Below are positions 1 to 64,000 of a DNA stretch of 64,000 bases, piece after piece; position 1 is the first letter of the stretch, and each line of letters opens with the position of its first letter. Origin of the DNA: an uncultured Dehalococcoidia bacterium (GTDB lineage Bacteria > Chloroflexota > Dehalococcoidia > Lucifugimonadales > UBA3495). A program made the position numbers and the translations under genes. The stretch spans positions 24,755 through 88,754 of the forward strand of contig CATMOE010000006.1 of NCBI GenBank assembly GCA_950072105.1. Reading direction: 5' to 3'. The notes beneath the pieces are model-generated. The model saw only the letters and a program-made list of their open reading frames with translations, did no database searches and was not told the DNA's origin.

Positions 1-231
1 ATCGGATGCTGGAGGTGTCCTGGTCACGAAGGCAAAGGACCGGTCTTCAAAAACTGAGATGTGCACCGGTACAATGGTGCCGCTCTGGTTGGCGGTACGG
101 GCATTGTACTCTTTGACGAACCCCATGATATTAACACCATGCTGGCCCAGCGCCGGTCCCACCGGAGGGGCCGGAGTCGCCTTACCCGCTTCTAACTGTA
201 GCTTAATTATCGCTCTGAGCTTCTTTGCCAA
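1..231 (-). CDS. rplK: 50S ribosomal protein L11 (5' part; runs off window edge)
   Basis: Manual translation from TTG at 231 with [53 protein letters not shown]...[15 protein letters not shown]; follows nusG. Confidence 0.97.
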
Positions 232-239
232 TGCCGCTC

Positions 240-818
240 CTAAATCCTTTCTACTTGTAAGAAGTCCAGCTCCACCGGTGTTTCCCTTCCGAAGAAGGAA
301 ACCAGCACCCGGACTTTGCCCTTGGCTTCATCTACGTCATTGATCGATCCGATGAAGTCAACGAAGGGTCCTTCGGTGATCCGCACCGTCTCACCCCGGG
401 CCAGGCCGATCTTGACCCGGACCGGACCGGATTCCACCTGCTTGAGAATATCCTCGATCTGCTTGTCTTCCAGGGGAACCGGCTTGGGGCGCTTATCGTA
501 TTCGTCTTCGGTGGAAACAAAGCCGGTTACACCCGGCGTGTTCCGGACGGCGTACCAACTTTCGTCGTCCATGTTCATCTGCACCAAGATGTAGCCCGGA
601 AACAGTTTTTTCTTCTCAGAGCGGCGTTGACCGTCCTTGAAGATTACCTCGTCCTCGGTTGGAACCAGCACTTCAAAGATGCGGTCTTGCATGTCCAGAC
701 TCTGGATCCGAAGGTCCAGGTTTTTCTTGACCAAGTCTTCCTGCCCCGAATAGGTATGAACGATATACCAACGGGGAGATTGGTCGTCTTCTACTTCGAT
801 GTCGCTTGGTGATGTCAT
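240..818 (-). CDS. nusG: Transcription termination/antitermination factor NusG
   Basis: [33 protein letters not shown]-terminus [14 protein letters not shown]; secE-nusG-rplK synteny. Confidence 0.98.
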
Positions 819-891
819 GGTTCTCTACCCCAAAATGCAGGTAGCTTTTCTAGGCGTCGCGGTTATAGCCGGCGCCGCGGTGGCAAACGTA

Positions 892-1128
892 CTAAAGAAC
901 AAACCTACTGAACGTTTGCTCGAATATCTGGTCTAGGCCTCCCAAGAAGAAGGCGGCGACTATCGAAAGAACGATAACCACCACCGTAAGGCGAGCCGTT
1001 TCTTCCCGGCTGGGCCATGTCGATTTTCTCAACTCGGAGACAGTCTCCTGTAGAAACTCTACAGGATTTACCCGATTCGCGATCCTAGATGTAGCCGACC
1101 TGGGATTCCGAGCTGTAACCCTGGCCAT
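892..1128 (-). CDS. secE: Preprotein translocase subunit SecE
   Basis: FLQETVSELRKSTWPSREE motif plus one TM helix; synteny. Confidence 0.95.
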   Translation of the reverse strand: MARVTARNPRSATSRIANRVNPVEFLQETVSELRKSTWPSREETARLTVVVIVLSIVAAFFLGGLDQIFEQTFSRFVL

Positions 1129-1132
1129 GGTT

Positions 1133-1303
1133 TTACCTTACCTCGCGGTGACCTTTGTGGCCCCGGCAACGCGGGCAGTACTTCTTAAGCTCCAAACGCT
1201 GGGGGTCATTACGCCGGTTTTTTACCGTCGTGTAGTTGCGCTCCCGGCAGTCGCCGCATTGGAGAGTGATTATCTGTCTAACGTCAGCAGCTTTTCTAGC
1301 CAT
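1133..1303 (-). CDS. rpmG: 50S ribosomal protein L33, zinc-ribbon (C+) type; absent from ORF track
   Basis: Manual translation [56 protein letters not shown]; two CxxC pairs; between tuf and secE. Confidence 0.96.
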
Positions 1304-1306
1304 AAT

Positions 1307-2491
1307 TTAATCCAACACCTGCGTGATTACTCCGGATCCTACGGTGCGGCCTCCCTCCCGGATGGCGAACCGCATCTGTGCCTCGATAGGAACGGGGGTG
1401 ATCAACGATATAATCATCTTCACGTTGTCGCCCGGCATGACCATCTCAACCCCTTCAGGCAACTCCACCGAACCGGTGATGTCGCTGGTTCGGATGTAGA
1501 ACTGGGGCTTGTACCCCGTGAAGAATGGAGTGTGCCGGCCTCCCTCTTCACGGCTAAGGATATAAACCTCCGCCTCTGCCCGTGCGTAGGGCCGCATGGA
1601 TCCGGGCTTGACCAGCACTTGTCCGCGCTCTACCTCGTCCCGGTCCACGCCACGGAGCAGGATGCCTACCGCGTCTCCAGCCTCCGTCGTGTCTAGCAGC
1701 TTGTGGAACATTTCCAATCCGGTGGCCACGGTTTCCCGAACATCACCGAAGCGGATGATCTCAACCGGTTCTCCCTGTTTGAGCTGTCCGCGCTCCACCC
1801 GGCCGGTCACCACGGTGCCTCGGCCTTTGATCCCGAACACGTCTTCGATGGGCATAAGGAACGGGCGATCGGTGATCCGCTGGGGCATCGGGATGTAGTC
1901 GTCCATGGCCTGCACCAGTTTGAGGATCCCTTCTTCGGCTTCCTCGTCGCCCTCCAGGGCCTTCAAACCGCTTACCCGAATGATTGGAGTATCATCGCCG
2001 GGAAAGCCGTACATGTCGAGCAATTCCCGCACTTCCAGCTCCACCAACTCCAGTAGCTCCTCATCCTCCATCATGTCAACTTTGTTGAGGGCCACCAGAA
2101 TGCGGGGCACCTCCACCTGGCGGGCCAGAAGGATATGCTCCCTGGTTTGAGGCATGGGGCCATCGGGGGCGCTAACCACTAGAACCGCGCCGTCCATTTG
2201 AGCCGCGCCGGTAATCATGTTCTTGATATAGTCGGCATGGCCGGGGCAGTCCACATGGGCATAGTGTCTGTTTTCTGACTCGTATTCGACGTGGGCAATG
2301 GCGATGGTCACACCCCTAGCTTTTTCTTCCGGAGCGTTGTCAATGCTGTCCATGTCCTTAAAGGAGGCCAGCCCCTGCTTCGACAGGACTTTGGTTATCG
2401 CCGAAGTGAGAGTGGTCTTGCCGTGGTCGACATGGCCGATGGTTCCCACATTGACATGGGGCTTGGTCCGATCGAATTTCTGCTTCGCCAT
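1307..2491 (-). CDS. tuf: Elongation factor Tu
   Basis: [28 protein letters not shown]. Confidence 0.99.
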
Positions 2492-2521
2492 TTAGGTTTC
2501 TTCTCCTTTTGATGCTGGTAC

Positions 2522-2596
2522 TGGAGCCCAGAGGCGGGATTGAACCGCCGACCCCGTTCTTACCAAGAACGTGCTCTACCGCTGAGCTATCTGGGC
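2522..2596 (-). tRNA. tRNA-Thr(GGT), CCA encoded
   Basis: Reverse complement GCCCAGATAGCTCAGCGGTAGAGCACGTTCTTGGTAAGAACGGGGTCGGCGGTTCAATCCCGCCTCTGGGCTCCA folds as a cloverleaf. Confidence 0.96.
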
Positions 2597-2657
2597 AAGT
2601 GGCTTCGGTACCTTACTTTGATATCCTAGTTCATCCCACTTATTCTACAACATATTG

Positions 2658-2745
2658 TGGTGGAGGGGGTAGGATTCGAACCTACGAAGCCCTTCCGGAC
2701 GCCAGGTTTACAGCCTGGTGGCTTTAACCACTCACCCACCCCTCC
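2658..2745 (-). tRNA. tRNA-Tyr(GTA), long variable arm, CCA encoded
   Basis: Reverse complement GGAGGGGTGGGTGAGTGGTTAAAGCCACCAGGCTGTAAACCTGGCG...GTAGGTTCGAATCCTACCCCCTCCACCA. Confidence 0.96.
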
Positions 2746-2829
2746 ATAATGCAGATCGATTTTATCCCAACTCCCGCGCTACCAGCCGGATGTACCACGC
2801 AGGTTCTTTAGGATAGAGCCGCTGGAGAG

Positions 2830-2901
2830 AGCCCCAGAGGGGAGTCGAACCCCTAACCTGTCGATTACAAATCGACTGCGCTACCGTTGCGCCACCGGGG
2901 C
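2830..2901 (-). tRNA. tRNA-Thr(TGT), CCA not encoded
   Basis: Reverse complement GCCCCGGTGGCGCAACGGTAGCGCAGTCGATTTGTAATCGACAGGTTAGGGGTTCGACTCCCCTCTGGGGCT. Confidence 0.95.
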
Positions 2902-2986
2902 AATTAAGAGCACCGGTTGGGTCCTACCAGAAAATGGCCCCGTGGGTGTGGGGCCATCTCACTGCAGCTAATTCGTAGAGACCCTA

Positions 2987-3015
2987 ATTATATAGAATCC
3001 ATCTATGGAAGTCAA
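2987..3015 (-). promoter_or_regulatory. Sigma70-type promoter of the tRNA-tuf operon
   Basis: TTGACT-N17-TATAAT on the minus strand upstream of tRNA-Thr(TGT). Confidence 0.8.
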
Positions 3016-3399
3016 TTGAAACCAGTCGTTTATCGAGACCAAAATCGGCCACTTCCGCCTTAGGAAAGTCCAACTTTTTCTCTTTGAAACTAGGTCTACG
3101 TTCATCGCCTTCGAACTCGCCTGATAAGGCAACTTCCATGCTGGATCTTAGACGCTCGTCATTCCAGATCGGCTTTCGCCCTACCGGGACCTTTCTTGAA
3201 AAGGTATTCGTCTCATCTTCCCTATATCATGGAATGTTTCCGGTACTCTCATGCTATTTGCTTGACACTTGCACGTCAAATTGATAACAATTGCATTGTT
3301 GTGGCCGATCGGTCTACTGACTGGCCGGAGCAGCCCACCCTTAGCCATCAGATGGCATTAGGTCTGGGTTCTGTCCTATATCAGCAACGGAGGCAAGCA

Positions 3400-4434
3400 A
3401 TGGGAGAAATTCTGGGCATCGGACTTACTCACTACCCCGGCCTCATGGCCCCGGACGAAGACCGCGCATTTCCATTGACCCGAATGCTGCGGAACCCTAA
3501 CGTTTCCGCTGAACTGAAAAACCCCAGCAACTGGCCGGAACCGATGCGCATCGAATTCGGCGAAGACGAAGGTGTTTCCTCGGCCAAGGACCACCGTGCC
3601 AGGTTGGTGAAGGGGTTCCGGAAGCAACGGGAAGAGCTGGACGCGTTCAATCCCGACTTCGTGTTGATCTGGGGGGACGACCAGTACGAAAACTTCAAGG
3701 AAGACATCATCCCGCCCTTCTGCATCATGGCTTACGACAACTTCGATTGCACGCCCTTCGCGCACCGAAAGAACAACGCCTGGGGGGAGCCTAACGACAA
3801 AGTCTTCTCCTATAAGGGCCATCCAGGGGCCAAGCAATTGGTCACAAAGCTCATCGAGCAAGGGATCGACATGGCCTATTCCTACAAGCCTCTCCACGAG
3901 GAAGGCGGCCTGGGCCATGCTTTCATCAACACGCTCCTGTACCTGGACTATGACCGTAAAGGGTTTCCCTACGCGGTGATTCCATTCTCGGTGAATTGTT
4001 ACGGAAGCAAGGTGATCCGTAACCAAGGCGGTGCGATTGAATTCGGAACGGCGGACGATCCGCCCGGCCCTACCGCCAAGAGGTGCATGGAAGTAGGCGC
4101 GGCCGTGGTGCGGGCGATACAGGACAGCCCCTGGCGCGTCGCCTTGATCGCCTCGTCAAGCTGGTCCCACGCTTTCCTCACCGACAAGCACGACAAGCTT
4201 TGGCCTGACCAAGAGTCGGACCGGGCCCGCTTCGAAGAGCTGAAAGCCGGTGATTACGATGCGTGGCGGAACCTCTCCACTCCTCAGATCGAGGCCGCCG
4301 GACAGCAGGAGATGCTGAACTGGATGTGTCTGGCCGGGGCGATGGAGGAACTGGACCGCAAAGCGGAGATCTTAGACTACATCGAAACCTACGTCTTCAA
4401 TTCGGAAAAGTGCTTGGCATTGTTCAAACCGTAG
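3400..4434 (+). CDS. LigB/MhpB-like class III extradiol ring-cleavage dioxygenase
   Basis: ATG 3400 with GGAGG RBS; THYP, GDDQYENF, GHAF, SSSWSH and GQQEMLNW match the LigB fold. Confidence 0.8.
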   Translation: MGEILGIGLTHYPGLMAPDEDRAFPLTRMLRNPNVSAELKNPSNWPEPMRIEFGEDEGVSSAKDHRARLVKGFRKQREELDAFNPDFVLIWGDDQYENFKEDIIPPFCIMAYDNFDCTPFAHRKNNAWGEPNDKVFSYKGHPGAKQLVTKLIEQGIDMAYSYKPLHEEGGLGHAFINTLLYLDYDRKGFPYAVIPFSVNCYGSKVIRNQGGAIEFGTADDPPGPTAKRCMEVGAAVVRAIQDSPWRVALIASSSWSHAFLTDKHDKLWPDQESDRARFEELKAGDYDAWRNLSTPQIEAAGQQEMLNWMCLAGAMEELDRKAEILDYIETYVFNSEKCLALFKP

Positions 4435-4475
4435 TTTCCCGTTGGGCGGCTAGATCGGTCCGCCCGTTTGACACC

Positions 4476-4519
4476 AAAGACCCCCGGCGTCACAAGAGAC
4501 GCCGGGGGTCTTTCTTTTT
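4476..4519. terminator. Intrinsic terminator between convergent genes
   Basis: AAAGACCCCCGGCGTC-ACAAGA-GACGCCGGGGGTCTTT followed by CTTTTT. Confidence 0.85.
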
Positions 4520-4549
4520 AACGGAAATTGCCCTGAGAAATCCCGGTGG

Positions 4550-5374
4550 TTACTCCGCCGCGCCGGGGTCCCACAGCCAGTAGCGGGAGATGGCCCCGGC
4601 GTCGACTCTCAAGTCGAACCCGGTAATCATTTCCGCTTCGTCGGATGCCAGGAAGGCGGCGGCTTTGCCGTAATGTCTGGGGCTGGGCCGTTGCTGCAGC
4701 GGCAGACCCGCGTCGGCGTTGGGCAGCATCCCCCGCCGTCTTTCGCCCAGACGGGGGCCGGGCCACTGCACACCCCACCGGGCCGCCCGCTCCGCGCCCT
4801 CCGCCGGGTCGGTGGCAGTCGGGGTCAAACTGTTGACCCGTATTCCGAACTCGGCCAGCTCCATCGCCACCGACCGGGTGAAGTTCAGCAACCCGCCCTT
4901 GCCGGTGCCGTAGCCAACGTTCCCCGGCTCCCCTTGATGTCCCGCCGAGGAGATTATGTTAATCATATTGCCTTGCCGCCCCTGGTCTATCATCGATTGG
5001 GCCACGTGCTTGGTGAAGAGAAACGCCCCGGTGAGGATAACGTCCAACTGGCTTCTCCACTCGTCTAATGGCATCTGTAGGACACCCTTACGGTTGAAAA
5101 TGACCGGGCCGTTGACCAGGATATCTACCCCACCGAAAGCATCCACGGCGCGGCTCACGGTGGCTTTCACCTGGTCTTCATCGGTGACGTCGCAAACCAC
5201 CCCGATGGCCTCCCCCCCTCGCTCAACGATCGAACTTGCGCACCCATTGGCGTAGGAGGGGTTCAGGTCCACGCAGACGATCTTGGCCCCCTCGTCAGCC
5301 AGACCCTCGGCGACGCCGCCGCAGATGTTGGGGCTGGTCCCGGTGACCAAAGCGACCTTCCCTTCGAGTTTCAT
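4550..5374 (-). CDS. SDR family oxidoreductase
   Basis: Start MKLEGKVALVTG with AGGAGG RBS; DILVN; catalytic YGTGK; DAG C-terminus. Confidence 0.88.
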   Translation of the reverse strand: MKLEGKVALVTGTSPNICGGVAEGLADEGAKIVCVDLNPSYANGCASSIVERGGEAIGVVCDVTDEDQVKATVSRAVDAFGGVDILVNGPVIFNRKGVLQMPLDEWRSQLDVILTGAFLFTKHVAQSMIDQGRQGNMINIISSAGHQGEPGNVGYGTGKGGLLNFTRSVAMELAEFGIRVNSLTPTATDPAEGAERAARWGVQWPGPRLGERRRGMLPNADAGLPLQQRPSPRHYGKAAAFLASDEAEMITGFDLRVDAGAISRYWLWDPGAAE

Positions 5375-5541
5375 CGGAGATCCTCCTATATTGTCCAGGC
5401 AAAAATGCCCGGCTCGAGGCGGCAAAGTTGGTTGTTGGGGGCGATTGTAGTGGGGCCTACAAGATGGGTCAACCAGCTTTCCGAAGACTGGCTTTCTTCG
5501 GCCCAAACATTGTTCGTCGTCGAGGCCGTGGCAATCATTTC

Positions 5542-5570
5542 TTGACAGCCCATATCTCTAAAGCTAGACT
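5542..5570 (+). promoter_or_regulatory. Promoter of the Rieske alpha-1 / extradiol dioxygenase unit
   Basis: TTGACA-N17-TAGACT. Confidence 0.6.
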
Positions 5571-5647
5571 CCCACTCAACAGGGAATCGGCCTGCCACAA
5601 CCGACGCTATGCACTGCGGCACATCCTCTCTTCCCGAGGTGAAGTTC

Positions 5648-6955
5648 ATGGCTACGACAGCTAGTTCGGGTGGGGTCAAGCTACTGGTAGACGCGAAAGC
5701 CGGGCGAATCAGCCGGGAGCTTTTCGTCAATGAGGACATCTACCAACAAGAACAAGAGCAAATCTTTGCCCGGTCTTGGCTATTAGTCGGCCACGAGAGC
5801 CAGGTCCCCAAGCCTGGCGACTACTTCGTTTCCTGCATGGGCGAAGAGTCGGTGATTCTTTGCCGGGACCGGGAGAGCCAACTCCACGTATTCTTGAACT
5901 CCTGCATGCACCGGGGCATGAAGGTGTGCCGCTACGACGAAGGCAACACGCCGGTGTTCACCTGTCCCTACCACGGCTGGAGCTACGCCACCGACGGCAA
6001 GCTAGTGGGGGTTCCCTTCTATAAAGACGCTTATCATGAAAAGCTGGACAAGTCTCAGTGGGGGCTGGTAGAAGTTCCCCAAATGTGCAACTACAAAGGG
6101 TCCGTCTGGGCAACCTGGGACAAATCGGCCACGTCTTTTCTGGACTACCTTGGCGAGATGCGGCTCTATCTGGACTTGTTATTGGATGGACGCGACGGTA
6201 GCGAGGGCGGCTCGGAAGTCATCGGCGGAGTCCAGAAGTGGACCATGCCCTGCAACTGGAAATTCCCGGCGGAGAATTTCGCCGGCGACGGCTACCACAA
6301 CATCAGCCATCGGTCCGTCGACATGGTGGGTATAGGCCCCAGTGGCACGTCGCGCCGGGATCTCGGCGAGCTCGCCTCCGCCCGGCGGGTGAACGCCTCT
6401 TTTCCCGATATGGGACACGCCGCGGTATGCGACCTACAGGCTGAAGACGCTACCTACGTGCCCACATATCAAAACGACCCGGCGGTTGAAGAATACTTCA
6501 AACATATTTCCGAGGAGCGAAAGCGGCGGCTTGGCGACAAGGCGCGTCTTTTGGGATTGGTGGGGACCGTGTTCCCGAACATGTCTTATCTGGCTCGTCA
6601 GCCTCGTTCCATCTCCGTATGGCATCCCCGGGGACCCCACACGACCGAAGCGTGGCGCTGGTTCCTGGTTGACCGGGACGTGCCGGAAGAGGTCAAAGAC
6701 ATGCTGCGCCACTACTTCATCCGCTACTCCGGACCGGCGGGCATGACCGAACAAGACGACATGGAAAACTGGAACTACGCCCACTCCGCCAGCCGTGGCC
6801 CCATCGCCCGCCGCCATCCTTATAACTACGAACTCGGCATCGGAGCCAGCAGCCCGGACGTTCCTCTGCCGGGAATGCTGACCGAACGGATCAACGAGGA
6901 AAATGCCCGGGGCTTTTACAGCGGTTGGTCGCGGGCGATGGAAGCGGAAAATTAA
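5648..6955 (+). CDS. Aromatic ring-hydroxylating dioxygenase alpha subunit, copy 1 (C-terminus possibly clipped by a nonsense codon)
   Basis: Rieske CMHRG...CPYHGW; catalytic domain NWKFPAENF, DGYHNISH, EQDDMENW. Confidence 0.92.
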   Translation: MATTASSGGVKLLVDAKAGRISRELFVNEDIYQQEQEQIFARSWLLVGHESQVPKPGDYFVSCMGEESVILCRDRESQLHVFLNSCMHRGMKVCRYDEGNTPVFTCPYHGWSYATDGKLVGVPFYKDAYHEKLDKSQWGLVEVPQMCNYKGSVWATWDKSATSFLDYLGEMRLYLDLLLDGRDGSEGGSEVIGGVQKWTMPCNWKFPAENFAGDGYHNISHRSVDMVGIGPSGTSRRDLGELASARRVNASFPDMGHAAVCDLQAEDATYVPTYQNDPAVEEYFKHISEERKRRLGDKARLLGLVGTVFPNMSYLARQPRSISVWHPRGPHTTEAWRWFLVDRDVPEEVKDMLRHYFIRYSGPAGMTEQDDMENWNYAHSASRGPIARRHPYNYELGIGASSPDVPLPGMLTERINEENARGFYSGWSRAMEAEN

Positions 6956-7026
6956 GATGAAATAATCTCCGATAGGCACGGAGACGGCCTGACATTCGTA
7001 ACAAGCCCAAGGTCAAGGAGGACATC

Positions 7027-7917
7027 ATGACAGGAGTTACTCAGCTGGGATATCTGGGCATCGGAGTTCGCGATGTTGATGAGTGGGAGCGCTTCGCCAC
7101 CGGTGTCCTGGGGCTACAAGCTAACGGCCGGGGCAGCGACGGGTCCCTTTTCCTCAGGATGGACGAGTACCACCATCGATTCGTGATACAGCCCAACGGC
7201 AACGACGACGTGGCTTACATAGGCTGGCAAGCAACCAACGAAGGTTCGATGCAAGAGATCGCCGAGCGGCTGAAAGCCGCTGGTGTGGAAGTGCACCAGG
7301 GAACGTCTTCGGAAGCGGAGGACCGCCGGGTGGAGGGACTTATCACCTTTCCCGACCCCAACGGGATTCCCACCGAAGTGTACTTCGGGCCTCCAATATC
7401 CTTCGATGACCCGTTCAACTCGCCTCGGCCCATCTCCAATTTCGTAACGGGCGATCAGGGTCTGGGCCACGCTGTACTGTACGTGGACGACGCGGACCAA
7501 AGCGTACGCTTCTACCGGGACTTGCTGGGTTTGCGAGTCAGCGACTACATCCGAAGCATGACCTTCTTTCACTGTAACCCGCGCCACCACTCTCTGGCCT
7601 TGATGGAAAGCAAATCGGCCAAGCGCCTTAACCACTTTATGCTGCAAGTGGAATCGATCAACGACGTTGGGGCCACCCACGATCTATGCCAAGACCAAGG
7701 CGTCCCTATCGTTCGGGGAATGGGGCGGCACACCAACGATCACATGGTGTCTTTCTACTTACGGACGCCTTCTGGATTCGACGTTGAGTACGGCTGGGGC
7801 GCCCGGGAAGTAGACGACACCACCTGGCAAGTGGTGCGGCACGAGAAGGGAAGCATCTGGGGCCACCGCCCCCCGGCGCCGCGTCCAACCCAGGAGCCAA
7901 CAGCCGCCCGAAGCTAG
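7027..7917 (+). CDS. Type I (VOC) extradiol dioxygenase, BphC/HsaC-like
   Basis: QLGYLG, LRMDEYHHR, QGLGH, HCNPRHHS, NHFML, GRHTNDHMVSFY..TPSGFDVEYG. Confidence 0.92.
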   Translation: MTGVTQLGYLGIGVRDVDEWERFATGVLGLQANGRGSDGSLFLRMDEYHHRFVIQPNGNDDVAYIGWQATNEGSMQEIAERLKAAGVEVHQGTSSEAEDRRVEGLITFPDPNGIPTEVYFGPPISFDDPFNSPRPISNFVTGDQGLGHAVLYVDDADQSVRFYRDLLGLRVSDYIRSMTFFHCNPRHHSLALMESKSAKRLNHFMLQVESINDVGATHDLCQDQGVPIVRGMGRHTNDHMVSFYLRTPSGFDVEYGWGAREVDDTTWQVVRHEKGSIWGHRPPAPRPTQEPTAARS

Positions 7918-7984
7918 ATTAAACTGAGATTAGTCCGGCAGATGCTGGCGCGCCGGTCACCAGTAGCGCGGAGGAATAAAGGCG

Positions 7985-8905
7985 ATGAAACTAGGATTTA
8001 TCGGCACCGGCACCATGGGTAACCCAATGGTCTGCTGCCTCATCGACGCGGGTCATCAGTTGACCGTCCATGACGTCCGGCGGGAAGCCACCACCAACCT
8101 CTGCGAGATGGGGGCCACCTGGGCTGAAAACGCCCGGGAGGTCGCCGCGGCCAGCGAAGCGGTTTTTACCTCGCTGCCCGGCCCTACCGAGATGGAATTC
8201 ACCGTCTTGGACCCGGACAACGGTATCCTGGCCGGATTGCCCACCGGCGGCGCGTACATCGACATGACCACCAACTCGCCAACGGTTTTTCGCCGCGTTG
8301 CCGAGGCTTGTTTGAGCCGGGGCATAGAGGTGCTGGACGCTCCGGTAAGCGGACGCCCGCCCAGGATGACCGTCATGGCCGGGGGCGACGCCGCGACCTT
8401 CGCCAAGTATCGTCCGATCTTTGAAAGCATGGCCGGGAACATCTTCCACATGGGCGGCATCGGCGCCGGGTGCGCCACCAAACTGGTTACCCAATACCTG
8501 GGCTACTCCAACTTCATCACCGCATTGGAAGGGCTGCTGATCGGAGTCAAGGCCGGGGTCGATGTGGGGCTTCTGGCCCAGGTCGTTCCGGTCAGCGCCG
8601 GAGCCAGCCGGGTTTTCGACAATATACCTCGTGCGGTCTTAAGCGGCGAGTTTACTTCGGGTGGTTCCCTGGACATCGTGGCCAAAGACCTGAGGCTGGC
8701 CTGCGAGTTGGCCCGGGAGGTGCAGGCTCCGGCGAGGATAGGAATCATCGCCGACGACGCGTTCCACCGGGCCCAGGTCCTTGGGTGGGGCCAAGACGGA
8801 TATCCTAAGGTAGCCAAAATCTTGGAAGAGATGGCCGGGGCGGTATTGCGCGGCGAAGCGGCCGACGCGCCGGATTTCCAGCAAGTTGACCCCAGGCGAG
8901 ACTAG
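7985..8905 (+). CDS. NAD(P)-dependent beta-hydroxyacid (3-hydroxyisobutyrate/6-PGDH-like) dehydrogenase
   Basis: GFIGTGTMG, DAPVSG, catalytic Lys in TKLV, KDL. Confidence 0.85.
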   Translation: MKLGFIGTGTMGNPMVCCLIDAGHQLTVHDVRREATTNLCEMGATWAENAREVAAASEAVFTSLPGPTEMEFTVLDPDNGILAGLPTGGAYIDMTTNSPTVFRRVAEACLSRGIEVLDAPVSGRPPRMTVMAGGDAATFAKYRPIFESMAGNIFHMGGIGAGCATKLVTQYLGYSNFITALEGLLIGVKAGVDVGLLAQVVPVSAGASRVFDNIPRAVLSGEFTSGGSLDIVAKDLRLACELAREVQAPARIGIIADDAFHRAQVLGWGQDGYPKVAKILEEMAGAVLRGEAADAPDFQQVDPRRD

Positions 8906-8940
8906 AACCTAGGGGGCGAATAAAATCCTGGGCACTGCTA

Positions 8941-9023
8941 CACCCCCACTCTAACTTTCCCCCAAAACGGGGGAGAGGACAGATCCCATCGCCCTTTGTG
9001 GGGGAAGGTTAGGATGGGGGGTG
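8941..9023. repeat. Palindromic repeat family A, inverted doublet
   Basis: CACCCCCACTCTAACTTTCCCCCAAAACGGGGGAGAGG followed by inverted ...GGGGGAAGGTTAGGATGGGGGGTG. Confidence 0.75.
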
Positions 9024-9193
9024 CCAGATCACCCATCAAGAACATCCGGAAATGAGCAGAGTCTTCGCCGCCAACCCACCGCATATGGCACCACCAAACC
9101 CTCAAGATCAAACACCTGGCCATAGCTGACAATTGACCGCCGTTGTCCCATAATAACCAGCATCGGGAACACGGCCACAGGAGGCCAACAGAT

Positions 9194-9739
9194 ATGGCCG
9201 TTTCGGAAAGCAGGATAGATCACCTGCTCCTCAAAGATGAGATTGAGCAATTCCTCTACCAAGAAGCGGAACTCTTGGACGAGAGGCAATTCGAGGATTG
9301 GCTGGACCTCCTCACCGAAGACATCCGCTACTGGATGCCGATGCGCCGTAACGTCAAGTTTGGCGAACTGGATCGGGAGTTCACCCGCGAGGGCCAGGAT
9401 ATCAACTGGTTCGACGAGGGGAAGGACACGTTGGTCCGCCGAGTGAATCAGATACTCACCGGCGTCCACTGGGCCGAAGAGCCCTTGTCCCGTATCTGCC
9501 ATTCGGTTTCCAACGTGCAGGTCCTGAAAGCCACCCCGTCTGTTTCCCAAGCAACAGAGGTCAATGTGAAATGCCGGTTCATGATCTACCGGAACCGGGT
9601 GCAGACCGAAACGGACTTCCTGGTGGGCAAACGCGAGGAAGTCCTACGCAGCGTTGACGGCCAGTGGAAGATTGCCCAGCGGAAGATCATCCTGGATCAG
9701 AACGTGTTGCTGGCCAAGAACTTGACGTTTTTCTTCTAA
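9194..9739 (+). CDS. Aromatic ring-hydroxylating dioxygenase beta subunit
   Basis: AGGAGG RBS; FLYQEAELLD..W..L..DIRYWMP, WAEEPLSR, VLLAKNLTFFF. Confidence 0.93.
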   Translation: MAVSESRIDHLLLKDEIEQFLYQEAELLDERQFEDWLDLLTEDIRYWMPMRRNVKFGELDREFTREGQDINWFDEGKDTLVRRVNQILTGVHWAEEPLSRICHSVSNVQVLKATPSVSQATEVNVKCRFMIYRNRVQTETDFLVGKREEVLRSVDGQWKIAQRKIILDQNVLLAKNLTFFF

Positions 9740-9815
9740 TACCAACGTTTCAATACCAACCGGGCTCCGGTGCGCCAAGGCCATAAGGCCGAAAAGAAAC
9801 CGGGAGGCTGACAAG

Positions 9816-11174
9816 ATGGCTACGAAAACCAAGGGCCGGTTCGTCGACGGACTTGTGGATCTGAAGGCCGGCCAGATCAGCCGGGAGATCTTCGTTAACG
9901 AGGAGATCTACGCCGAAGAGCAGGAACAGGTCTTTACCCGCGCCTGGTTGTTCATCGGCCACGAATCCCAGGTTCCCAAGCCCGGAGACTACTTCGTCTC
10001 CTGCATGGGAGAAGAGTCGGTCATTCTCTGCCGGGGCCGGGATGGGGCTCTGCATGTCTTCCTGAACTCTTGCAGGCACCGGGGCATGAAGGTGTGCCGC
10101 TACGACGAAGGCAACACCCCCGTATTCACCTGCCCCTACCACGGCTGGAGCTACGCCACCGACGGCAAGCTGGTGGGTGTTCCCTTCTTCAAAGACGCTT
10201 ACCATGAAAAGCTGGACAAATCCAAGTGGGGCCTGGTTGAAGTAGCTCAGATGGAGGTCTACAAAGGCTCGATCTGGGCTACCTGGGACCCGTCGGCGCC
10301 CCCTTTCACCGAATATCTGGGTGACTTTAAGATGTTCTTCGACCTGTCCCTTGAGGCCTGGAATGGGACCGATGAGCCATTGGAGGTCATCGGCGGGGTC
10401 CAGAAATGGCTCATCCCCTGCAACTGGAAGTTCCCGGCGGAGAATTTCAGCGGAGATAGCTACCACAACATCAGCCACCGATCAGCCGACATGGTGGGAA
10501 TCGGGCCCAGCGGCACCGGTCGCAGGGATACCCAAGAGCGAGCCGACTCCCACCGCCTGCAAGTCTCCTTCCCCGACCGGGGACACCAGACAGGGATCTA
10601 CGTTCTGCCCGGCGGCTCTCCCACCGCGGCTTCGTATCAACAATCTCCTGAGGTCGCCGATTATTTCCGCGAGGCGGAGGAGAAACGGAGGGCCATTAAA
10701 GGCGAGTGGGGCCGGGTTACCGGCAGTCCCGGGGAGATATTCCCCAACACCGCCCTGCATCCGAGGCAACCCCGGTCCATCGCCGTCTGGCACCCCAGGG
10801 GCGCCCACCAAACAGAAGTGTGGCGCTGGTACTTCGTGGACGCAGGCGCTCCCTATGCGGTCAAAGACTTCTTGCGCCAGTACTACATCCGGTATTCAGG
10901 GCCGGGAGGTCTTACGGAACAGGACGACATGGAGAACTGGAACTACGCCCATTCCGCCAGCAGGGGAACCATCGCCAGGCGGCACCCTTACAGCTACGAG
11001 CAGGGCATGGGGTCCGAGCAGACCAATTTTGAGTTAGACGGACTCAAGATTCCCGGCACCGTAATGGACCTAACTGAGGCCAGATCCAGCGAGCAAAATC
11101 TACGAAATTTCTACAAGAGATGGGCCGAGTTCATGGACGCTCCCAACTGGAACGAACTAGCCGGCTGGAGATAG
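9816..11174 (+). CDS. Aromatic ring-hydroxylating dioxygenase alpha subunit, copy 2
   Basis: CRHRG...CPYHGW; DSYHNISH; EQDDMENW; intact C-terminal NWNEL. Confidence 0.93.
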   Translation: MATKTKGRFVDGLVDLKAGQISREIFVNEEIYAEEQEQVFTRAWLFIGHESQVPKPGDYFVSCMGEESVILCRGRDGALHVFLNSCRHRGMKVCRYDEGNTPVFTCPYHGWSYATDGKLVGVPFFKDAYHEKLDKSKWGLVEVAQMEVYKGSIWATWDPSAPPFTEYLGDFKMFFDLSLEAWNGTDEPLEVIGGVQKWLIPCNWKFPAENFSGDSYHNISHRSADMVGIGPSGTGRRDTQERADSHRLQVSFPDRGHQTGIYVLPGGSPTAASYQQSPEVADYFREAEEKRRAIKGEWGRVTGSPGEIFPNTALHPRQPRSIAVWHPRGAHQTEVWRWYFVDAGAPYAVKDFLRQYYIRYSGPGGLTEQDDMENWNYAHSASRGTIARRHPYSYEQGMGSEQTNFELDGLKIPGTVMDLTEARSSEQNLRNFYKRWAEFMDAPNWNELAGWR

Positions 11175-11182
11175 AGGTCCGT

Positions 11183-11221
11183 TCTCTCCCCCTTCGTCGG
11201 GGAGAGAGTTAGAGAGGGGGG
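11183..11221. repeat. Palindromic repeat family A
   Basis: TCTCTCCCC-CTTCGTC-GGGGAGAGA followed by GTTAGAGAGGGGGG. Confidence 0.7.
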
Positions 11222-11271
11222 CGCCCCCGCTGATCCACGCGAATCCCATCACTTGGGGCAGAGAGGCAAAC

Positions 11272-11484
11272 TTGGCAGAAGTAGTCAACGTGCGGCTTTT
11301 AAAGGCCGGGGACAAATTAAAGATTTCCCACGAAGCCACCGTCGTGGTGGTTTCCAACCCAATGGACGGCGTCTGGATCTTCGCCCGTTACCTCTCCTCG
11401 CTCGAAGACCCTTCCCTGGAGGGCACGGAAGACATGATATTTGCTCAAGATATCAAAGAGGTCCTAGAAATATCGGGGAACTGA
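11272..11484 (+). CDS. Small hypothetical protein (70 aa, beta-rich)
   Basis: GAGG RBS, TTG start, protein-like composition, co-oriented in the cluster. Confidence 0.6.
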   Translation: MAEVVNVRLLKAGDKLKISHEATVVVVSNPMDGVWIFARYLSSLEDPSLEGTEDMIFAQDIKEVLEISGN

Positions 11485-11494
11485 TGCGGGGTGT

Positions 11495-11559
11495 CTTTCG
11501 ACAGGCTCAGGACGAACGGAAAACGGATCCTTACCGTTCGTATTAAGCCTGTCGAAGGG
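11495..11559. repeat. REP-like family B, inverted doublet
   Basis: TTCGACAGGCTCAGGACGAACGG...CCGTTCGTATTAAGCCTGTCGAAG. Confidence 0.75.
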
Positions 11560-11578
11560 CATCCTTTCTGGATGTTGA

Positions 11579-11806
11579 ATGTCCTTCGATCAAAACGGTA
11601 AACCCACGCTGACACCAACCCAAGACGTGCTCCGGGCGGCCTTTACCGCGGGGTTCCAGTCCATCGACGACGGGTATACCTTTTACGCAGGCTTCGATTC
11701 CCACCTAGAAAGCAACGGCTACGCCAAGCGGGAAGATATCCCGTGCACTTGTCCCGACCATGGAGGGCACGGCCATATGCCCGAGTGCCGTTGGGTCAAG
11801 GCGTAG
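11579..11806 (+). CDS. Small Cys/His-rich hypothetical protein
   Basis: 75 aa; C-terminal CTCPDHGGHGHMPECRW. Confidence 0.55.
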   Translation: MSFDQNGKPTLTPTQDVLRAAFTAGFQSIDDGYTFYAGFDSHLESNGYAKREDIPCTCPDHGGHGHMPECRWVKA

Positions 11807-11898
11807 AGGTTCAGGCGTCCCCGCCATCGCATCCCCTCGTTATCGTATAATGTGCCCCAAACCCGCCCCAATCACGACACAGTTCCCAGGAGGCAACA

Positions 11899-13599
11899 AT
11901 GGCTAGAGAACTCGTGGACGGTGGAGAAGCCGTCTTAGAGGCGTTCCGGAATCTGGACATCGACTATATAATCGCGTCCCCCGGCTCCGATTGGCCGTCG
12001 GTATGGGAGGCCCTCGCCCGGCAGAAGATAAACGAGTCCGACGGACCCCGTTACATCGACACCTGGCATGAGACCCTAGCCGTGACCATGGCCATGGGCT
12101 ATACCCGGGTGACCGGCAAGTTGCAGGCGGTTCTGTTGCACGCCGGAGTGGGACTGCTGCAGGGCTCCCTGGGCATTCACGGCGCCTACCAAGGCGAGGT
12201 GCCCATGCTGATCTGCTCCGGTGAATCAATCACCAATGGTGAGGACCCCGATTTCGATCCCGGCGGCCAGTGGTACCGGGGGCTGAACGTGGTTGGCGGA
12301 GCAGACCGGTGGGTTGAACCTTTCACCAAGTGGAGCAGCCACGTATCGACTCACTTTAATCTCTACGAGTCGATAACCAGGGCCGGCGAGATGGCCCAGC
12401 GGCTGCCCAAAGGCCCAACATTCCTGGACATCCCCATGGAAGTCATGCTTCCCGCCTGGACTCCTCCGGCGAGAATAGGCAAGATTCCAGCGCCGCCGAA
12501 GATCCATTCCGAAGCGTCTGCCATAGATGAAGTCGCCGGATTGTTGGCCGGAGCGTCTGCCCCAGTAATCATCACCGAATCCGCCGGAAGGGACGTGGAG
12601 GCTTTCCATCAGATGGTCAGGCTCGCGGAATTGTTGTCGATACCGGTGGTGGAATCGGGTCCTGGCTACGCCAACTTCCCCAAGGACCATCCCATGTACC
12701 AGGGGACCAACGTAAACCGGTTCAAAGACACCTCCGACGTGATCCTGTTGGTGGGAAGCAAGACCCCCTGGTATCCGCCGTCCGCCGGTCCCGCCACGGG
12801 TACGGTGATCTCCATTGATGAGTATCCTCTGAAAGAGCATCTGACCTACCAAGCCCTTCATGCCAATATCTACCTGGAAGGCGACATAGGCGTAACGGTT
12901 AAGCTGCTAGCCGATGCCGTGGAGTCCAACGGCGGTCTCAACGCTGAGGCGATCTCAGCAAGAAAGACCCAATGGGAGGCCGAGCACGACAAGGCGACCG
13001 AAAGTAACCGCGCCGCCGTCGAGGCAGCCAGATCTAAAGGCCCCATCGACCCAGTATGGTTGTGCGCCGCTATCAGCGAGGTGATGCCCGACGACGCCAC
13101 CTACGTTGAGGAAACCATCACCCACCGGGGCGCCATCCTGCGGCACATCGCTTGGAACACTCCTCAACGCTACTTCCACCCCAATGGCGGACTGGGCCAG
13201 GGATTGGGCACGGCCCTAGGCGTCAAACTTGCCAAGCCCGACTCCCCGGTAGTCGCTCTGATGGGCGATGGCTCCTTCCTATACAACCCCGTCGTTCAGA
13301 GTTTCGGCGTATCTGCCGCGGAAAACCTGCCCATCCTGATAATAGTTTTCAACAATGGCAAGTATGCGGCGATGCAGAATCTGCACCTGCAGTTTTACCC
13401 CGAGGGGATAGCCGCCAAGACCGGCATCCATCACGGAGTGGACATCCCCGGCCCCAACTACGCCGACCTGGTGACGCCCTTCGGCGGCCACAGCGAACGG
13501 GTGGAAGACCCCAACGAACTCAAGCCTGCTCTGGAACGCGCCTTAGCTGCGGTAAATGGTGGAACCACCGCAGTCGTCAACGTGATCGTGAGCATCTAG
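11899..13599 (+). CDS. Thiamine-diphosphate-dependent enzyme (acetolactate synthase/benzoylformate decarboxylase-like)
   Basis: PGSD, HE, GYTRVTG; TPP motif GDGSF...NN; AGGAGG RBS. Confidence 0.9.
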   Translation: MARELVDGGEAVLEAFRNLDIDYIIASPGSDWPSVWEALARQKINESDGPRYIDTWHETLAVTMAMGYTRVTGKLQAVLLHAGVGLLQGSLGIHGAYQGEVPMLICSGESITNGEDPDFDPGGQWYRGLNVVGGADRWVEPFTKWSSHVSTHFNLYESITRAGEMAQRLPKGPTFLDIPMEVMLPAWTPPARIGKIPAPPKIHSEASAIDEVAGLLAGASAPVIITESAGRDVEAFHQMVRLAELLSIPVVESGPGYANFPKDHPMYQGTNVNRFKDTSDVILLVGSKTPWYPPSAGPATGTVISIDEYPLKEHLTYQALHANIYLEGDIGVTVKLLADAVESNGGLNAEAISARKTQWEAEHDKATESNRAAVEAARSKGPIDPVWLCAAISEVMPDDATYVEETITHRGAILRHIAWNTPQRYFHPNGGLGQGLGTALGVKLAKPDSPVVALMGDGSFLYNPVVQSFGVSAAENLPILIIVFNNGKYAAMQNLHLQFYPEGIAAKTGIHHGVDIPGPNYADLVTPFGGHSERVEDPNELKPALERALAAVNGGTTAVVNVIVSI

Positions 13600-13666
13600 G
13601 TTCAGTGCGGCCAGGGCTCTCTCGTGCGGCCTGCCCATCTCTGGAAGTGTAGTCCATGAGGTGTAT

Positions 13667-13704
13667 CACCCCATCCTAACCTTCCCCCTTCGAGGGGGAA
13701 GGGA
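13667..13704. repeat. Palindromic repeat family A
   Basis: CACCCCATCCTAACCTTCCCCCT-TCG-AGGGGGAAGGGA. Confidence 0.75.
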
Positions 13705-13785
13705 TTTTTGGGTGCCCTTCTTCGCATCATAAACCGCGTAACGTTATGTCAACAATGTTTATTCAACCAACAAATGAGTCCCTTC

Positions 13786-14733
13786 ATGCCAGATGACATA
13801 CCCTCGGAAGCCCAGGTATTGGAGTGGATGGAGACCCTATCCAACTGGGGCCGCTGGGGCGACGACGACCAGATGGGCTGTCCGAATCTGATCACGCCAG
13901 CCAAGCGGCAACAAGCGGCCAGTCTGGTGCGGGATGGCGTTGCCGTTAGCTGTGCCCGGCCCATCGTCACCGACTTGACGCCCGACATCTCCCATCAGGT
14001 CCAGCGCTACATGGTGGACAGCGGTGAAGGACGGGATACCGACCCGGAAGAGCGCCGCTTAGTGCGCCGGGGGGCGGCCGAGTTCATCGGCATGGTATTT
14101 CACGGCCGGACCATCACTCACATCGACGCCCTATCCCACTACTCGTGGCGAGGCAAGCTGTACAACGGCAAGCCGGCCAGTCAGATAACCTCCCGGGAGG
14201 GCGCCCAGACCCACTCCATCGAGGTAGCCTCGGACGGTATCGTCACCCGCGGTGTGCTGTTGGATATCCCGGCAGTTCGTGGCATATCCTGGGTGCCGCC
14301 GGAAGAGCCGGTGATGCCCCAGGATCTGGAGGCCGCCGAGCGGGCGCAAGGAGTGCGGGTCGAGGAAGGAGACATTCTTCTGGTGCGCACCGGCAATTAC
14401 CGGAAGCGGTTAGACACGGGACCGGTACCCAACACGGAACCGTCCACGGCCTGCCAGGTAGCCTGCACTCCCTGGTTCAAAGAGCGGGGCGTGGCCATGC
14501 TGGGCACGGACACCTCCAACGACTGCCAACCCAGCCACTACGCCACGGTTACGGCGCCGCTGCATACGGTTTCTCTGGTGACCTTGGGCCTGTGGCTGAT
14601 CGACAACGCCAACCTGGAGGAGCTAAGCCAAGCCTGCGCCCAGCGTCAGCGGTACGAGTTCATGCTGACCCTGGGGCCCTTGCGGCTGCGGATCGTCACC
14701 GGTTCCCCGGTGAATCCGATAGCCCTGTTTTAA
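13786..14733 (+). CDS. Cyclase family metallo-hydrolase (kynurenine formamidase-like); start approximate
   Basis: NWGRWG, HG..THIDALSH, GDILLVRTG, GSPVNPIA. Confidence 0.88.
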   Translation: MPDDIPSEAQVLEWMETLSNWGRWGDDDQMGCPNLITPAKRQQAASLVRDGVAVSCARPIVTDLTPDISHQVQRYMVDSGEGRDTDPEERRLVRRGAAEFIGMVFHGRTITHIDALSHYSWRGKLYNGKPASQITSREGAQTHSIEVASDGIVTRGVLLDIPAVRGISWVPPEEPVMPQDLEAAERAQGVRVEEGDILLVRTGNYRKRLDTGPVPNTEPSTACQVACTPWFKERGVAMLGTDTSNDCQPSHYATVTAPLHTVSLVTLGLWLIDNANLEELSQACAQRQRYEFMLTLGPLRLRIVTGSPVNPIALF

Positions 14734-14765
14734 TTCCCGGCTGAGGGCACTTCCTCGGCCTTGCC

Positions 14766-16064
14766 TCACGACAGCCCTGGAATAAAGGGCTTCACTATCG
14801 ACAAGACGATCGAGACCGCGAAGAGCAACGCTCCCACTATAAGCACGGTAAACGCCGGTGCGGCGAATCCTTGGGTAAGTTGCTGGCCGAAGGATAGGAC
14901 GAGGTCGCTGATCAGATTGATCGCCGGGCCTGGAATACCCGGCGCATTCGCGGTGATCTTGTCCACCCCGGTGATCAACCAATCCACCACTTTAGATTCG
15001 AGTATTTTACCGATGACAAATATCAGGCCGCCGGACACCAATAGGAAGATGCCGGGCCATCGCATCGCCGCGCTCAATTTGGGAAGGTGAAGAACGGCCA
15101 AAAGAATCGCCCCGCCGTACAACATCAGGGCCGCTAACGTGCCGCCCAAGGCCCGGTATTGCACAACCAATGCCTTGGCATCAGCCACTTCGACGCGGAT
15201 CTCTTCCTCGGTAGAATCGCTACTTGACTCGGCCAGGACCCGAATCAGGTTTAGCCGGTCACCCTCGTCCAACCGTTCACGGATCTTGGCGACAGCGTCG
15301 TCAACCAGCGGCTCGGACAAGGGCCTGGCCGCTGCTTTTAACACTCCATGGGTATCCCCGGCGACGAACGCCGCCCGGATGTCGTCCGTGGAATTACCTA
15401 ACGCCTGGGTTATCCGGCTATCCAAGGTGTCGTCGGCGAACAAGGCTGGGAAAGCTGCATCGAAGATCAGCACGCGGCACGGCTCGGCAATCACCTTGAT
15501 GGATGGCAAGGAAGCTGGTACTTGGCCTACCGCCAGATTCCGGAATACTTCTTGGTAGCCGTCACCAACACTCTTCACGGTACCGGGATTACATTCAGCG
15601 GGGCCAGGATCCGCTTCGGGAATGCCATCTATACGCCGGTCAACGTAGTCTAGCAACGTGGGTTTTATCTTATCTATCGCCGACCCCATCTCCAAGTAAA
15701 GTTCCAGAGTGTCCAAGTCTTCGTTAAAATATGCCATCGCACGCTGAATCGCGCCCTCCACCTGCGACTGCAAGTATTCCGGAGGCAGCAACCCACGGAC
15801 CAGCCCCACAACGTCCTCGGGACTCACCACTTTGACGTCCCCAAGAAGTTCTTGAACTTTGTCTTTCGCCTTTTGGTCCAGCAGAACATCGTCGTAGATC
15901 CGGTTGTAGGTATTCTGTTCCGCGATGGTATCGGTATAAAATTCGGCGTTCAGTAATTTATCGACGATATTATTCACGACCAACGTCAGCAGGAGTCCGG
16001 CGAAAATGGCGATACCCAGGATCGGAGTCGCCACGAATCGGAGAATCATTAATGGCAGGCCCAT
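14766..16064 (-). CDS. Hypothetical membrane protein (N-terminal TM, large helical extracytoplasmic domain, 3 C-terminal TMs)
   Basis: 432-aa ORF with GGAGG RBS; hydrophobicity pattern. Confidence 0.75.
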   Translation of the reverse strand: MGLPLMILRFVATPILGIAIFAGLLLTLVVNNIVDKLLNAEFYTDTIAEQNTYNRIYDDVLLDQKAKDKVQELLGDVKVVSPEDVVGLVRGLLPPEYLQSQVEGAIQRAMAYFNEDLDTLELYLEMGSAIDKIKPTLLDYVDRRIDGIPEADPGPAECNPGTVKSVGDGYQEVFRNLAVGQVPASLPSIKVIAEPCRVLIFDAAFPALFADDTLDSRITQALGNSTDDIRAAFVAGDTHGVLKAAARPLSEPLVDDAVAKIRERLDEGDRLNLIRVLAESSSDSTEEEIRVEVADAKALVVQYRALGGTLAALMLYGGAILLAVLHLPKLSAAMRWPGIFLLVSGGLIFVIGKILESKVVDWLITGVDKITANAPGIPGPAINLISDLVLSFGQQLTQGFAAPAFTVLIVGALLFAVSIVLSIVKPFIPGLS

Positions 16065-16536
16065 AACTTATGCCAACCTCCCGGTCTTATCAGTTAAGAG
16101 TTCGTACTTTAAGCTTGATTGAAAAAATACAGTGACATGGTGCGGAACAGGCACCATCCGGGATCATTGGCGCCCGACTGACGCCAGGCGTGAAACAACC
16201 CCGAATACGTCCGCATATCCGGCATTTATGGGATTGTAGCATAGCGACTTGCTTAAATCATGGCCGCAACGAGTGCTGATAGGGCTTCAGTTTGAAGGCC
16301 AGCAGACTGGTTTTAGGAACGCCCTCGATAGCTCCTCGCGTGCTTCCCCAAAAAGTTTTCCACGCAAAATAGGGAATCGATACATCATGCGGGAGTCATG
16401 GAATCAGAGGAAGGCAGTGCGGACTAAACCGTGGGGAGTGATTCACAGTATGACAATTATCGCGTCGCGAACCGGCTGAAGGCGATAAAACGGTGCGCTT
16501 CAGGCGGCATTTCGATGTGGTGTTCAGGGGCCTTCA

Positions 16537-16571
16537 TTGACACGTACATAGGCTCGTGATATGTTTCACAT
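16537..16571 (+). promoter_or_regulatory. etfBA promoter with a Rex/CRP-like palindrome over the -10
   Basis: TTGACA-N17-TATGTT; overlapping tcGTGA-tatgtt-TCACAt. Confidence 0.55.
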
Positions 16572-16606
16572 AGTCTCGATTTTGCCGATTTTAAGGGGGA
16601 ACTACC

Positions 16607-17407
16607 ATGCCGGTGAGCATCGCCGTCCTGGCCAAACAGGTCATCGACCCAGAGATGCCCATGGCCGCTTTTCGCATCGACGCCGATGCCAAAGCAGTCG
16701 TCCCACCGTCTAACATTCCTCCTGTCGTCAACGGCTTCGACGAAAACGCCGTGGAAGCGGCCTTACAGATCAAAGACTCCCAAGAAGCTTCTATAACCGT
16801 CATTTCCACGGGGACTTCTTTCGCCCTGGACGTTATGAAAAAACCCCTCTCCATGGGCGCCGACGAGTTGGTCTTGTTGCAGGACGACGCCTTCGAAAAT
16901 TCCATCGACAGTTTTTTCACCGCCCAGTTACTGGCGGCAGCGATACGCAAGCTGGGCGGGTTCGACCTGATCATCTGCGGCAGGCAAGCATCCGACTGGG
17001 ACAACGCCCAAGTCCCGTTGGGGGTAGCCGAGATATTGGGCCTTTCATGCATCTCATTGGGCAAAAAGGTGGAGATTAAGGATGGCAAGGTCTCCGTCGA
17101 ACGGATCACCAACGACGGCTATGAAGTAGTGGAGGCGCCTCTCCCGGCTCTGGTTACCGTGAGTAACGAATTGGGCCAACCTCGCTACCCCACTCTGCGA
17201 GGCATCATGGCCGCCACCAGGAAGCAGCCTACTATCTGGAGTTCCTCCGACCTAGGCGCCGACGCCTCCCAACTAGAGCCCAGGGTCACGTTACAAGAAC
17301 TGTTCGTGCCAGTGCGCGATCAACAATGTGAAATCATCGAAGGAGATGACGCTGCCGATGCCGGAAGGCAACTGGCGCTGAAACTCCGCGAGGCCAAGCT
17401 GATCTAG
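16607..17407 (+). CDS. etfB: Electron transfer flavoprotein beta subunit
   Basis: KQVID, FDENAVEAAL, SMGAD, CGRQASD, PRYPTLRGIM. Confidence 0.95.
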   Translation: MPVSIAVLAKQVIDPEMPMAAFRIDADAKAVVPPSNIPPVVNGFDENAVEAALQIKDSQEASITVISTGTSFALDVMKKPLSMGADELVLLQDDAFENSIDSFFTAQLLAAAIRKLGGFDLIICGRQASDWDNAQVPLGVAEILGLSCISLGKKVEIKDGKVSVERITNDGYEVVEAPLPALVTVSNELGQPRYPTLRGIMAATRKQPTIWSSSDLGADASQLEPRVTLQELFVPVRDQQCEIIEGDDAADAGRQLALKLREAKLI

Positions 17408-17408
17408 C

Positions 17409-17440
17409 CAGCCGTCAGCTTTTGGCGGTCAGCTATCAGG
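17409..17440 (+). repeat. Heptamer tandem repeat (CAGCnnT)n
   Basis: CAGCCGT CAGCTTT TGGCGGT CAGCTAT CAGG directly after the etfB stop. Confidence 0.6.
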
Positions 17441-17460
17441 ACAAGAATCCATTTCAAAAA

Positions 17461-17526
17461 GTGGTTCGACGAGCTCGCCACGAACGGAAACTGAAAACTT
17501 TGCCGTTCGTCCTGAGCCTGTCGAAG
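17461..17526. repeat. REP-like family B, inverted doublet between etfB and etfA
   Basis: GGTTCGACGAGCTCGCCACGAACGG...CCGTTCGTCCTGAGCCTGTCGAAG. Confidence 0.75.
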
Positions 17527-17546
17527 AACACAGAGGCGGAGGTAAC

Positions 17547-18545
17547 ATGGCGGACGAATCGGGCGTATTGGTCCTGGGTGATTCAACGGGCGGCGAGCTT
17601 AGCTCCACGTCCAGAGAACTGCTGACGGCCGGCCGCAAAGCAGCCGACGACTTGGGCGAAGAGTTGGCCATCGGATTGCTGGGCGACACATTGGACCAAC
17701 CGTCCCAACAGGCCATCAGTTATGGGGCCGACAAAGTCTACGCGGTTACCCATCCCCAATTGGCCCAATACCAAGTGGACCTTTACCTAGCCGCGATGGA
17801 AGCCCTCTGCCGGGACGTGTCCCCGCGCGTCGTATTGATCGGGCGAACCAACGAAGGAAGGGAGCTTGCCCCTCGGCTGGCGTTCCGGTTGGGCGTCGGA
17901 TTGGCCCAAGATTGTCTGGAGATATCGATCGATGCCGGGTCGAAGACCCTGCTGGCCAACCGCCCGGTTTATGGCGGCAACGCCATCGCGGTGGTTCGGT
18001 GCAACTACACTCCTCAGATCGCCGCCATCCGCCCCAAGGTCTACGAGCCCTTGGACCCTGACTCCTCAAGACAGGGCCAGGTTGTGTCTTTCCCAGTGGA
18101 GTTGGACCCCTCCCAGGCCCGCAGCCAGGTGGTCAACGTGGTGGAGGAAGCGGCCGAGGGAGTTAAGCTGGAGGATGCGCGCGTCGTGGTCTCCGGCGGT
18201 CGCGGTTTGGGCGGACCCGAGCCTTTCCAGGACCTGGAAATTCTGGCCAAGCTGTTGGGTGGCGCCGTGGGCGCGTCCCGGGCGGCGGTAGACTCCGGCT
18301 GGGTCCCTTCTAGCTACCAGGTTGGCCTGACGGGTAAGACCATTACCCCCGAGGTGTATATCACCGTAGCCATCTCCGGGGCCAGTCAGCACATGGCGGG
18401 CTGCTCCGGCGCCAAGGTCATCGTCGCCATCAACAAAGACGCGGAATCCAATATCTTCAAGGAAGCCCGTTATGGCGTTGTTGGGGATTGGGAGCACGTG
18501 GTGCCCGCTTTCACCGAGGCGGTCCGCGAACTGACCCAGAGCTAA
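17547..18545 (+). CDS. etfA: Electron transfer flavoprotein alpha subunit
   Basis: RPVYGG, VSGGRG, GASRAAVD, QVGLTGK, ISGASQH, AINKD. Confidence 0.95.
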   Translation: MADESGVLVLGDSTGGELSSTSRELLTAGRKAADDLGEELAIGLLGDTLDQPSQQAISYGADKVYAVTHPQLAQYQVDLYLAAMEALCRDVSPRVVLIGRTNEGRELAPRLAFRLGVGLAQDCLEISIDAGSKTLLANRPVYGGNAIAVVRCNYTPQIAAIRPKVYEPLDPDSSRQGQVVSFPVELDPSQARSQVVNVVEEAAEGVKLEDARVVVSGGRGLGGPEPFQDLEILAKLLGGAVGASRAAVDSGWVPSSYQVGLTGKTITPEVYITVAISGASQHMAGCSGAKVIVAINKDAESNIFKEARYGVVGDWEHVVPAFTEAVRELTQS

Positions 18546-18569
18546 GACAGCACCTGGAGGGGTTATGCC

Positions 18570-19643
18570 ATGCTGAGACCTTCCGCTTCCAAAGCGACAC
18601 CCGAAGAACTGGAAGGCTTCTACCGGGACCTGGAAACCTACAGCACCGCTCCTCTCTGGACCCGGCAAGAACAGGCCCTGGTCAACGAGCCCAAGAGTAA
18701 AGCCCTACCCTACATATGGCGTTGGAAAGAGCTGCGTCCCCAAGCCATGCGGGCGGCCGAGCTTGTGGGCACCGAGGACGCGGAGCGACGGGTATTGATG
18801 CTGCTGAACCCCGGCTTAGAGGGCCGCATCGCCACTACCAACAGCCTGTTTTCCGGCCTGCAGATCGTCATGCCGGGAGAGTCGGCCCGCGCCCATCGGC
18901 ACACGCCGGCGGCTCTACGATTCATCATCGAAAGCGACGGCGGCCATACCACCGTCGAAGGCGACAAGATACCCATGCTTCCCGGAGATCTGGTGTTGAC
19001 GCCCAACTGGACCTGGCACGACCACGGCAACACCACCGGCAACCCCATCATCTGGCTGGACGGTCTGGACCTGCCTTTGACCCACCTGCTGGAAGCCGTA
19101 TTCTTCGAGCCCTATCCCGAGGACATCCAACCGATCACCTTTCCCACCGATTCTTCCCTGACCGCCTACGGCTCCGGCGTGCTGCGTCCCGCCTGGGAAA
19201 AACCTCAGAGTACTCATTCGCCGCTGATGCACTATCCGTGGGACAAGACATGGTCGGCGCTGCAGGGCTTGGCCCCGGTGGCCGACGGAAGCCCATATGA
19301 CGGAGTGATTCTGGAATACACCAATCCCAATACCGGCGGACCGGTCATGCCGACAATGGCCTGCCATGCGCAGTTGCTGCGACCCAGCGAAGCCACCAAG
19401 GCCCACCGCCACACCGCCAGCGTCATCTACCATGTGGTTGAAGGGGAAGGCTATTCGATCGTTGACGGACAGAGATTGGATTGGAGCGAAAAGGACGTTT
19501 TCTGCGTTCCTGGCTGGGCTTTCCACGAGCACGTCAACTCGTCGGCCGCCAACCCCGCGGTGTTGTTCAGCTTCACCGATGCACCCGTCCTGCATGCCTT
19601 GAGCCTGCTACGAGAGCAACCCCATCCCCAAGAACACCAGTAG
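18570..19643 (+). CDS. Gentisate 1,2-dioxygenase-like bicupin, copy 1
   Basis: ERRVL.L.NPG, AHRHT.AALRF, TPNWTWHDH, WLDGLD, second HRHT. Confidence 0.9.
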   Translation: MLRPSASKATPEELEGFYRDLETYSTAPLWTRQEQALVNEPKSKALPYIWRWKELRPQAMRAAELVGTEDAERRVLMLLNPGLEGRIATTNSLFSGLQIVMPGESARAHRHTPAALRFIIESDGGHTTVEGDKIPMLPGDLVLTPNWTWHDHGNTTGNPIIWLDGLDLPLTHLLEAVFFEPYPEDIQPITFPTDSSLTAYGSGVLRPAWEKPQSTHSPLMHYPWDKTWSALQGLAPVADGSPYDGVILEYTNPNTGGPVMPTMACHAQLLRPSEATKAHRHTASVIYHVVEGEGYSIVDGQRLDWSEKDVFCVPGWAFHEHVNSSAANPAVLFSFTDAPVLHALSLLREQPHPQEHQ

Positions 19644-19676
19644 GCGGCTGGAACCGCGTCAATGCTGGCAGCTACA

Positions 19677-19708
19677 TCCCCCCTTGGGAAGGGGGCCCGA
19701 CAGGGAGG
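19677..19708. repeat. Palindromic repeat family A; closest intergenic relative of the gatA insert
   Basis: TCCCCCCTT-GGG-AAGGGGG-CCCGACAGGGAGG. Confidence 0.7.
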
Positions 19709-19738
19709 TCGTGTCCTCCCTGGGAAATACTCGGCTCG

Positions 19739-20575
19739 CTACTCCAGAATAATGTTGTCGATCAAGCGGGGTTTGCCCAACTGAACGGCCACGGAAACCA
19801 TTACGCGCCCCTTAACTATGTCTAACTCTTCCAGGGTTTCGGCGTTGGCCACACTAACGTAGTCGATGCGTTCGATCAACCCTTCGCTCTCCAACACCAG
19901 TCTGGTCTCCGAACGGATCCAACTGCCGTCGGTGATCCCCTCCTGCCAAAGTCTTTGCGCCAACTGTAACGCCCGGTAAACAACCGGCGCGGCCCGGCGT
20001 TGTTCCTCAGTGAGATAGGCATTGCGGCTGCTGAGGGCCAATCCGTCGCTGTCCCGCACCGTGGGAACCATCACTACCTCCACATCCAGGTCTAGATCAC
20101 GGACCATCTTGCGGATAACCGCCGACTGCTGCCCATCCTTCTGCCCAAAATAGGCCCGGTCGGGACCGATGATGTTAAACAGCTTGGCAACCACCGTGGC
20201 CACTCCCCGGAAGTGGCCGGAGCGGTGCGCCCCCTCCAACCGGTCGCCCAGTCCGCCAACATCCACCCAGGTGTTGAATCCCGGCGGGTAGATCTCTTCA
20301 ACACTTGGCGTGAACACCAGGTCCACCCCCTCTTCCCGGAGCAAAGCCAAGTCCCGCTCCAGGTCGCGGGGATAAGCCGACAGGTCTTCTTGGGGTCCGA
20401 ACTGGGAAGGATTAACGAAGATCGTCGCCGCAAGGGTTGAGTTATCCTTGCGCGCTTGCTTCACCAAAGCCATGTGGCCTTCGTGAAGCGCGCCCATGGT
20501 AGGCACCAAGCCCAGGGGACGCTTGGCTGAACGGCAGGCTCTGGACATCTGGCGCCGGTTTTGGAGGACTTGCAT
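19739..20575 (-). CDS. panC: Pantoate--beta-alanine ligase
   Basis: VPTMGALHEGH, FVNPSQF, YFGQKDGQQ, GLALSSRN, RLIDN. Confidence 0.97.
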   Translation of the reverse strand: MQVLQNRRQMSRACRSAKRPLGLVPTMGALHEGHMALVKQARKDNSTLAATIFVNPSQFGPQEDLSAYPRDLERDLALLREEGVDLVFTPSVEEIYPPGFNTWVDVGGLGDRLEGAHRSGHFRGVATVVAKLFNIIGPDRAYFGQKDGQQSAVIRKMVRDLDLDVEVVMVPTVRDSDGLALSSRNAYLTEEQRRAAPVVYRALQLAQRLWQEGITDGSWIRSETRLVLESEGLIERIDYVSVANAETLEELDIVKGRVMVSVAVQLGKPRLIDNIILE

Positions 20576-20656
20576 GAAGACGCCGTTTCTCCTTGAAGGC
20601 CGGTACTTTACCTCGACCCCAGGCCAAGCGGCAAGAGGGGTTGGGCGGGGACCTAT

Positions 20657-21496
20657 TTAGGGCAGGACGGTCAGGTTTTCCAAGATCGATTCGTCCATCC
20701 CAAAGCTTTGCTTATCGGTGGGGAAGGTTCCGCCTTCGACGTCCTGGACGTATTGGGCGAACGCCTCTTTTATCGACTCGGCCAATCGGGCATACTGTTT
20801 CGCGTGCTTAGGCACAAAATCGGTGAACAGCCCAAGCATGTCGTGGAGTACCTGGACCTGTCCGTCGCACTCAACTCCAGCCCCGATGCCGATGGTAGGC
20901 ACGGTCAATTGTCTTGATATCAGACCTGCCAGTGGAGTCGGCACCAGTTCCAAGACAATGGCATAAGCGCCGGCAGCCTCCAGGGCTTTGGCGTCACGCA
21001 ACAACTTGGCCGCCGCTTCCCGGTCCCGGCCCTGCACGCGGTATCCTCCAAAGGAGTTGATGGACTGGGGGATGAGTCCGATGTGGCCCATCACCGGTAT
21101 GCCACTCTCAACCATCCGGTTTACTGTATCCGCCACGTTCTCGCCACCCTCCAGCTTTACGGTTTGCGCGCCGCCTTCTTGGATCAATCGGGCGGCGTTG
21201 GCGAGTGCCTGGGACTGGTCTATGTGGTAAGTCATAAAAGGCATGTCGGCGACCACCAGCGCTTGCTTGGCGCCCCGGACCACGGCTTTGGTATGGTGCA
21301 AAATGTCATCCATCGTCACCTTGACGGTGGACTCGTAGCCCAGCACAACCATGCCCAGGCTGTCGCCAACCAGGAGTATTGGTATCCCGGCTTGATCAGC
21401 CAGGCATGCCGAGGTGTAGTCGTAGGCAGTAACCATGGGTATCTTTTTACCGTCGGCCTTCATCTGGCCGATGTCCCTGATGGTCACCTTTGCCAT
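20657..21496 (-). CDS. panB: 3-methyl-2-oxobutanoate hydroxymethyltransferase
   Basis: MVTAYD, LVGDSLG, VKLEGG, GHIGL.PQ, IGIGAG; GGAGG RBS before MAKVTI. Confidence 0.97.
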   Translation of the reverse strand: MAKVTIRDIGQMKADGKKIPMVTAYDYTSACLADQAGIPILLVGDSLGMVVLGYESTVKVTMDDILHHTKAVVRGAKQALVVADMPFMTYHIDQSQALANAARLIQEGGAQTVKLEGGENVADTVNRMVESGIPVMGHIGLIPQSINSFGGYRVQGRDREAAAKLLRDAKALEAAGAYAIVLELVPTPLAGLISRQLTVPTIGIGAGVECDGQVQVLHDMLGLFTDFVPKHAKQYARLAESIKEAFAQYVQDVEGGTFPTDKQSFGMDESILENLTVLP

Positions 21497-21550
21497 GCTT
21501 GCAACCTCCGGAAATTTGGGTATGCCGATGTTCGCCCTGGGGAACCGACT

Positions 21551-21579
21551 CCCCTCAATCCCCCGGTTTGGAAGGGGGA
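21551..21579. repeat. Palindromic repeat family A (degenerate)
   Basis: CCCCTCAATCCCCC-GGTTTGGAA-GGGGGA between the DUF2520 gene and panB. Confidence 0.5.
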
Positions 21580-21601
21580 TGCTAGGCCGCATGGCGTTTG
21601 A

Positions 21602-22492
21602 TTATTCGATGCCTATATAGTGGTCGACCAGTTCTTCTATGGCGGTCAATTGGCTTGGGCCCAGGCCGTGCCCTACCGCCAAAGGCAGGGAAGCTCGGGC
21701 CAGATTCCCGTACAGGGACACCAACTCGGGTGAACGTTGAAACAACGCCTCCAAGTGGGAGCGAAGGGTCGACAGGTCGCCGCGGATGGCCGGCCCGGTG
21801 GCGCTGGGCAGCAACCCCTCTCGCGCCACGTTTCCCAGGGTGGCGGAAGACAAAGGCATCAAGGCTTGAATCGCTTGTTCTGGGGAGAAGCCCATCGTTT
21901 CCCAAAGGCTCACGGCTGTTTTCAGCAAAGCCACCAGATAGCCGCACCCGAACACCGCGGCAGCGTGATATAGGGGACGGTCTTCGCCGGGGATGGATAC
22001 GGAATGTCCGTCCAAGTCCTGGGCGATACTGTGCAGATATCCGCCGATCCACCCTTCACCGTCTACCGCGAAAGTTACCCCAGACAGTCTGGCCGCGGCC
22101 TCTTCAGGGGAGGCCAGCCCGGCAAATGTCTGGAAGGGGTGGAAAGCTCCGGTCATCGCGCCCTGTTGGGCGGCGGATTTCAGCAACTCAATGGATGCCC
22201 CGCCGTAGCAATGGACCACTCCTTGGCCGAAACGCCAGTTCACCGACCTCGATACGTCTTCGATAGCAGAATCAGGAGTGGTTATAAAGACCAAGCCGGA
22301 GGCATCTGACAGCGCTTGTGCCGAAGCGTATACATCGCAGCCGGGAATACGGTCCGCCAACCACCGGGCCGAAGCTTCAGAGCGGCTATGTGCGCCGGCA
22401 ACTCGATACCCCCGCTCCGCCAAAGCCAGGGAAAGTCCCCTGCCTAGCACCCCGATCCCGATGAATCCGATATCCAAGTTTCGGTTAGCCAT
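21602..22492 (-). CDS. Rossmann-like + DUF2520 protein; probable alternative ketopantoate reductase (PanG-like)
   Basis: GFIGIGVLG, TTPD, HPFQTF, YHAAA, TGPAIRGD; directly upstream of panB. Confidence 0.85.
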   Translation of the reverse strand: MANRNLDIGFIGIGVLGRGLSLALAERGYRVAGAHSRSEASARWLADRIPGCDVYASAQALSDASGLVFITTPDSAIEDVSRSVNWRFGQGVVHCYGGASIELLKSAAQQGAMTGAFHPFQTFAGLASPEEAAARLSGVTFAVDGEGWIGGYLHSIAQDLDGHSVSIPGEDRPLYHAAAVFGCGYLVALLKTAVSLWETMGFSPEQAIQALMPLSSATLGNVAREGLLPSATGPAIRGDLSTLRSHLEALFQRSPELVSLYGNLARASLPLAVGHGLGPSQLTAIEELVDHYIGIE

Positions 22493-23456
22493 GATTGATC
22501 TCACCGATGGACGGCACCCCGCCCAGACCGGTAGCTGTTTCCGCAGCCCGCAATACCGCCCGGGCGGTGACCTCGACGGAAGCGGCGCCCAATGCGGTAA
22601 GGTCCGAAGTTTGGGGACCCCGACCGGTGGCCATGGCGAACATGGTGTCTCCGTCCCTCATGGTGTGACAGGGCCGAATGGTTAGGGCCAAACCGTCGTG
22701 GCTCAAACCCGCCAGATGGTTGACCTCCTCCCGGCTCAGTAAGGCGTCGGTCGCGACCAGACCAATCGTCGTGTTGGTCATCGACGGACCTTCCTGGCTG
22801 CCGTCGTCTTCCAGGAGGATCTCCATCGGGTCCTCGAAACCGCCGCCTTCACGCCGGGGTCCAGCCATTAAGCGGCCCGTCTTATGGTCGTACAGGCCGC
22901 CATAGGCGTTAACCGCCACAATGGCGGCCACCACCGCGCCGCCGGGGAGCCGCAGGCTAGCGGAGCCGATGCCGCACTTGACCGCCGACGCGATCCCTCT
23001 GCCTTTTGCGACGGTTGCCCCAGTCCCCGCTCCTACGCTACCTTCATCTACTGGACCCGCACCGGCGGCAAGGCAAGCGGCAAGGCCTTCTTCGGGACCG
23101 GGACGAACGTCATGGGCAACCAGGCCCAGATCGAATAGGATGGCCGCCGACACTATCGGGACGATGGCCGGTCCGGCTTCAAAGCCAACACCCTGCCCTT
23201 CCAGGTACCGCACTACCCCGGAAGCAGCGTCAAGGCCGAACGCGCTGCCGCCGCTGAGAAGGATGGCGTGGACCCGGTCCACTCGGTGGGCCGGCCTTAA
23301 CAGGTCGGTTTCCCTGGTGCCTGGAGAGCCACCTCGAACGTCGACGCCGCCCACCGCTCCTTGACGGCAGATAATCACGGTGCAGCCGGTGGCATGGGCC
23401 CGGTCGGTGTAGTGACCGGCCTCCAGCCCTTTGACTGCGGTGATGGTGTTATTCAC
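22485..23456 (-). CDS. Peptidase S58/P1 (DmpA) family Ntn-hydrolase
   Basis: GTG start with GGAGGG RBS; TGCT, DVRGGSPGTRETDLL, GGSAFGL, GAGTGA, NTT cleavage site, DGD; 8-bp overlap with the DUF2520 gene. Confidence 0.92.
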   Translation of the reverse strand: MNNTITAVKGLEAGHYTDRAHATGCTVIICRQGAVGGVDVRGGSPGTRETDLLRPAHRVDRVHAILLSGGSAFGLDAASGVVRYLEGQGVGFEAGPAIVPIVSAAILFDLGLVAHDVRPGPEEGLAACLAAGAGPVDEGSVGAGTGATVAKGRGIASAVKCGIGSASLRLPGGAVVAAIVAVNAYGGLYDHKTGRLMAGPRREGGGFEDPMEILLEDDGSQEGPSMTNTTIGLVATDALLSREEVNHLAGLSHDGLALTIRPCHTMRDGDTMFAMATGRGPQTSDLTALGAASVEVTARAVLRAAETATGLGGVPSIGEINHG

Positions 23457-23502
23457 CCGGCCCTCCGGGCACGCTTGTCCCTTCCAAACAGCGATCCGAG
23501 CC

Positions 23503-23533
23503 AAACAAAAGGAAAGCCCCGACGCAGCGGGGC
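23503..23533 (-). terminator. Intrinsic terminator (attenuator) in the pan operon leader
   Basis: Minus strand GCCCCG-CTGCGT-CGGGGC-TTTCCTTTTGTTT, between promoter and first gene. Confidence 0.75.
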
Positions 23534-23559
23534 GCAAAACATACAACACTTTCGATTGT

Positions 23560-23663
23560 GGCCGTCTCGGTCGGCATAGGATCCCAGCGGCCCACCAGAT
23601 TGCTGAGTCTACGACTGATGTCGCAGACCGCTTGGTGCTCGCCCCCGCTACGGGTGGGCGGCC
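23560..23663 (-). ncRNA. pan RNA motif-like cis-regulatory leader (two hairpins)
   Basis: Minus strand GGCCGCTGGGATC-CTATGCC-GACCGAGACGGCC with bulged As, which resembles the pan motif as I recall it; preceded by a second GGCCGC...GCGGTC hairpin; upstream of pan genes. Confidence 0.65.
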
Positions 23664-23668
23664 ACCAG

Positions 23669-23697
23669 ATTGTAAGAGGGGCCGTTGGGAGTGTCAA
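23669..23697 (-). promoter_or_regulatory. Promoter of the pan operon
   Basis: TTGACA-N17-TACAAT on the minus strand. Confidence 0.75.
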
Positions 23698-23748
23698 GCG
23701 GCACTAACTCTTCCGGGAGTGAGCGCAACTTAAGCCCGGCCAAGACTT

Positions 23749-24993
23749 TTATCCTGAATTCGGCTTTACTTCGCGGGAAGGGCGGAGGGGAATAAATACC
23801 ACAACGACCGCGGATATAGCCGTAAGGATACCGCTATAGTAAAAGATTGAGCTCAACCCTCCCGCGTGGTTGATGATCAACGTGACCAAGAACGGCGAAG
23901 CCGCTCCGATCAGCCCGTTGATCCCAAAGATCAATCCCACCGCCGTCGCTTCGGTACCGCGCCCAACCACGTCCAGTACCGCCGCTTGCATGATCTGGTG
24001 CAACGCGAAGGTACCCAGCCCTAGCCCGGCCAGAACAAAAGCCAGCAGTATCGAATCCCCGGTACTCACAACAAGCAAGGACAACACCGCCGACGAGGCT
24101 AATCCCGGCAGCAGCACCGCTTTCCGGCCGAACTTGTCTGACAGCACGCCCAGCACCGGCGCCGAGAATATTCCCATGCCCGCCAGCAAGGAAATGTGAA
24201 AACCCGCTCTGAAGTGCCCCATTCCTAAACCAGTCTCCATGTCCGTCAGATAGAAGGGTGTCCAATGGAACAGGGCGTTCAACGCTATGCCCCGAAAAGT
24301 GGACGTCAAGATCAGTCCTAAGACGACCGGGTTTCGCAGCAGCCGCAGTCCTGATCCTAACTGAGCCCGTGATCGGGTCCGCTCCCCCGGCGCATCTTCC
24401 TTGCCAATGTCTTTCAGCAACCACCAGACGAGGCCTGCCAAAATCAATGATGGCGCCGCATAGATAAATAGCACGTGGCGCCAGAGAAGTATGGTGAGCA
24501 GCGCTCCAGCCAACAGCGGACCCAACACATTACCGATATTCGACCCGAAGCCATGCATGGCAATGGCAAAACCCCTGCGGTCGCGGAACCGCTGGGACAG
24601 GGCCGCGGCCGCCGGCAGGTGCCACAGCGAGCCGGGGACCGAGACCAGAATCACCGCTGCGATCAAAAGTGGAAAGTTGGTGGAAGCTCCCACCAGGGCA
24701 TAAGCGATGGCGGACCCGGCCATGCACCCGGTCAGAATCATCCCCCACTGGCTTTTGAGGATGTCCACCAACGCTCCCCCGCCCAGGCTGACCAACCCGG
24801 AACCCACCTGCCTGATACTGAGCAACGTTGCCACTTGAGTGTAGCTGAGGCCAAGGGATTGGGCGATGACCGGCATGAATACCGGAAATCCCTGATCGTA
24901 AAGGTGGGAGGCGCCGTGCCCCAACGAGAGACTGGCCAGGATGAATCCACGGCTGCGCCCGCGTTTCAAGGGCACCTGCGCTACCTCATCCAC
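23749..24993 (-). CDS. MFS transporter (FsR-like)
   Basis: About 12 hydrophobic segments; GVLSDKFGRK motif A; HGFGSNIG; GTG start with GGAG RBS. Confidence 0.88.
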   Translation of the reverse strand: MDEVAQVPLKRGRSRGFILASLSLGHGASHLYDQGFPVFMPVIAQSLGLSYTQVATLLSIRQVGSGLVSLGGGALVDILKSQWGMILTGCMAGSAIAYALVGASTNFPLLIAAVILVSVPGSLWHLPAAAALSQRFRDRRGFAIAMHGFGSNIGNVLGPLLAGALLTILLWRHVLFIYAAPSLILAGLVWWLLKDIGKEDAPGERTRSRAQLGSGLRLLRNPVVLGLILTSTFRGIALNALFHWTPFYLTDMETGLGMGHFRAGFHISLLAGMGIFSAPVLGVLSDKFGRKAVLLPGLASSAVLSLLVVSTGDSILLAFVLAGLGLGTFALHQIMQAAVLDVVGRGTEATAVGLIFGINGLIGAASPFLVTLIINHAGGLSSIFYYSGILTAISAVVVVFIPLRPSREVKPNSG

Positions 24994-25177
24994 TGTTCTC
25001 CATTTTTGTTCTGCCGAATAATGCGTAGTGGATGAATAATCAGTGCTTGCGATTCCCTGGGTGAGTCTAAGGTCAAGTCCCGGCCTTGGCAAGACCTAAA
25101 CCAGAACATGAACCCGTGATTTTTGATGATGCCAGTGGGTGCCTATGGCTGGGATGTGACCCTTGTGCTATGCTACC

Positions 25178-25246
25178 GCCTCTGGCGAGGCTCCGGCTGA
25201 TGCCGATAGCTCTCATCTGAACGACGTTCGACAGCCAACCAGAGGC
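25178..25246 (+). ncRNA. Candidate structured leader RNA (three-way junction) upstream of an SDR operon
   Basis: 8-bp GCCTCTGG/CCAGAGGC enclosing GGCT/AGCC, CGGC-TGAT-GCCG and GAAC-GAC-GTTC; just after extended -10 TGcTATGCT. Confidence 0.3.
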
Positions 25247-25291
25247 CGGACTTCAAGTTGGCGTGTCCACCGTTTAAGGAGGCGTTTCACA

Positions 25292-26068
25292 ATGTCTTAC
25301 CCAGGTCTCAGCCTAGAAGGTCAAGTGGCCCTGGTAACCGGCTCCGCGCGTGGCATCGGCGCTGCCCTGGCCATCGGCCTGGCCCAAGCCGGAGCCGATG
25401 TGGCAGTCTCGGATATACCTCAAAAGCTAGATGAAGCCAGAGGAATCCAATCTCAGATCGAAGGATTGGACCGGACAAGCGCCACCTACGCGCTGGACGT
25501 GCTGAACCTGGCAAACATCCGGGAGTCCGTGGCCGCCGTGGTGCGGGACTTCGGGCGGCTGGATATCTTGGTGAACAACGCCGGCATCCGCCGCAGGCAA
25601 CCGGCTCTGGAGGTCACCGAAGAAGACTGGGACGCCGTGGTGGACACTAACCTGAAAGGCGCGTTTTTTTGTTCCCAAGCTGCCGCCCGGCCCATGATCG
25701 ACCAAGGATATGGGCGAATCATCAACATCTCTTCCCAACTGGCGGTGGTAGCACGGGAAGACCGGGCCGCCTACTGCTCCAGCAAGGCCGGTGTAGCCAA
25801 TCTGACCCGGGTTTTGGCCTTGGAGTGGATCAAATACGGTATCACCGTCAACGCCATCGGCCCCGGTCCCACCACAACGCCCGGCTTGCAAGAAGCCGAC
25901 CCCCGGTCACCTTCGGAGGTCCAGCAAGACATGTCGGCCAACATGCCCTTGGGACGGAGGATGGAGCCGGAAGAATTGGTGGGAGCGGCCATCTATCTGG
26001 CCAGCCCTTCGTCATCAGCCACCACAGGTCATTTGTTGATCGTTGACGGAGGGTGGACAGCGATCTAG
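25292..26068 (+). CDS. SDR family oxidoreductase (gluconate 5-DH/KduD-like)
   Basis: TGSARGIG, NNAG, YCSSK, VDGG; AGGAGG RBS. Confidence 0.9.
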   Translation: MSYPGLSLEGQVALVTGSARGIGAALAIGLAQAGADVAVSDIPQKLDEARGIQSQIEGLDRTSATYALDVLNLANIRESVAAVVRDFGRLDILVNNAGIRRRQPALEVTEEDWDAVVDTNLKGAFFCSQAAARPMIDQGYGRIINISSQLAVVAREDRAAYCSSKAGVANLTRVLALEWIKYGITVNAIGPGPTTTPGLQEADPRSPSEVQQDMSANMPLGRRMEPEELVGAAIYLASPSSSATTGHLLIVDGGWTAI

Positions 26069-26070
26069 GC

Positions 26071-26103
26071 CAGCTATCAGCTATCAGCGGTCAGCCATCA
26101 GCA
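26071..26103 (+). repeat. Heptamer tandem repeat (CAGCnnT)n
   Basis: CAGCTAT CAGCTAT CAGCGGT CAGCCAT CAGCA. Confidence 0.7.
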
Positions 26104-26118
26104 TTTAGGAGGTAGACG

Positions 26119-26583
26119 ATGAGCTTGGAGGACCTGGAACGCCGGCTTCAAGTCCTGGAGGACGTTGAGGAGATCAAGCGGCTCAAAGCGCGCTATTGCG
26201 CCTACTGCGACGACAATTACAACGCCGAGGCCATTGCCGGCCTCTTCACCGAGGACGCGGTTTGGGACGGCGGGATCCGTGGCCGAGCCGACGGCCGGGC
26301 GGGAATCCACGACTTCTTTGTCCGGGCTTCCCAGCGGCTGCCCTTTGCGATACACATGGTAATGAACCCGGTCATTGAAGTGGACGGCGATACCGCCACC
26401 GGCTCCTGGTACCTGTTCCAAGCCTGCACCTACGCCGAAGATGATCAGGCAGTGTGGGGTTCGGGCAGATACGACGAGGAGTATGTCAAGATAGACGGGG
26501 TTTGGATGTTCAAACACCTGAAGCTGACGTCCTTTTTCTGGACTCCCTTCGACCAGGGTTGGGCTAAGACACGATTTTCTTAA
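26119..26583 (+). CDS. SnoaL/NTF2-like protein (LinA/BaiE-like dehydratase/hydrolase)
   Basis: LEDVEEIKRLKARYC..D, LFTEDAVW, HMVMNPVIEVDGDTA.G.WY, GRY.EEY. Confidence 0.85.
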   Translation: MSLEDLERRLQVLEDVEEIKRLKARYCAYCDDNYNAEAIAGLFTEDAVWDGGIRGRADGRAGIHDFFVRASQRLPFAIHMVMNPVIEVDGDTATGSWYLFQACTYAEDDQAVWGSGRYDEEYVKIDGVWMFKHLKLTSFFWTPFDQGWAKTRFS

Positions 26584-26609
26584 ACAAGATTCCTTTGGGA
26601 TAGAAGACT

Positions 26610-27365
26610 ATGAACCAGATGCAGGATATGGTTGCCATCGTCACCGGGGCCAGCAGAGGGCTGGGCAAGGCCATCGCCTTGGAGTTCGCCGGGGAGGGGG
26701 CTAGCGTGGCCATCTGCGCCCGCGCCAGTTCACCCACCGGTTTAACCGGCACCATGGATGAGACCGCCCAGGCCATCCGAGACGCCGGAGGCGAGGTCTT
26801 CCCCTTGGTCTGTGACGTGACCGACGACGGCCAAGTTCAGGATATGGTCCGGCAGGTCGAGGAGCACTACGGGCGCATAGACGTACTTTTCAACAACGCT
26901 GGAGCCATGGTACTGGGGGAGTCTATCCTGGAGATAGACCCGGCCAGTTGGGACCGGATCATGACGGTGAACGTGCGGGGCCCCTATCTCTGCTCCCGGG
27001 CAGTCCTGCCTATAATGATGCGCCAGCGCCGGGGCAGCATCATCAACATCGGCTCCCGCATGGCCGACGACCCCACGCAAGGTGGCGGCGTTCTGTACAG
27101 CACCAGCAAGGCGGCCGTCCACATGTTCAGCTTTTGCTTGGCTGATGAGGTGCGGGAATACAACGTCGCCGTCAACGTGCTCTCGCCGGGCAGCCTGCGC
27201 ACCGAAGGCTCGGCCGCGATACCTTGGACCCAGCGTGACTGGCATGAGCGGGTTGAACCTTCTGAGGTAGGCCCGTCCGCCGTCTACCTGGCAAAGCAGG
27301 ACGCCCAATCTTTAACCGGCCAATTGGTCTTGCGGGCGGAGTTCGGAAAAACCTGGGGGATGTAG
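26610..27365 (+). CDS. SDR family oxidoreductase
   Basis: TGASRGLG, NNAG, YSTSK. Confidence 0.9.
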   Translation: MNQMQDMVAIVTGASRGLGKAIALEFAGEGASVAICARASSPTGLTGTMDETAQAIRDAGGEVFPLVCDVTDDGQVQDMVRQVEEHYGRIDVLFNNAGAMVLGESILEIDPASWDRIMTVNVRGPYLCSRAVLPIMMRQRRGSIINIGSRMADDPTQGGGVLYSTSKAAVHMFSFCLADEVREYNVAVNVLSPGSLRTEGSAAIPWTQRDWHERVEPSEVGPSAVYLAKQDAQSLTGQLVLRAEFGKTWGM

Positions 27366-27395
27366 CTTTCAGCTATCAGCGGTCAGCTTTCAGCA
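27363..27395 (+). repeat. Heptamer tandem repeat (CAGCnnT)n
   Basis: TAGCTTT CAGCTAT CAGCGGT CAGCTTT CAGCA; the first unit provides the stop codon. Confidence 0.7.
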
Positions 27396-27402
27396 GTGGG
27401 GA

Positions 27403-27438
27403 CCCCTCTCCCGGCGGGAGAGGGGCCGGAGGTGAGGG
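27403..27438. repeat. Palindromic repeat family A
   Basis: CCCCTCTCCC-GGC-GGGAGAGGGG followed by CCGGAGGTGAGGG. Confidence 0.7.
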
Positions 27439-27555
27439 CCAACCCGCCACGGGTAGCGATTGACAATGGTTGTGGCAGTGAATAGAGTACCGGAATAACG
27501 AGCATCGACTCATTGCCAATCGCGTCGTGAATCGTTCACATGGAGGATTGAATAC

Positions 27556-27933
27556 ATGGCTACTGTGTTGGATCACACCATCGTCCCGGTCAAGGATAGA
27601 GAGAAGTCCGTGGAGTTTTACACGCGGATCTTTGGGTTCGACAACCTGGGGGAAGTGGGCCCCTTCTTGGCGGTGAAGGTCAACGACACTCTGAATTTTG
27701 ACTTTCGGGAATCGGACGACTTCCGCAGCATGCACTATGCGTTCGCCATGGACCACCAAGAGTTCGAAGACGCCTTCGCCAGGATCCAGGAATCTGGGAT
27801 CTCCTACGGCGACAGCCCTCGGGAGCAGGAAAACATGAAGGGGCCAGGGATGTCCGACGGCGCCAAGGGGATGGGCAAAGCGGTCTACTTCAAGGACCTT
27901 GACGGCCACCTTTTGGAGATCAAGACCTACTGA
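27556..27933 (+). CDS. VOC/glyoxalase family protein
   Basis: LDHTIV, HYAF, VYFKDLDGHLLE; GGAGG RBS. Confidence 0.88.
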   Translation: MATVLDHTIVPVKDREKSVEFYTRIFGFDNLGEVGPFLAVKVNDTLNFDFRESDDFRSMHYAFAMDHQEFEDAFARIQESGISYGDSPREQENMKGPGMSDGAKGMGKAVYFKDLDGHLLEIKTY

Positions 27934-28071
27934 GGCCTTGGGCCCGGCTACCGGCAAGGTTTTTCGGATATGGTCAGCCTGTCTAACGACGGGCCGGTGG
28001 CCGGGACGAACTGGCCTCGTCTAATTTTGTTCCCCGGCGCGAGATTGGCGGCCGATGATTGATGCCACCCT

Positions 28072-30390
28072 ATGACCACACCCCAGACAGTCAATAACAA
28101 GGGCGACCCCGCTGCTCCTTCTCATTGGTTTCACCGGCGTGAATCCCTCGTTGCCTACTTTCTGGTCCTATTCGCCGTCGCCTTCAACCTATATCACCTC
28201 TACCCTGAGGTAGCAGGCGACGTCTTGGCTTGGAACGATACCGTTTTCCACCGGCTGGCCATAGAAATGGTGGTAGAAGCCATCAAACAAGGACAGGACT
28301 TCACCGACCCGTGGCAGGGCTCCATGGGCATGGGCTTTCCCCTGTTCCATTACTACCAGCATTTCCCACATGTGACTATTGCGCTCGTCCATGTTCTTAC
28401 TCTTGGGTTATTCGCCATCGCCGATCTATTGAACTGGACGAACTATTTGCTCCTCAGCCATTTTCCCATATCCATCTACTGGTCATTACGGCGCTTCGAT
28501 TTCGATCAACTGTCGGCTGCCATGGGCGGCCTTGTCGCATCGCTTGTCGCCACCGCCGGCATTGGCGGCTTAAGTTTCGCTAGCTATGTTTTCCAAGGGT
28601 GGGGGGTTCATACCCAGCTTTGGGCAATGTTGCTCCTGCCCCCGGCATTAGCTTTAGGATACCGAGTTCTGAAAGAGGGGAGAGGATACTTCTGGGCAAC
28701 GCTATTCCTTGCCGTAACGTTGATCTCCCACCTGATATACGGGTATATGGCCTTCCTTACCCTTGGCATCCTCGCACTTATCCAACCTACCGGATCATCC
28801 AGCATTAAGTCTCTTTTGCAGACTATCCTGCGGCGATGGAGCCGGTTGATTATCCTGTTGCTGCTCGTCGTAGTAGTGACCTCGTATTTTCTGGTTCCCT
28901 TTTTCCTAGACCGGCCTTATCTGAACAACAGCGTTTTTCATCATCCGACGAGACACGACTCTTACGGCTATGCTGCGGTGCTTCGGGGTCTGGTCGTGGG
29001 AGATTTATTTGATTTCGGCAGGATACCTTCGTTGACCTATTTGGCGGCTGCTGGGTTCGGGATCTGTTTACTCCGGTGGAGGAATGAGCGATACCTGATC
29101 CCGGTAGCGATATTCACTCTGTGGCTGATGCTCTATTTCGGCAGAGCAACCTGGGGTAGCCTCATGGACGTGTTACCACTTAGCCGCGAGATTCACATGA
29201 ACCGGTTCGTCGGGGGGGTTCATCTGGGAGGCATATTCTTTATCGCGGTCGCGTTGGCTGCCCCACTACGCTGGGCTCTGTCTCGATCCCGCATCTGGTA
29301 TGTCGCGGCGGCTTTGGGGTTGACCTTGCTGGTGCTATCGCCGGTCTACATCGAAAGAAGGTCGTACCTGGCGCAGAATGCCTTATCGATAAATGAAGGC
29401 CGGCAGGCTCTGGCAGCCGATGACGATCTAACCGCGCTAATCGATAAACTAAAGCAACTTCCACCCGGCCGGACCTATGCCGGGCAACAACGCGGCTATG
29501 TTCTTGACAATTGGAGCGACGATTACCGGGTTGGCAATCTAAGGGTCGATAACCTGCTACAAGCAGCGGGCATTGACATGGTGGAGAAGATTTACCACAG
29601 CTATTCACTGAATAGTGACGTTCTGATCAATTTCGATGAGCAGCGTTATGACCATTACAATCTTTATAACGCCCGGTACGTGGTGGCCCCTGAAGGCCGA
29701 ATATTTCCGGAGATTGTGCAGCCGCTGCAGCAATTTGGGCGCCATCGCTTGTATCAAGTGGATACTACGGGCTACTTCGACCTGGTCGACTCAGACTTGG
29801 CCTTCGAAGGGACAGGGACGGAATTATATCTGGCGGCATCAGTCTGGCTAGGCAGCAGACTGCCAGGGGCCAAGCAGCATCCGTTAGTGTCGATCGGCAG
29901 TCGCGCCCAGGGAATAGAACGCGGGTTGCCACTTTCTTCAGCTAAGGAGGTCATCGCCAAATTGAATCCCCCTGACGGTCCATCTCGTGGCAGGATCATC
30001 TCCGAGGAAATAGGCAACAATTATTTCGCGGTTGACGTTAACGTGGAACGCGAAAGCATGTTGCTACTGAAAGCTACGTATCACCCAGACTGGCGGGCAA
30101 CTGTCGATGGTGTGAAGACGGACACGGTCATGCTGATGCCCAGTTTTGTGGGAGTTCGGTTGCCCCCGGGAGACCACAAGGTACGGATAGAATACCGGCC
30201 CCGGCGACTGCGCATGATTCTGTTAGGTTTGGGACTCCTCACGTTGCCAATGATTTGGCTGGGTGAGAAGCGGGGCGAAGCTCTGTCTTGGCGGTTGGTC
30301 TCTGGTGTTTCCGCCAGAATATCCGGCTTGGTGAAACGTCCGAATAGCATTGGCGGAAGACAGAATCGGAGGGGCCGGAGACGCCGTTAA
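28072..30390 (+). CDS. Multi-pass membrane protein, GT-C glycosyltransferase-like (PTPS-related/YfhO-type)
   Basis: D..FH, GFPLFHYYQ, about 13 TMs, C-terminal YHPDWRATVDG...LPPGDHKVRIEY domain. Confidence 0.75.
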   Translation: MTTPQTVNNKGDPAAPSHWFHRRESLVAYFLVLFAVAFNLYHLYPEVAGDVLAWNDTVFHRLAIEMVVEAIKQGQDFTDPWQGSMGMGFPLFHYYQHFPHVTIALVHVLTLGLFAIADLLNWTNYLLLSHFPISIYWSLRRFDFDQLSAAMGGLVASLVATAGIGGLSFASYVFQGWGVHTQLWAMLLLPPALALGYRVLKEGRGYFWATLFLAVTLISHLIYGYMAFLTLGILALIQPTGSSSIKSLLQTILRRWSRLIILLLLVVVVTSYFLVPFFLDRPYLNNSVFHHPTRHDSYGYAAVLRGLVVGDLFDFGRIPSLTYLAAAGFGICLLRWRNERYLIPVAIFTLWLMLYFGRATWGSLMDVLPLSREIHMNRFVGGVHLGGIFFIAVALAAPLRWALSRSRIWYVAAALGLTLLVLSPVYIERRSYLAQNALSINEGRQALAADDDLTALIDKLKQLPPGRTYAGQQRGYVLDNWSDDYRVGNLRVDNLLQAAGIDMVEKIYHSYSLNSDVLINFDEQRYDHYNLYNARYVVAPEGRIFPEIVQPLQQFGRHRLYQVDTTGYFDLVDSDLAFEGTGTELYLAASVWLGSRLPGAKQHPLVSIGSRAQGIERGLPLSSAKEVIAKLNPPDGPSRGRIISEEIGNNYFAVDVNVERESMLLLKATYHPDWRATVDGVKTDTVMLMPSFVGVRLPPGDHKVRIEYRPRRLRMILLGLGLLTLPMIWLGEKRGEALSWRLVSGVSARISGLVKRPNSIGGRQNRRGRRRR

Positions 30391-30421
30391 TCCTTCCTGA
30401 AGAGAGATTGACCCGGCGGGT

Positions 30422-30460
30422 CACCCCCATCCAAAACTTCCCGCGCAAATGGGGAAGGGA
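30422..30460. repeat. Palindromic repeat family A
   Basis: CACCCCCATCCAAAACTTCCC...GGGGAAGGGA. Confidence 0.6.
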
Positions 30461-30511
30461 TAAATCATGTCCTTGATCACCGGGGAGTATCAGCCTGAGG
30501 GTGAGGCTCGA

Positions 30512-30805
30512 TTAATCCGAAGGTACGTCGGCGTGGAGATGGCCGTCCCGCACCGTGACCTCGTAAGACCACATCCTGGCGTTGGGGCCGTTGATGCACT
30601 CACCATCTTCAGGTTCGAAGCGCCAGCCGTGATCTGGGCACATGAAGCAAGTCCCCCAATCGACGATCTCCCCTCCGTGGTGGGGGCAAACGTTGGACAA
30701 CAGCTTGTACCCTTGCTTAGTACGCACTAGGAAAAAGGAATAGTCGCCCCAATCGACCTGTGCGGGGAACTTTTCAAAACCCGTTTCAGGACCCAAGTCG
30801 ATCAT
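30512..30805 (-). CDS. Stand-alone Rieske [2Fe-2S] ferredoxin-like protein
   Basis: CPHHGG...CPDHGWRF...G.CINGP. Confidence 0.85.
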   Translation of the reverse strand: MIDLGPETGFEKFPAQVDWGDYSFFLVRTKQGYKLLSNVCPHHGGEIVDWGTCFMCPDHGWRFEPEDGECINGPNARMWSYEVTVRDGHLHADVPSD

Positions 30806-31017
30806 ATTTGCTCGCAGCGTGCAGATTGGTCAAAGCGTAGCCTCTAGACCGTTGGTAGTATAACCAAGCCGGGTTAGTACCTCAAGGCTGTTTGGCTCCC
30901 TGGAAAACCGATTCGGGAATCAGGTCTCCATATCATTCTAACCGGCCTCTTGACTGATCGGCCGATTTCCGGGAGTATGGGGCAATCACACTATGTTGTT
31001 TTTAGCGGGAGGCGAGC

Positions 31018-31212
31018 ATGCCCGACTTATCCAAAGACGAAGTGGTAGCTCTTGGTCACGCGGTGGGCTTGGAGATTCAAGACCCCGAGTTGACCGAAGT
31101 GATGTATAGCCTCAACGCCCTCCTGGAATCTCTGGATCAGATCAACCCGCCCGGTCTGGACAGCGTGGAGCCACTACCAATCATCCTGCCTCCGAATAAC
31201 CCCTCGGCCTAG
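31018..31212 (+). CDS. Small acidic protein resembling GatC/AtzG-like amidase partner subunits
   Basis: GGGAGG RBS; LSKDEV.ALGHAVGLEI...L...LD....LDSVEP pattern. Confidence 0.6.
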   Translation: MPDLSKDEVVALGHAVGLEIQDPELTEVMYSLNALLESLDQINPPGLDSVEPLPIILPPNNPSA

Positions 31213-31298
31213 CCAGAGCCCAGCATACCCAAACCGGTCCAGGCAACGTTCTTGGTCTATTCCTACCATGAACCAGTCTCGGAAGGAGGATACCCATA

Positions 31299-32375
31299 GT
31301 GACTCAAGGCAAGGTCAGTCCCGAGGAGCTGGAGCGATTCTACGCCTCCACCGACCAGGCAAGCCTGGCGCCCGGATGGCTGCGCCGCGGCGAAGAGCGG
31401 CCCGCGGTGGTTCCATTTCTCTGGAAATGGTCTGAAGTTGAACCGTTGGTCATGCGAAGCGGCGAGGTTGTCACTCCGGACCGGGACGTACAGCGCCGGG
31501 TCTTGCGCCTGGCCAATCCCGCGTTGGGCCATGGCACCACCCACACCATTTCAGCGGCGTTGCAACTCCTCCTTCCCGGTGAGTGCGCCCCGGCCCACCG
31601 CCACACCCCCACAGCTATCCGTTGGATCTTGCAGGGGGAAGGCGTTTACACCACGGTGCAGGGAGATAAGTGCTACATGGAACGTGGGGACCTTGTTCTC
31701 ACGCCGTCCTGGACCTGGCACGACCACAACAGCGAGGGCGACGCGCCCATGATTTGGCTGGACGGCCTCGATACCCCGTTGGTTCACAACCTGCACGCCA
31801 CCTTCTTTGAGAACTACCCAGAGGACGAACAACCGGTTACCGGAACCGGAGAGTCGATTCAGAAATACGCTTCCGGGGCTTTGCGGCCCGCCTGGGAAGA
31901 CACCAAATTGCCTTATTCTCAACTATGGCACTACAAATGGGACCGGACCTACGACGCCCTCTGGAATCTGGCCCAGGTAGATTCCAGCCCCTTCGACGAC
32001 GTGGCCATGGAGTATTCCGACCCCGCCACCGGTGGATCGGTATTAGCGACCATGGCCTGTTGGATCCAGCTGATCCGTCCTGGCATCCACACCAGGGCGC
32101 ACCGGCACACCACCAGCGCCGTCTACCAAGTATTTGAAGGTGAGGGATACAGCATCATCGACGGCCAGCGGTTCGATTGGAGCCCGGGAGACCTCTTCGT
32201 AGTGCCGTCCTGGTCGTGGCACGAATTCGGAAATGATTCCAGCCAAGAAGCGATCCTTTTCTCCATCCAGGACAACCCGGTCATCAAATCCTTGGCCCTT
32301 TTCCGGGAAGAAGCCTACGAGGAAAACGCTGGCCACCAGTCAGTTACGGGAAAATTCTCCGGCCTTCAGCGCTAA
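31299..32375 (+). CDS. Gentisate 1,2-dioxygenase-like bicupin, copy 2
   Basis: RRVL.LANP, AHRHTPTAIRW, TPSWTWHDH, WLDGLD, second HRHT. Confidence 0.9.
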   Translation: MTQGKVSPEELERFYASTDQASLAPGWLRRGEERPAVVPFLWKWSEVEPLVMRSGEVVTPDRDVQRRVLRLANPALGHGTTHTISAALQLLLPGECAPAHRHTPTAIRWILQGEGVYTTVQGDKCYMERGDLVLTPSWTWHDHNSEGDAPMIWLDGLDTPLVHNLHATFFENYPEDEQPVTGTGESIQKYASGALRPAWEDTKLPYSQLWHYKWDRTYDALWNLAQVDSSPFDDVAMEYSDPATGGSVLATMACWIQLIRPGIHTRAHRHTTSAVYQVFEGEGYSIIDGQRFDWSPGDLFVVPSWSWHEFGNDSSQEAILFSIQDNPVIKSLALFREEAYEENAGHQSVTGKFSGLQR

Positions 32376-32411
32376 GGAACCTCTACCATTCCGATCTAAG
32401 GAGTTAGGACC

Positions 32412-33404
32412 ATGCCAGACAACAACAGCCAAAACCGCAGAATCTATGTGGGATTGCAAGAAGGCGTTTGCGCCATATCCGGACAGGGAGAAACCTGGAT
32501 CTGTGGTGACGTCACCCCCCTGGCCCACGCCGCCGCCCGGCTTACCGCCAGCCCGGTAGTTGGAGGAAGGGCCTACCTGGCCGCTTACGAGGCCGGGGTC
32601 TACCGCACCGACGACGGCGGACAGACCTGGCGCCATCTGGACGCCTACCCCAGCGATTACGCCCACAGCGTGCAGGCCGACGCCAGCGACCAGGGGAAAG
32701 TGTACGTGGGCAGCGAACCGGCATCCATATATAGCTCCTCTGACGGCGGAGATACTTGGGAGGAGTGCACTGGATTCACGGCGGTGCCCGAGTCTAGCCA
32801 GTGGGGTTTCCACGCACCGACCCGGGACTCGCACGTTCGAGATTTGAGAGCGGCCCCCCACGATTCCAGCTACTTGTACGCCGCCATAGAGGAAGGGGGT
32901 ATGGTTCGATCCCAGGACGGCGGGGCAACCTGGAAGCAATTGCCAGGGATCCACGACGACGTACACTGCATCGGAATCAGCGGCGCCAGGCCTAAAAGCG
33001 TCTATGTTGCCACGTCCCGGGCGCCCTATCGCACCGACGACGAAGGCGACAATTGGGAAGTGATCAACAACGGCCTGGACGGGCGATACGCCTTGCACAT
33101 AGCCGCGGCACCCGACGACGCCGACGTGGTTCTGCTGACGGTGTCCGCCAACGCACGGCGGGAGAATCCCCAGTTCTATCGCTCCACCGACGGTGGCCGC
33201 AACTGGAAGTTGATCGAGTCGGTGGGCCAAGACGAAGATATGGTAGTCTCATTCGACTGGGACCTCCAATCGCCGGGCACGGTGTACGCCGGTACGGAAC
33301 CGGGCCAGATCTTTTGCAGCAGCAATCATGGAGAGACCTGGCGGCAACTCCCGGTAAGCCTGCCCAAACTGGCCGTCGGGGCCATGGCTGTGGCATCGGC
33401 CTGA
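32412..33404 (+). CDS. BNR/Asp-box beta-propeller protein (cytoplasmic)
   Basis: Repeated (S/T)xD(G)GxTW boxes; no signal peptide. Confidence 0.85.
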   Translation: MPDNNSQNRRIYVGLQEGVCAISGQGETWICGDVTPLAHAAARLTASPVVGGRAYLAAYEAGVYRTDDGGQTWRHLDAYPSDYAHSVQADASDQGKVYVGSEPASIYSSSDGGDTWEECTGFTAVPESSQWGFHAPTRDSHVRDLRAAPHDSSYLYAAIEEGGMVRSQDGGATWKQLPGIHDDVHCIGISGARPKSVYVATSRAPYRTDDEGDNWEVINNGLDGRYALHIAAAPDDADVVLLTVSANARRENPQFYRSTDGGRNWKLIESVGQDEDMVVSFDWDLQSPGTVYAGTEPGQIFCSSNHGETWRQLPVSLPKLAVGAMAVASA

Positions 33405-33433
33405 GTCCTAACTAATTTGTAAGACAAATGCAT

Positions 33434-33470
33434 AGGGGCGTCCCGAACAGATCGGGACGCCCCTTTCTTT
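33434..33470 (+). terminator. Intrinsic terminator
   Basis: AGGGGCGTCCCGA-ACAGA-TCGGGACGCCCCT-TTCTTT. Confidence 0.85.
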
Positions 33471-33501
33471 ATCTCTTATTTCCCGCCATGCTTTTCCGGG
33501 T

Positions 33502-34785
33502 CTACGACTTCGGATACATGTCAGGCATCAACGCGTCCCGCCACTCCACTCCGATCGGCACCACGCTTTCGATGGCCCGCACATTGTAATAACTGGTACC
33601 CACTCCGGGTGGGTCGCCCCCATCGGCGACAGTCCTTGACGCCTCCAGCAACATGCGGCGAGCCGCCACGATCGCCATGTCGCTGCGGGTCAGGTTTTCC
33701 CTGGTGCGGTCGACTATATGCCCCATGCTTTCCTGAACCGCCACATCCTGGGCATTGATGCCCTCGATGCCGGTAAAAGTCTCGGTCCTCTGGGCTTGTC
33801 GATCTATGAGCCAGTCGTTGCCGATATTTCCCTTGGTACGGAAATCCGGCAGAATGTCCTGAGGCCCCCTGCCGTAGCCCCGCTCGATCTCCTGCCATTC
33901 TTCTTCGGTTATCGGTTCTTCCCCAAAGCTGTAGATGAAGTTGTAAATCATACAATTTTCATCATCCATTGGTACCCACATATGCCCGGCAACGTGGGGC
34001 TTGGCCGGCTGGCCTTGGTACCCCGCCGCTTGCCGGGGACGAAATTGGTGGAATGGCATCACGTAGTGGTAGGCCCGAACATAGTTGCCTTTCTCCCCCA
34101 GAGCGCGGACGCCAACGTACCGGTATCCGTAGTCCGTGGTATCCACTTCCAGAGCAGGCGCGCTTCCGACCACGAAGTTGGAGTTCACCGCAATGCCAGC
34201 CCGGTCGGTATTTGCCGTTATTGCCCGATGCAGGATAGGCGCGTGAGCGGTGTCGACTCCTCCTTCCAGACCTTGCAGCCAATTGCATTCCTGACGATTT
34301 TTGGACACGTGCCGGTGCGTGGCTTGAACCTGGGTCCACTCAAAATTGGGCGGTGGCGGTATTCGGTCTTCAGGCCCCAGGTAGGCCCATACAACCCCGC
34401 CCGCCTCCACCGTGGGGTACGACTTCGTCCACATCTTATCCTTGAAGTCGCTGTCAGGGGGTTCGTTCATCATGTCCAAACAGTTCCCCGCAACGTCAAA
34501 CTTCCACCCATGGAACACACAGCGGAGACCGTGCTCTTCGTTTCGTCCCAAGAACAACGACGCCAGCCGGTGGGGGCAGAATTCATCCAACAGACCGATC
34601 CGTCCCCCGGTATCGCGGAAGGCCACCAGCTTTTCTCCCAGCAGCTTGACCCGAACCGGAGGGCAGTCTGCATTTGGTATTTCCTCAGACAGGAGAGCGG
34701 GCAGCCAATAACGGCGCATGACATCGCCCATGGGCGTGCCCTGGTCCGTTTGGGTCAAAATGTGGTTTTCATCCCTGCTGAGCAT
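33502..34785 (-). CDS. Rieske oxygenase, phthalate 4,5-dioxygenase/LigX (alpha-only) family
   Basis: TPMG..MRRYW.P, CPHR...CVFHGWKFD, CNWLQGLEG.VD.AH...LH, QD.AVQESMG. Confidence 0.9.
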   Translation of the reverse strand: MLSRDENHILTQTDQGTPMGDVMRRYWLPALLSEEIPNADCPPVRVKLLGEKLVAFRDTGGRIGLLDEFCPHRLASLFLGRNEEHGLRCVFHGWKFDVAGNCLDMMNEPPDSDFKDKMWTKSYPTVEAGGVVWAYLGPEDRIPPPPNFEWTQVQATHRHVSKNRQECNWLQGLEGGVDTAHAPILHRAITANTDRAGIAVNSNFVVGSAPALEVDTTDYGYRYVGVRALGEKGNYVRAYHYVMPFHQFRPRQAAGYQGQPAKPHVAGHMWVPMDDENCMIYNFIYSFGEEPITEEEWQEIERGYGRGPQDILPDFRTKGNIGNDWLIDRQAQRTETFTGIEGINAQDVAVQESMGHIVDRTRENLTRSDMAIVAARRMLLEASRTVADGGDPPGVGTSYYNVRAIESVVPIGVEWRDALMPDMYPKS

Positions 34786-34965
34786 AGCCCCTACCTCGCG
34801 TTAGGATGTTCGCCGGTCATGAAAAAACGCCCAAGACCCGGTACCAAGGCCCCCCGGCCATCTTAGTTCTACAGAGGGTTGTGGGGATCAAGAACATACA
34901 TTACTAAAGACCCTTGTCAGGCCCCTATATTACGCAAGCCGTTTCCGACCGGGTAGCTGATTGGT

Positions 34966-35496
34966 CTAGGAACTGAGCACCTTACCTTCCGCGTTGGCCT
35001 CTTCGACGAAACCGGGGATCTGGGTCCAGCGGACGTTAGAGGCATCATGGGCCAAACCGATGCACTCGCCCTGCGAGCTTTCAAGGCCCAGTGGGTGGGA
35101 CACCAACTCTATAAGGTTGCCGTCCGGGTCGTTGATGTAGGTGTAGTGCTCGCCGGTATCTTCGCGCGTACCTTGATATGGGTCCACGCCTCCGGTGCCG
35201 GTAAACGAGCCTCCGCCGGACCTGGAATAGGAGACTCCGAGGGAATCCAGATGTGCCAGAGTCTCGTCCCAGTCTTCCACTTCCACCGCGAAGTGTACTT
35301 GAGGCACCGGGATGAACGCCTGGGTAACAGACGTGTGAATCTCGGCGGTTCCTATACGAAGTTGAAGCTGGCGTTTGTTCAGCGCCGGCCCCCGGTCCAA
35401 GAACTCGGCTCCCAGGACCTTTTCGTACCAATCACGGGTCTGCTGGCGGTCTGTGATCTGGATGTTGATGTGGTGAATCATGCAGATTATTGACAT
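34966..35496 (-). CDS. VOC family protein
   Basis: IHHINI, HFAVEV, DPDGNLIE; GGAG RBS before MSII. Confidence 0.8.
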   Translation of the reverse strand: MSIICMIHHINIQITDRQQTRDWYEKVLGAEFLDRGPALNKRQLQLRIGTAEIHTSVTQAFIPVPQVHFAVEVEDWDETLAHLDSLGVSYSRSGGGSFTGTGGVDPYQGTREDTGEHYTYINDPDGNLIELVSHPLGLESSQGECIGLAHDASNVRWTQIPGFVEEANAEGKVLSS

Positions 35497-35794
35497 GGCG
35501 CCATCTCCTACTTTCGTTGAAATACGCGACACCGGTGCCATTATCTTCCAAACCTCCGGTCCAAGCAAATTCTAACCGGATCAACGTCCTCCTTTCTTTT
35601 CCCAGGCCGCGAATACGTACCGACGACTCATCAGCTTGCGGGTTGCCAGCACATCTGATCTTGTTACGTTGCTTGCCAGACTAACCTAGCCGGTGGTATA
35701 AATACTGGCGTCGGGTCAGAAGCAGCATTCGCAAGATTATCCATCCCATTTCGTCACACTATATCCTTAAATCTCCTGATCGAGAGGAGTTGTC

Positions 35795-37435
35795 ATGGGT
35801 TCTCCTATCTCTAGGACTATCTTGATAACCAAAGCACTTATCCTCTTGGGCTTGATGATGGCCTTGTCCAATTGGAACAACTCACCGTTCGTCTACGGGC
35901 AACAACCACCGGCCCACGTTTTCCAGGGCAAGGTCACGGTCAACGGTCGGCCTGCCCCAGACGGGACTGGTGTAATAGTAATCATCGATGGACGTCGAGC
36001 GGTCGACCGGGGAGCGCTAGTAAAGGCCGGGAACTTCCGCCTTTTGGTGCCACAACGGGCAGGAATGTCCTTCGCCGGCAAGACCGCGGAATTCCGAGCA
36101 AAGGTGCCCGGCGGACAATCGCTTAAGTCTGACCAGACCATCGTTTGGGAGCCCGGCGGGAAGACACGGATTGACTTGAATTTCGGGAGTGGTGGACAGC
36201 CTCGCAAGCCAGGTGTACAAATCCCGGGAGCTCCGGGGATGTGGAACCTGGAATGTATAGCTAGAGTCCTCGGGCGCATGCCTGCGGGGATAAAGGATAC
36301 CACTGACGAAGAACGGCTGCGTATGACTCGAGAATGCATGGTCAGCGGCCAGAACCAACCCGGCTCTCCCCGGCAACCCAACCCAGCGATCCAACAGACT
36401 TCGCAAGAACTTCAGAACGCTCGCCAAGAACTCGAGAATTGGAAACGCGAGAAAGGTCAACAAGTTCAGCAACAAGTAACAGATCTACGAGGGAAGCTGC
36501 GGGAATTTAAGCAAAGTCTAAATCAACCTGTGCAAGATAAAGGGCTGGAACTTAACAAGTTACAATACCAACGAACCCTAGATGAATATAAACAGGTTCA
36601 GCAAGACTGTAAGAGCAACGAGCGCGTCTGTAGGAGAATACCCGAACTAGAGATGCAGGTTCGACAAGCAGAGCAAAACATAGAAAGACGCGAAAGAACG
36701 GTGGTTGAAGACCGTGAACGACGCTTGAATAACCGTGAAAGGGAGACCGGATCGCGCATACAAAGCCTCGAGAGCAACTTCGCACGGGAACTCCGCCAAA
36801 AAGAAGAGGAATTGAGACAATTAGAGCGCCGATTGCAGGAGACAAATACTGAACAGCGCCGCCAATCACAAGAGCAACGGCAACGGCAGCAGGAGCAGCA
36901 GCGCAGACAGGCAGACACCCAACGGCAGAGAAAAATGGATGAGGAACGGATGCAGGGGGAACGGAAGCGTATGGAGAGCCAGGAACAGATGCAGAGGGAG
37001 GAGATGAAGCGGCAAACGAAAATGGATGAAGAACGGATGCAGGCGGAACGGAAGCGTATGGAGAGCCAGGAACAGATGCAGCGGGACGAAATGGAACGGC
37101 AAAAAAGATTGGATGAAGAACGGATGCAGGCGGAACGGAAGCGTATGGACAGACAAGAACAGATGCAGCGGGAAGAGATGGAACGACGGAGGGGGTTAGA
37201 TGAAGAACGGATGCGGATAGATCGGGACCGTCGTCCCAGGTCCCTGCCCGGCGAAGGTGCGCCCGGCACTCCGTTCGAAACCGAAGATAAGAGGAGCGGC
37301 CGGGGATTCTTCTCCAACAACGCCGTCGGAGGACTTGGCACGGCCAACTCCATGATGGACCCGACTATGCTCGCGGTAATCGGTATCGTGCTTACCCTCG
37401 GCGCCACGATGCTGCAGATGGTCAAGGGGGGTTAG
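35795..37435 (+). CDS. Exported coiled-coil/repeat protein with C-terminal membrane anchor
   Basis: GAGGAG RBS; signal peptide; PP.HVF.G.V..G..APDGT beta domain; Q/E/R-rich coil; C-terminal LAVIGIVLTLGATML. Confidence 0.8.
   Translation: MGSPISRTILITKALILLGLMMALSNWNNSPFVYGQQPPAHVFQGKVTVNGRPAPDGTGVIVIIDGRRAVDRGALVKAGNFRLLVPQRAGMSFAGKTAEFRAKVPGGQSLKSDQTIVWEPGGKTRIDLNFGSGGQPRKPGVQIPGAPGMWNLECIARVLGRMPAGIKDTTDEERLRMTRECMVSGQNQPGSPRQPNPAIQQTSQELQNARQELENWKREKGQQVQQQVTDLRGKLREFKQSLNQPVQDKGLELNKLQYQRTLDEYKQVQQDCKSNERVCRRIPELEMQVRQAEQNIERRERTVVEDRERRLNNRERETGSRIQSLESNFARELRQKEEELRQLERRLQETNTEQRRQSQEQRQRQQEQQRRQADTQRQRKMDEERMQGERKRMESQEQMQREEMKRQTKMDEERMQAERKRMESQEQMQRDEMERQKRLDEERMQAERKRMDRQEQMQREEMERRRGLDEERMRIDRDRRPRSLPGEGAPGTPFETEDKRSGRGFFSNNAVGGLGTANSMMDPTMLAVIGIVLTLGATMLQMVKGG
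36932..37215 (+). repeat. Coding tandem repeat, 87 bp (29 aa), about 3.3 copies
   Basis: KMDEERMQ(G/A)ERKRMESQEQMQREEMKRQT units starting at 36932, 37019, 37106 and 37193. Confidence 0.9.
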
Positions 37436-37438
37436 CTC

Positions 37439-38185
37439 ATGGCGACAGTTGTAAAAAGGGGCCTCGGGAGCAGGCTCGGAGACAACCTAATAATCAGTTT
37501 GTTCCGCCGGCTATTGGTCAGCGCGATTCTTGCTACACCTTTCTTGCTGTTCGGGGCGTACGGATTGTTGACACAAACCCAAGGTGTGGAATTTCTCCAA
37601 GGTTTCCAAGGCGTCGAAGGCGGCGAGGTGGCTACGATTCCCCTATGGGCCTCTGTCGTCATCCTGGTGGTCGGGGGAGCTCTCATGGCTATCGGCCTCT
37701 ATATGACTTTGGCAGGGGTAGCCCCTACCCCGCCTCTATCACCCGGGGAAAAAGAGTTAGTGATGCGCCACCCCACCATGAAGCCTGCCTACGCCAGGTT
37801 AATAGTAAGCATCCCTTTCTTCCTGGTTGCGGGCTTCATGGTGACAACAACGATGTTGCCGTACGTATATCCTTTTGTCTTGTTCTTGATAGGGTTGTAT
37901 TTCTTCTTCAAGGGAGCCATGCGGTACCTCCGCAACTTGCATATTACCTACACCGTCACTGACCGCAGGGTTGTACATATGTACAAATTCCTGTGGCTGG
38001 ACACCAAGGAAATTCCGGTGAGCCGAATCATCTCCATTTCAGAGGCCCGGAACTTCTTCGAAATCCTGACCGGACGAGGCAGCGTAGTGGTGGCCAGCGG
38101 TATCGGGAAGCGGCAGGTAATTCGTATCGAAGAAATTAATGACCCTGGGCCTGTTGCCGAAGCCCTTAGATCTCTACTGCCCTAA
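37439..38185 (+). CDS. Membrane protein with bacterial PH (bPH_2) domain
   Basis: 4 TMs, then YTVTDRRV...EIPVSRI...E.LTGRGSV; starts 3 bp after the upstream stop. Confidence 0.8.
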   Translation: MATVVKRGLGSRLGDNLIISLFRRLLVSAILATPFLLFGAYGLLTQTQGVEFLQGFQGVEGGEVATIPLWASVVILVVGGALMAIGLYMTLAGVAPTPPLSPGEKELVMRHPTMKPAYARLIVSIPFFLVAGFMVTTTMLPYVYPFVLFLIGLYFFFKGAMRYLRNLHITYTVTDRRVVHMYKFLWLDTKEIPVSRIISISEARNFFEILTGRGSVVVASGIGKRQVIRIEEINDPGPVAEALRSLLP

Positions 38186-38411
38186 TCTAGCACCTGAGCC
38201 GGGCCACGAATTGCAGATTTCCTCGCGGTGATCGCTCAGGTATGCGGTAAACGGCTGGCTTGTCCATCGGAATTTGATCAAACCGTCCGGGCCCGCCTTC
38301 CATAGGCTGGCCGATCGACGCCGGTTGTACCTGATTCCCGGCTTGTTGACAGAGCTTGAGCTGCGCCTTACAATCGGTCACACTTTTAGCCCTTGGCAGG
38401 TTTACGCTTTG

Positions 38412-39374
38412 ATGAGGCGGACCCAAGTCTGTAACATCCTCTCCATCGCCCACCCCATATTGCAAGCGGGGCTTCCTTGGGTATCCAACCCGGAATTGGT
38501 TGCCGCCGTGTCCAATGCGGGAGGCCTGGGCGTGCTTCACCCCACCGCCGGGCTGGACGTCGACGGCGACCTTGTCACCAACCTGCAAGCCAACATTCGC
38601 CGGGTACAGCGGCTAACTTCCAACTCTTTTGGCATCGCCTTGTATCTGCCCAATCCCAGGATTGAAGATATGATTGAGGCCGCCATTCAAGACGGGGTCC
38701 GCATCGCCATCACCTATGGGGGAAGCTCGGCCTTATATACGGGTACCCTGAAGGATCATGACATCGTGGTACTGCACCAAGTGTCCACGGTACGTCATGC
38801 GCGGGGCGCCGAAGCGCAGGGCGTGGACATTGTGATAGCCGAAGGATTTGAAGCCGGCGGCCTGCGGGGTCCAGACAAAGTGTCCACCATGGTCCTGGTG
38901 CCCCAAGTAGTAACATCGATCTCCATTCCCGTGATTGCCTCTGGGGGAGTGGTGGATGCTCGAGGGGTGGTGGCCGCCCGGGCTTTGGGCGCCCAGGGAG
39001 TGCAGATGGGCACACGTTTCGCCGCTACCCAAGAGTGCATCTCCCACCAAAACTTCAAAGAAGCGATCGTAGCGGCCATCGACAGCGGTACGGTCATCGT
39101 GGGTGGCGATCGTTGGCCCACCCGGATCCTTCGCAACGGCATGGCTCTGCGAATGAAAGAAGAAGGACTATCGGGACCCGATAACGACTTCGAGGCCTGG
39201 GAACATGAGTTGGGGATGGCCGTGGCCCGGGCGGCAATGCTTGACGGAAACCTGGAAGATGGGATCGCCTACACTGGGGCCGGAACCGGACTGATCTCCG
39301 AGATTAGCAACGTGGCCGCAGTTTTCAAGGAATTGGTAGACGGCGGTCAGGCCCTGGCCAAACAATTGGGATAA
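38412..39374 (+). CDS. Nitronate monooxygenase/FabK-like flavoprotein
   Basis: HPILQAG, LVAAVSNAGGLG, AEGFEAGG, IPVIASGG, GVQMGTRF. Confidence 0.85.
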   Translation: MRRTQVCNILSIAHPILQAGLPWVSNPELVAAVSNAGGLGVLHPTAGLDVDGDLVTNLQANIRRVQRLTSNSFGIALYLPNPRIEDMIEAAIQDGVRIAITYGGSSALYTGTLKDHDIVVLHQVSTVRHARGAEAQGVDIVIAEGFEAGGLRGPDKVSTMVLVPQVVTSISIPVIASGGVVDARGVVAARALGAQGVQMGTRFAATQECISHQNFKEAIVAAIDSGTVIVGGDRWPTRILRNGMALRMKEEGLSGPDNDFEAWEHELGMAVARAAMLDGNLEDGIAYTGAGTGLISEISNVAAVFKELVDGGQALAKQLG

Positions 39375-39386
39375 CCTAGCTTCAGA

Positions 39387-39424
39387 CTAAAGGCGAAATA
39401 CCCGGCTAAAGGCGAAATACCCGG
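39387..39424. repeat. 19-bp exact tandem duplication
   Basis: CTAAAGGCGAAATACCCGG x2 between convergent genes. Confidence 0.9.
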
Positions 39425-39447
39425 CGGCGCGCCTTTGCTATCGGGCC

Positions 39448-40695
39448 CTACGGAGGTCCGGAAACCTCTCGCTCCACCAGCTCTTCCGCGTGGCGCAATA
39501 TCTTTTCTTCCCTCTCTGGTTCCACTCCCCGGCTTTCCAGGTAAACACGCAACGCCTCCATCGGCTGAAGATCTTTGGCGGAATCGGCGTCCAAGCGCGT
39601 CCGGCGAGATTCTTGAGGCGTCTCACGGTTGATCGCCGCGATGTAGTGGGCCGCGCTAAGGGCCTCTCGAATGTCCGCATCCCTGAGCTGGGCTTCCACT
39701 TCCGCCGGCAACGTAATCCTAACCCGCACCACCGCGCCGGCAACGTCCTTCCGGGCGATGGCCCGGACCACGGCAGAGGTCGGATCCGGGTCGCCCATGG
39801 GCACGGTAACGTCTACCGTGACGAACCGCCGGGCATCGAGCCGCTGAAAGTTGAAATCGGCTAACCGTTTTCCTTGAGGCGCCGCCGGGTCGAGATCGAC
39901 TACGCAAAACCCCTTATCGTCGCCCTCCTCGGAAAAATCCACCCGTTGGAGGCTGCCGGAGTAGGCCATAAATGGGTTTTCTTTTCTCAAAATCTGGTGC
40001 TTATGGATGTGGCCCAGGGCCACGTAGTCCACCTGAGGCCGGCCGATGTCGCCGGCCAGCAACACATGGTCTTGGCCCAGCATCATGGATCGTTCAGTAC
40101 CCACGGTAGCCCCATTTACCGTCACATGCCCGGTCAATATGGCCGGAATCTCCGGGTCCAAGGCCTGGGCCCTGGCGTAGATCGCTTCGGTCATCCGGCT
40201 TTGGACCGCCTGCCGCACCTCTTCAATGGTCAGGCCCCGAGATTCTTCCCGGCTCAGTATCCCGCTGCGCCGGGGCCAGGGAACGGCCACGATCTGCAAC
40301 GGGCCGGACTTGGTTGGTATCGTGTAGTTCTGAAGGTTGCTTCCCACCTGCAGGTACGGCACTTGCAGGGTTTGGAAAATCTCCACCGCCGTGGCCCGGC
40401 TCACCGCATTGGGGAGATCGTGGTTGCCAACCAACAAGAAAGTGGGAATCTCCGCTTCCGACAGGCGGGCCAGGCGTTTGGCAAATTCCCGTTGATGAGT
40501 CTGGGAAGGGTCGCGGCCTTTATACGCGTCGCCGGCTAGAAGCACTAGATCAACGTCTTCCGTCAGGGCGTAATCCACCACTTCATCCAACGAGGACAAA
40601 AAGTCGGCCAACCGGGTTGACAAACCGGTCTCGGGGTCGGTCTGTCCGTAATTCTCGACACCGATGTGCAGGTCGGAGAAATGCAGAATACGCAT
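39448..40695 (-). CDS. sbcD: SbcD/Mre11 family metallophosphoesterase nuclease
   Basis: HFSDLH, AGD, GNHD, GH, YVALGHIH, YSGSLQRVDFSE. Confidence 0.92.
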   Translation of the reverse strand: MRILHFSDLHIGVENYGQTDPETGLSTRLADFLSSLDEVVDYALTEDVDLVLLAGDAYKGRDPSQTHQREFAKRLARLSEAEIPTFLLVGNHDLPNAVSRATAVEIFQTLQVPYLQVGSNLQNYTIPTKSGPLQIVAVPWPRRSGILSREESRGLTIEEVRQAVQSRMTEAIYARAQALDPEIPAILTGHVTVNGATVGTERSMMLGQDHVLLAGDIGRPQVDYVALGHIHKHQILRKENPFMAYSGSLQRVDFSEEGDDKGFCVVDLDPAAPQGKRLADFNFQRLDARRFVTVDVTVPMGDPDPTSAVVRAIARKDVAGAVVRVRITLPAEVEAQLRDADIREALSAAHYIAAINRETPQESRRTRLDADSAKDLQPMEALRVYLESRGVEPEREEKILRHAEELVEREVSGPP

Positions 40696-40882
40696 CGATC
40701 ACACCTGATTAAGTTGGGGAGACCGGCCTCTTCGCCAGGCTTCAAATATACAGGAACCGCCTCTTCATGGGAATTAAATCTGGAGGGACCCCAAAGTTGA
40801 CAACAATGGCGGCGGTTCCTAGAATCAAACTGAGACGAAAATTCTAAATATAAATTATCAGCAAACAGCAAGGCGAAAACAT

Positions 40883-41584
40883 ATGACTTCTCCGAAAGAA
40901 CTTTTCTCCCTTCAGGAACTGGACCTAGCTCTCGACCAGATCGACAGCAAGACAGCCAAGGCGGAAAAAGAGGTGAGCATAGGGGCAGCAATGGGGGGAT
41001 TGGAGGAGGCATTACAGAAAGAATCACAGAGCCTTGAGGAATTCCAATCGCTGATGAAAACTCGGCGCGTGGAAGCTGAAACCCAGCGAGAGCGGTCCAC
41101 TCACTTGGACGGACAACTTTACGGTGGTGAGGTAACCAGTCCATCGGCCTTGGAGAGTTTGGAGCAAGAAGCTGCTAACGTTCGAGCGCAGATGGAGAAA
41201 CTAGACCTCGAACTTACCGAGCTTTCATCGCGCACCGAGGAGTCTCAGAACAAGTGCACCGAGATGGAGCAGCGATTGTCGGAGAACCGCACCGCCTGGG
41301 AATCCCGCCAATCCGAACTAACTGAGTCGTTGAACCGGCTGTCATTGGAACGTAAGGACATCGCCAGTCAGAGGGGTGATCTGGTGGCCACCTTAGACCC
41401 AGCCGGAGTTCAGCATTACGAAAAACTTCGCAACGCCAAAGGCGGGCTGGCGGTGGCCAAGGTCTCAAGGGGCCTTTGTCAGGCGTGCCGCATGGCTCTG
41501 CCCACGCAACAACAACAAAGTGTGCGGAATGGCCGCCAGACCGTTCTGTGCAGCACCTGCGGCCGGATTCTTTTCCTTACCTAG
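40883..41584 (+). CDS. Coiled-coil + C4 zinc-ribbon protein (DUF164/CT398-like)
   Basis: LFSLQELD; long coil; YEKLR, CQAC...CSTCGRIL. Confidence 0.9.
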   Translation: MTSPKELFSLQELDLALDQIDSKTAKAEKEVSIGAAMGGLEEALQKESQSLEEFQSLMKTRRVEAETQRERSTHLDGQLYGGEVTSPSALESLEQEAANVRAQMEKLDLELTELSSRTEESQNKCTEMEQRLSENRTAWESRQSELTESLNRLSLERKDIASQRGDLVATLDPAGVQHYEKLRNAKGGLAVAKVSRGLCQACRMALPTQQQQSVRNGRQTVLCSTCGRILFLT

Positions 41585-41684
41585 CTTATTTTCCATAAAC
41601 CACCCTGTCTCCAATTACCCAAGTCCTTGATCCACCGGGGTCCGATTCACTGGGCACGCCCGCACGCCCGCTGGTGGCGTTTGC

Positions 41685-41714
41685 TTGACCCTCTGAAAAT
41701 TGGTGTGCTACAGT
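41685..41714 (+). promoter_or_regulatory. rnpB promoter
   Basis: TTGACC-N18-TACAGT with TG extension. Confidence 0.55.
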
Positions 41715-41720
41715 CGAGTT

Positions 41721-42158
41721 GGAGAGGGCAGGTATACTGGGTGGCCGCCGCCCCGTACTTCGTTGGAAGAATCGGGGGGGAGGAAAGTCCGGGCTCCACT
41801 GGGCAGGGTGCTGGGTAACTCCCAGGCTTCTAAGGCGGCATTGCTGCCGCCTTAGGGGACGGATAGTGGCACAGAAACATACCGTCCCGGTCCGCCGGGA
41901 TAAGGGTGAAATCGGACGGTAAGAGCGTCCGGCCGTCTGCGGTGACGCAGCGGCGGCTAAACCCCACCTGGAGCAAGGCCGAATAGGGGGACTATGGGCG
42001 CCCGGCCCGTCCCCGGGTTGGCTGCTTGACCCCGATGGCAACATCGTCCCGTTCGCGGGATCCCGGCGGCATCAAATGCCATCGGGAGGGCTAGATAGAT
42101 GACCACCGCCCCGCAAGGGGATACAGAACCCGGCTTACAGGTCTACCTGACCCTCCCC
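41721..42158 (+). ncRNA. rnpB: RNase P RNA, type A, with extended P9 and a P18 insertion
   Basis: GAGGAAAGTCCGGGCTCC, ACAGAAA, GGGTGAAA, GGTAAGAG, AAACCCCACCTGGAGCAAG, CTAGATAGATG, ACAGAACCCGGCTTA; terminal P1 pairing. Confidence 0.97.
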
Positions 42159-42316
42159 ACTCCACCTTCGACCCGTAACTAGGCGTCCTTCTCTCCGTCT
42201 AAACTCGGCGAAGCAGTTGATGAATCCACCGCCAACATTTATGATGGTGTCTGGGTCTAAACAGGCTCTGACGCCGTCTCTCAGACCCAGCTCAAATTAG
42301 GAGGAAACCACCGCCC

Positions 42317-42979
42317 GTGTACCTGGATATGCATAGCCACTCCGTTTCCTCGGACGACTCCCGGGCCACCGTGGAGCAGTATCTGAAGTGGATAGGGGTG
42401 CTGCGCAAGCGGGGCCACGTGGTGGACGGCATCGTCCTGACTGAGCACCGCAAGTTCGACTTCGACAAGGATTACTCGGCGCTGGCAAGCCAGTACGGCG
42501 TGGTGGTGCTCAAAGGATCTGAGTTGGACACCCGTTACGGCCACGTCCTGGTCTACGGAGTGACCGAGCCTCTGACTCGGGAGATAGACTTTTCAAACGT
42601 AGCCATGGACACCAGGGAACTGCTCAAGGCCGCCCGCCAGCACGATGCCTATGCCGTCCCAGCCCATCCCGGCCGCTTCGGCATCGGCTTGACCGAGTAC
42701 ATTCAGCAAGGGGAAACCTTTGACGACGTGCGGATCGTCGAACGGCTCAACGGCGGCAGCCGGAAAGGTGAGAACGAGCGGGCCTGGGAGTTGTGCGACA
42801 ACATGGGCTACCTGGGCGTTGGCGGCAGCGATGCCCACCTGACCAGCCACATCGGCACATGCCTCACCAAATTTCCAACCGACATAAGTACCGAAGCAGA
42901 GTTGGTCGAGGCCCTGCTGTCCGAGCAGTTTCAACCCGTTTGGCTTAAAGACGCTACAAATGGAACCACCGGGGAGTGA
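42317..42979 (+). CDS. PHP-domain metallo-hydrolase
   Basis: DMHSH, LTEH, E...GH, AHP, GGSDAH; AGGAGG RBS; upstream TTGATG-N17-TATGAT. Confidence 0.88.
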   Translation: MYLDMHSHSVSSDDSRATVEQYLKWIGVLRKRGHVVDGIVLTEHRKFDFDKDYSALASQYGVVVLKGSELDTRYGHVLVYGVTEPLTREIDFSNVAMDTRELLKAARQHDAYAVPAHPGRFGIGLTEYIQQGETFDDVRIVERLNGGSRKGENERAWELCDNMGYLGVGGSDAHLTSHIGTCLTKFPTDISTEAELVEALLSEQFQPVWLKDATNGTTGE

Positions 42980-43059
42980 ATCATAATTCCGGCCCGCATC
43001 GAGGACGCATCCGGCATCCCAGCACATTACTTGATAACAACGGTCATGGAGATTAGAAA

Positions 43060-43521
43060 ATGGCAACAGAGCTAGACTACGACCGCTCTCTGCACGACAA
43101 GGAGCACGAGGCAGGTCCCTTTGAGGTGACCGAATCTCAGATCCAGGCATTCAGCAGGGGTATCGCCGAAACCAACCCCATCTATACCGACCCAGCCGCA
43201 GCCAAGGCCCAGGGGTTCCGGGCCATCGTCGCGCCCCCTACCTTCTGCACCATCATGGTCCGCCAGGTGTCGCTGTCCGATATAAACCTCAAGTTCAACG
43301 GTGCTCCCATGGGCGGTGGCATGCATGCCGGACAACGGGTCCAGTCCCGGGCCCCCATCATGGCCGGAGATGCGCTGACGGCCTCTTCTCACCTGAAAGA
43401 TGTCTATGCTAAAACCGGCCGCAGCGGAACAATGGTCTTTATCGTTTGGGAGACTACCTTTCGGAACCAAGACGGTACTGTGGTGGCCGACGTTCAAGAG
43501 TCCTTCGTCCGCCGGGGGTAG
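43060..43521 (+). CDS. MaoC/FAS1-like hot-dog dehydratase (N-terminal type)
   Basis: I.AF..I.ETNPIY.D..AA, APPTF, MHAGQ, KTGRSG.MVF. Confidence 0.85.
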   Translation: MATELDYDRSLHDKEHEAGPFEVTESQIQAFSRGIAETNPIYTDPAAAKAQGFRAIVAPPTFCTIMVRQVSLSDINLKFNGAPMGGGMHAGQRVQSRAPIMAGDALTASSHLKDVYAKTGRSGTMVFIVWETTFRNQDGTVVADVQESFVRRG

Positions 43522-43582
43522 GGGTTCCCATCGAATCGGCCGGTTAACTTAACGAATGATTGAAGGTCCCTCAGGAGGAGTT

Positions 43583-44005
43583 TTGCCTTATTTTGAAGAC
43601 GTAGAACTCGGCGACGAGATCGGCCCGCTGCAGACGGAGGCGACCGACTACGGCGTGTTAGAGTTTTGCCAGGTATGGGACAATCGGGGTCCCAGCCGTT
43701 TCACCGACCAAGCGATGGCCGAGGAGTCCCGTCTTCCCGGTCCCATAGTTCCGGGCATCATGTCAATGGGCATCATGGCCCGTCTCCTGACCGATTGGGC
43801 CGGAACGGAAGCGCTGAAGGACCTGGACATTGTTTTCCGCCAGCCGGTCCCACACCACAAACCGCTGACGATCGCCGCCACGGTTACAGACACGCGCCAG
43901 GAGGACGGTGAGAACCTGGTGGAGTGCGACATATTGATGACCGGCGCTGAAGGCGAACGATACGTTGGCGGCAAGGCCATCGTCGTTCTTCCCAGCAAGC
44001 CCTAA
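43583..44005 (+). CDS. MaoC-like hot-dog dehydratase, second subunit
   Basis: TTG start after AGGAGG; YFEDVELGDE, LPGPIVPG, L.DWAG, FRQPV. Confidence 0.82.
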   Translation: MPYFEDVELGDEIGPLQTEATDYGVLEFCQVWDNRGPSRFTDQAMAEESRLPGPIVPGIMSMGIMARLLTDWAGTEALKDLDIVFRQPVPHHKPLTIAATVTDTRQEDGENLVECDILMTGAEGERYVGGKAIVVLPSKP

Positions 44006-44082
44006 CCGGCCAGATCTGCGGACCCGGTACCAATTTTTTTTGGCGCTTTGATCCAGCCGATCCGCGCTTCTTTATCCTCGGC

Positions 44083-44116
44083 TTCGACTATCCGCTAAGT
44101 TCGACTATCCGCTAAG
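44083..44116. repeat. 17-bp exact tandem duplication
   Basis: TTCGACTATCCGCTAAG x2, immediately before the GTG at 44120. Confidence 0.9.
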
Positions 44117-44119
44117 AAG

Positions 44120-45040
44120 GTGACCGACACGTTGGACAGCCTGCGCCAGGTGGCCTTCCTGGTCCGCGACCTTCCGGAAGCCGCCGAACTGTACCGAAAA
44201 ACCCTGAAAACTGCCCCTTGCCACACCGGCGAACTGCCTCAATATGGCCTGTCCAACATGGTATTGCCCGCCGGTCAGGGTACTTTCATCGAACTGCTGC
44301 AACCAACGTCCGCAAACTCCAATGCGGCCCGTTACCTAGAACGGCGGGGCGAGGCACCCTATATGTTGATCTTCGAGACGCGTAAATTCGATGAACTCGT
44401 CGTCCGTCTCAAGTCACTGGACGTTCGTATCACCGGGCAGACCGAAGAGGCCGGCCACCGTTCGGTCTTCATACATCCGGCTTCGGCCAACGGCGCTTTC
44501 CTGGAAATCATCGAGGTGAATGACTCCGGCAATCCTTGGCCCGCCGCGGGCCCCAACTGGTCCGACGAAGAAACCAAACCCTTGACTAAGCAGCTCCGCC
44601 AGTCAGCGATTCTGGTCCGGGACCTGGACCAGGCCACCCAACGCTGGGAGGAGATGTTCGGGCTCAAGACGACTCAACGGTTCGAAGTAAGCTTCACCGA
44701 TCTGGAGATCGCCGTCATCCCGCTGGAGGGACTGAACACCTTCATCGAGCTGGCCCAACCCACCAGCAGCGACACTACCTCGGCCCGCTTTCTAGAGCGG
44801 TACGGCGAGGGCATTTATCTGACCATTTATGAGATCGAAGACTCCCTGGCGATGGACTCTTACCTCCAAGGTCAGGGGGTCCAATTCACCTCTTCACGAG
44901 TGACCGCCAACTACACCAACCTGGGTTTCAACAGCATCTGGCTACATCCCAGGGCGATGAAAGGTGCGTTTACCCAGCTTTCCCAGGTCTTCCACCCAGA
45001 AAACCCCTGGCCCCCGGCCGGAGACACCTGGTACCGGTAG
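44120..45040 (+). CDS. Tandem VOC-domain protein (methylmalonyl-CoA epimerase-like duplication)
   Basis: Two internal repeats LRQ.A.LVRDL...TFIEL.QPTS....AR.LER.GE..Y. Confidence 0.8.
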   Translation: MTDTLDSLRQVAFLVRDLPEAAELYRKTLKTAPCHTGELPQYGLSNMVLPAGQGTFIELLQPTSANSNAARYLERRGEAPYMLIFETRKFDELVVRLKSLDVRITGQTEEAGHRSVFIHPASANGAFLEIIEVNDSGNPWPAAGPNWSDEETKPLTKQLRQSAILVRDLDQATQRWEEMFGLKTTQRFEVSFTDLEIAVIPLEGLNTFIELAQPTSSDTTSARFLERYGEGIYLTIYEIEDSLAMDSYLQGQGVQFTSSRVTANYTNLGFNSIWLHPRAMKGAFTQLSQVFHPENPWPPAGDTWYR

Positions 45041-45060
45041 GCGGAGTAAGCGCGCTAGCC

Positions 45061-45139
45061 GTCTCACCGGCGAAAGCCGGTGTCCAGGAAAGTTGATATT
45101 GCTAATGTTCGATGGATCCCGGCCTGCGCCGGGATGACG
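45061..45139. repeat. REP-like family C (dRS3-like) inverted doublet
   Basis: CACCGGC-GAAA-GCCGGTG-TCCA ... TGGATCCCGGC-CTGC-GCCGGGATGAC. Confidence 0.7.
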
Positions 45140-45213
45140 AAAGCCTAGACAATGCATCGGGTTATGCCTCCCCGAGTTGACCCCGGTAACCGCCCATGAT
45201 AGTGTATAAATAT

Positions 45214-45234
45214 TAACGAGACTAGGTATCATTA
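45214..45234. promoter_or_regulatory. Putative Zur box upstream of zur (autoregulation)
   Basis: TAACGAGACTAGGTATCATTA; same 21-bp architecture as the box at 45695. Confidence 0.55.
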
Positions 45235-45269
45235 TAGTTAGATCAAGAGTAATCCCCTTAGCAGAGCAA

Positions 45270-45677
45270 TTGCTGGACACCCTGGGCGAGCAGGGCTACC
45301 GGTCGACGTCGCCGCGGAAAGCGGTCACCCAAGCTATCGCCGCAAAGCAGGGACATTTCACCGCCGAGCAGCTCCGCCAACAGTTGCCCGGAGTGGGTAG
45401 AGCGACAATCTACCGGTCGCTAAAGCTCCTCGTTGACTCCGGCGCCCTTTGCCGGGTGCTTTTGGAAGACGGCAACCTGCATTACCAGTTAAGCCATCAG
45501 GGGCATCATCACCACCTGCTTTGCGTCGAATGCGGGTCATCTCAAGACCTGCTAGGTTGCGACATTGAAGACCTGCTCCACCAAGTGTCGGCAGCCCACC
45601 GATTCCAGCTAAGTGGCCACTGGCTGGAAGTTTACGGTAGGTGTTACGACTGCCTGACCAAGGCTGCCACGGGGTAG
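45270..45677 (+). CDS. zur: Fur-family regulator, probably Zur (start uncertain)
   Basis: HFTAE, ATIYRSL, HHHHLLCVEC, YGRCYDC; directly upstream of a Zn ABC transporter. Confidence 0.85.
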   Translation: MLDTLGEQGYRSTSPRKAVTQAIAAKQGHFTAEQLRQQLPGVGRATIYRSLKLLVDSGALCRVLLEDGNLHYQLSHQGHHHHLLCVECGSSQDLLGCDIEDLLHQVSAAHRFQLSGHWLEVYGRCYDCLTKAATG

Positions 45678-45694
45678 TCTCTTTTTTTGGCCCA

Positions 45695-45744
45695 TATTGA
45701 TACTATATCTCAATAAGGAATCTAATTGATACCAGGTATTGATA
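45695..45744. promoter_or_regulatory. Two putative Zur boxes upstream of or overlapping the znuA start
   Basis: TATTGATACTATATCTCAATA (45695-45715) and AATTGATACCAGGTATTGATA (45724-45744). Confidence 0.65.
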
Positions 45745-46676
45745 AACTCCCGGAAACGTCGGAGAACGTAGCTGTTTCCCGGCATTCCAACTCGTCGTCC
45801 ATCATCCCGGTGCTTTGGGTTTTACTGATCGGGGCTACGATGGCGGCCGTGGCCTGCGGTGGCATCACGACGGCCGACACCCAAAAGCCCCTTCGGGTGG
45901 TTACCACTACCTCCCTGTTAGCTGATCTAACTCAAAATGTAGCCGGCGCCAGCACGGTTGTCACCGCCGTGATACCTCCGGGCGCCGACGTGCACTCCTT
46001 CCAGACCACACCCAACCACAGCATCGCGATAAGCAATGCCGGACTCATCGTTTCCAACGGCGGAGGATTGGACGACTTTCTGTACCCGATGATTGAAAAC
46101 GCCCAGGAGGATGGCGCCGTTCACATCGTCGCGTCCCAAGGCTTGGCGGGCGTATCGACTAGGCAAGACCCCCATTTCTGGCAGAACCCGGCCAACGCGG
46201 TCCACTACGTCAGGCGCATCCAGGAAGGCTTATCCACCGCAGATCCAGCCAACGCGGAGAGCTATCAGGACCGCGCCGACGCCTACGTCCAACAATTATT
46301 GGACCTGGATCAGGAGATCAGCCGGATCCTCTCAGAAGTGCCCCCTTCCCGCAGGCATCTGGTGACCTACCACGACGCCTTCGCCCACTTTGGAGCTCGC
46401 TACGGGTGGCGCACGTCGTCTCTGGTGGCCAACGACGCCGGCGGAGTCACACCCAACGCCATCGCCCACCTACAGGAAAGGGTCCGGGAAGAAGGTATTG
46501 CCGCAGTGTTCACCGAGCCTCAATTCCGGTCCAAGGTCATCGAGCTGGCGGCCAGGGACACCGGAGTCGAGGTCGGGACCATTTACTGTGACGTATTAGG
46601 CGGCGGCAGCGGCGCTGACACCTACCTAAACATGATGCGGCTTAACGCCCGAAACCTGGTTAAACTGCTTCGCTGA
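45726..46676 (+). CDS. znuA: Zn/Mn ABC transporter substrate-binding lipoprotein (start uncertain)
   Basis: Lipobox AVAC; DVH, DPHFW, YHDAF ligands. Confidence 0.88.
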   Translation: MIPGIDKLPETSENVAVSRHSNSSSIIPVLWVLLIGATMAAVACGGITTADTQKPLRVVTTTSLLADLTQNVAGASTVVTAVIPPGADVHSFQTTPNHSIAISNAGLIVSNGGGLDDFLYPMIENAQEDGAVHIVASQGLAGVSTRQDPHFWQNPANAVHYVRRIQEGLSTADPANAESYQDRADAYVQQLLDLDQEISRILSEVPPSRRHLVTYHDAFAHFGARYGWRTSSLVANDAGGVTPNAIAHLQERVREEGIAAVFTEPQFRSKVIELAARDTGVEVGTIYCDVLGGGSGADTYLNMMRLNARNLVKLLR

Positions 46677-46755
46677 TGGAAATATTCGTCTAAAGCCCTG
46701 CCCTGTCTCCCGGCTCAGGGAAACGGGATAAGTGGTAAAGGCGATAAGGATATAT

Positions 46756-47673
46756 ATGCAACCCGTGAAACCATCCCACCGAACCGGCCCAGAAGATACC
46801 CATTCCGGGCCCAACGGGCACAACGATGCCCAAAGGGTGGTAGACAAGCCCACAGCTGCTCTAACGCCAGCCCTGGCGATCGATGGGCTGTGGGTTAGAT
46901 ACAACGATCATCCAGCATTGGAAGACGTTTCTCTTCAAGTATCGAAAGGCGAGATCCTAGGCATCATCGGTCCGAACGGCGCCGGTAAGTCGACTCTATT
47001 GAAGACCATCCTTGGTCTGATCCACGCCTGGCAGGGCCAGATCCGGGTACTGGGAGAACCTGTTGCCACCAGCCGCCGCTTGGTCGGCTACATGCCACAG
47101 GTGGAACAGGTCGACTGGGATTTTCCGGTTACAGCCGGCGATGTCGCTCTCATGGGCCGGTACGCCCGGCGGGGTCTTTTGCGGCGAACCACCGGAGAAG
47201 ACCGGGAAGCGGCGGCGGCGGCCCTAGACCGGGTCGGAATCTTGGACCTTAGCAACCGGCTCATTGGAGAGTTGTCGGGCGGTCAGAGACGGCGGGTGCT
47301 GCTGGCAAGGGCGCTGGCCAACCAACCGGAGCTGCTGCTATTGGACGAGCCGATGGCCGGCCTGGATGCCACGGCCCAGCACCAATTCCTGGATATCATC
47401 GACCGGCTGCGGTCCGACGGCGCCACCGTTGTCTTAAGCACCCACGACTTGTCTTGTGTATCGCAACGTTGCGACAAGGCTGCCTGCTTGAATCGGCGGT
47501 TGGTCGCCTTCGGCACACCCGGGGAAGTCCTCAACGAAGATATTCTTGGCGAGACATTTGGCACCCACCTCTTGCTGGTGCATGTGGACGGCCAGGCGTA
47601 CGCCTATCAACACCACTCCCACGACAGCGGACCGGGCCCTTCTTCTGCGAGCGGTCAAAGTGGGGGCAAATAG
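46756..47673 (+). CDS. znuC: Zn/Mn ABC transporter ATPase
   Basis: GPNGAGKST, YMPQ..DWDFP, LSGGQ, LLLDEP, STHDL; His-rich tail. Confidence 0.9.
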   Translation: MQPVKPSHRTGPEDTHSGPNGHNDAQRVVDKPTAALTPALAIDGLWVRYNDHPALEDVSLQVSKGEILGIIGPNGAGKSTLLKTILGLIHAWQGQIRVLGEPVATSRRLVGYMPQVEQVDWDFPVTAGDVALMGRYARRGLLRRTTGEDREAAAAALDRVGILDLSNRLIGELSGGQRRRVLLARALANQPELLLLDEPMAGLDATAQHQFLDIIDRLRSDGATVVLSTHDLSCVSQRCDKAACLNRRLVAFGTPGEVLNEDILGETFGTHLLLVHVDGQAYAYQHHSHDSGPGPSSASGQSGGK

Positions 47674-47717
47674 TGGGGTCCGCGATTCATTACTCAAGCC
47701 CGATACACCCGGCGAGG

Positions 47718-47743
47718 TCCTTCGACAAGCTCAGGACGAACGG
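47718..47743. repeat. REP-like family B, single copy
   Basis: TCCTTCGACAAGCTCAGGACGAACGG. Confidence 0.7.
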
Positions 47744-47797
47744 AGATAGCCGATCGGGACAAACCGCACCGCGCGGTTGCAAGGGCATCAGAAAGCT

Positions 47798-48664
47798 GTG
47801 ATCGACCTCTTGATCGATCCCTTGGAGTTTCCTTTCATGCAGCGGGCGTTTCTAGCCGCTGGATTCGCCTCGGTGGTCTGTGCTTTAGTGGGCACCTTTG
47901 TCGTCCTGAAGGGCCTGGCGTTCATGGGCGACGCGGTCGCCCATTCGTCCTTAGCCGGAATGTCGGTAGCCTATTTTCTTGGCGGCAACATCTTCTGGGG
48001 AGCCTTGGGCTGGGCTGTCCCGGCTTCGTTGCTCATCACCTTTATCAGCCGGAAGGCTAACCTTCGCCTTGACGCATGCATCGGGATCATTTTCGCCAGC
48101 GGTTTTGCCCTGGGCATCGTTCTGATGAGCCGGGTCACCGGCTACGCGGCCGACCTTTTTGGCCTACTGTTTGGCAACATTCTGGGTATCTCTTGGGCCG
48201 AAGTTGCGTTGATTGGCGGAATTGCCGCCGCCGTTTCCCTTGTGATCGCGGCTTTTTACAAAGAGTTGTTGTTCACCTCCTACGACGCCACCATGTCGGC
48301 TGCTTCGGGGATCCCGGTGCGGCTGATGCAATACCTGCTACCGGTTCTGGTGGGCGTCACCACCGTCGCCTCATTGAAAGCGGTGGGCATCGTGCTGGTG
48401 CTGGCGCTACTGGTGACACCTTCGGCCACGGCCATGCTTCTGGCCCGCCGGATGCCCTCCATCATGGCCTACAGCGTCGCTGTGGGCTTAATAGCCACCG
48501 TCCTGGGCCTGTATCTATCTTTCTACGCCGATCTGCCGTCAGGCCCCAGCATCGTCTTGGTGGCGACCGGATTGTTCTTGCTGGCTCTATTGTTCTCGCC
48601 CATCAAAGGAATCCTCTGGCGGCGGAACGCCCTCCCATCACCTTCCCAAGAGCCGGCCGGATAA
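47798..48664 (+). CDS. znuB: Zn/Mn ABC transporter permease
   Basis: FMQRA, GDAVAH, LFGNIL, VGIVLV. Confidence 0.9.
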   Translation: MIDLLIDPLEFPFMQRAFLAAGFASVVCALVGTFVVLKGLAFMGDAVAHSSLAGMSVAYFLGGNIFWGALGWAVPASLLITFISRKANLRLDACIGIIFASGFALGIVLMSRVTGYAADLFGLLFGNILGISWAEVALIGGIAAAVSLVIAAFYKELLFTSYDATMSAASGIPVRLMQYLLPVLVGVTTVASLKAVGIVLVLALLVTPSATAMLLARRMPSIMAYSVAVGLIATVLGLYLSFYADLPSGPSIVLVATGLFLLALLFSPIKGILWRRNALPSPSQEPAG

Positions 48665-48749
48665 GGCTGGGATTCCGCCCGGTATCCGCCCATTCCGGTG
48701 GTAGAATCTAGACTAAAACCAGTTATCAAATCTAGGATTGAGAAAAGAC

Positions 48750-49598
48750 ATGTATGACCTTAACGGAAAAGTAGCCATCGTCACCGGCGCAGGAGGCCGC
48801 CACGGCATCGGCCGGGCCATCGCCTTGCGTTTGGCCCAAGAGGGAGCGGACGTGGTGGTAACCGACATCCAGCGGAGCACCGACGCCATGCGGCCTGAAG
48901 ACCGCCAGGCGGGGTGGCGGGGTCTGGATAGCGTGGTCGGCGAGATCGAGGCGCTGGGACGACAAGCGTTGGGGCTGTTTTCCGACGTTTCCGACACTGG
49001 TCAGGTCTCGGACATGGTGGCCCAAACTCTGGACCGGTTCGGGCACATCGATATCCTGGTGAACAACGCGGGGTCGCAGCCGGGCAGAGACCGGGTCTTG
49101 CTGGTGGACCTGGAAGAGGACGCTTTCGACGAAGTTATGCGGGTCAACGTCAAAGGCACCTATCTGTGTTCACGTGCGGTAGCCACCCACATGATAGCCC
49201 GGGGCGGCGGCGGTAAGATCATCATCATATCCTCGGGAGCGGGCAAACGGGGCCGGGCACGATTTGCCGCCTATTGCTCTTCCAAATTCGCCCTCATCGG
49301 ATTTACCCAGTCCATTGCCCAGGAGTTAGCCGAACACAAGATAAACGTAAATGCTATCTGCCCCGGCCTGGTCGACACCGAGAGGGCCGACTTCATCGCC
49401 GCGGCCCTGGCGCCCGAGGGGCAATCGGCCGAGGAGCATCGGGTCTTGATGCTTCGCGAACGGTCCGAGTCGGTGCCTCTAGGCCGAGTAGCCCAGGGTG
49501 ACGACATCGCCCGTACAGCGGCCTTTCTGGCTTCAGGGGAGTCCGACTACCTCACCGGCCTGTCCATCAGCGTTGCCGGCGGTTCCGAAATGAACTGA
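48750..49598 (+). CDS. SDR family oxidoreductase
   Basis: TGAGGRHGIG, NNAG, YCSSK. Confidence 0.9.
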   Translation: MYDLNGKVAIVTGAGGRHGIGRAIALRLAQEGADVVVTDIQRSTDAMRPEDRQAGWRGLDSVVGEIEALGRQALGLFSDVSDTGQVSDMVAQTLDRFGHIDILVNNAGSQPGRDRVLLVDLEEDAFDEVMRVNVKGTYLCSRAVATHMIARGGGGKIIIISSGAGKRGRARFAAYCSSKFALIGFTQSIAQELAEHKINVNAICPGLVDTERADFIAAALAPEGQSAEEHRVLMLRERSESVPLGRVAQGDDIARTAAFLASGESDYLTGLSISVAGGSEMN

Positions 49599-49652
49599 CC
49601 TCGGACCCGTGCGTTGATTCTACGAAAGTTCATAACTCCTAGAGGTATTTAT

Positions 49653-49943
49653 ATGCCCCTTGAACGCGCCCAAGTGGAACAGATCGCCCTGCTGGCCCGA
49701 ATCAGCTTAACCCCCGAAGAAGTGGAATTGTTCCAGGACCAACTTTCCCAGCTTCTTGAACAGTTCCAGGTACTGAGTGAACTGGACACGACCGACGTGC
49801 CGCCCACGGGTCACGCCGTGGACCTGCAGGCTGTGATGCGTGAGGACGAGGACGAGGCCTCCCTGGCCCCGGAGGACGTGCTGAGCAACGCACCGCGCCA
49901 AGAAGGAGAATTTTTCCGGGTCAAGGCAGTCCTGGAGGAATAG
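49653..49943 (+). CDS. gatC: Asp/Glu-tRNA amidotransferase subunit C
   Basis: IALLARI, L.ELDT.DVPPT, MRED, NAP...FF.V. Confidence 0.93.
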   Translation: MPLERAQVEQIALLARISLTPEEVELFQDQLSQLLEQFQVLSELDTTDVPPTGHAVDLQAVMREDEDEASLAPEDVLSNAPRQEGEFFRVKAVLEE

Positions 49944-49948
49944 GCTAG

Positions 49949-51442
49949 ATGGCTGCCGAAGAACGGTTGACGATCCATGAGGCCGGCCGAAAGTTGGCCC
50001 AAAGGGAGATTTCCTCGGTTGAGCTTACCCGCGCTCAATTGGAGCGCATCGACCGTCTGGAAGAGCGGATCAAATCCTTTATCACCCTGACGCCCGAATT
50101 GGCGCTACGGCAGGCTGAGCAAGCCGACCAACGCATCGCGGCGGGAGAGGCTGGGCCCCTGACGGGGATACCCATGCAGATGAAGGACGTCATCTCCACC
50201 AAGGGCGTCACCACCACCTGCGCGTCGCGAATGCTCGAAGACTATGTGCCGGTCTACAACGCCACTGTAGCTGAGAGATTACTGTCCCAGGGCGCCGTCT
50301 TGCTGGGCAAGGGCAACATGGACGAGTACGCCATGGGGTCGTCTTGCGAAAACTCGGCCTTCTTCCCCACTCGAAACCCGTGGGACCTGGAGCGGGTCCC
50401 CGGCGGCAGCAGCGGCGGCGGAGCGGCGGCGGTGTCGGCAGGGCAGGCAGTCTACGCCCTGGGTTCAGACACCGGCGGCAGCGTTCGCCAGCCGGCTTCG
50501 CTGTGCGGAGTGGTGGGGATGAAACCCACTTACGGCATGGTTAGCCGCTATGGGTTGGTCGCCTATGCGTCGTCCCTGGACCAGATTGGCCCCATCACCC
50601 AGGATGTCACCGACTGCGCCCTGGTATTGAACGCCATCGTAGGGCACGACCCCAAGGACTCAACATCCCTCCGCCAACCGGTGGCAGACTATGCGGCGGG
50701 TCTCGGAGAATACACAAGCCCGTCCCCCCTTGCGAAGGGGGGACTACATGGGGGCCCCGTCCGCTTGGGAGTGCCCGAAGAGTACTTCGTTGACGGGATG
50801 CAAGACGGCGTCCGTGAGTCGGTGCAGGCGGCCATAGAAACTCTAGAAAGTTTGGGGGCTTCAGTAGAGCCGGTCTCTTTGCCCACAACCCGGTATGCAT
50901 TGGCCTGCTACTACATCATCGCACCTTCCGAATGCTCGGCCAACTTGGCCCGATACGACGGCGTCAAATACGGCTTCTCATATCAAGATACCCAGAATAT
51001 GTGGGAAGCCATGGAACGGACCCGTGCCGGCGGGTTTGGCCCCGAGGTGAAACGCCGGGTCATTTTGGGAGCTTATGCCTTGTCCGCCGGCTACTACGAC
51101 GCTTATTACCTGAAGGCCCAGCAGGCCAGAACGCTGATCCGCCGGGACTTCGACCGGGTCTTTGAGCAAGTGGACGCACTGGTCACCCCCACGTCGCCGG
51201 TCGTAGCTTTCCGATTGGGCGAGAAGATCAACGACCCAGTGGAGATGTACCTGATCGATGTTTGCACGGTGCCCGCCAACATCGCCGGACTGCCGGGTAT
51301 CTCGGTGCCCTGCGGCTTCTCCCAAGGCCTCCCCGTGGGCATGCAAATCATAGGCCCCCATCTATCCGAACAACGGCTGCTGAACATTGCCTACGCCTAC
51401 GAGCAGGCCACCCAGTGGCACCTGGAGAGGCCAAACATCTGA
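49949..51442 (+). CDS. gatA: Asp/Glu-tRNA amidotransferase subunit A, with short palindrome-derived insertion
   Basis: KD, GGSSGG, GSDTGGSVRQP, SANLARYDG, FG.EVKRR, YDAYYLKA, MYL.D. Confidence 0.96.
   Translation: MAAEERLTIHEAGRKLAQREISSVELTRAQLERIDRLEERIKSFITLTPELALRQAEQADQRIAAGEAGPLTGIPMQMKDVISTKGVTTTCASRMLEDYVPVYNATVAERLLSQGAVLLGKGNMDEYAMGSSCENSAFFPTRNPWDLERVPGGSSGGGAAAVSAGQAVYALGSDTGGSVRQPASLCGVVGMKPTYGMVSRYGLVAYASSLDQIGPITQDVTDCALVLNAIVGHDPKDSTSLRQPVADYAAGLGEYTSPSPLAKGGLHGGPVRLGVPEEYFVDGMQDGVRESVQAAIETLESLGASVEPVSLPTTRYALACYYIIAPSECSANLARYDGVKYGFSYQDTQNMWEAMERTRAGGFGPEVKRRVILGAYALSAGYYDAYYLKAQQARTLIRRDFDRVFEQVDALVTPTSPVVAFRLGEKINDPVEMYLIDVCTVPANIAGLPGISVPCGFSQGLPVGMQIIGPHLSEQRLLNIAYAYEQATQWHLERPNI
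50722..50754 (+). repeat. Family A palindromic repeat inserted in-frame in gatA
   Basis: GTCCCCCCTT-GCG-AAGGGGGGAC-TACATGGGGG, encoding SPLAKGGLHGG. Confidence 0.7.
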
Positions 51443-51497
51443 TCCCTTCCAACAAGACCTCTCCCAGTGCTAGAATTGGTCCCAGGAGATAGGGCCG

Positions 51498-52883
51498 ATG
51501 CAGCGCAGTAAGATAAAGGAAATCCTGGGGCGGGAAAGCGCCGGTGGCGACGTTTTGGTACAGGGCTGGGTCAAGACCCGGCGTTCGTCCAAGGCGGTAT
51601 CCTTCGTCCAGGTTAGCGACGGCTCCACCTTGGCGGATATTCAGGTGGTGGCCGACGAATCGCTCCCCAATTTCCAGGCGGTCGATGCCCTGACCACCGG
51701 TTGCAGCGTCAGCGTCATCGGAACACTGGTCGAGTCGCCCGGCAAAGGCCAGAAGTACGAGATCCACGCCAAGTCCATCGAGGTCGTCGGCGAGTCCGAC
51801 CCGGACACATATCCTCTGCAGAAGAAACGGCACACGGTGGAGTTTCTTCGGGACATCGCCCACCTGAGGCCCCGAACCAACACATTTGGCGCCATGGCCC
51901 GCGTTCGAAACGCCTTGGCCTATGCGATCCATGGCTTTTTCCAGGACAAGGGATTCCTGTTCCTCCAGGCGCCCATGATCACCGCCAGCGACGCCGAGGG
52001 CGCCGGGGCCATGTTCCGGGTAACGACGCTGGACCTGGAAAACGTGCCCATGAAGGACGGAGCCGTCAATGCCGAAGAGGACTTCTTCGGCAAGCCCACC
52101 TTCCTTACGGTCAGCGGCCAGTTGGAAGCGGAAATATTCGCCTTGGCCCTTTCGGATGTCTACACGTTCGGTCCTACCTTCCGGGCGGAAAATTCCAACA
52201 CGTCCCGCCATCTGGCCGAGTTCTGGATGGTGGAGCCCGAGGTGGCTTTCTGCGACCTGGACGGGCTGGCCGATCTGTCCGAGGAGTTCCTGAAGCACAT
52301 CTTCACCTACGTGCTGGACCATTGCCAGGAAGATATGGGGTTCTTCAACCAGTATTTCGACAAGACCGCTATCTCCACCTTGGAGGGAATCGTAACCTCT
52401 GACTTCGAGCGTTTAACCTACACCGAAGCCGTGGACATCCTGCAACGTTCGGGCAAGTCCTTTGAATTTCCAGTGGTATGGGGTTCCGACTTGCAGTCGG
52501 AGCACGAGAGGTACCTGGCTGAGACTAAGATCGGGAAACCGATCATCGTTACCGACTATCCTAAAGAGATCAAAGCCTTCTACATGCGCCTCAACGAGGA
52601 CGGGAAAACTGCCCGCGCCCTGGACGTGCTGGTGCCCCGCATCGGCGAGATCATCGGAGGCAGCCAACGGGAGGAGCGCCGGGACGTGCTGTTGGAGCGG
52701 ATACGCCAGTCGGGTTTGGACGAAAAGAATTACTGGTGGTATCTAGACCTTCGCAGCTACGGAACCGTCCCTCATGCGGGATTCGGCCTGGGGTTCGAGC
52801 GCACGGTTCAATTCGTCACTGGGGTCGCTAATATCAGGGACGTTATCCCATTCCCCCGGACCCCCAACAACGCCGAGTTCTAG
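51498..52883 (+). CDS. asnS: Asparaginyl-tRNA synthetase
   Basis: GWV, HLRPRTN, FF...[45 protein letters not shown]. Confidence 0.96.
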
Positions 52884-52910
52884 GCCCGGTCCAGGCTGAC
52901 GGAGAACACA

Positions 52911-54236
52911 TTGCCGGACGGCCCCTCGGCCCACTCCCATGCCGGAAAAGAAGTGCCCAACGCCCGGAGTATGGTGTCGGCCTTCGGCCCCGATAGTCCT
53001 GCTTTCCACCAGGCTTACCCCGAATTGCTGGCCCTGTTCCAGCATGTCAAAGATGTTCCGGAAGTTTCGCTGCAATTCCGCCTGTGGCGCGGATACCAGC
53101 TTGGCGTTGATCGCTCTCCCGAAGACGATGAAGCCCTCTTCATTAGGGAAACCTATGTCGCTCTGCTGGCCCGTCTGGTGGCTAGGATGTTCCTGGACGT
53201 CAGTCCCATTACGAAGGATGTAACGGAGCTGACGAAGATTCTAGAGGGAGAATTCTTCCAGGCGCAGAACATCACCAACTTCATCGAAGACGATTTCTTT
53301 ACCTGGCTGCTATGTCCGCCAGTCGTCGACCAAGGCGCCGCTCTGATGGCAACCCTGGCCGCGTCCTTGTCCCACTACGATTTCGTCAGTGGCATACCTG
53401 ATCTGCTAACGGGGTTATATGAAGAATTCGCACCCCGTTCACCAGAGACAGACGCTGGCGGAAACCCCGTTCCAGGGTGGCTGGCCGAGTCTGCAATGAG
53501 CAATGATATCGGGTCGCTCCCCGGCCCGGACCAAAGCGTCTTGCACCCGCACTGTGGGTCCGGGCAGTTTCTGGTTGCGGCCGTCGGCGCCATCAAGCAA
53601 GCCAGGCTGGAGCGGGGTGACGACGCCTTCGACACATTGCTGCTGATTCTTGACCGATTGCAAGGGATGGACTCTCGTCCGCTGGCGGTGACGATCGCCC
53701 GCACCGGTTACCTGCTAGCCTTGGGAGACCTGGTTCAAAACTTCCACCCACCGGTGCTGTTGCCGGTGTACCTGTCCGGCGTCACGACACCGCCGGTGCG
53801 CGATCCGGAGCAAGGGCGCGGCGATTCGGAACCTGTGTACGAATTCGGATCGGGTGAACCCGGCGAGGTTTTCCACATCCCGGAGAGCGTCGCCCTTGAC
53901 CCGGTGATGCTCGATTGGCTGTTCGGCCGATTGCCCAACTACTTGAGAGGAGCCCTTCTCCGCACCCGGGGTCAGGACACTGAAGACGCGATTCAAGCAG
54001 TCCTGGCGGCCTTCCATAACTACCTGGCCGCTCCCAAGCCCAGAACGCCGATACCCGATCCACTGAGTCGTTTCGCCGCCGAAGTGATGCTGAAAACCGC
54101 TGAATCTTTGATCCGGATTTATCTGAATCAGCCCACCAACGTCTGGCTGCACATCTTAAAGAACGCGCCCGCTCCGGTACATATGGCCCAGCGAAAGTTC
54201 GACTTGGTACTCGATAGATTTTCCACGGATTCCTGA
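52911..54236 (+). CDS. Degenerate N6-adenine DNA methyltransferase-like protein (type IIG-like fragment, lacks NPPY/W)
   Basis: LF..ETY, NFIE.DFFTW, D.L..LYE, P.WLAE, VLHPHCGSGQFL, G.D..PLAV.IAR..Y; ends KFDLVLDRF. Confidence 0.7.
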   Translation: MPDGPSAHSHAGKEVPNARSMVSAFGPDSPAFHQAYPELLALFQHVKDVPEVSLQFRLWRGYQLGVDRSPEDDEALFIRETYVALLARLVARMFLDVSPITKDVTELTKILEGEFFQAQNITNFIEDDFFTWLLCPPVVDQGAALMATLAASLSHYDFVSGIPDLLTGLYEEFAPRSPETDAGGNPVPGWLAESAMSNDIGSLPGPDQSVLHPHCGSGQFLVAAVGAIKQARLERGDDAFDTLLLILDRLQGMDSRPLAVTIARTGYLLALGDLVQNFHPPVLLPVYLSGVTTPPVRDPEQGRGDSEPVYEFGSGEPGEVFHIPESVALDPVMLDWLFGRLPNYLRGALLRTRGQDTEDAIQAVLAAFHNYLAAPKPRTPIPDPLSRFAAEVMLKTAESLIRIYLNQPTNVWLHILKNAPAPVHMAQRKFDLVLDRFSTDS

Positions 54237-54339
54237 GGCTCCCACGGTCATTGTTGACGCTCATTCTCCGCTCCGAATATAATGAGTTGGATTTCCCATG
54301 CCACGCTCCCGGAACACGACTGCCCAAAAAGGAGACTAG

Positions 54340-54846
54340 ATGACCACCCAAGAAACCGTGCTGCACCCCGCGGCAATAATTGAGGAACTTAAAAAGAACG
54401 AATTCACCCACGTGGTGTGGCTTCCTGACAGCGAGACCAATTTCATGTATCAGTTGCTGACCAACGAGCCGTCCCTCGACTTGGTGCCCGTATGCCGGGA
54501 AGGGGAAACCATGGCCATCGCCGCCGGGCTCTGGGTGGGCGGCAAAAAACCGGTTGTATTGATTCAAAACACCGGAATCTTCGAATCCGGTGACTCTATC
54601 CGAGGCCTTGGGTTGGACGTCAACCAGCCCTTGGTTATGTTGGTGGGTTATCGGGGATGGAGCCGCCACGGCATCACTCCCGATTCGGCGGCCCGTTTCA
54701 TCGAGCACATCTTGCATGCCTGGGGAATAAGCTACTACTTGATAGAGACCGACGACGACGCCGGGCGCATCACTTCCGCCTTGGAAGAAGCCGAGCGGAC
54801 CAGCAAGCCGGTAGCCGTACTGGTGGGCACCGAGTTCGGTGCCTAA
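54340..54846 (+). CDS. Sulfopyruvate/phosphonopyruvate decarboxylase alpha-like subunit (ComD-like)
   Basis: LPDS, CREGE, AAG...GK.P, QNTG, GYRG. Confidence 0.85.
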   Translation: MTTQETVLHPAAIIEELKKNEFTHVVWLPDSETNFMYQLLTNEPSLDLVPVCREGETMAIAAGLWVGGKKPVVLIQNTGIFESGDSIRGLGLDVNQPLVMLVGYRGWSRHGITPDSAARFIEHILHAWGISYYLIETDDDAGRITSALEEAERTSKPVAVLVGTEFGA

Positions 54847-54878
54847 GGCCACGTAAATCCGGTATGACTCCGGCCAGG

Positions 54879-54982
54879 TCCTTCGACAGTTTCAGGGCGA
54901 ACGGTATCGGCGCCTCCTCCCGTTTGCGGTGAACTCCGACCGAAGGCCGCGAGTCGCGACAAAGTCGGACTTGTCGAACCAC
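54879..54982. repeat. REP-like family B doublet with a nested palindrome
   Basis: TCCTTCGACAGTTTCAGGGCGAACGG ... CCGTTTGCGGTGAA[CTCCGAC...GTCGGA]CTTGTCGAACC. Confidence 0.6.
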
Positions 54983-55027
54983 ACTTTGAAATGACGCAAG
55001 ACCCCTTCGAAGGAGAATAGCGAAAAA

Positions 55028-55618
55028 ATGATAGGCAACACCGATGCGGTAAGACTTCTGGATAGCAAGCGCGAGGATTCAGTTCTCGTAGCGACCATGA
55101 ACGCCAACAACGTAGGCTTCGGCCTGCCCAGCGTCACTAACAACGAGCCCCTGGACTTCCCGATCTCCGGGGCCATGGGCAAAGCTTCTTCGGTAGGTCT
55201 GGGTCTAGCCCTGGCCCAACCAAATCGGAAGATCATGGTTTTGGATGGTGACGGAAGCCTCCTGATGAATCTGGGGACTTTGGTTACCTTGTCCAACAAG
55301 GCCCCCAAGAATATGTACCATTTTCTATTCGATAATGGCGTTTATGCCGTCACCGGAGGTCAGCCGGTGCCCGGAGCCGCCAAGGTTGACTGGGAGGATA
55401 TGGCCAAGGGAGCGGGCTACGCCGCCGTCTTCTCATTCGATAATCTGGAAGACCTCACCACGGGTATCGATCAAGTCCTAGCCACCCAGGGGCCCGTGTT
55501 TATCCACCTGGCCATAACACCGGAAGTCGAAGACACTCCAGTGGCGTACCGGCCTCGGGCTCGCCGGTCGGTCCAGACTGCGTTCCGGGAGCTGCCGGTG
55601 GCGTTGAGTAGCGACTAG
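55028..55618 (+). CDS. TPP-binding decarboxylase beta subunit (ComE-like)
   Basis: GAMG.ASS.GLGLALA, DGDGSLLMNLG, DNG.Y..TGGQ. Confidence 0.87.
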   Translation: MIGNTDAVRLLDSKREDSVLVATMNANNVGFGLPSVTNNEPLDFPISGAMGKASSVGLGLALAQPNRKIMVLDGDGSLLMNLGTLVTLSNKAPKNMYHFLFDNGVYAVTGGQPVPGAAKVDWEDMAKGAGYAAVFSFDNLEDLTTGIDQVLATQGPVFIHLAITPEVEDTPVAYRPRARRSVQTAFRELPVALSSD

Positions 55619-55762
55619 GCTACTCCCGGTGTGCCAGACCATACGGTGCTCCGGTTCGACATAGCTGGTGCATATCCGAACGTAACGAGGCGATGGCTTG
55701 GCCGCCGCCTCGTTTGCTATTATGTTATGGTCATTGATACCGTTAAAACACAAGGCTGGTAG

Positions 55763-56050
55763 ATGCTAAAATCGTTGGCGAGGGGCTTGTTCGGCAGGCT
55801 ACTGGGCTACGGAGGATTGGTCCTGGGGTTCTGGCTGCTTCGGGAAGCCTTCATAGAAGTCAGTTATCCGTTGGGCGTCTTGGGTGGTCTGGCGATTCTG
55901 GCGGCGATGTACGTGATTGTGAAGGCCAGAAGCCCACGTAGCGATTCCACGCAAGCTCAATATTCGAGCAACGAACTCTCTAAGACCGAGGAGGACGACC
56001 CTGGTGATTCCCTCGATGGAAGCAACGAAAGCGATAAACTACCACCGTAA
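55763..56050 (+). CDS. Small two-TM membrane protein
   Basis: Two hydrophobic helices and an acidic tail; overlaps the next gene by 47 bp. Confidence 0.55.
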   Translation: MLKSLARGLFGRLLGYGGLVLGFWLLREAFIEVSYPLGVLGGLAILAAMYVIVKARSPRSDSTQAQYSSNELSKTEEDDPGDSLDGSNESDKLPP

Positions 56051-56570
56051 GGATTCCTTGGTGGTGGCGACTTCATCGGCATTGCGGGAGTGGAACGGGG
56101 TCTCCCAGCGCCGGAATCTGGACGTAGACCTGACGGATTGCATGGACCGGGCCCCCGCGGTGGGTTTGGGATTGGCTTTGGCCCAGCCCAATCGCAAGGT
56201 ACTGGTCTTGGATTGCGACGCCACCCTGCGCACTGACTTGGGCGCATTGGCCACTGTGGGACAATCCGAAACGGAAAACCTGGTCCACTTCGTTTTCGAC
56301 GATGCTAACAGATCCTCCACCGACGGCTTACCCATCCACGGCGCGGACAACGTGAATCTGCTGGCTATGGCCGAGGGAGCGGGTTATGCCAAAACCTACC
56401 AGTTTGATGCCTTGGAGGAATTTCTCATCGGTTTGGAAGAAGTGATGGAACAGCCGGGGCCCGTGTTCGTGCTGGTAAAAGTTTTTCGGGATGGAGAGCA
56501 GTTGCCCTTCCCAGAGCGCCCGATGGCCGAAGGTTGGGGCGCCGTCCGCCAAACGCTCGTGAATACATAG
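56004..56570 (+). CDS. Second ComE-like subunit with degenerate TPP motif
   Basis: GAGGAGG RBS; shares VGLGLALAQPNRK with 55028 but has DCDAT for DGDGS and FDDAN for FDNG. Confidence 0.8.
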   Translation: MIPSMEATKAINYHRKDSLVVATSSALREWNGVSQRRNLDVDLTDCMDRAPAVGLGLALAQPNRKVLVLDCDATLRTDLGALATVGQSETENLVHFVFDDANRSSTDGLPIHGADNVNLLAMAEGAGYAKTYQFDALEEFLIGLEEVMEQPGPVFVLVKVFRDGEQLPFPERPMAEGWGAVRQTLVNT

Positions 56571-56676
56571 AACGGGAGCCCGTGATAGGGAGTGTCCAAT
56601 CTTCGACTGGAAGTTCTAGAGGGAAAACAGAAGAACGTTCGTCCAAGAGGTCCCGCAGGCTTACCGAACCCCCGAG

Positions 56677-57423
56677 TTAGGCGCTAGGCCGCACCAATAT
56701 CTGACTTGCCACGTTGTATCCGATGGGAACCCTGTTTCCTCCCGACGCCACCATGATAACGCCCAAGTACGGAGCAGCCTCATCCACGCTAATCTCATTG
56801 CCAGGTAGGATCAGGGCATCAGCCAAGAACTTGAGAAGCATGATGTCTTCTTCCGGTACCCGGTCGACCACATACGCAACATTAGCGGACGCGTCTTCCA
56901 AGGTCAGAGATCCGGGGAGTATCGCAGGAGCGCCGGTGCCGGGAATGGGCCGTCCGAAGGGTGACCGGTCAGGATATCCCAGCTTTTCCATGAGCTTTTC
57001 CTGGAATTCCTGGGACATACCGTGCTCCAGGCGGTGGGCTTCCACATAGGCTTTGTATAGGTCCATGCCAAGAAGGCTAACCACCAGCCATTCCGCCAAC
57101 CGGTGTCTTCGGGCGATGTCGGCGCCGCCCTCTATGCCTAGCTTGGTGAGCCGTATCCGTTTATCCTTGCCCATGTCGACCAAGCCTTGACGTTGCATGC
57201 GGCGGACCATGCCGGCCACCGATGGGACCGACGTCCCCAACCCTTCAGCGACCGGAACCTGTTTCAGGGTGTCGGTAAGCTGGGTAGTGGTGGGAGAAGA
57301 CGAATCTTCCCACAGCTTGTACAGGCACAGCAGATAGTTCTCTGTTCCCGGCGATAGACGCTCGTCGGGAGGGTCTTCTGCGGTACCTTTTACTCCGTTG
57401 CCAGTTTTTATCATTCGCGCCAT
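56677..57423 (-). CDS. DtxR/IdeR/MntR family metalloregulator with FeoA domain
   Basis: ENYL, PSV..M..R, RRHRLAE, EAHRLEH, P..SPFG.PIP. Confidence 0.9.
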   Translation of the reverse strand: MARMIKTGNGVKGTAEDPPDERLSPGTENYLLCLYKLWEDSSSPTTTQLTDTLKQVPVAEGLGTSVPSVAGMVRRMQRQGLVDMGKDKRIRLTKLGIEGGADIARRHRLAEWLVVSLLGMDLYKAYVEAHRLEHGMSQEFQEKLMEKLGYPDRSPFGRPIPGTGAPAILPGSLTLEDASANVAYVVDRVPEEDIMLLKFLADALILPGNEISVDEAAPYLGVIMVASGGNRVPIGYNVASQILVRPSA

Positions 57424-57444
57424 CGACTATCCACAGATCCCGGC

Positions 57445-58581
57445 CTAATCTCGATCTACCGCCCTGCCTTCCGAGAACGGTTTAAGGGAATGCCCCTGAC
57501 GCAGATCTACCGATACCGTGGTACCCACTGGTAGATCTTCAATATGAGACAGGAGACAACGCACGGAGTGGCCCGAAGGAAGGGCGACGCGATACAGATA
57601 GAACGGACCCCGAAATTCCCGACCGGTGATCCGTCCCTGCCCCTGGCCGGAAGGAACACAGCTCAGACAATCCGGACGCACCATCACCTCCAAGCTTTCG
57701 CCGGTATCCTCGAGGATCTCCATCGGCGGACCGAAGGGTCCTGAACCGTCCGGCCAAGAAACCGAGCCAACTTCCGTCATCAACTGGTCGCCCTGACGCC
57801 ATGCGGGAATAAAATCGACCATGCCGAAGAATTGAGCCACGAATCGAGTAGCGGGGTTATGAAAAATATCTTCCGGAGGCCCGATCTGTTCGATCCGGCC
57901 CTCATTCATAACCGCGACCATATCACCCACAAGTAAGGCTTCTTCCTGGTCGTGGGTAACGAATATGGCGGTGATGTTACCGTCTTTGAGAATCTGCAGA
58001 ACGTCCTGTCTCACCTGCTCCCGCAACTGAGGGTCCAGGTTGGAGAATGGCTCGTCCAGCAGCAGTACCTCCGGCTGTGGCGCCAAAGCTCGGGCCAGGG
58101 CCACTCGTTGCTGCTGCCCCCCTGAAAGTTCGTGGGGCATCCGGTCTCCCAGTCCATCCAGGCCAACCAGGTTCAGAACGTCGCCCACTCTCTTCTCCCG
58201 GCCATTTCCCCTGGGAAGACCGTAGGCAACGTTCTGCGCCACGGTTAGGTGGGGAAATAGAGCGCCTTCCTGGAAGACCATGCCAACGTTTCGCTTCTCC
58301 GGGGGCATGGCGTATCCCGGCTGGCATACCTGGCGGCCGCCCACCGTGATGACGCCTTCATCGGGCTGTTCAAAACCGGCGATAAGGCGCAAAGCCGTTG
58401 TTTTTCCGCATCCACTAGGACCGAGCAGCGCCACGATCTGACCCGGTAGCACCCTCAGATCTAGGCCCGCTATGGCGTTCACCTGGCCGAACCGTTTGGT
58501 AAGACCTTGGCACTCCAAGGCGGCTATCTGGGAGCTGGTGTCGTCCGGCTTAGTGTGAATGTGACCGGGGTGGCTCACCAT
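57445..58581 (-). CDS. Fe3+ ABC transporter ATPase (FbpC/FutC-like)
   Basis: GPSGCGKTT, PPEKR.VGMVFQ, LSGGQQQR, LLLDEPFSNLD, TOBE tail. Confidence 0.88.
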   Translation of the reverse strand: MVSHPGHIHTKPDDTSSQIAALECQGLTKRFGQVNAIAGLDLRVLPGQIVALLGPSGCGKTTALRLIAGFEQPDEGVITVGGRQVCQPGYAMPPEKRNVGMVFQEGALFPHLTVAQNVAYGLPRGNGREKRVGDVLNLVGLDGLGDRMPHELSGGQQQRVALARALAPQPEVLLLDEPFSNLDPQLREQVRQDVLQILKDGNITAIFVTHDQEEALLVGDMVAVMNEGRIEQIGPPEDIFHNPATRFVAQFFGMVDFIPAWRQGDQLMTEVGSVSWPDGSGPFGPPMEILEDTGESLEVMVRPDCLSCVPSGQGQGRITGREFRGPFYLYRVALPSGHSVRCLLSHIEDLPVGTTVSVDLRQGHSLKPFSEGRAVDRD

Positions 58582-58728
58582 TCGAATCGACCGTTCCTAG
58601 CGTTAGCAGTTCAGGCGCTGGGCAAATGACGGTTATTCGGCCCAACCAGTCAGTAACTAAATCTAGCCATTCACCGCTACCAATAGCATGCATCAAAATT
58701 AACTATACATCTACTGTAGCAGAAAGTT

Positions 58729-58757
58729 AGTGTAGACATTTAATCGTCCAATGTCAA
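58729..58757 (-). promoter_or_regulatory. Promoter of the ATPase-DtxR unit
   Basis: TTGACA-N17-TACACT on the minus strand. Confidence 0.7.
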
Positions 58758-58925
58758 CCGAAATCGTTGGCTCAATTTACGAGCAAAAACAGCCATGCCA
58801 GTCCGATATATCGGGCCTGAGGCGCATAGGATTCGGAGAATAACCATGGTCTTCCCTTGCCAAATATCAATGCATTACGTATCGGTTTTAGATATAATTT
58901 TGCCTCAAAATGTCATTTCATTGTA

Positions 58926-58954
58926 TTGACATATCAATCATGGAACGGTATAGT
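58926..58954 (+). promoter_or_regulatory. Promoter of the Fe-binding protein/permease unit
   Basis: TTGACA-N17-TATAGT; palindrome ATTGA-CATA-TCAAT over the -35. Confidence 0.75.
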
Positions 58955-59105
58955 CCGACGTTAAATAATGATGCCCATATTATGCTAGTAAGCCCATACA
59001 CTAAAGCAATCTTTGATCGGCCATGTCAGACCTCTGACAGGTCTCTCCAAAGTGACGATATGCGGTGGACCACACCGAAAATGTTCATTTTAGGAGGTCG
59101 ACCTC

Positions 59106-59156
59106 ATGAGCCGGGTTTCCGCGTTCCATCCACTCATTCCTTTTTTAAATATATAG
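59106..59156 (+). other. 16-codon uORF with strong RBS; its TAG overlaps the GTG of the Fe-binding protein
   Basis: AGGAGG-N8-ATG; MSRVSAFHPLIPFLNI*; contains in-frame T TTT TTA. Confidence 0.45.
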
Positions 59157-60205
59157 TGGCCGGCGCCGGACGGCCAAGCGCTGGTCTGCGGTGGCTATTA
59201 GCCATCCTGTCATTGGCCGCTATCCTAACGGGCTGCTCCGGTGGGGCTGACAAAGAGACCGTGGCAGCGGCGGGATCTCCTGGGAAGCTCACCATTTACT
59301 CGGGCCGCAGCTCGTCGCTGGTCGATCCGATCATTCAACAATTCGGTCGAGCCTCGGGGATAAAGATAGCGGTAAAGTACGCCAACACCGCCCAGTTGGC
59401 GGCTACTCTATTAGAAGAAGGAGACAGGACACCCGCGGACATATTCTTCGCTCAAGACCCGGGTGGCTTAGCAGCGGTGGAGCATATGCTGGCTCCTCTG
59501 GACGCGACGATTCTGGACCGGGTGCCGGACTGGGCCCGGTCCCCGGACGGCAAATGGGTCGGCCTGTCGGGTCGAGCGCGAACGGTTGTGTACAACACCG
59601 AAACTCTGACCGAAGCGGACCTGCCAGACGACATGTTCGGATTTACCGACCCCAAGTGGAAAGGGCGCATCGGCTGGGCGCCCACCAACGCGTCGTTTCA
59701 GACCATGGTTTCCGCCATGCACTCTATATGGGGTGAGGATAAAACCCTCCAGTGGCTTGAAGGAATCCAGGCCAATGACCCGAAGGTATACCCCAAGAAC
59801 ACCCCCCAGGTGGCTGCGGTGGCCACCGGCGAGATCGACGTGGGCTTCGTCAATCACTATTACCTTTTCCGCTTTTTGGCGGAGGAGGGTGAGTCCTTTC
59901 CAGCCCGTAACTACCATCCTAGGACCGGCGGCCCGGGCGCGACCGTCATGGTAGCCGGGGCCGGAGTCTTAGCCGCCTCCGAAAACAAAGAGGTGGCGCA
60001 GCGGTTCCTGGAGTTCATGCTTTCCAAGGTTGGCCAGCAATATTTCGCGGGACAAACATTCGAGTACCCGCTGGTGGAAGGGGTCAACACCCCCAAAGTT
60101 CTTACGCCACTATCCGGATTTAGTCATCCTGATATTCCGATAAAGGACTTGGGAGACCTGAAGGGCACTCAAGACCTACTCCGCCGGGCCGGCGTAACCC
60201 CCTAG
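59156..60205 (+). CDS. Fe3+ ABC transporter substrate-binding lipoprotein (FutA/FbpA-like); start uncertain
   Basis: Lipobox LTGC; YSGR, EG..TPAD, GRAR, WAPTNASFQ, NHYY iron ligands, EYP. Confidence 0.9.
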   Translation: MAGAGRPSAGLRWLLAILSLAAILTGCSGGADKETVAAAGSPGKLTIYSGRSSSLVDPIIQQFGRASGIKIAVKYANTAQLAATLLEEGDRTPADIFFAQDPGGLAAVEHMLAPLDATILDRVPDWARSPDGKWVGLSGRARTVVYNTETLTEADLPDDMFGFTDPKWKGRIGWAPTNASFQTMVSAMHSIWGEDKTLQWLEGIQANDPKVYPKNTPQVAAVATGEIDVGFVNHYYLFRFLAEEGESFPARNYHPRTGGPGATVMVAGAGVLAASENKEVAQRFLEFMLSKVGQQYFAGQTFEYPLVEGVNTPKVLTPLSGFSHPDIPIKDLGDLKGTQDLLRRAGVTP

Positions 60206-60207
60206 AG

Positions 60208-61848
60208 ATGTTGGGGATAACCACCGGCGGATTCAAGTCATTGGGCCGGGCAATCTCGATGCGATACCGGTTCTTGCTAACCAAACCGGGACGCCCCCCG
60301 GTCTTATTGTTGCTGGCCGCCGTGTCCGTCGCGGCGGTCTTGCTGTTATCTCCCTCTTACCTGCTCCTACGTACTTTGGGGGCAGGACCGGAAGTCTGGG
60401 ACCTTCTGATCCGCATTAGGGTGCTGGAGATACTGGGCCGCACCCTACTCTTGGTAGGCGTGGTGACCGGAGCCTCCATCCTGCTGGCCATCCCCTTGGC
60501 CTGGTTGACCGTTCGCACCGACCTTCCATTTAAAACCGTCTGGTCGGTGGCCACCGCGTTGCCTTTGGTGATTCCCAGCTACGTGGCCGGCTTCATCGTG
60601 GTGGTGACCCTGGGACCGAAAGGCATGCTCCAAGGACTGATGGAGGGTATGTTCGGCCTGGAGCGGCTGCCGGACATCTCCGGCTTCCCCGGCGCCGCTT
60701 TGACCCTCACTCTGCTCAGCTACCCTTACGTACTATTAACCGTGCGGGCAGCCTTCTTGCGGTTGGACCCATCACTGGAGGAGATATCCCGGGGGTTGGG
60801 CCGAAACCCCTGGGCCACTTTCTTCGGGGTAATCCTGCCGTCATTGCGCCCCGCCATAGCCGCCGGCGGCCTGTTGGTAGCCCTGTACGCCTTGGCCGAT
60901 TTTGGCGCTGTTTCCCTACTACGATTTGAAACGTTTACCTGGGCTATCTTCTTGCAATACGAATCGGCGTTGGACCGGGGATTGGCGGCCGCCTTATCCT
61001 TGGTTCTGATTGCCATTGCCTTAACCCTGGTGGGCGGCGAGGCCTTCACCCGAGGCCATTGGCGTTATTACCGAAGCGGTTCCGGCGCCACGCGGCCCCA
61101 TGCGCCGGTGCGCCTGGGCCGCTGGCGGTGGCCGGCATTGGCGCTATGCGCCGCGGTTGTCATGGCGTCCCTGGTTCTGCCCATGTCAGTCCTCGCCTAT
61201 TGGGTTTTCCGGGGCGTTTCCGCCGGAGAACCGCTGCTTCTGTTGTGGGAAGCCGCCCGTAACTCAGTCTACGTCTCCGCCATCGCCGCCGGTGCTTGCG
61301 TGGCGGCGGCGCTACCCATAGCCGCGCTGTCGGTGCGTTTCCCCGGCATGTTGAGCGGGACCTTGGAGCGGATCGCCTACATCGGGTTCGCTCTTCCCGG
61401 AATCGCCATCGCCTTGTCGTTGGTATTCTTCGGGGCGAATTACGCACCCTTGCTCTACCAAACCACCGGCCTGCTGGTGTTGGGCTACGTGGTGCTATTC
61501 GTTTCGGCGGCGGTGGGAGCTGTCCGTAGTTCCTTCTTGCAGGTAAGCCCCAATGTGGAAGAAGCGGCCAGGGGATTGGGACGGACACCCTTGGGAGTAT
61601 TTGCGTCGGTTACCCTCCCGTTGGTGCGGCCCGGCATCGTATCCGGCGCCGCCCTGGTTTTTTTGCTGACGATGAAAGAATTGCCCGCGACGCTGATATT
61701 AAGTCCCATAGGTTTCCAGACTTTGGCAACTTCCATCTGGTCGGCGGCATCCGAAGCATTTTTCGCCCAAGCGGCGGCTCCGGCCCTGCTGCTGATCCTG
61801 ACTTCCTCGATCCCTCTGGCGTTTCTTCTGCTGCGCGGTCGCCAATAG
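60208..61848 (+). CDS. Fe3+ ABC transporter permease (FbpB/FutB-like)
   Basis: Two EAA-type loops (LEEISRGLG, VEEAARGLG); PYV, DFG, KELPAT. Confidence 0.9.
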   Translation: MLGITTGGFKSLGRAISMRYRFLLTKPGRPPVLLLLAAVSVAAVLLLSPSYLLLRTLGAGPEVWDLLIRIRVLEILGRTLLLVGVVTGASILLAIPLAWLTVRTDLPFKTVWSVATALPLVIPSYVAGFIVVVTLGPKGMLQGLMEGMFGLERLPDISGFPGAALTLTLLSYPYVLLTVRAAFLRLDPSLEEISRGLGRNPWATFFGVILPSLRPAIAAGGLLVALYALADFGAVSLLRFETFTWAIFLQYESALDRGLAAALSLVLIAIALTLVGGEAFTRGHWRYYRSGSGATRPHAPVRLGRWRWPALALCAAVVMASLVLPMSVLAYWVFRGVSAGEPLLLLWEAARNSVYVSAIAAGACVAAALPIAALSVRFPGMLSGTLERIAYIGFALPGIAIALSLVFFGANYAPLLYQTTGLLVLGYVVLFVSAAVGAVRSSFLQVSPNVEEAARGLGRTPLGVFASVTLPLVRPGIVSGAALVFLLTMKELPATLILSPIGFQTLATSIWSAASEAFFAQAAAPALLLILTSSIPLAFLLLRGRQ

Positions 61849-61907
61849 GCTATAATTTGGCGGCATCGGACGGATCGGAATCCCCCCTTCCGGGAGGTTG
61901 GACAACA

Positions 61908-62288
61908 ATGCTCCACTGGGAAGTGGGAGGGTCTATCAACATCGGGTGGCCCGACTTCGGCGTTCCTGAGCGGGAATACACTTAGGTCGAGGTTGACCGG
62001 CACGGCCAGGTGTTCCGGGCCAGGGTTACCGACGGTCAGAAAGAGGGTGGTTTCTTAGTGGTGTTCGACTGACCAGAGGTGGTTCTGGAGATGCTGGCCG
62101 AGCAGGCCAACCAGTCATTAGACTTCAAAACCGTCGTCTCAAGCCTGCGCTGCAGTATAGACGGCACGGTGTTACGAAGCTTCGATTACGAATGGTATCC
62201 AACGCCGGAGTATGCCGGCCGTCCATCGTTGCTCACGAAAACCATCGCGGATTCTCTGGACTCCATGCGCCGGACCACCGGAGATTGA
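61908..62288 (+). pseudogene. 126-codon ORF interrupted by in-frame TAG (61983) and TGA (62070); pseudogene or recoded gene
   Basis: TATAAT at 61851, GGGAGG RBS, ATG 61908 in frame with track ORF 62079-62288; protein-like sequence continues across both stops. Confidence 0.65.
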
Positions 62289-62347
62289 CCCCACTATCCC
62301 CATGACTAGAACGCCAGGCTAATCACCTGGTTGAAAAGAGGTCGAAA

Positions 62348-62944
62348 ATGACCCAGGATAACAAACTATCTTCCACGACGGCCGCCATTCCAGACACCAA
62401 AGTCACGGTCTACGAAGCTTTGTACCGGCGGCGCATGTCCTGGGATTTTCAGGACCGTCCCGTCGCCAAAGAGGTTGTGGAACGAATGCTGTCGACTGCG
62501 GTTTGGGCGCCCAACCACCGGTTGACGGAGCCTTGGCGCTTCTTCGTGGTGAATAAGGACAGCGGCATCAGGAACATACTTGGCGACATGGCTTTCGAGG
62601 CGTCGATGGACCGCAACAACAACCCGGACCGGGCGGAAAAAACGAGACAGGCCCAGCTAGATCCTCCCATCCTCATTTACGTTTACACCGTGCCCGGAAC
62701 CAACGAAAGCGCCACCACCGAGAATTACGCTTCCGTGTGCTGTGCCGTTCAAAACATATCCCTGACCGGAGTCGCTGAAGGCTTGGCGGTCACTTGGGAA
62801 ACCGGTGGCATCACCGGTCACCCCCGCCTTAGTGAGACCCTGGGCGCCGATGCCGAGTGGAGCCTTGTGGGGTTGCTATCCGTAGGCATTCCCGCCGGAC
62901 CCCTGGAATCTAGACGTACATCCGCCGAAAACTTTACGACCTGA
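62348..62944 (+). CDS. Nitroreductase family protein (YdjA-like)
   Basis: RR, WAPNHRLTEPWRF, AVQN..L...EGL..W.TG. Confidence 0.9.
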   Translation: MTQDNKLSSTTAAIPDTKVTVYEALYRRRMSWDFQDRPVAKEVVERMLSTAVWAPNHRLTEPWRFFVVNKDSGIRNILGDMAFEASMDRNNNPDRAEKTRQAQLDPPILIYVYTVPGTNESATTENYASVCCAVQNISLTGVAEGLAVTWETGGITGHPRLSETLGADAEWSLVGLLSVGIPAGPLESRRTSAENFTT

Positions 62945-63074
62945 GTGTAGAGAGCCGCATTCATGGACTTGACCACTGCTCCAATGTATCATTACCGGCG
63001 TTGGCCGGTGGCCGACGGCTCCGAAGGTTAATCATCGGATTTAATTCGTACAAACATCTTGAAAGGAGAGAGAC

Positions 63075-63443
63075 ATGAGAAAGATTACATTGAGCTCGGG
63101 TTCCAAAACCGAGGTGGAATTGGGCGGACTCTTTACCGGGACCCGGGTTTGGCGGCAGTCGTCGTTTAACCCAGAGGATTTTACCAATCTAAACTTCGGA
63201 ATAGTCGCTTTCGACGCCGGCTCCCGCAATAAGTTCCACAAGCATTCCAGTGACCAGATCCTGATAATCACCGAGGGCACTGGCACCGTCGCATCCGACA
63301 CCGAGAGTCTAACGGTTACCGAGGGCGACGTCGTGGTGATTCCAGCTCAGGAGAACCATTGGCACGGCGCTCCCGACGCTACTGCGATGACCCACATTAC
63401 CGTGACGGCCAAGGGCAGCCAGACTGAGCAGACTGAAGCCTAG
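63075..63443 (+). CDS. Cupin-2 domain protein
   Basis: HKH..DQIL..TEG.G, GDVV.IPA...HWHGA, MTH. Confidence 0.9.
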   Translation: MRKITLSSGSKTEVELGGLFTGTRVWRQSSFNPEDFTNLNFGIVAFDAGSRNKFHKHSSDQILIITEGTGTVASDTESLTVTEGDVVVIPAQENHWHGAPDATAMTHITVTAKGSQTEQTEA

Positions 63444-63470
63444 CCAACTTACCCGTTTACCCGGCAAGTC

Positions 63471-63512
63471 AAAGAGTCCCGGCGGCAATCACGCTAAGAC
63501 GGGACTCTTTCT
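63471..63512 (+). terminator. Probable terminator hairpin
   Basis: AAAGAGTCCCG...CGGGACTCTTT-CT. Confidence 0.65.
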
Positions 63513-63522
63513 ATTACCGATA

Positions 63523-63753
63523 TGTCATTCTGAGGAGCGGGGCGACGAAAGAATCTAGCCCCATCGCAATGAGAGATTATTCGCTTCCCTCAGAATCGTT
63601 CATGCTGGTTGGCGCCAGCACCACAGCCCACGATAATGGGCGATTCGTGTCACTCCGAGCCTTCGGCGGAAGGAGAGGAGTCTCATGCCTGGTTGTAGCC
63701 GTCAACCGAGATTCCTCGCCGCCCTTCCGCCGAAGGGCTGGTGTCGGAATGAC
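63523..63753. repeat. Cluster of REP-like family C doublets (GTCATTC...GAATCT / AGATTC...GAATGAC)
   Basis: GTCATTCTGAGGAGCG...GAATCT; GAGATTATTCGCTTCCCTCAGAAT; GTCACTCCGAGCCTTCGGCGGAAGG...; ...CCTTCCGCCGAAGGGCT...CGGAATGAC. Confidence 0.65.
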
Positions 63754-63856
63754 GAAGCGTGCGGCTGAAGGTTGGCAACTCTAACTTCGGAGCGATGACG
63801 GCCAAGGGCTTCGCCACGCCTACAGATGTAGTCAGCGAAGAACCGTTGCCAATGAT

Positions 63857-64000
63857 TTACGCCGGATGCGCCTGAACCCACTCGGCGAGAACCATGATGG
63901 TTTCCTCCAGGCTTCGCTCCGTGTCCCGGCTCTCAGGGGTCTCGTCACCCATGGAAGTGCTACCGATCATTCGGTACATATCGGCTACACCCTGGAATAA
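63857..64000 (-). CDS. 3' end of a gene entering from the window edge; resembles the C-terminus of DUF1932-containing NAD(P)-dependent oxidoreductases
   Basis: Manual translation ...LFQGVADMYRMIGSTSMGDETPESRDTERSLEETIMVLAEWVQAHPA*. Confidence 0.55.
   Translation of the reverse strand, partial: LFQGVADMYRMIGSTSMGDETPESRDTERSLEETIMVLAEWVQAHPA

Follow-up and report, generated by a model that had tools for sequence, protein, structure and literature searches.

A probable undescribed variant of type A RNase P RNA with a four-way junction inside P18 in uncultured marine Dehalococcoidia of the SAR202 type

Type A RNase P RNAs (RF00010), such as those of E. coli (M1) and T. maritima, have a P4 core, P13/P14, P16/P17, an L15 loop with a GGU motif, and an 8-bp P18 capped by a GNRA tetraloop (L18); the GGU motif pairs with the tRNA CCA end (PMC9945441, excerpt). 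Excerpts of a published study (PMC8457005) describe the L18-P8 and L8-P4 contacts as orienting the domains, with a minor part for L9-P1, and report the loss of P18 in some clades and a drop in efficiency of about 6- to 37-fold when L18-P8 is disrupted in three type A RNAs; deletion of P18 lowered the rate more than 3000-fold with a model substrate (PMC11143913, excerpt). Extra helices in this region are described in two settings. The active P RNA of Methylacidiphilum infernorum, a type A RNA, has an extended P9 and a helix named P18.1, called 'rarely found' in type A in the excerpt consulted (PMC9945441); read by eye from the sequence given there, P18.1 corresponds to two side-by-side hairpins of the main junction without a GNRA loop. 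In types B and C, the consulted parts of PMC12974513 and PMC2858038 describe P15.1 (P18.0, ES2.1.1), a post-LBCA expansion adjoining P18 and distal to the tRNA face; in type B, where P6 is lost, it makes a bridge to P5.1, and type C has no P13/P14. Loss of P13/P14 and gain of P10.1 and P15.1 served as the defining features of type C (Thermomicrobium) or type B (PMC2858038, excerpt). The accretion model, as excerpted from PMC12974513, holds that expansion segments branch on a trunk helix and can be excised without disturbing the trunk.

The window, i.e. the whole stretch of 64,000 nucleotides analysed here (contig CATMOE010000006.1; source genome G000), encodes one bacterial type A rnpB at 41729-42153 on the plus strand, the single RF00010 match in its genome, covering model positions 1-367 with 237 bits (gathering score 100). 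P1 probably extends a few nucleotides beyond this match on both sides, as read by eye. The Rfam alignment shows P13/P14, P16/P17 and the GGU of L15, and neither P5.1 nor P10.1; it places a 40-nt insertion state inside P18. By its sequence the RNA belongs to type A and is predicted to cleave 5' leaders from pre-tRNAs. Assignment to type C (Thermomicrobium) or type B was considered and rejected, with P13/P14 aligned and the insert lying within P18. The genome (92% complete) also encodes rnpA (PF00825, 96.9 bits), as the genomes of described type A systems do, and gave no match to PF08745, which we take to be HARP. Upstream of rnpB, at 40883-41584, is a C4 zinc-ribbon/CT398-like gene, a synteny found at 106 labelled loci up to class level and absent in genus g2; three tRNA genes lie on the minus strand at 2525-2901. 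The features of the locus are the following:

41685..41714, plus strand: sigma-70-like promoter match with an extended -10 (9/12), by consensus match only, adjoining rnpB upstream
41729..42153, plus strand: rnpB, type A RNase P RNA (RF00010, 237 bits)
41811..41825, plus strand: P8/L8, receptor helix for L18 (parsed as the CTGGG/CCCAG helix)
41826..41858, plus strand: lengthened P9, 33 nt, non-GNRA loop, a co-occurring lineage feature (core parse)
42016..42018, plus strand: GGU motif of L15, pairing with the tRNA CCA end (sequence, Rfam alignment)
42030..42037, plus strand: P18 5' strand, unbroken 8 nt, 3 for the basal stem and 5 for the L18-capped stem (folding)
42038..42041, plus strand: L18, GNRA tetraloop GCAA, expected P8 donor (GNRA at the same offset in 164/165 long P18s)
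42042..42046, plus strand: 3' strand of the distal, L18-capped P18 stem (pair probabilities, compensatory changes)
42047..42060, plus strand: inserted hairpin 1, 5 bp, UUCG loop (folding; 11-60 nt in relatives)
42061..42087, plus strand: inserted hairpin 2, 11 bp with a 1x1 loop (folding; 8-48 nt in relatives)
42088..42090, plus strand: basal P18 stem, 3' strand, which closes the four-way junction (folding)

An earlier note on this DNA, made from the letters alone, had described a clean 41-nt insertion of two hairpins in P18. It lies in the 3' strand, and the note's coordinates proved exact. The four-way junction is both the MFE and the centroid structure of P18 (-31.5 kcal/mol, z -3.35; matched by 1 shuffle in 200), the 41-nt insert folded alone reaches z -3.76 (0 of 200 shuffles as good), and folding after removal of 42047-42087 gives back the perfect 8-bp hairpin with a GNRA loop that the note had foreseen; the alignment to RF00010 that it proposed is a full-model match with the insertion state in P18. 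In the distal stem four pairs have probabilities above 0.99 and the junction pair 0.74, and compensatory changes occur in 4 of the 5 pairs (93 sequences). In this folding model the P18 of the window has 8 bp, a GNRA L18 and a P8 receptor helix as in type A, and the L18-P8 contact is predicted. Unlike the described type A RNAs, it has a P18 split by two hairpins and a lengthened P9, and the GNRA loop of L9 is mostly lost in junction-bearing RNAs; unlike the P18.1 of M. infernorum, its hairpins branch inside P18 and L18 is kept; and unlike types B and C, it keeps P13/P14 and P16/P17, is without P5.1 and P10.1, and has unconserved loops in the new hairpins. The reading that we prefer, to which we give a probability of about 0.7, sees in the insert an old, lineage-specific expansion segment carried by a normal, transcribed type A RNA; it would be near-neutral and tolerated, with L18 docking kept.

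What is constant in such RNAs was examined in 165 distinct long P18s, chosen by length or Rfam match and not by their loop (L080, L108, L117 and L153, of other structure, and six loci without an extractable core were left out). A GNRA loop occupies P18 positions 9-12 in 164 of them, the exception (L094) belonging to another lineage. The preservation of P18 geometry claimed by the note is supported, the 8-nt 5' strand and the GNRA loop being constant in 164/165. All 8 pairs of P18 can form in 162/165, with the split chosen freely in GC-rich sequence; the branch point lies at 3/5 in 82, 2/6 in 41 and 4/4 in 39, the sum being fixed. A two-hairpin fold of the insert was obtained for 164 of the set, with a length of 24-84 nt (median 41), all linkers zero in 96/164, and 105 and 112 distinct sequences in the two loops. 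Both hairpins were at least 60% paired in 158/164 inserts, compared to 324 of 3280 shuffles. Pairing was also maintained across relatives. Among 48 sequences, grouped in six clusters that align without gaps, 628 of 659 cells are paired, and compensatory changes affect 17 of the 83 pairs of the insert; in a 16-sequence set 97% are paired compared to 32-58% in slid controls, with modest covariation (both sides changed in 3 pairs, a value that 66 of 500 shuffles reach). A sequence-only MAFFT and RNAalifold run on 93 P18s of 57-66 nt, which align poorly, recovered the distal stem and not the hairpins. The CTGGG/CCCAG helix of P8 is present in 162/168 junction-bearing cores and common in plain relatives too (some P8 rows of the P8/P9 parse are offset by one). 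No complementarity beyond shuffles links the loops of the new hairpins with one another or with L3, L9, L12 or L19; the smallest p in 10 comparisons on 162 RNAs was 0.06.

The note had also pointed to an alternative pairing of the insert's 3' arm with P18, which would destroy the GNRA loop, and to a potential conformational switch; in such a switch hairpin 2 would pair with the P18 5' strand and sequester L18. The complementarity itself stands: 42031-42040 can pair with 42077-42086 over 10 bp, and it is real in G001 as well as in G000. The switch is not supported. The forced fold reaches -26.8 kcal/mol, 4.7 kcal/mol worse than the MFE, and none of the ten pairs has a probability above 0.05. 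Across the long P18s the usual value of this pairing is 4-5 bp; 10 bp are reached in 2/165 and 8 bp in one more, all of genus g1, and the closing pair of L18 has a probability above 0.5 in 161/165. A switch is in our estimation hardly credible, and the alternative pairing may be a misfolding trap at most.

The insert is genuine sequence and no assembly artefact; G001 and G002, of the same genus as G000, carry it in diverged form, with substitutions, and a metatranscriptome contig spans it unchanged. (G001 has two near-identical rnpB copies, L016 and L031, on separate contigs.) Among 24 runs listed, 6 RNA runs contain the stretch, and three of these and one raw DNA run were compared; the RNA contigs give presence only, with no strand, ends or level. 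In X15 (record 8) a 128-nt contig over 42022-42149 has 0 differences from the window, at a depth of 4931 compared to 591 upstream of rnpB and 0 downstream, so the insert, whose absence from reads would have told against the note, is present in RNA; in X17 a contig over 42027-42300 has 4 differences, and X23 has 1-2 raw reads across the insert, which, like the k-mer shares of the DNA runs, are too weak to use. That the insert is cut out of the RNA, like an intervening sequence or intron, could be read from five X16 contigs that leave the window at 42046 and continue with letters found downstream of the insert. From 42102 on, however, their continuation differs from the window, in 3 of its 4 last letters, which would fit other organisms whose P18 is plain; no direct joint of 42046 to 42088 is listed in the four runs, and the deep X15 contig retains the insert. 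We regard excision as most improbable, although contigs speak for the presence of the long form and not against a processed form beside it.

The insert had been presented as a peculiarity of one genome, which it is not. A GTDB scan for P18s of 42-72 nt found at least 118 loci; among the 118 matches listed, 101 are titled Dehalococcoidia (several named SAR202 cluster) and 13 Chloroflexota. In the family of the window, RF00010 was matched in 116 of 120 genomes, 115 above the cut-off, and the junction is present in 108 of these 115. Among the 117 rnpB copies of the family, P18 is long in 109 and plain, at 20 nt, in 8 (seven in genus g2, the other a second, divergent copy in G098), and none has a P18 of a length between 20 and 44 nt. 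The second copy of G098 (L156) is probably bin contamination, the bin having 9% contamination. In the order, anchors were matched in 207 of 301 genomes; among the 150 of 210 matches listed, 21 P18s are long and 129 have 20-21 nt, the long ones falling in six other families (f51 11, f5 5, f20 2, f34 1, f41 1 and f44 1, among the matches listed). One f20 rnpB (G192, L217) is identical outside P18 to the copy of G071 (family f1) and may be misbinned, and the f5-type rnpBs L443 and L448-L450 have an enlarged, possibly branched P19 region after P18. Outside the order no long P18 was found in 375 genomes of the class, of which just 107 matched the anchors, all with a short P18. At phylum level 91 of 101 genomes matched, and among 70 loci examined no readable one has a junction (43 P18s parsed at 20-22 nt, 25 read by eye or mis-parsed, 2 without a core). 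By eye, some Chloroflexota rnpBs have no P18 at all (L405, L417, L419-L421), and others (L424-L426, L429) have two side-by-side hairpins at its place, type C-like. A P18 with this insert is usual throughout the window's family and in a part of the order, but is not the P18 of the class; the survey of SAR202 and Dehalococcoidia rnpBs that the note had called for finds it family-wide and in part of the order, and in 0/375 class genomes beyond, 107 of them with an anchor match.

The note had ascribed the hairpins to palindromic elements, and they could be what is left of a hairpin cassette or mobile palindromic element inserted in rnpB: the insert is palindromic with flush edges, the same architecture occurs in an unrelated lineage (G872, G873), and an ancient element origin is conceivable. 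Against this, the insert is single-copy, and the genome-wide count of TCCCG..CGGGA hairpins that the note had proposed gave 12 TCCCG-N4-CGGGA against 12.1 expected, no enrichment, with 12 control pentamers behaving alike. Such ends are found in only 4/164 inserts, 111/164 have no terminal inverted repeat, and none of the 164 has end direct repeats longer than 2 nt; the inserts of 159 relatives have no match in G000 outside rnpB beyond scattered 16-20-nt words. The many copies, conserved sequence, terminal repeats or target duplication expected of a mobile palindromic repeat (REP/RPE-like) are thus not seen. A current mobile element is largely refuted, and we consider the whole explanation very unlikely. 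Copying of the insert from other helices of the same RNA was rejected too: word sharing with the own RNA's other helices (mean 7.38) is no higher than with other RNAs (7.06-7.36).

The history of the insert was followed in two trees, one of rnpB without P18, built from 130 of 202 labelled rows after thinning within groups, and one of RpoB from 30 genomes. Most junction-bearing RNAs fall in one moderately supported group of the rnpB tree (SH-aLRT 87), and the 7 plain and 6 junction-bearing RNAs of g2 are interleaved; monophyly of the plain g2 RNAs was rejected with both genes (AU p 0.0002 for rnpB without P18, 4e-109 for RpoB in 30 genomes), and the RpoB tree has 3 changes among the family rows. 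Since the junction is present in every other sampled member of the family in which g2 is nested, we infer about three exact losses of the module in this genus, one loss followed by regains through recombination being a possible alternative. Exact loss could plausibly come about by slippage across the two hairpins, which abut. The RpoB sequences of g2 (L348-L362) stand on a very long branch (1.05), and their open frame, which has an insertion in its N-terminal half, is about 1530-1620 aa long, that of relatives about 1270-1300 aa. In the order, plain RNAs of f14 and f16 sit within the junction-bearing RpoB group; a single gain with losses only in g2 was tried and rejected (AU p 6e-05), and one origin with several losses, in a clade including f14 and f16, was not (p 0.096), so that the order may have had one origin or several.

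A further scan asked for long P18s in which a canonical GNRA and a basal G-C pair are both present. Of its 10 loci, six are from Dehalococcoidia, three have an extra hairpin side by side with a plain P18, and one, L447 (G872), has the same four-way junction, split 4/4, with a GCAA loop. A second hairpin stands beside a plain P18 at L442, L444 and L446 (one Spirochaetaceae, two Rhodocyclales), and is GNRA-capped in the Rhodocyclales rnpBs. The RpoBs of G872 and G873 (the genome of L094) are 74.8% identical to each other and 42-54% to those of the SAR202 order, their best matches are at 60% or less and spread over many phyla, and among 24 sampled relatives 15 have a P18 of 19-22 nt, 8 gave no parse and 1 no match. 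In this lineage the junction seems to have arisen independently. The rnpB of the lineage also has remodelled helices in the P5/P7 region and P16/P17, and in L454 P3 and P16/17 are near-copies of each other.

Junction-bearing RNAs differ from plain ones in P9 as well. A P9 of at least 17 nt is found in 163/168 junction cores compared to 6/70 plain cores outside g2, and a GNRA L9 in 35/168 compared to 63/70. From sequence comparison, this co-occurrence hints at a function of the module, and the side helix could be a functional brace in place of the lost L9-P1 contact, packed against the long P9 or P1/P8 by backbone or A-minor contacts that do not depend on sequence. Its near-universal retention in the family would agree with this, as would the type B RNAs, in which an added helix beside P18 does make a new bridge (PMC12974513, excerpt). 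But a long P9 occurs without the junction in all 7 plain g2 RNAs, as well as in G036 and G038, whose RNAs are plain too; in G159 the junction is combined with a short GNRA P9, and the new hairpins have no conserved loop or pairing; L9-P1 adds little in the RNAs tested in the excerpt of PMC8457005, and the association may be a single event because kin share both traits. A brace is for these reasons doubtful, if less so than the other alternatives. Slightly more doubtful still is the wider proposal that SAR202 rebuilt the interdomain bracing of RNase P, the new helical stack of the P18 junction packing on the long P9 in place of L9-P1, as an undescribed subtype; if it were true, an unrelated lineage would have reached the same junction independently, and g2 would offer natural pairs with and without it.

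We return to the insert as a tolerated expansion segment. As the comparison shows, the dimensions of the strut are constant, P8 is unchanged, the side arms are free in length, stem sequence and loops, the module is present in RNA and its occurrence is all-or-none. Structurally, the two abutting hairpins would form a near-perfect four-helix junction in P18, the two halves of P18 stacking along the unbroken 5' strand with L18 still docking P8, and the new hairpins stacking on each other as a side helix towards the solvent. A perfect four-helix junction is present in the hairpin ribozyme. A pair of hairpins would leave no helix end unstacked, as a single hairpin would, which would explain the gain and loss of the module as a unit; the clean edges of the insert would reflect selection that holds an essential strut at its length, rather than the work of precise insertion machinery. 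Such a module would be tolerated, near-neutral, at most mildly stabilising, and losable. Retention in 108/115 family genomes is high for a neutral module and counts against near-neutrality.

Among type A RNase P RNAs, the P18 four-way junction is probably an architectural variant that had not been described. The excerpts consulted of PMC12974513 contain no P18-internal double branch and those of PMC2858038, PMC4919922, PMC1874661 and PMC8172020 no branched P18; our literature search, which lay outside the classic surveys (Haas and Brown 1998, RNase P Database), found no P18 four-way junction and no SAR202 rnpB structure. P18 is usually taken as a strut of fixed length, and the real constraint is on the 8-nt 5' strand, the GNRA loop and the 8 bp, with the 3' strand accepting a double branch of 24-84 nt. 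The family offers a clean natural case of RNA accretion, with gain and repeated exact loss, in which close relatives differ by the whole module; the accretion idea is therefore directly testable. The insert site is an engineering point for grafting domains onto RNase P RNA, and by the insert itself, used as an rnpB marker, part of an uncultured lineage of marine bacteria can be recognised.
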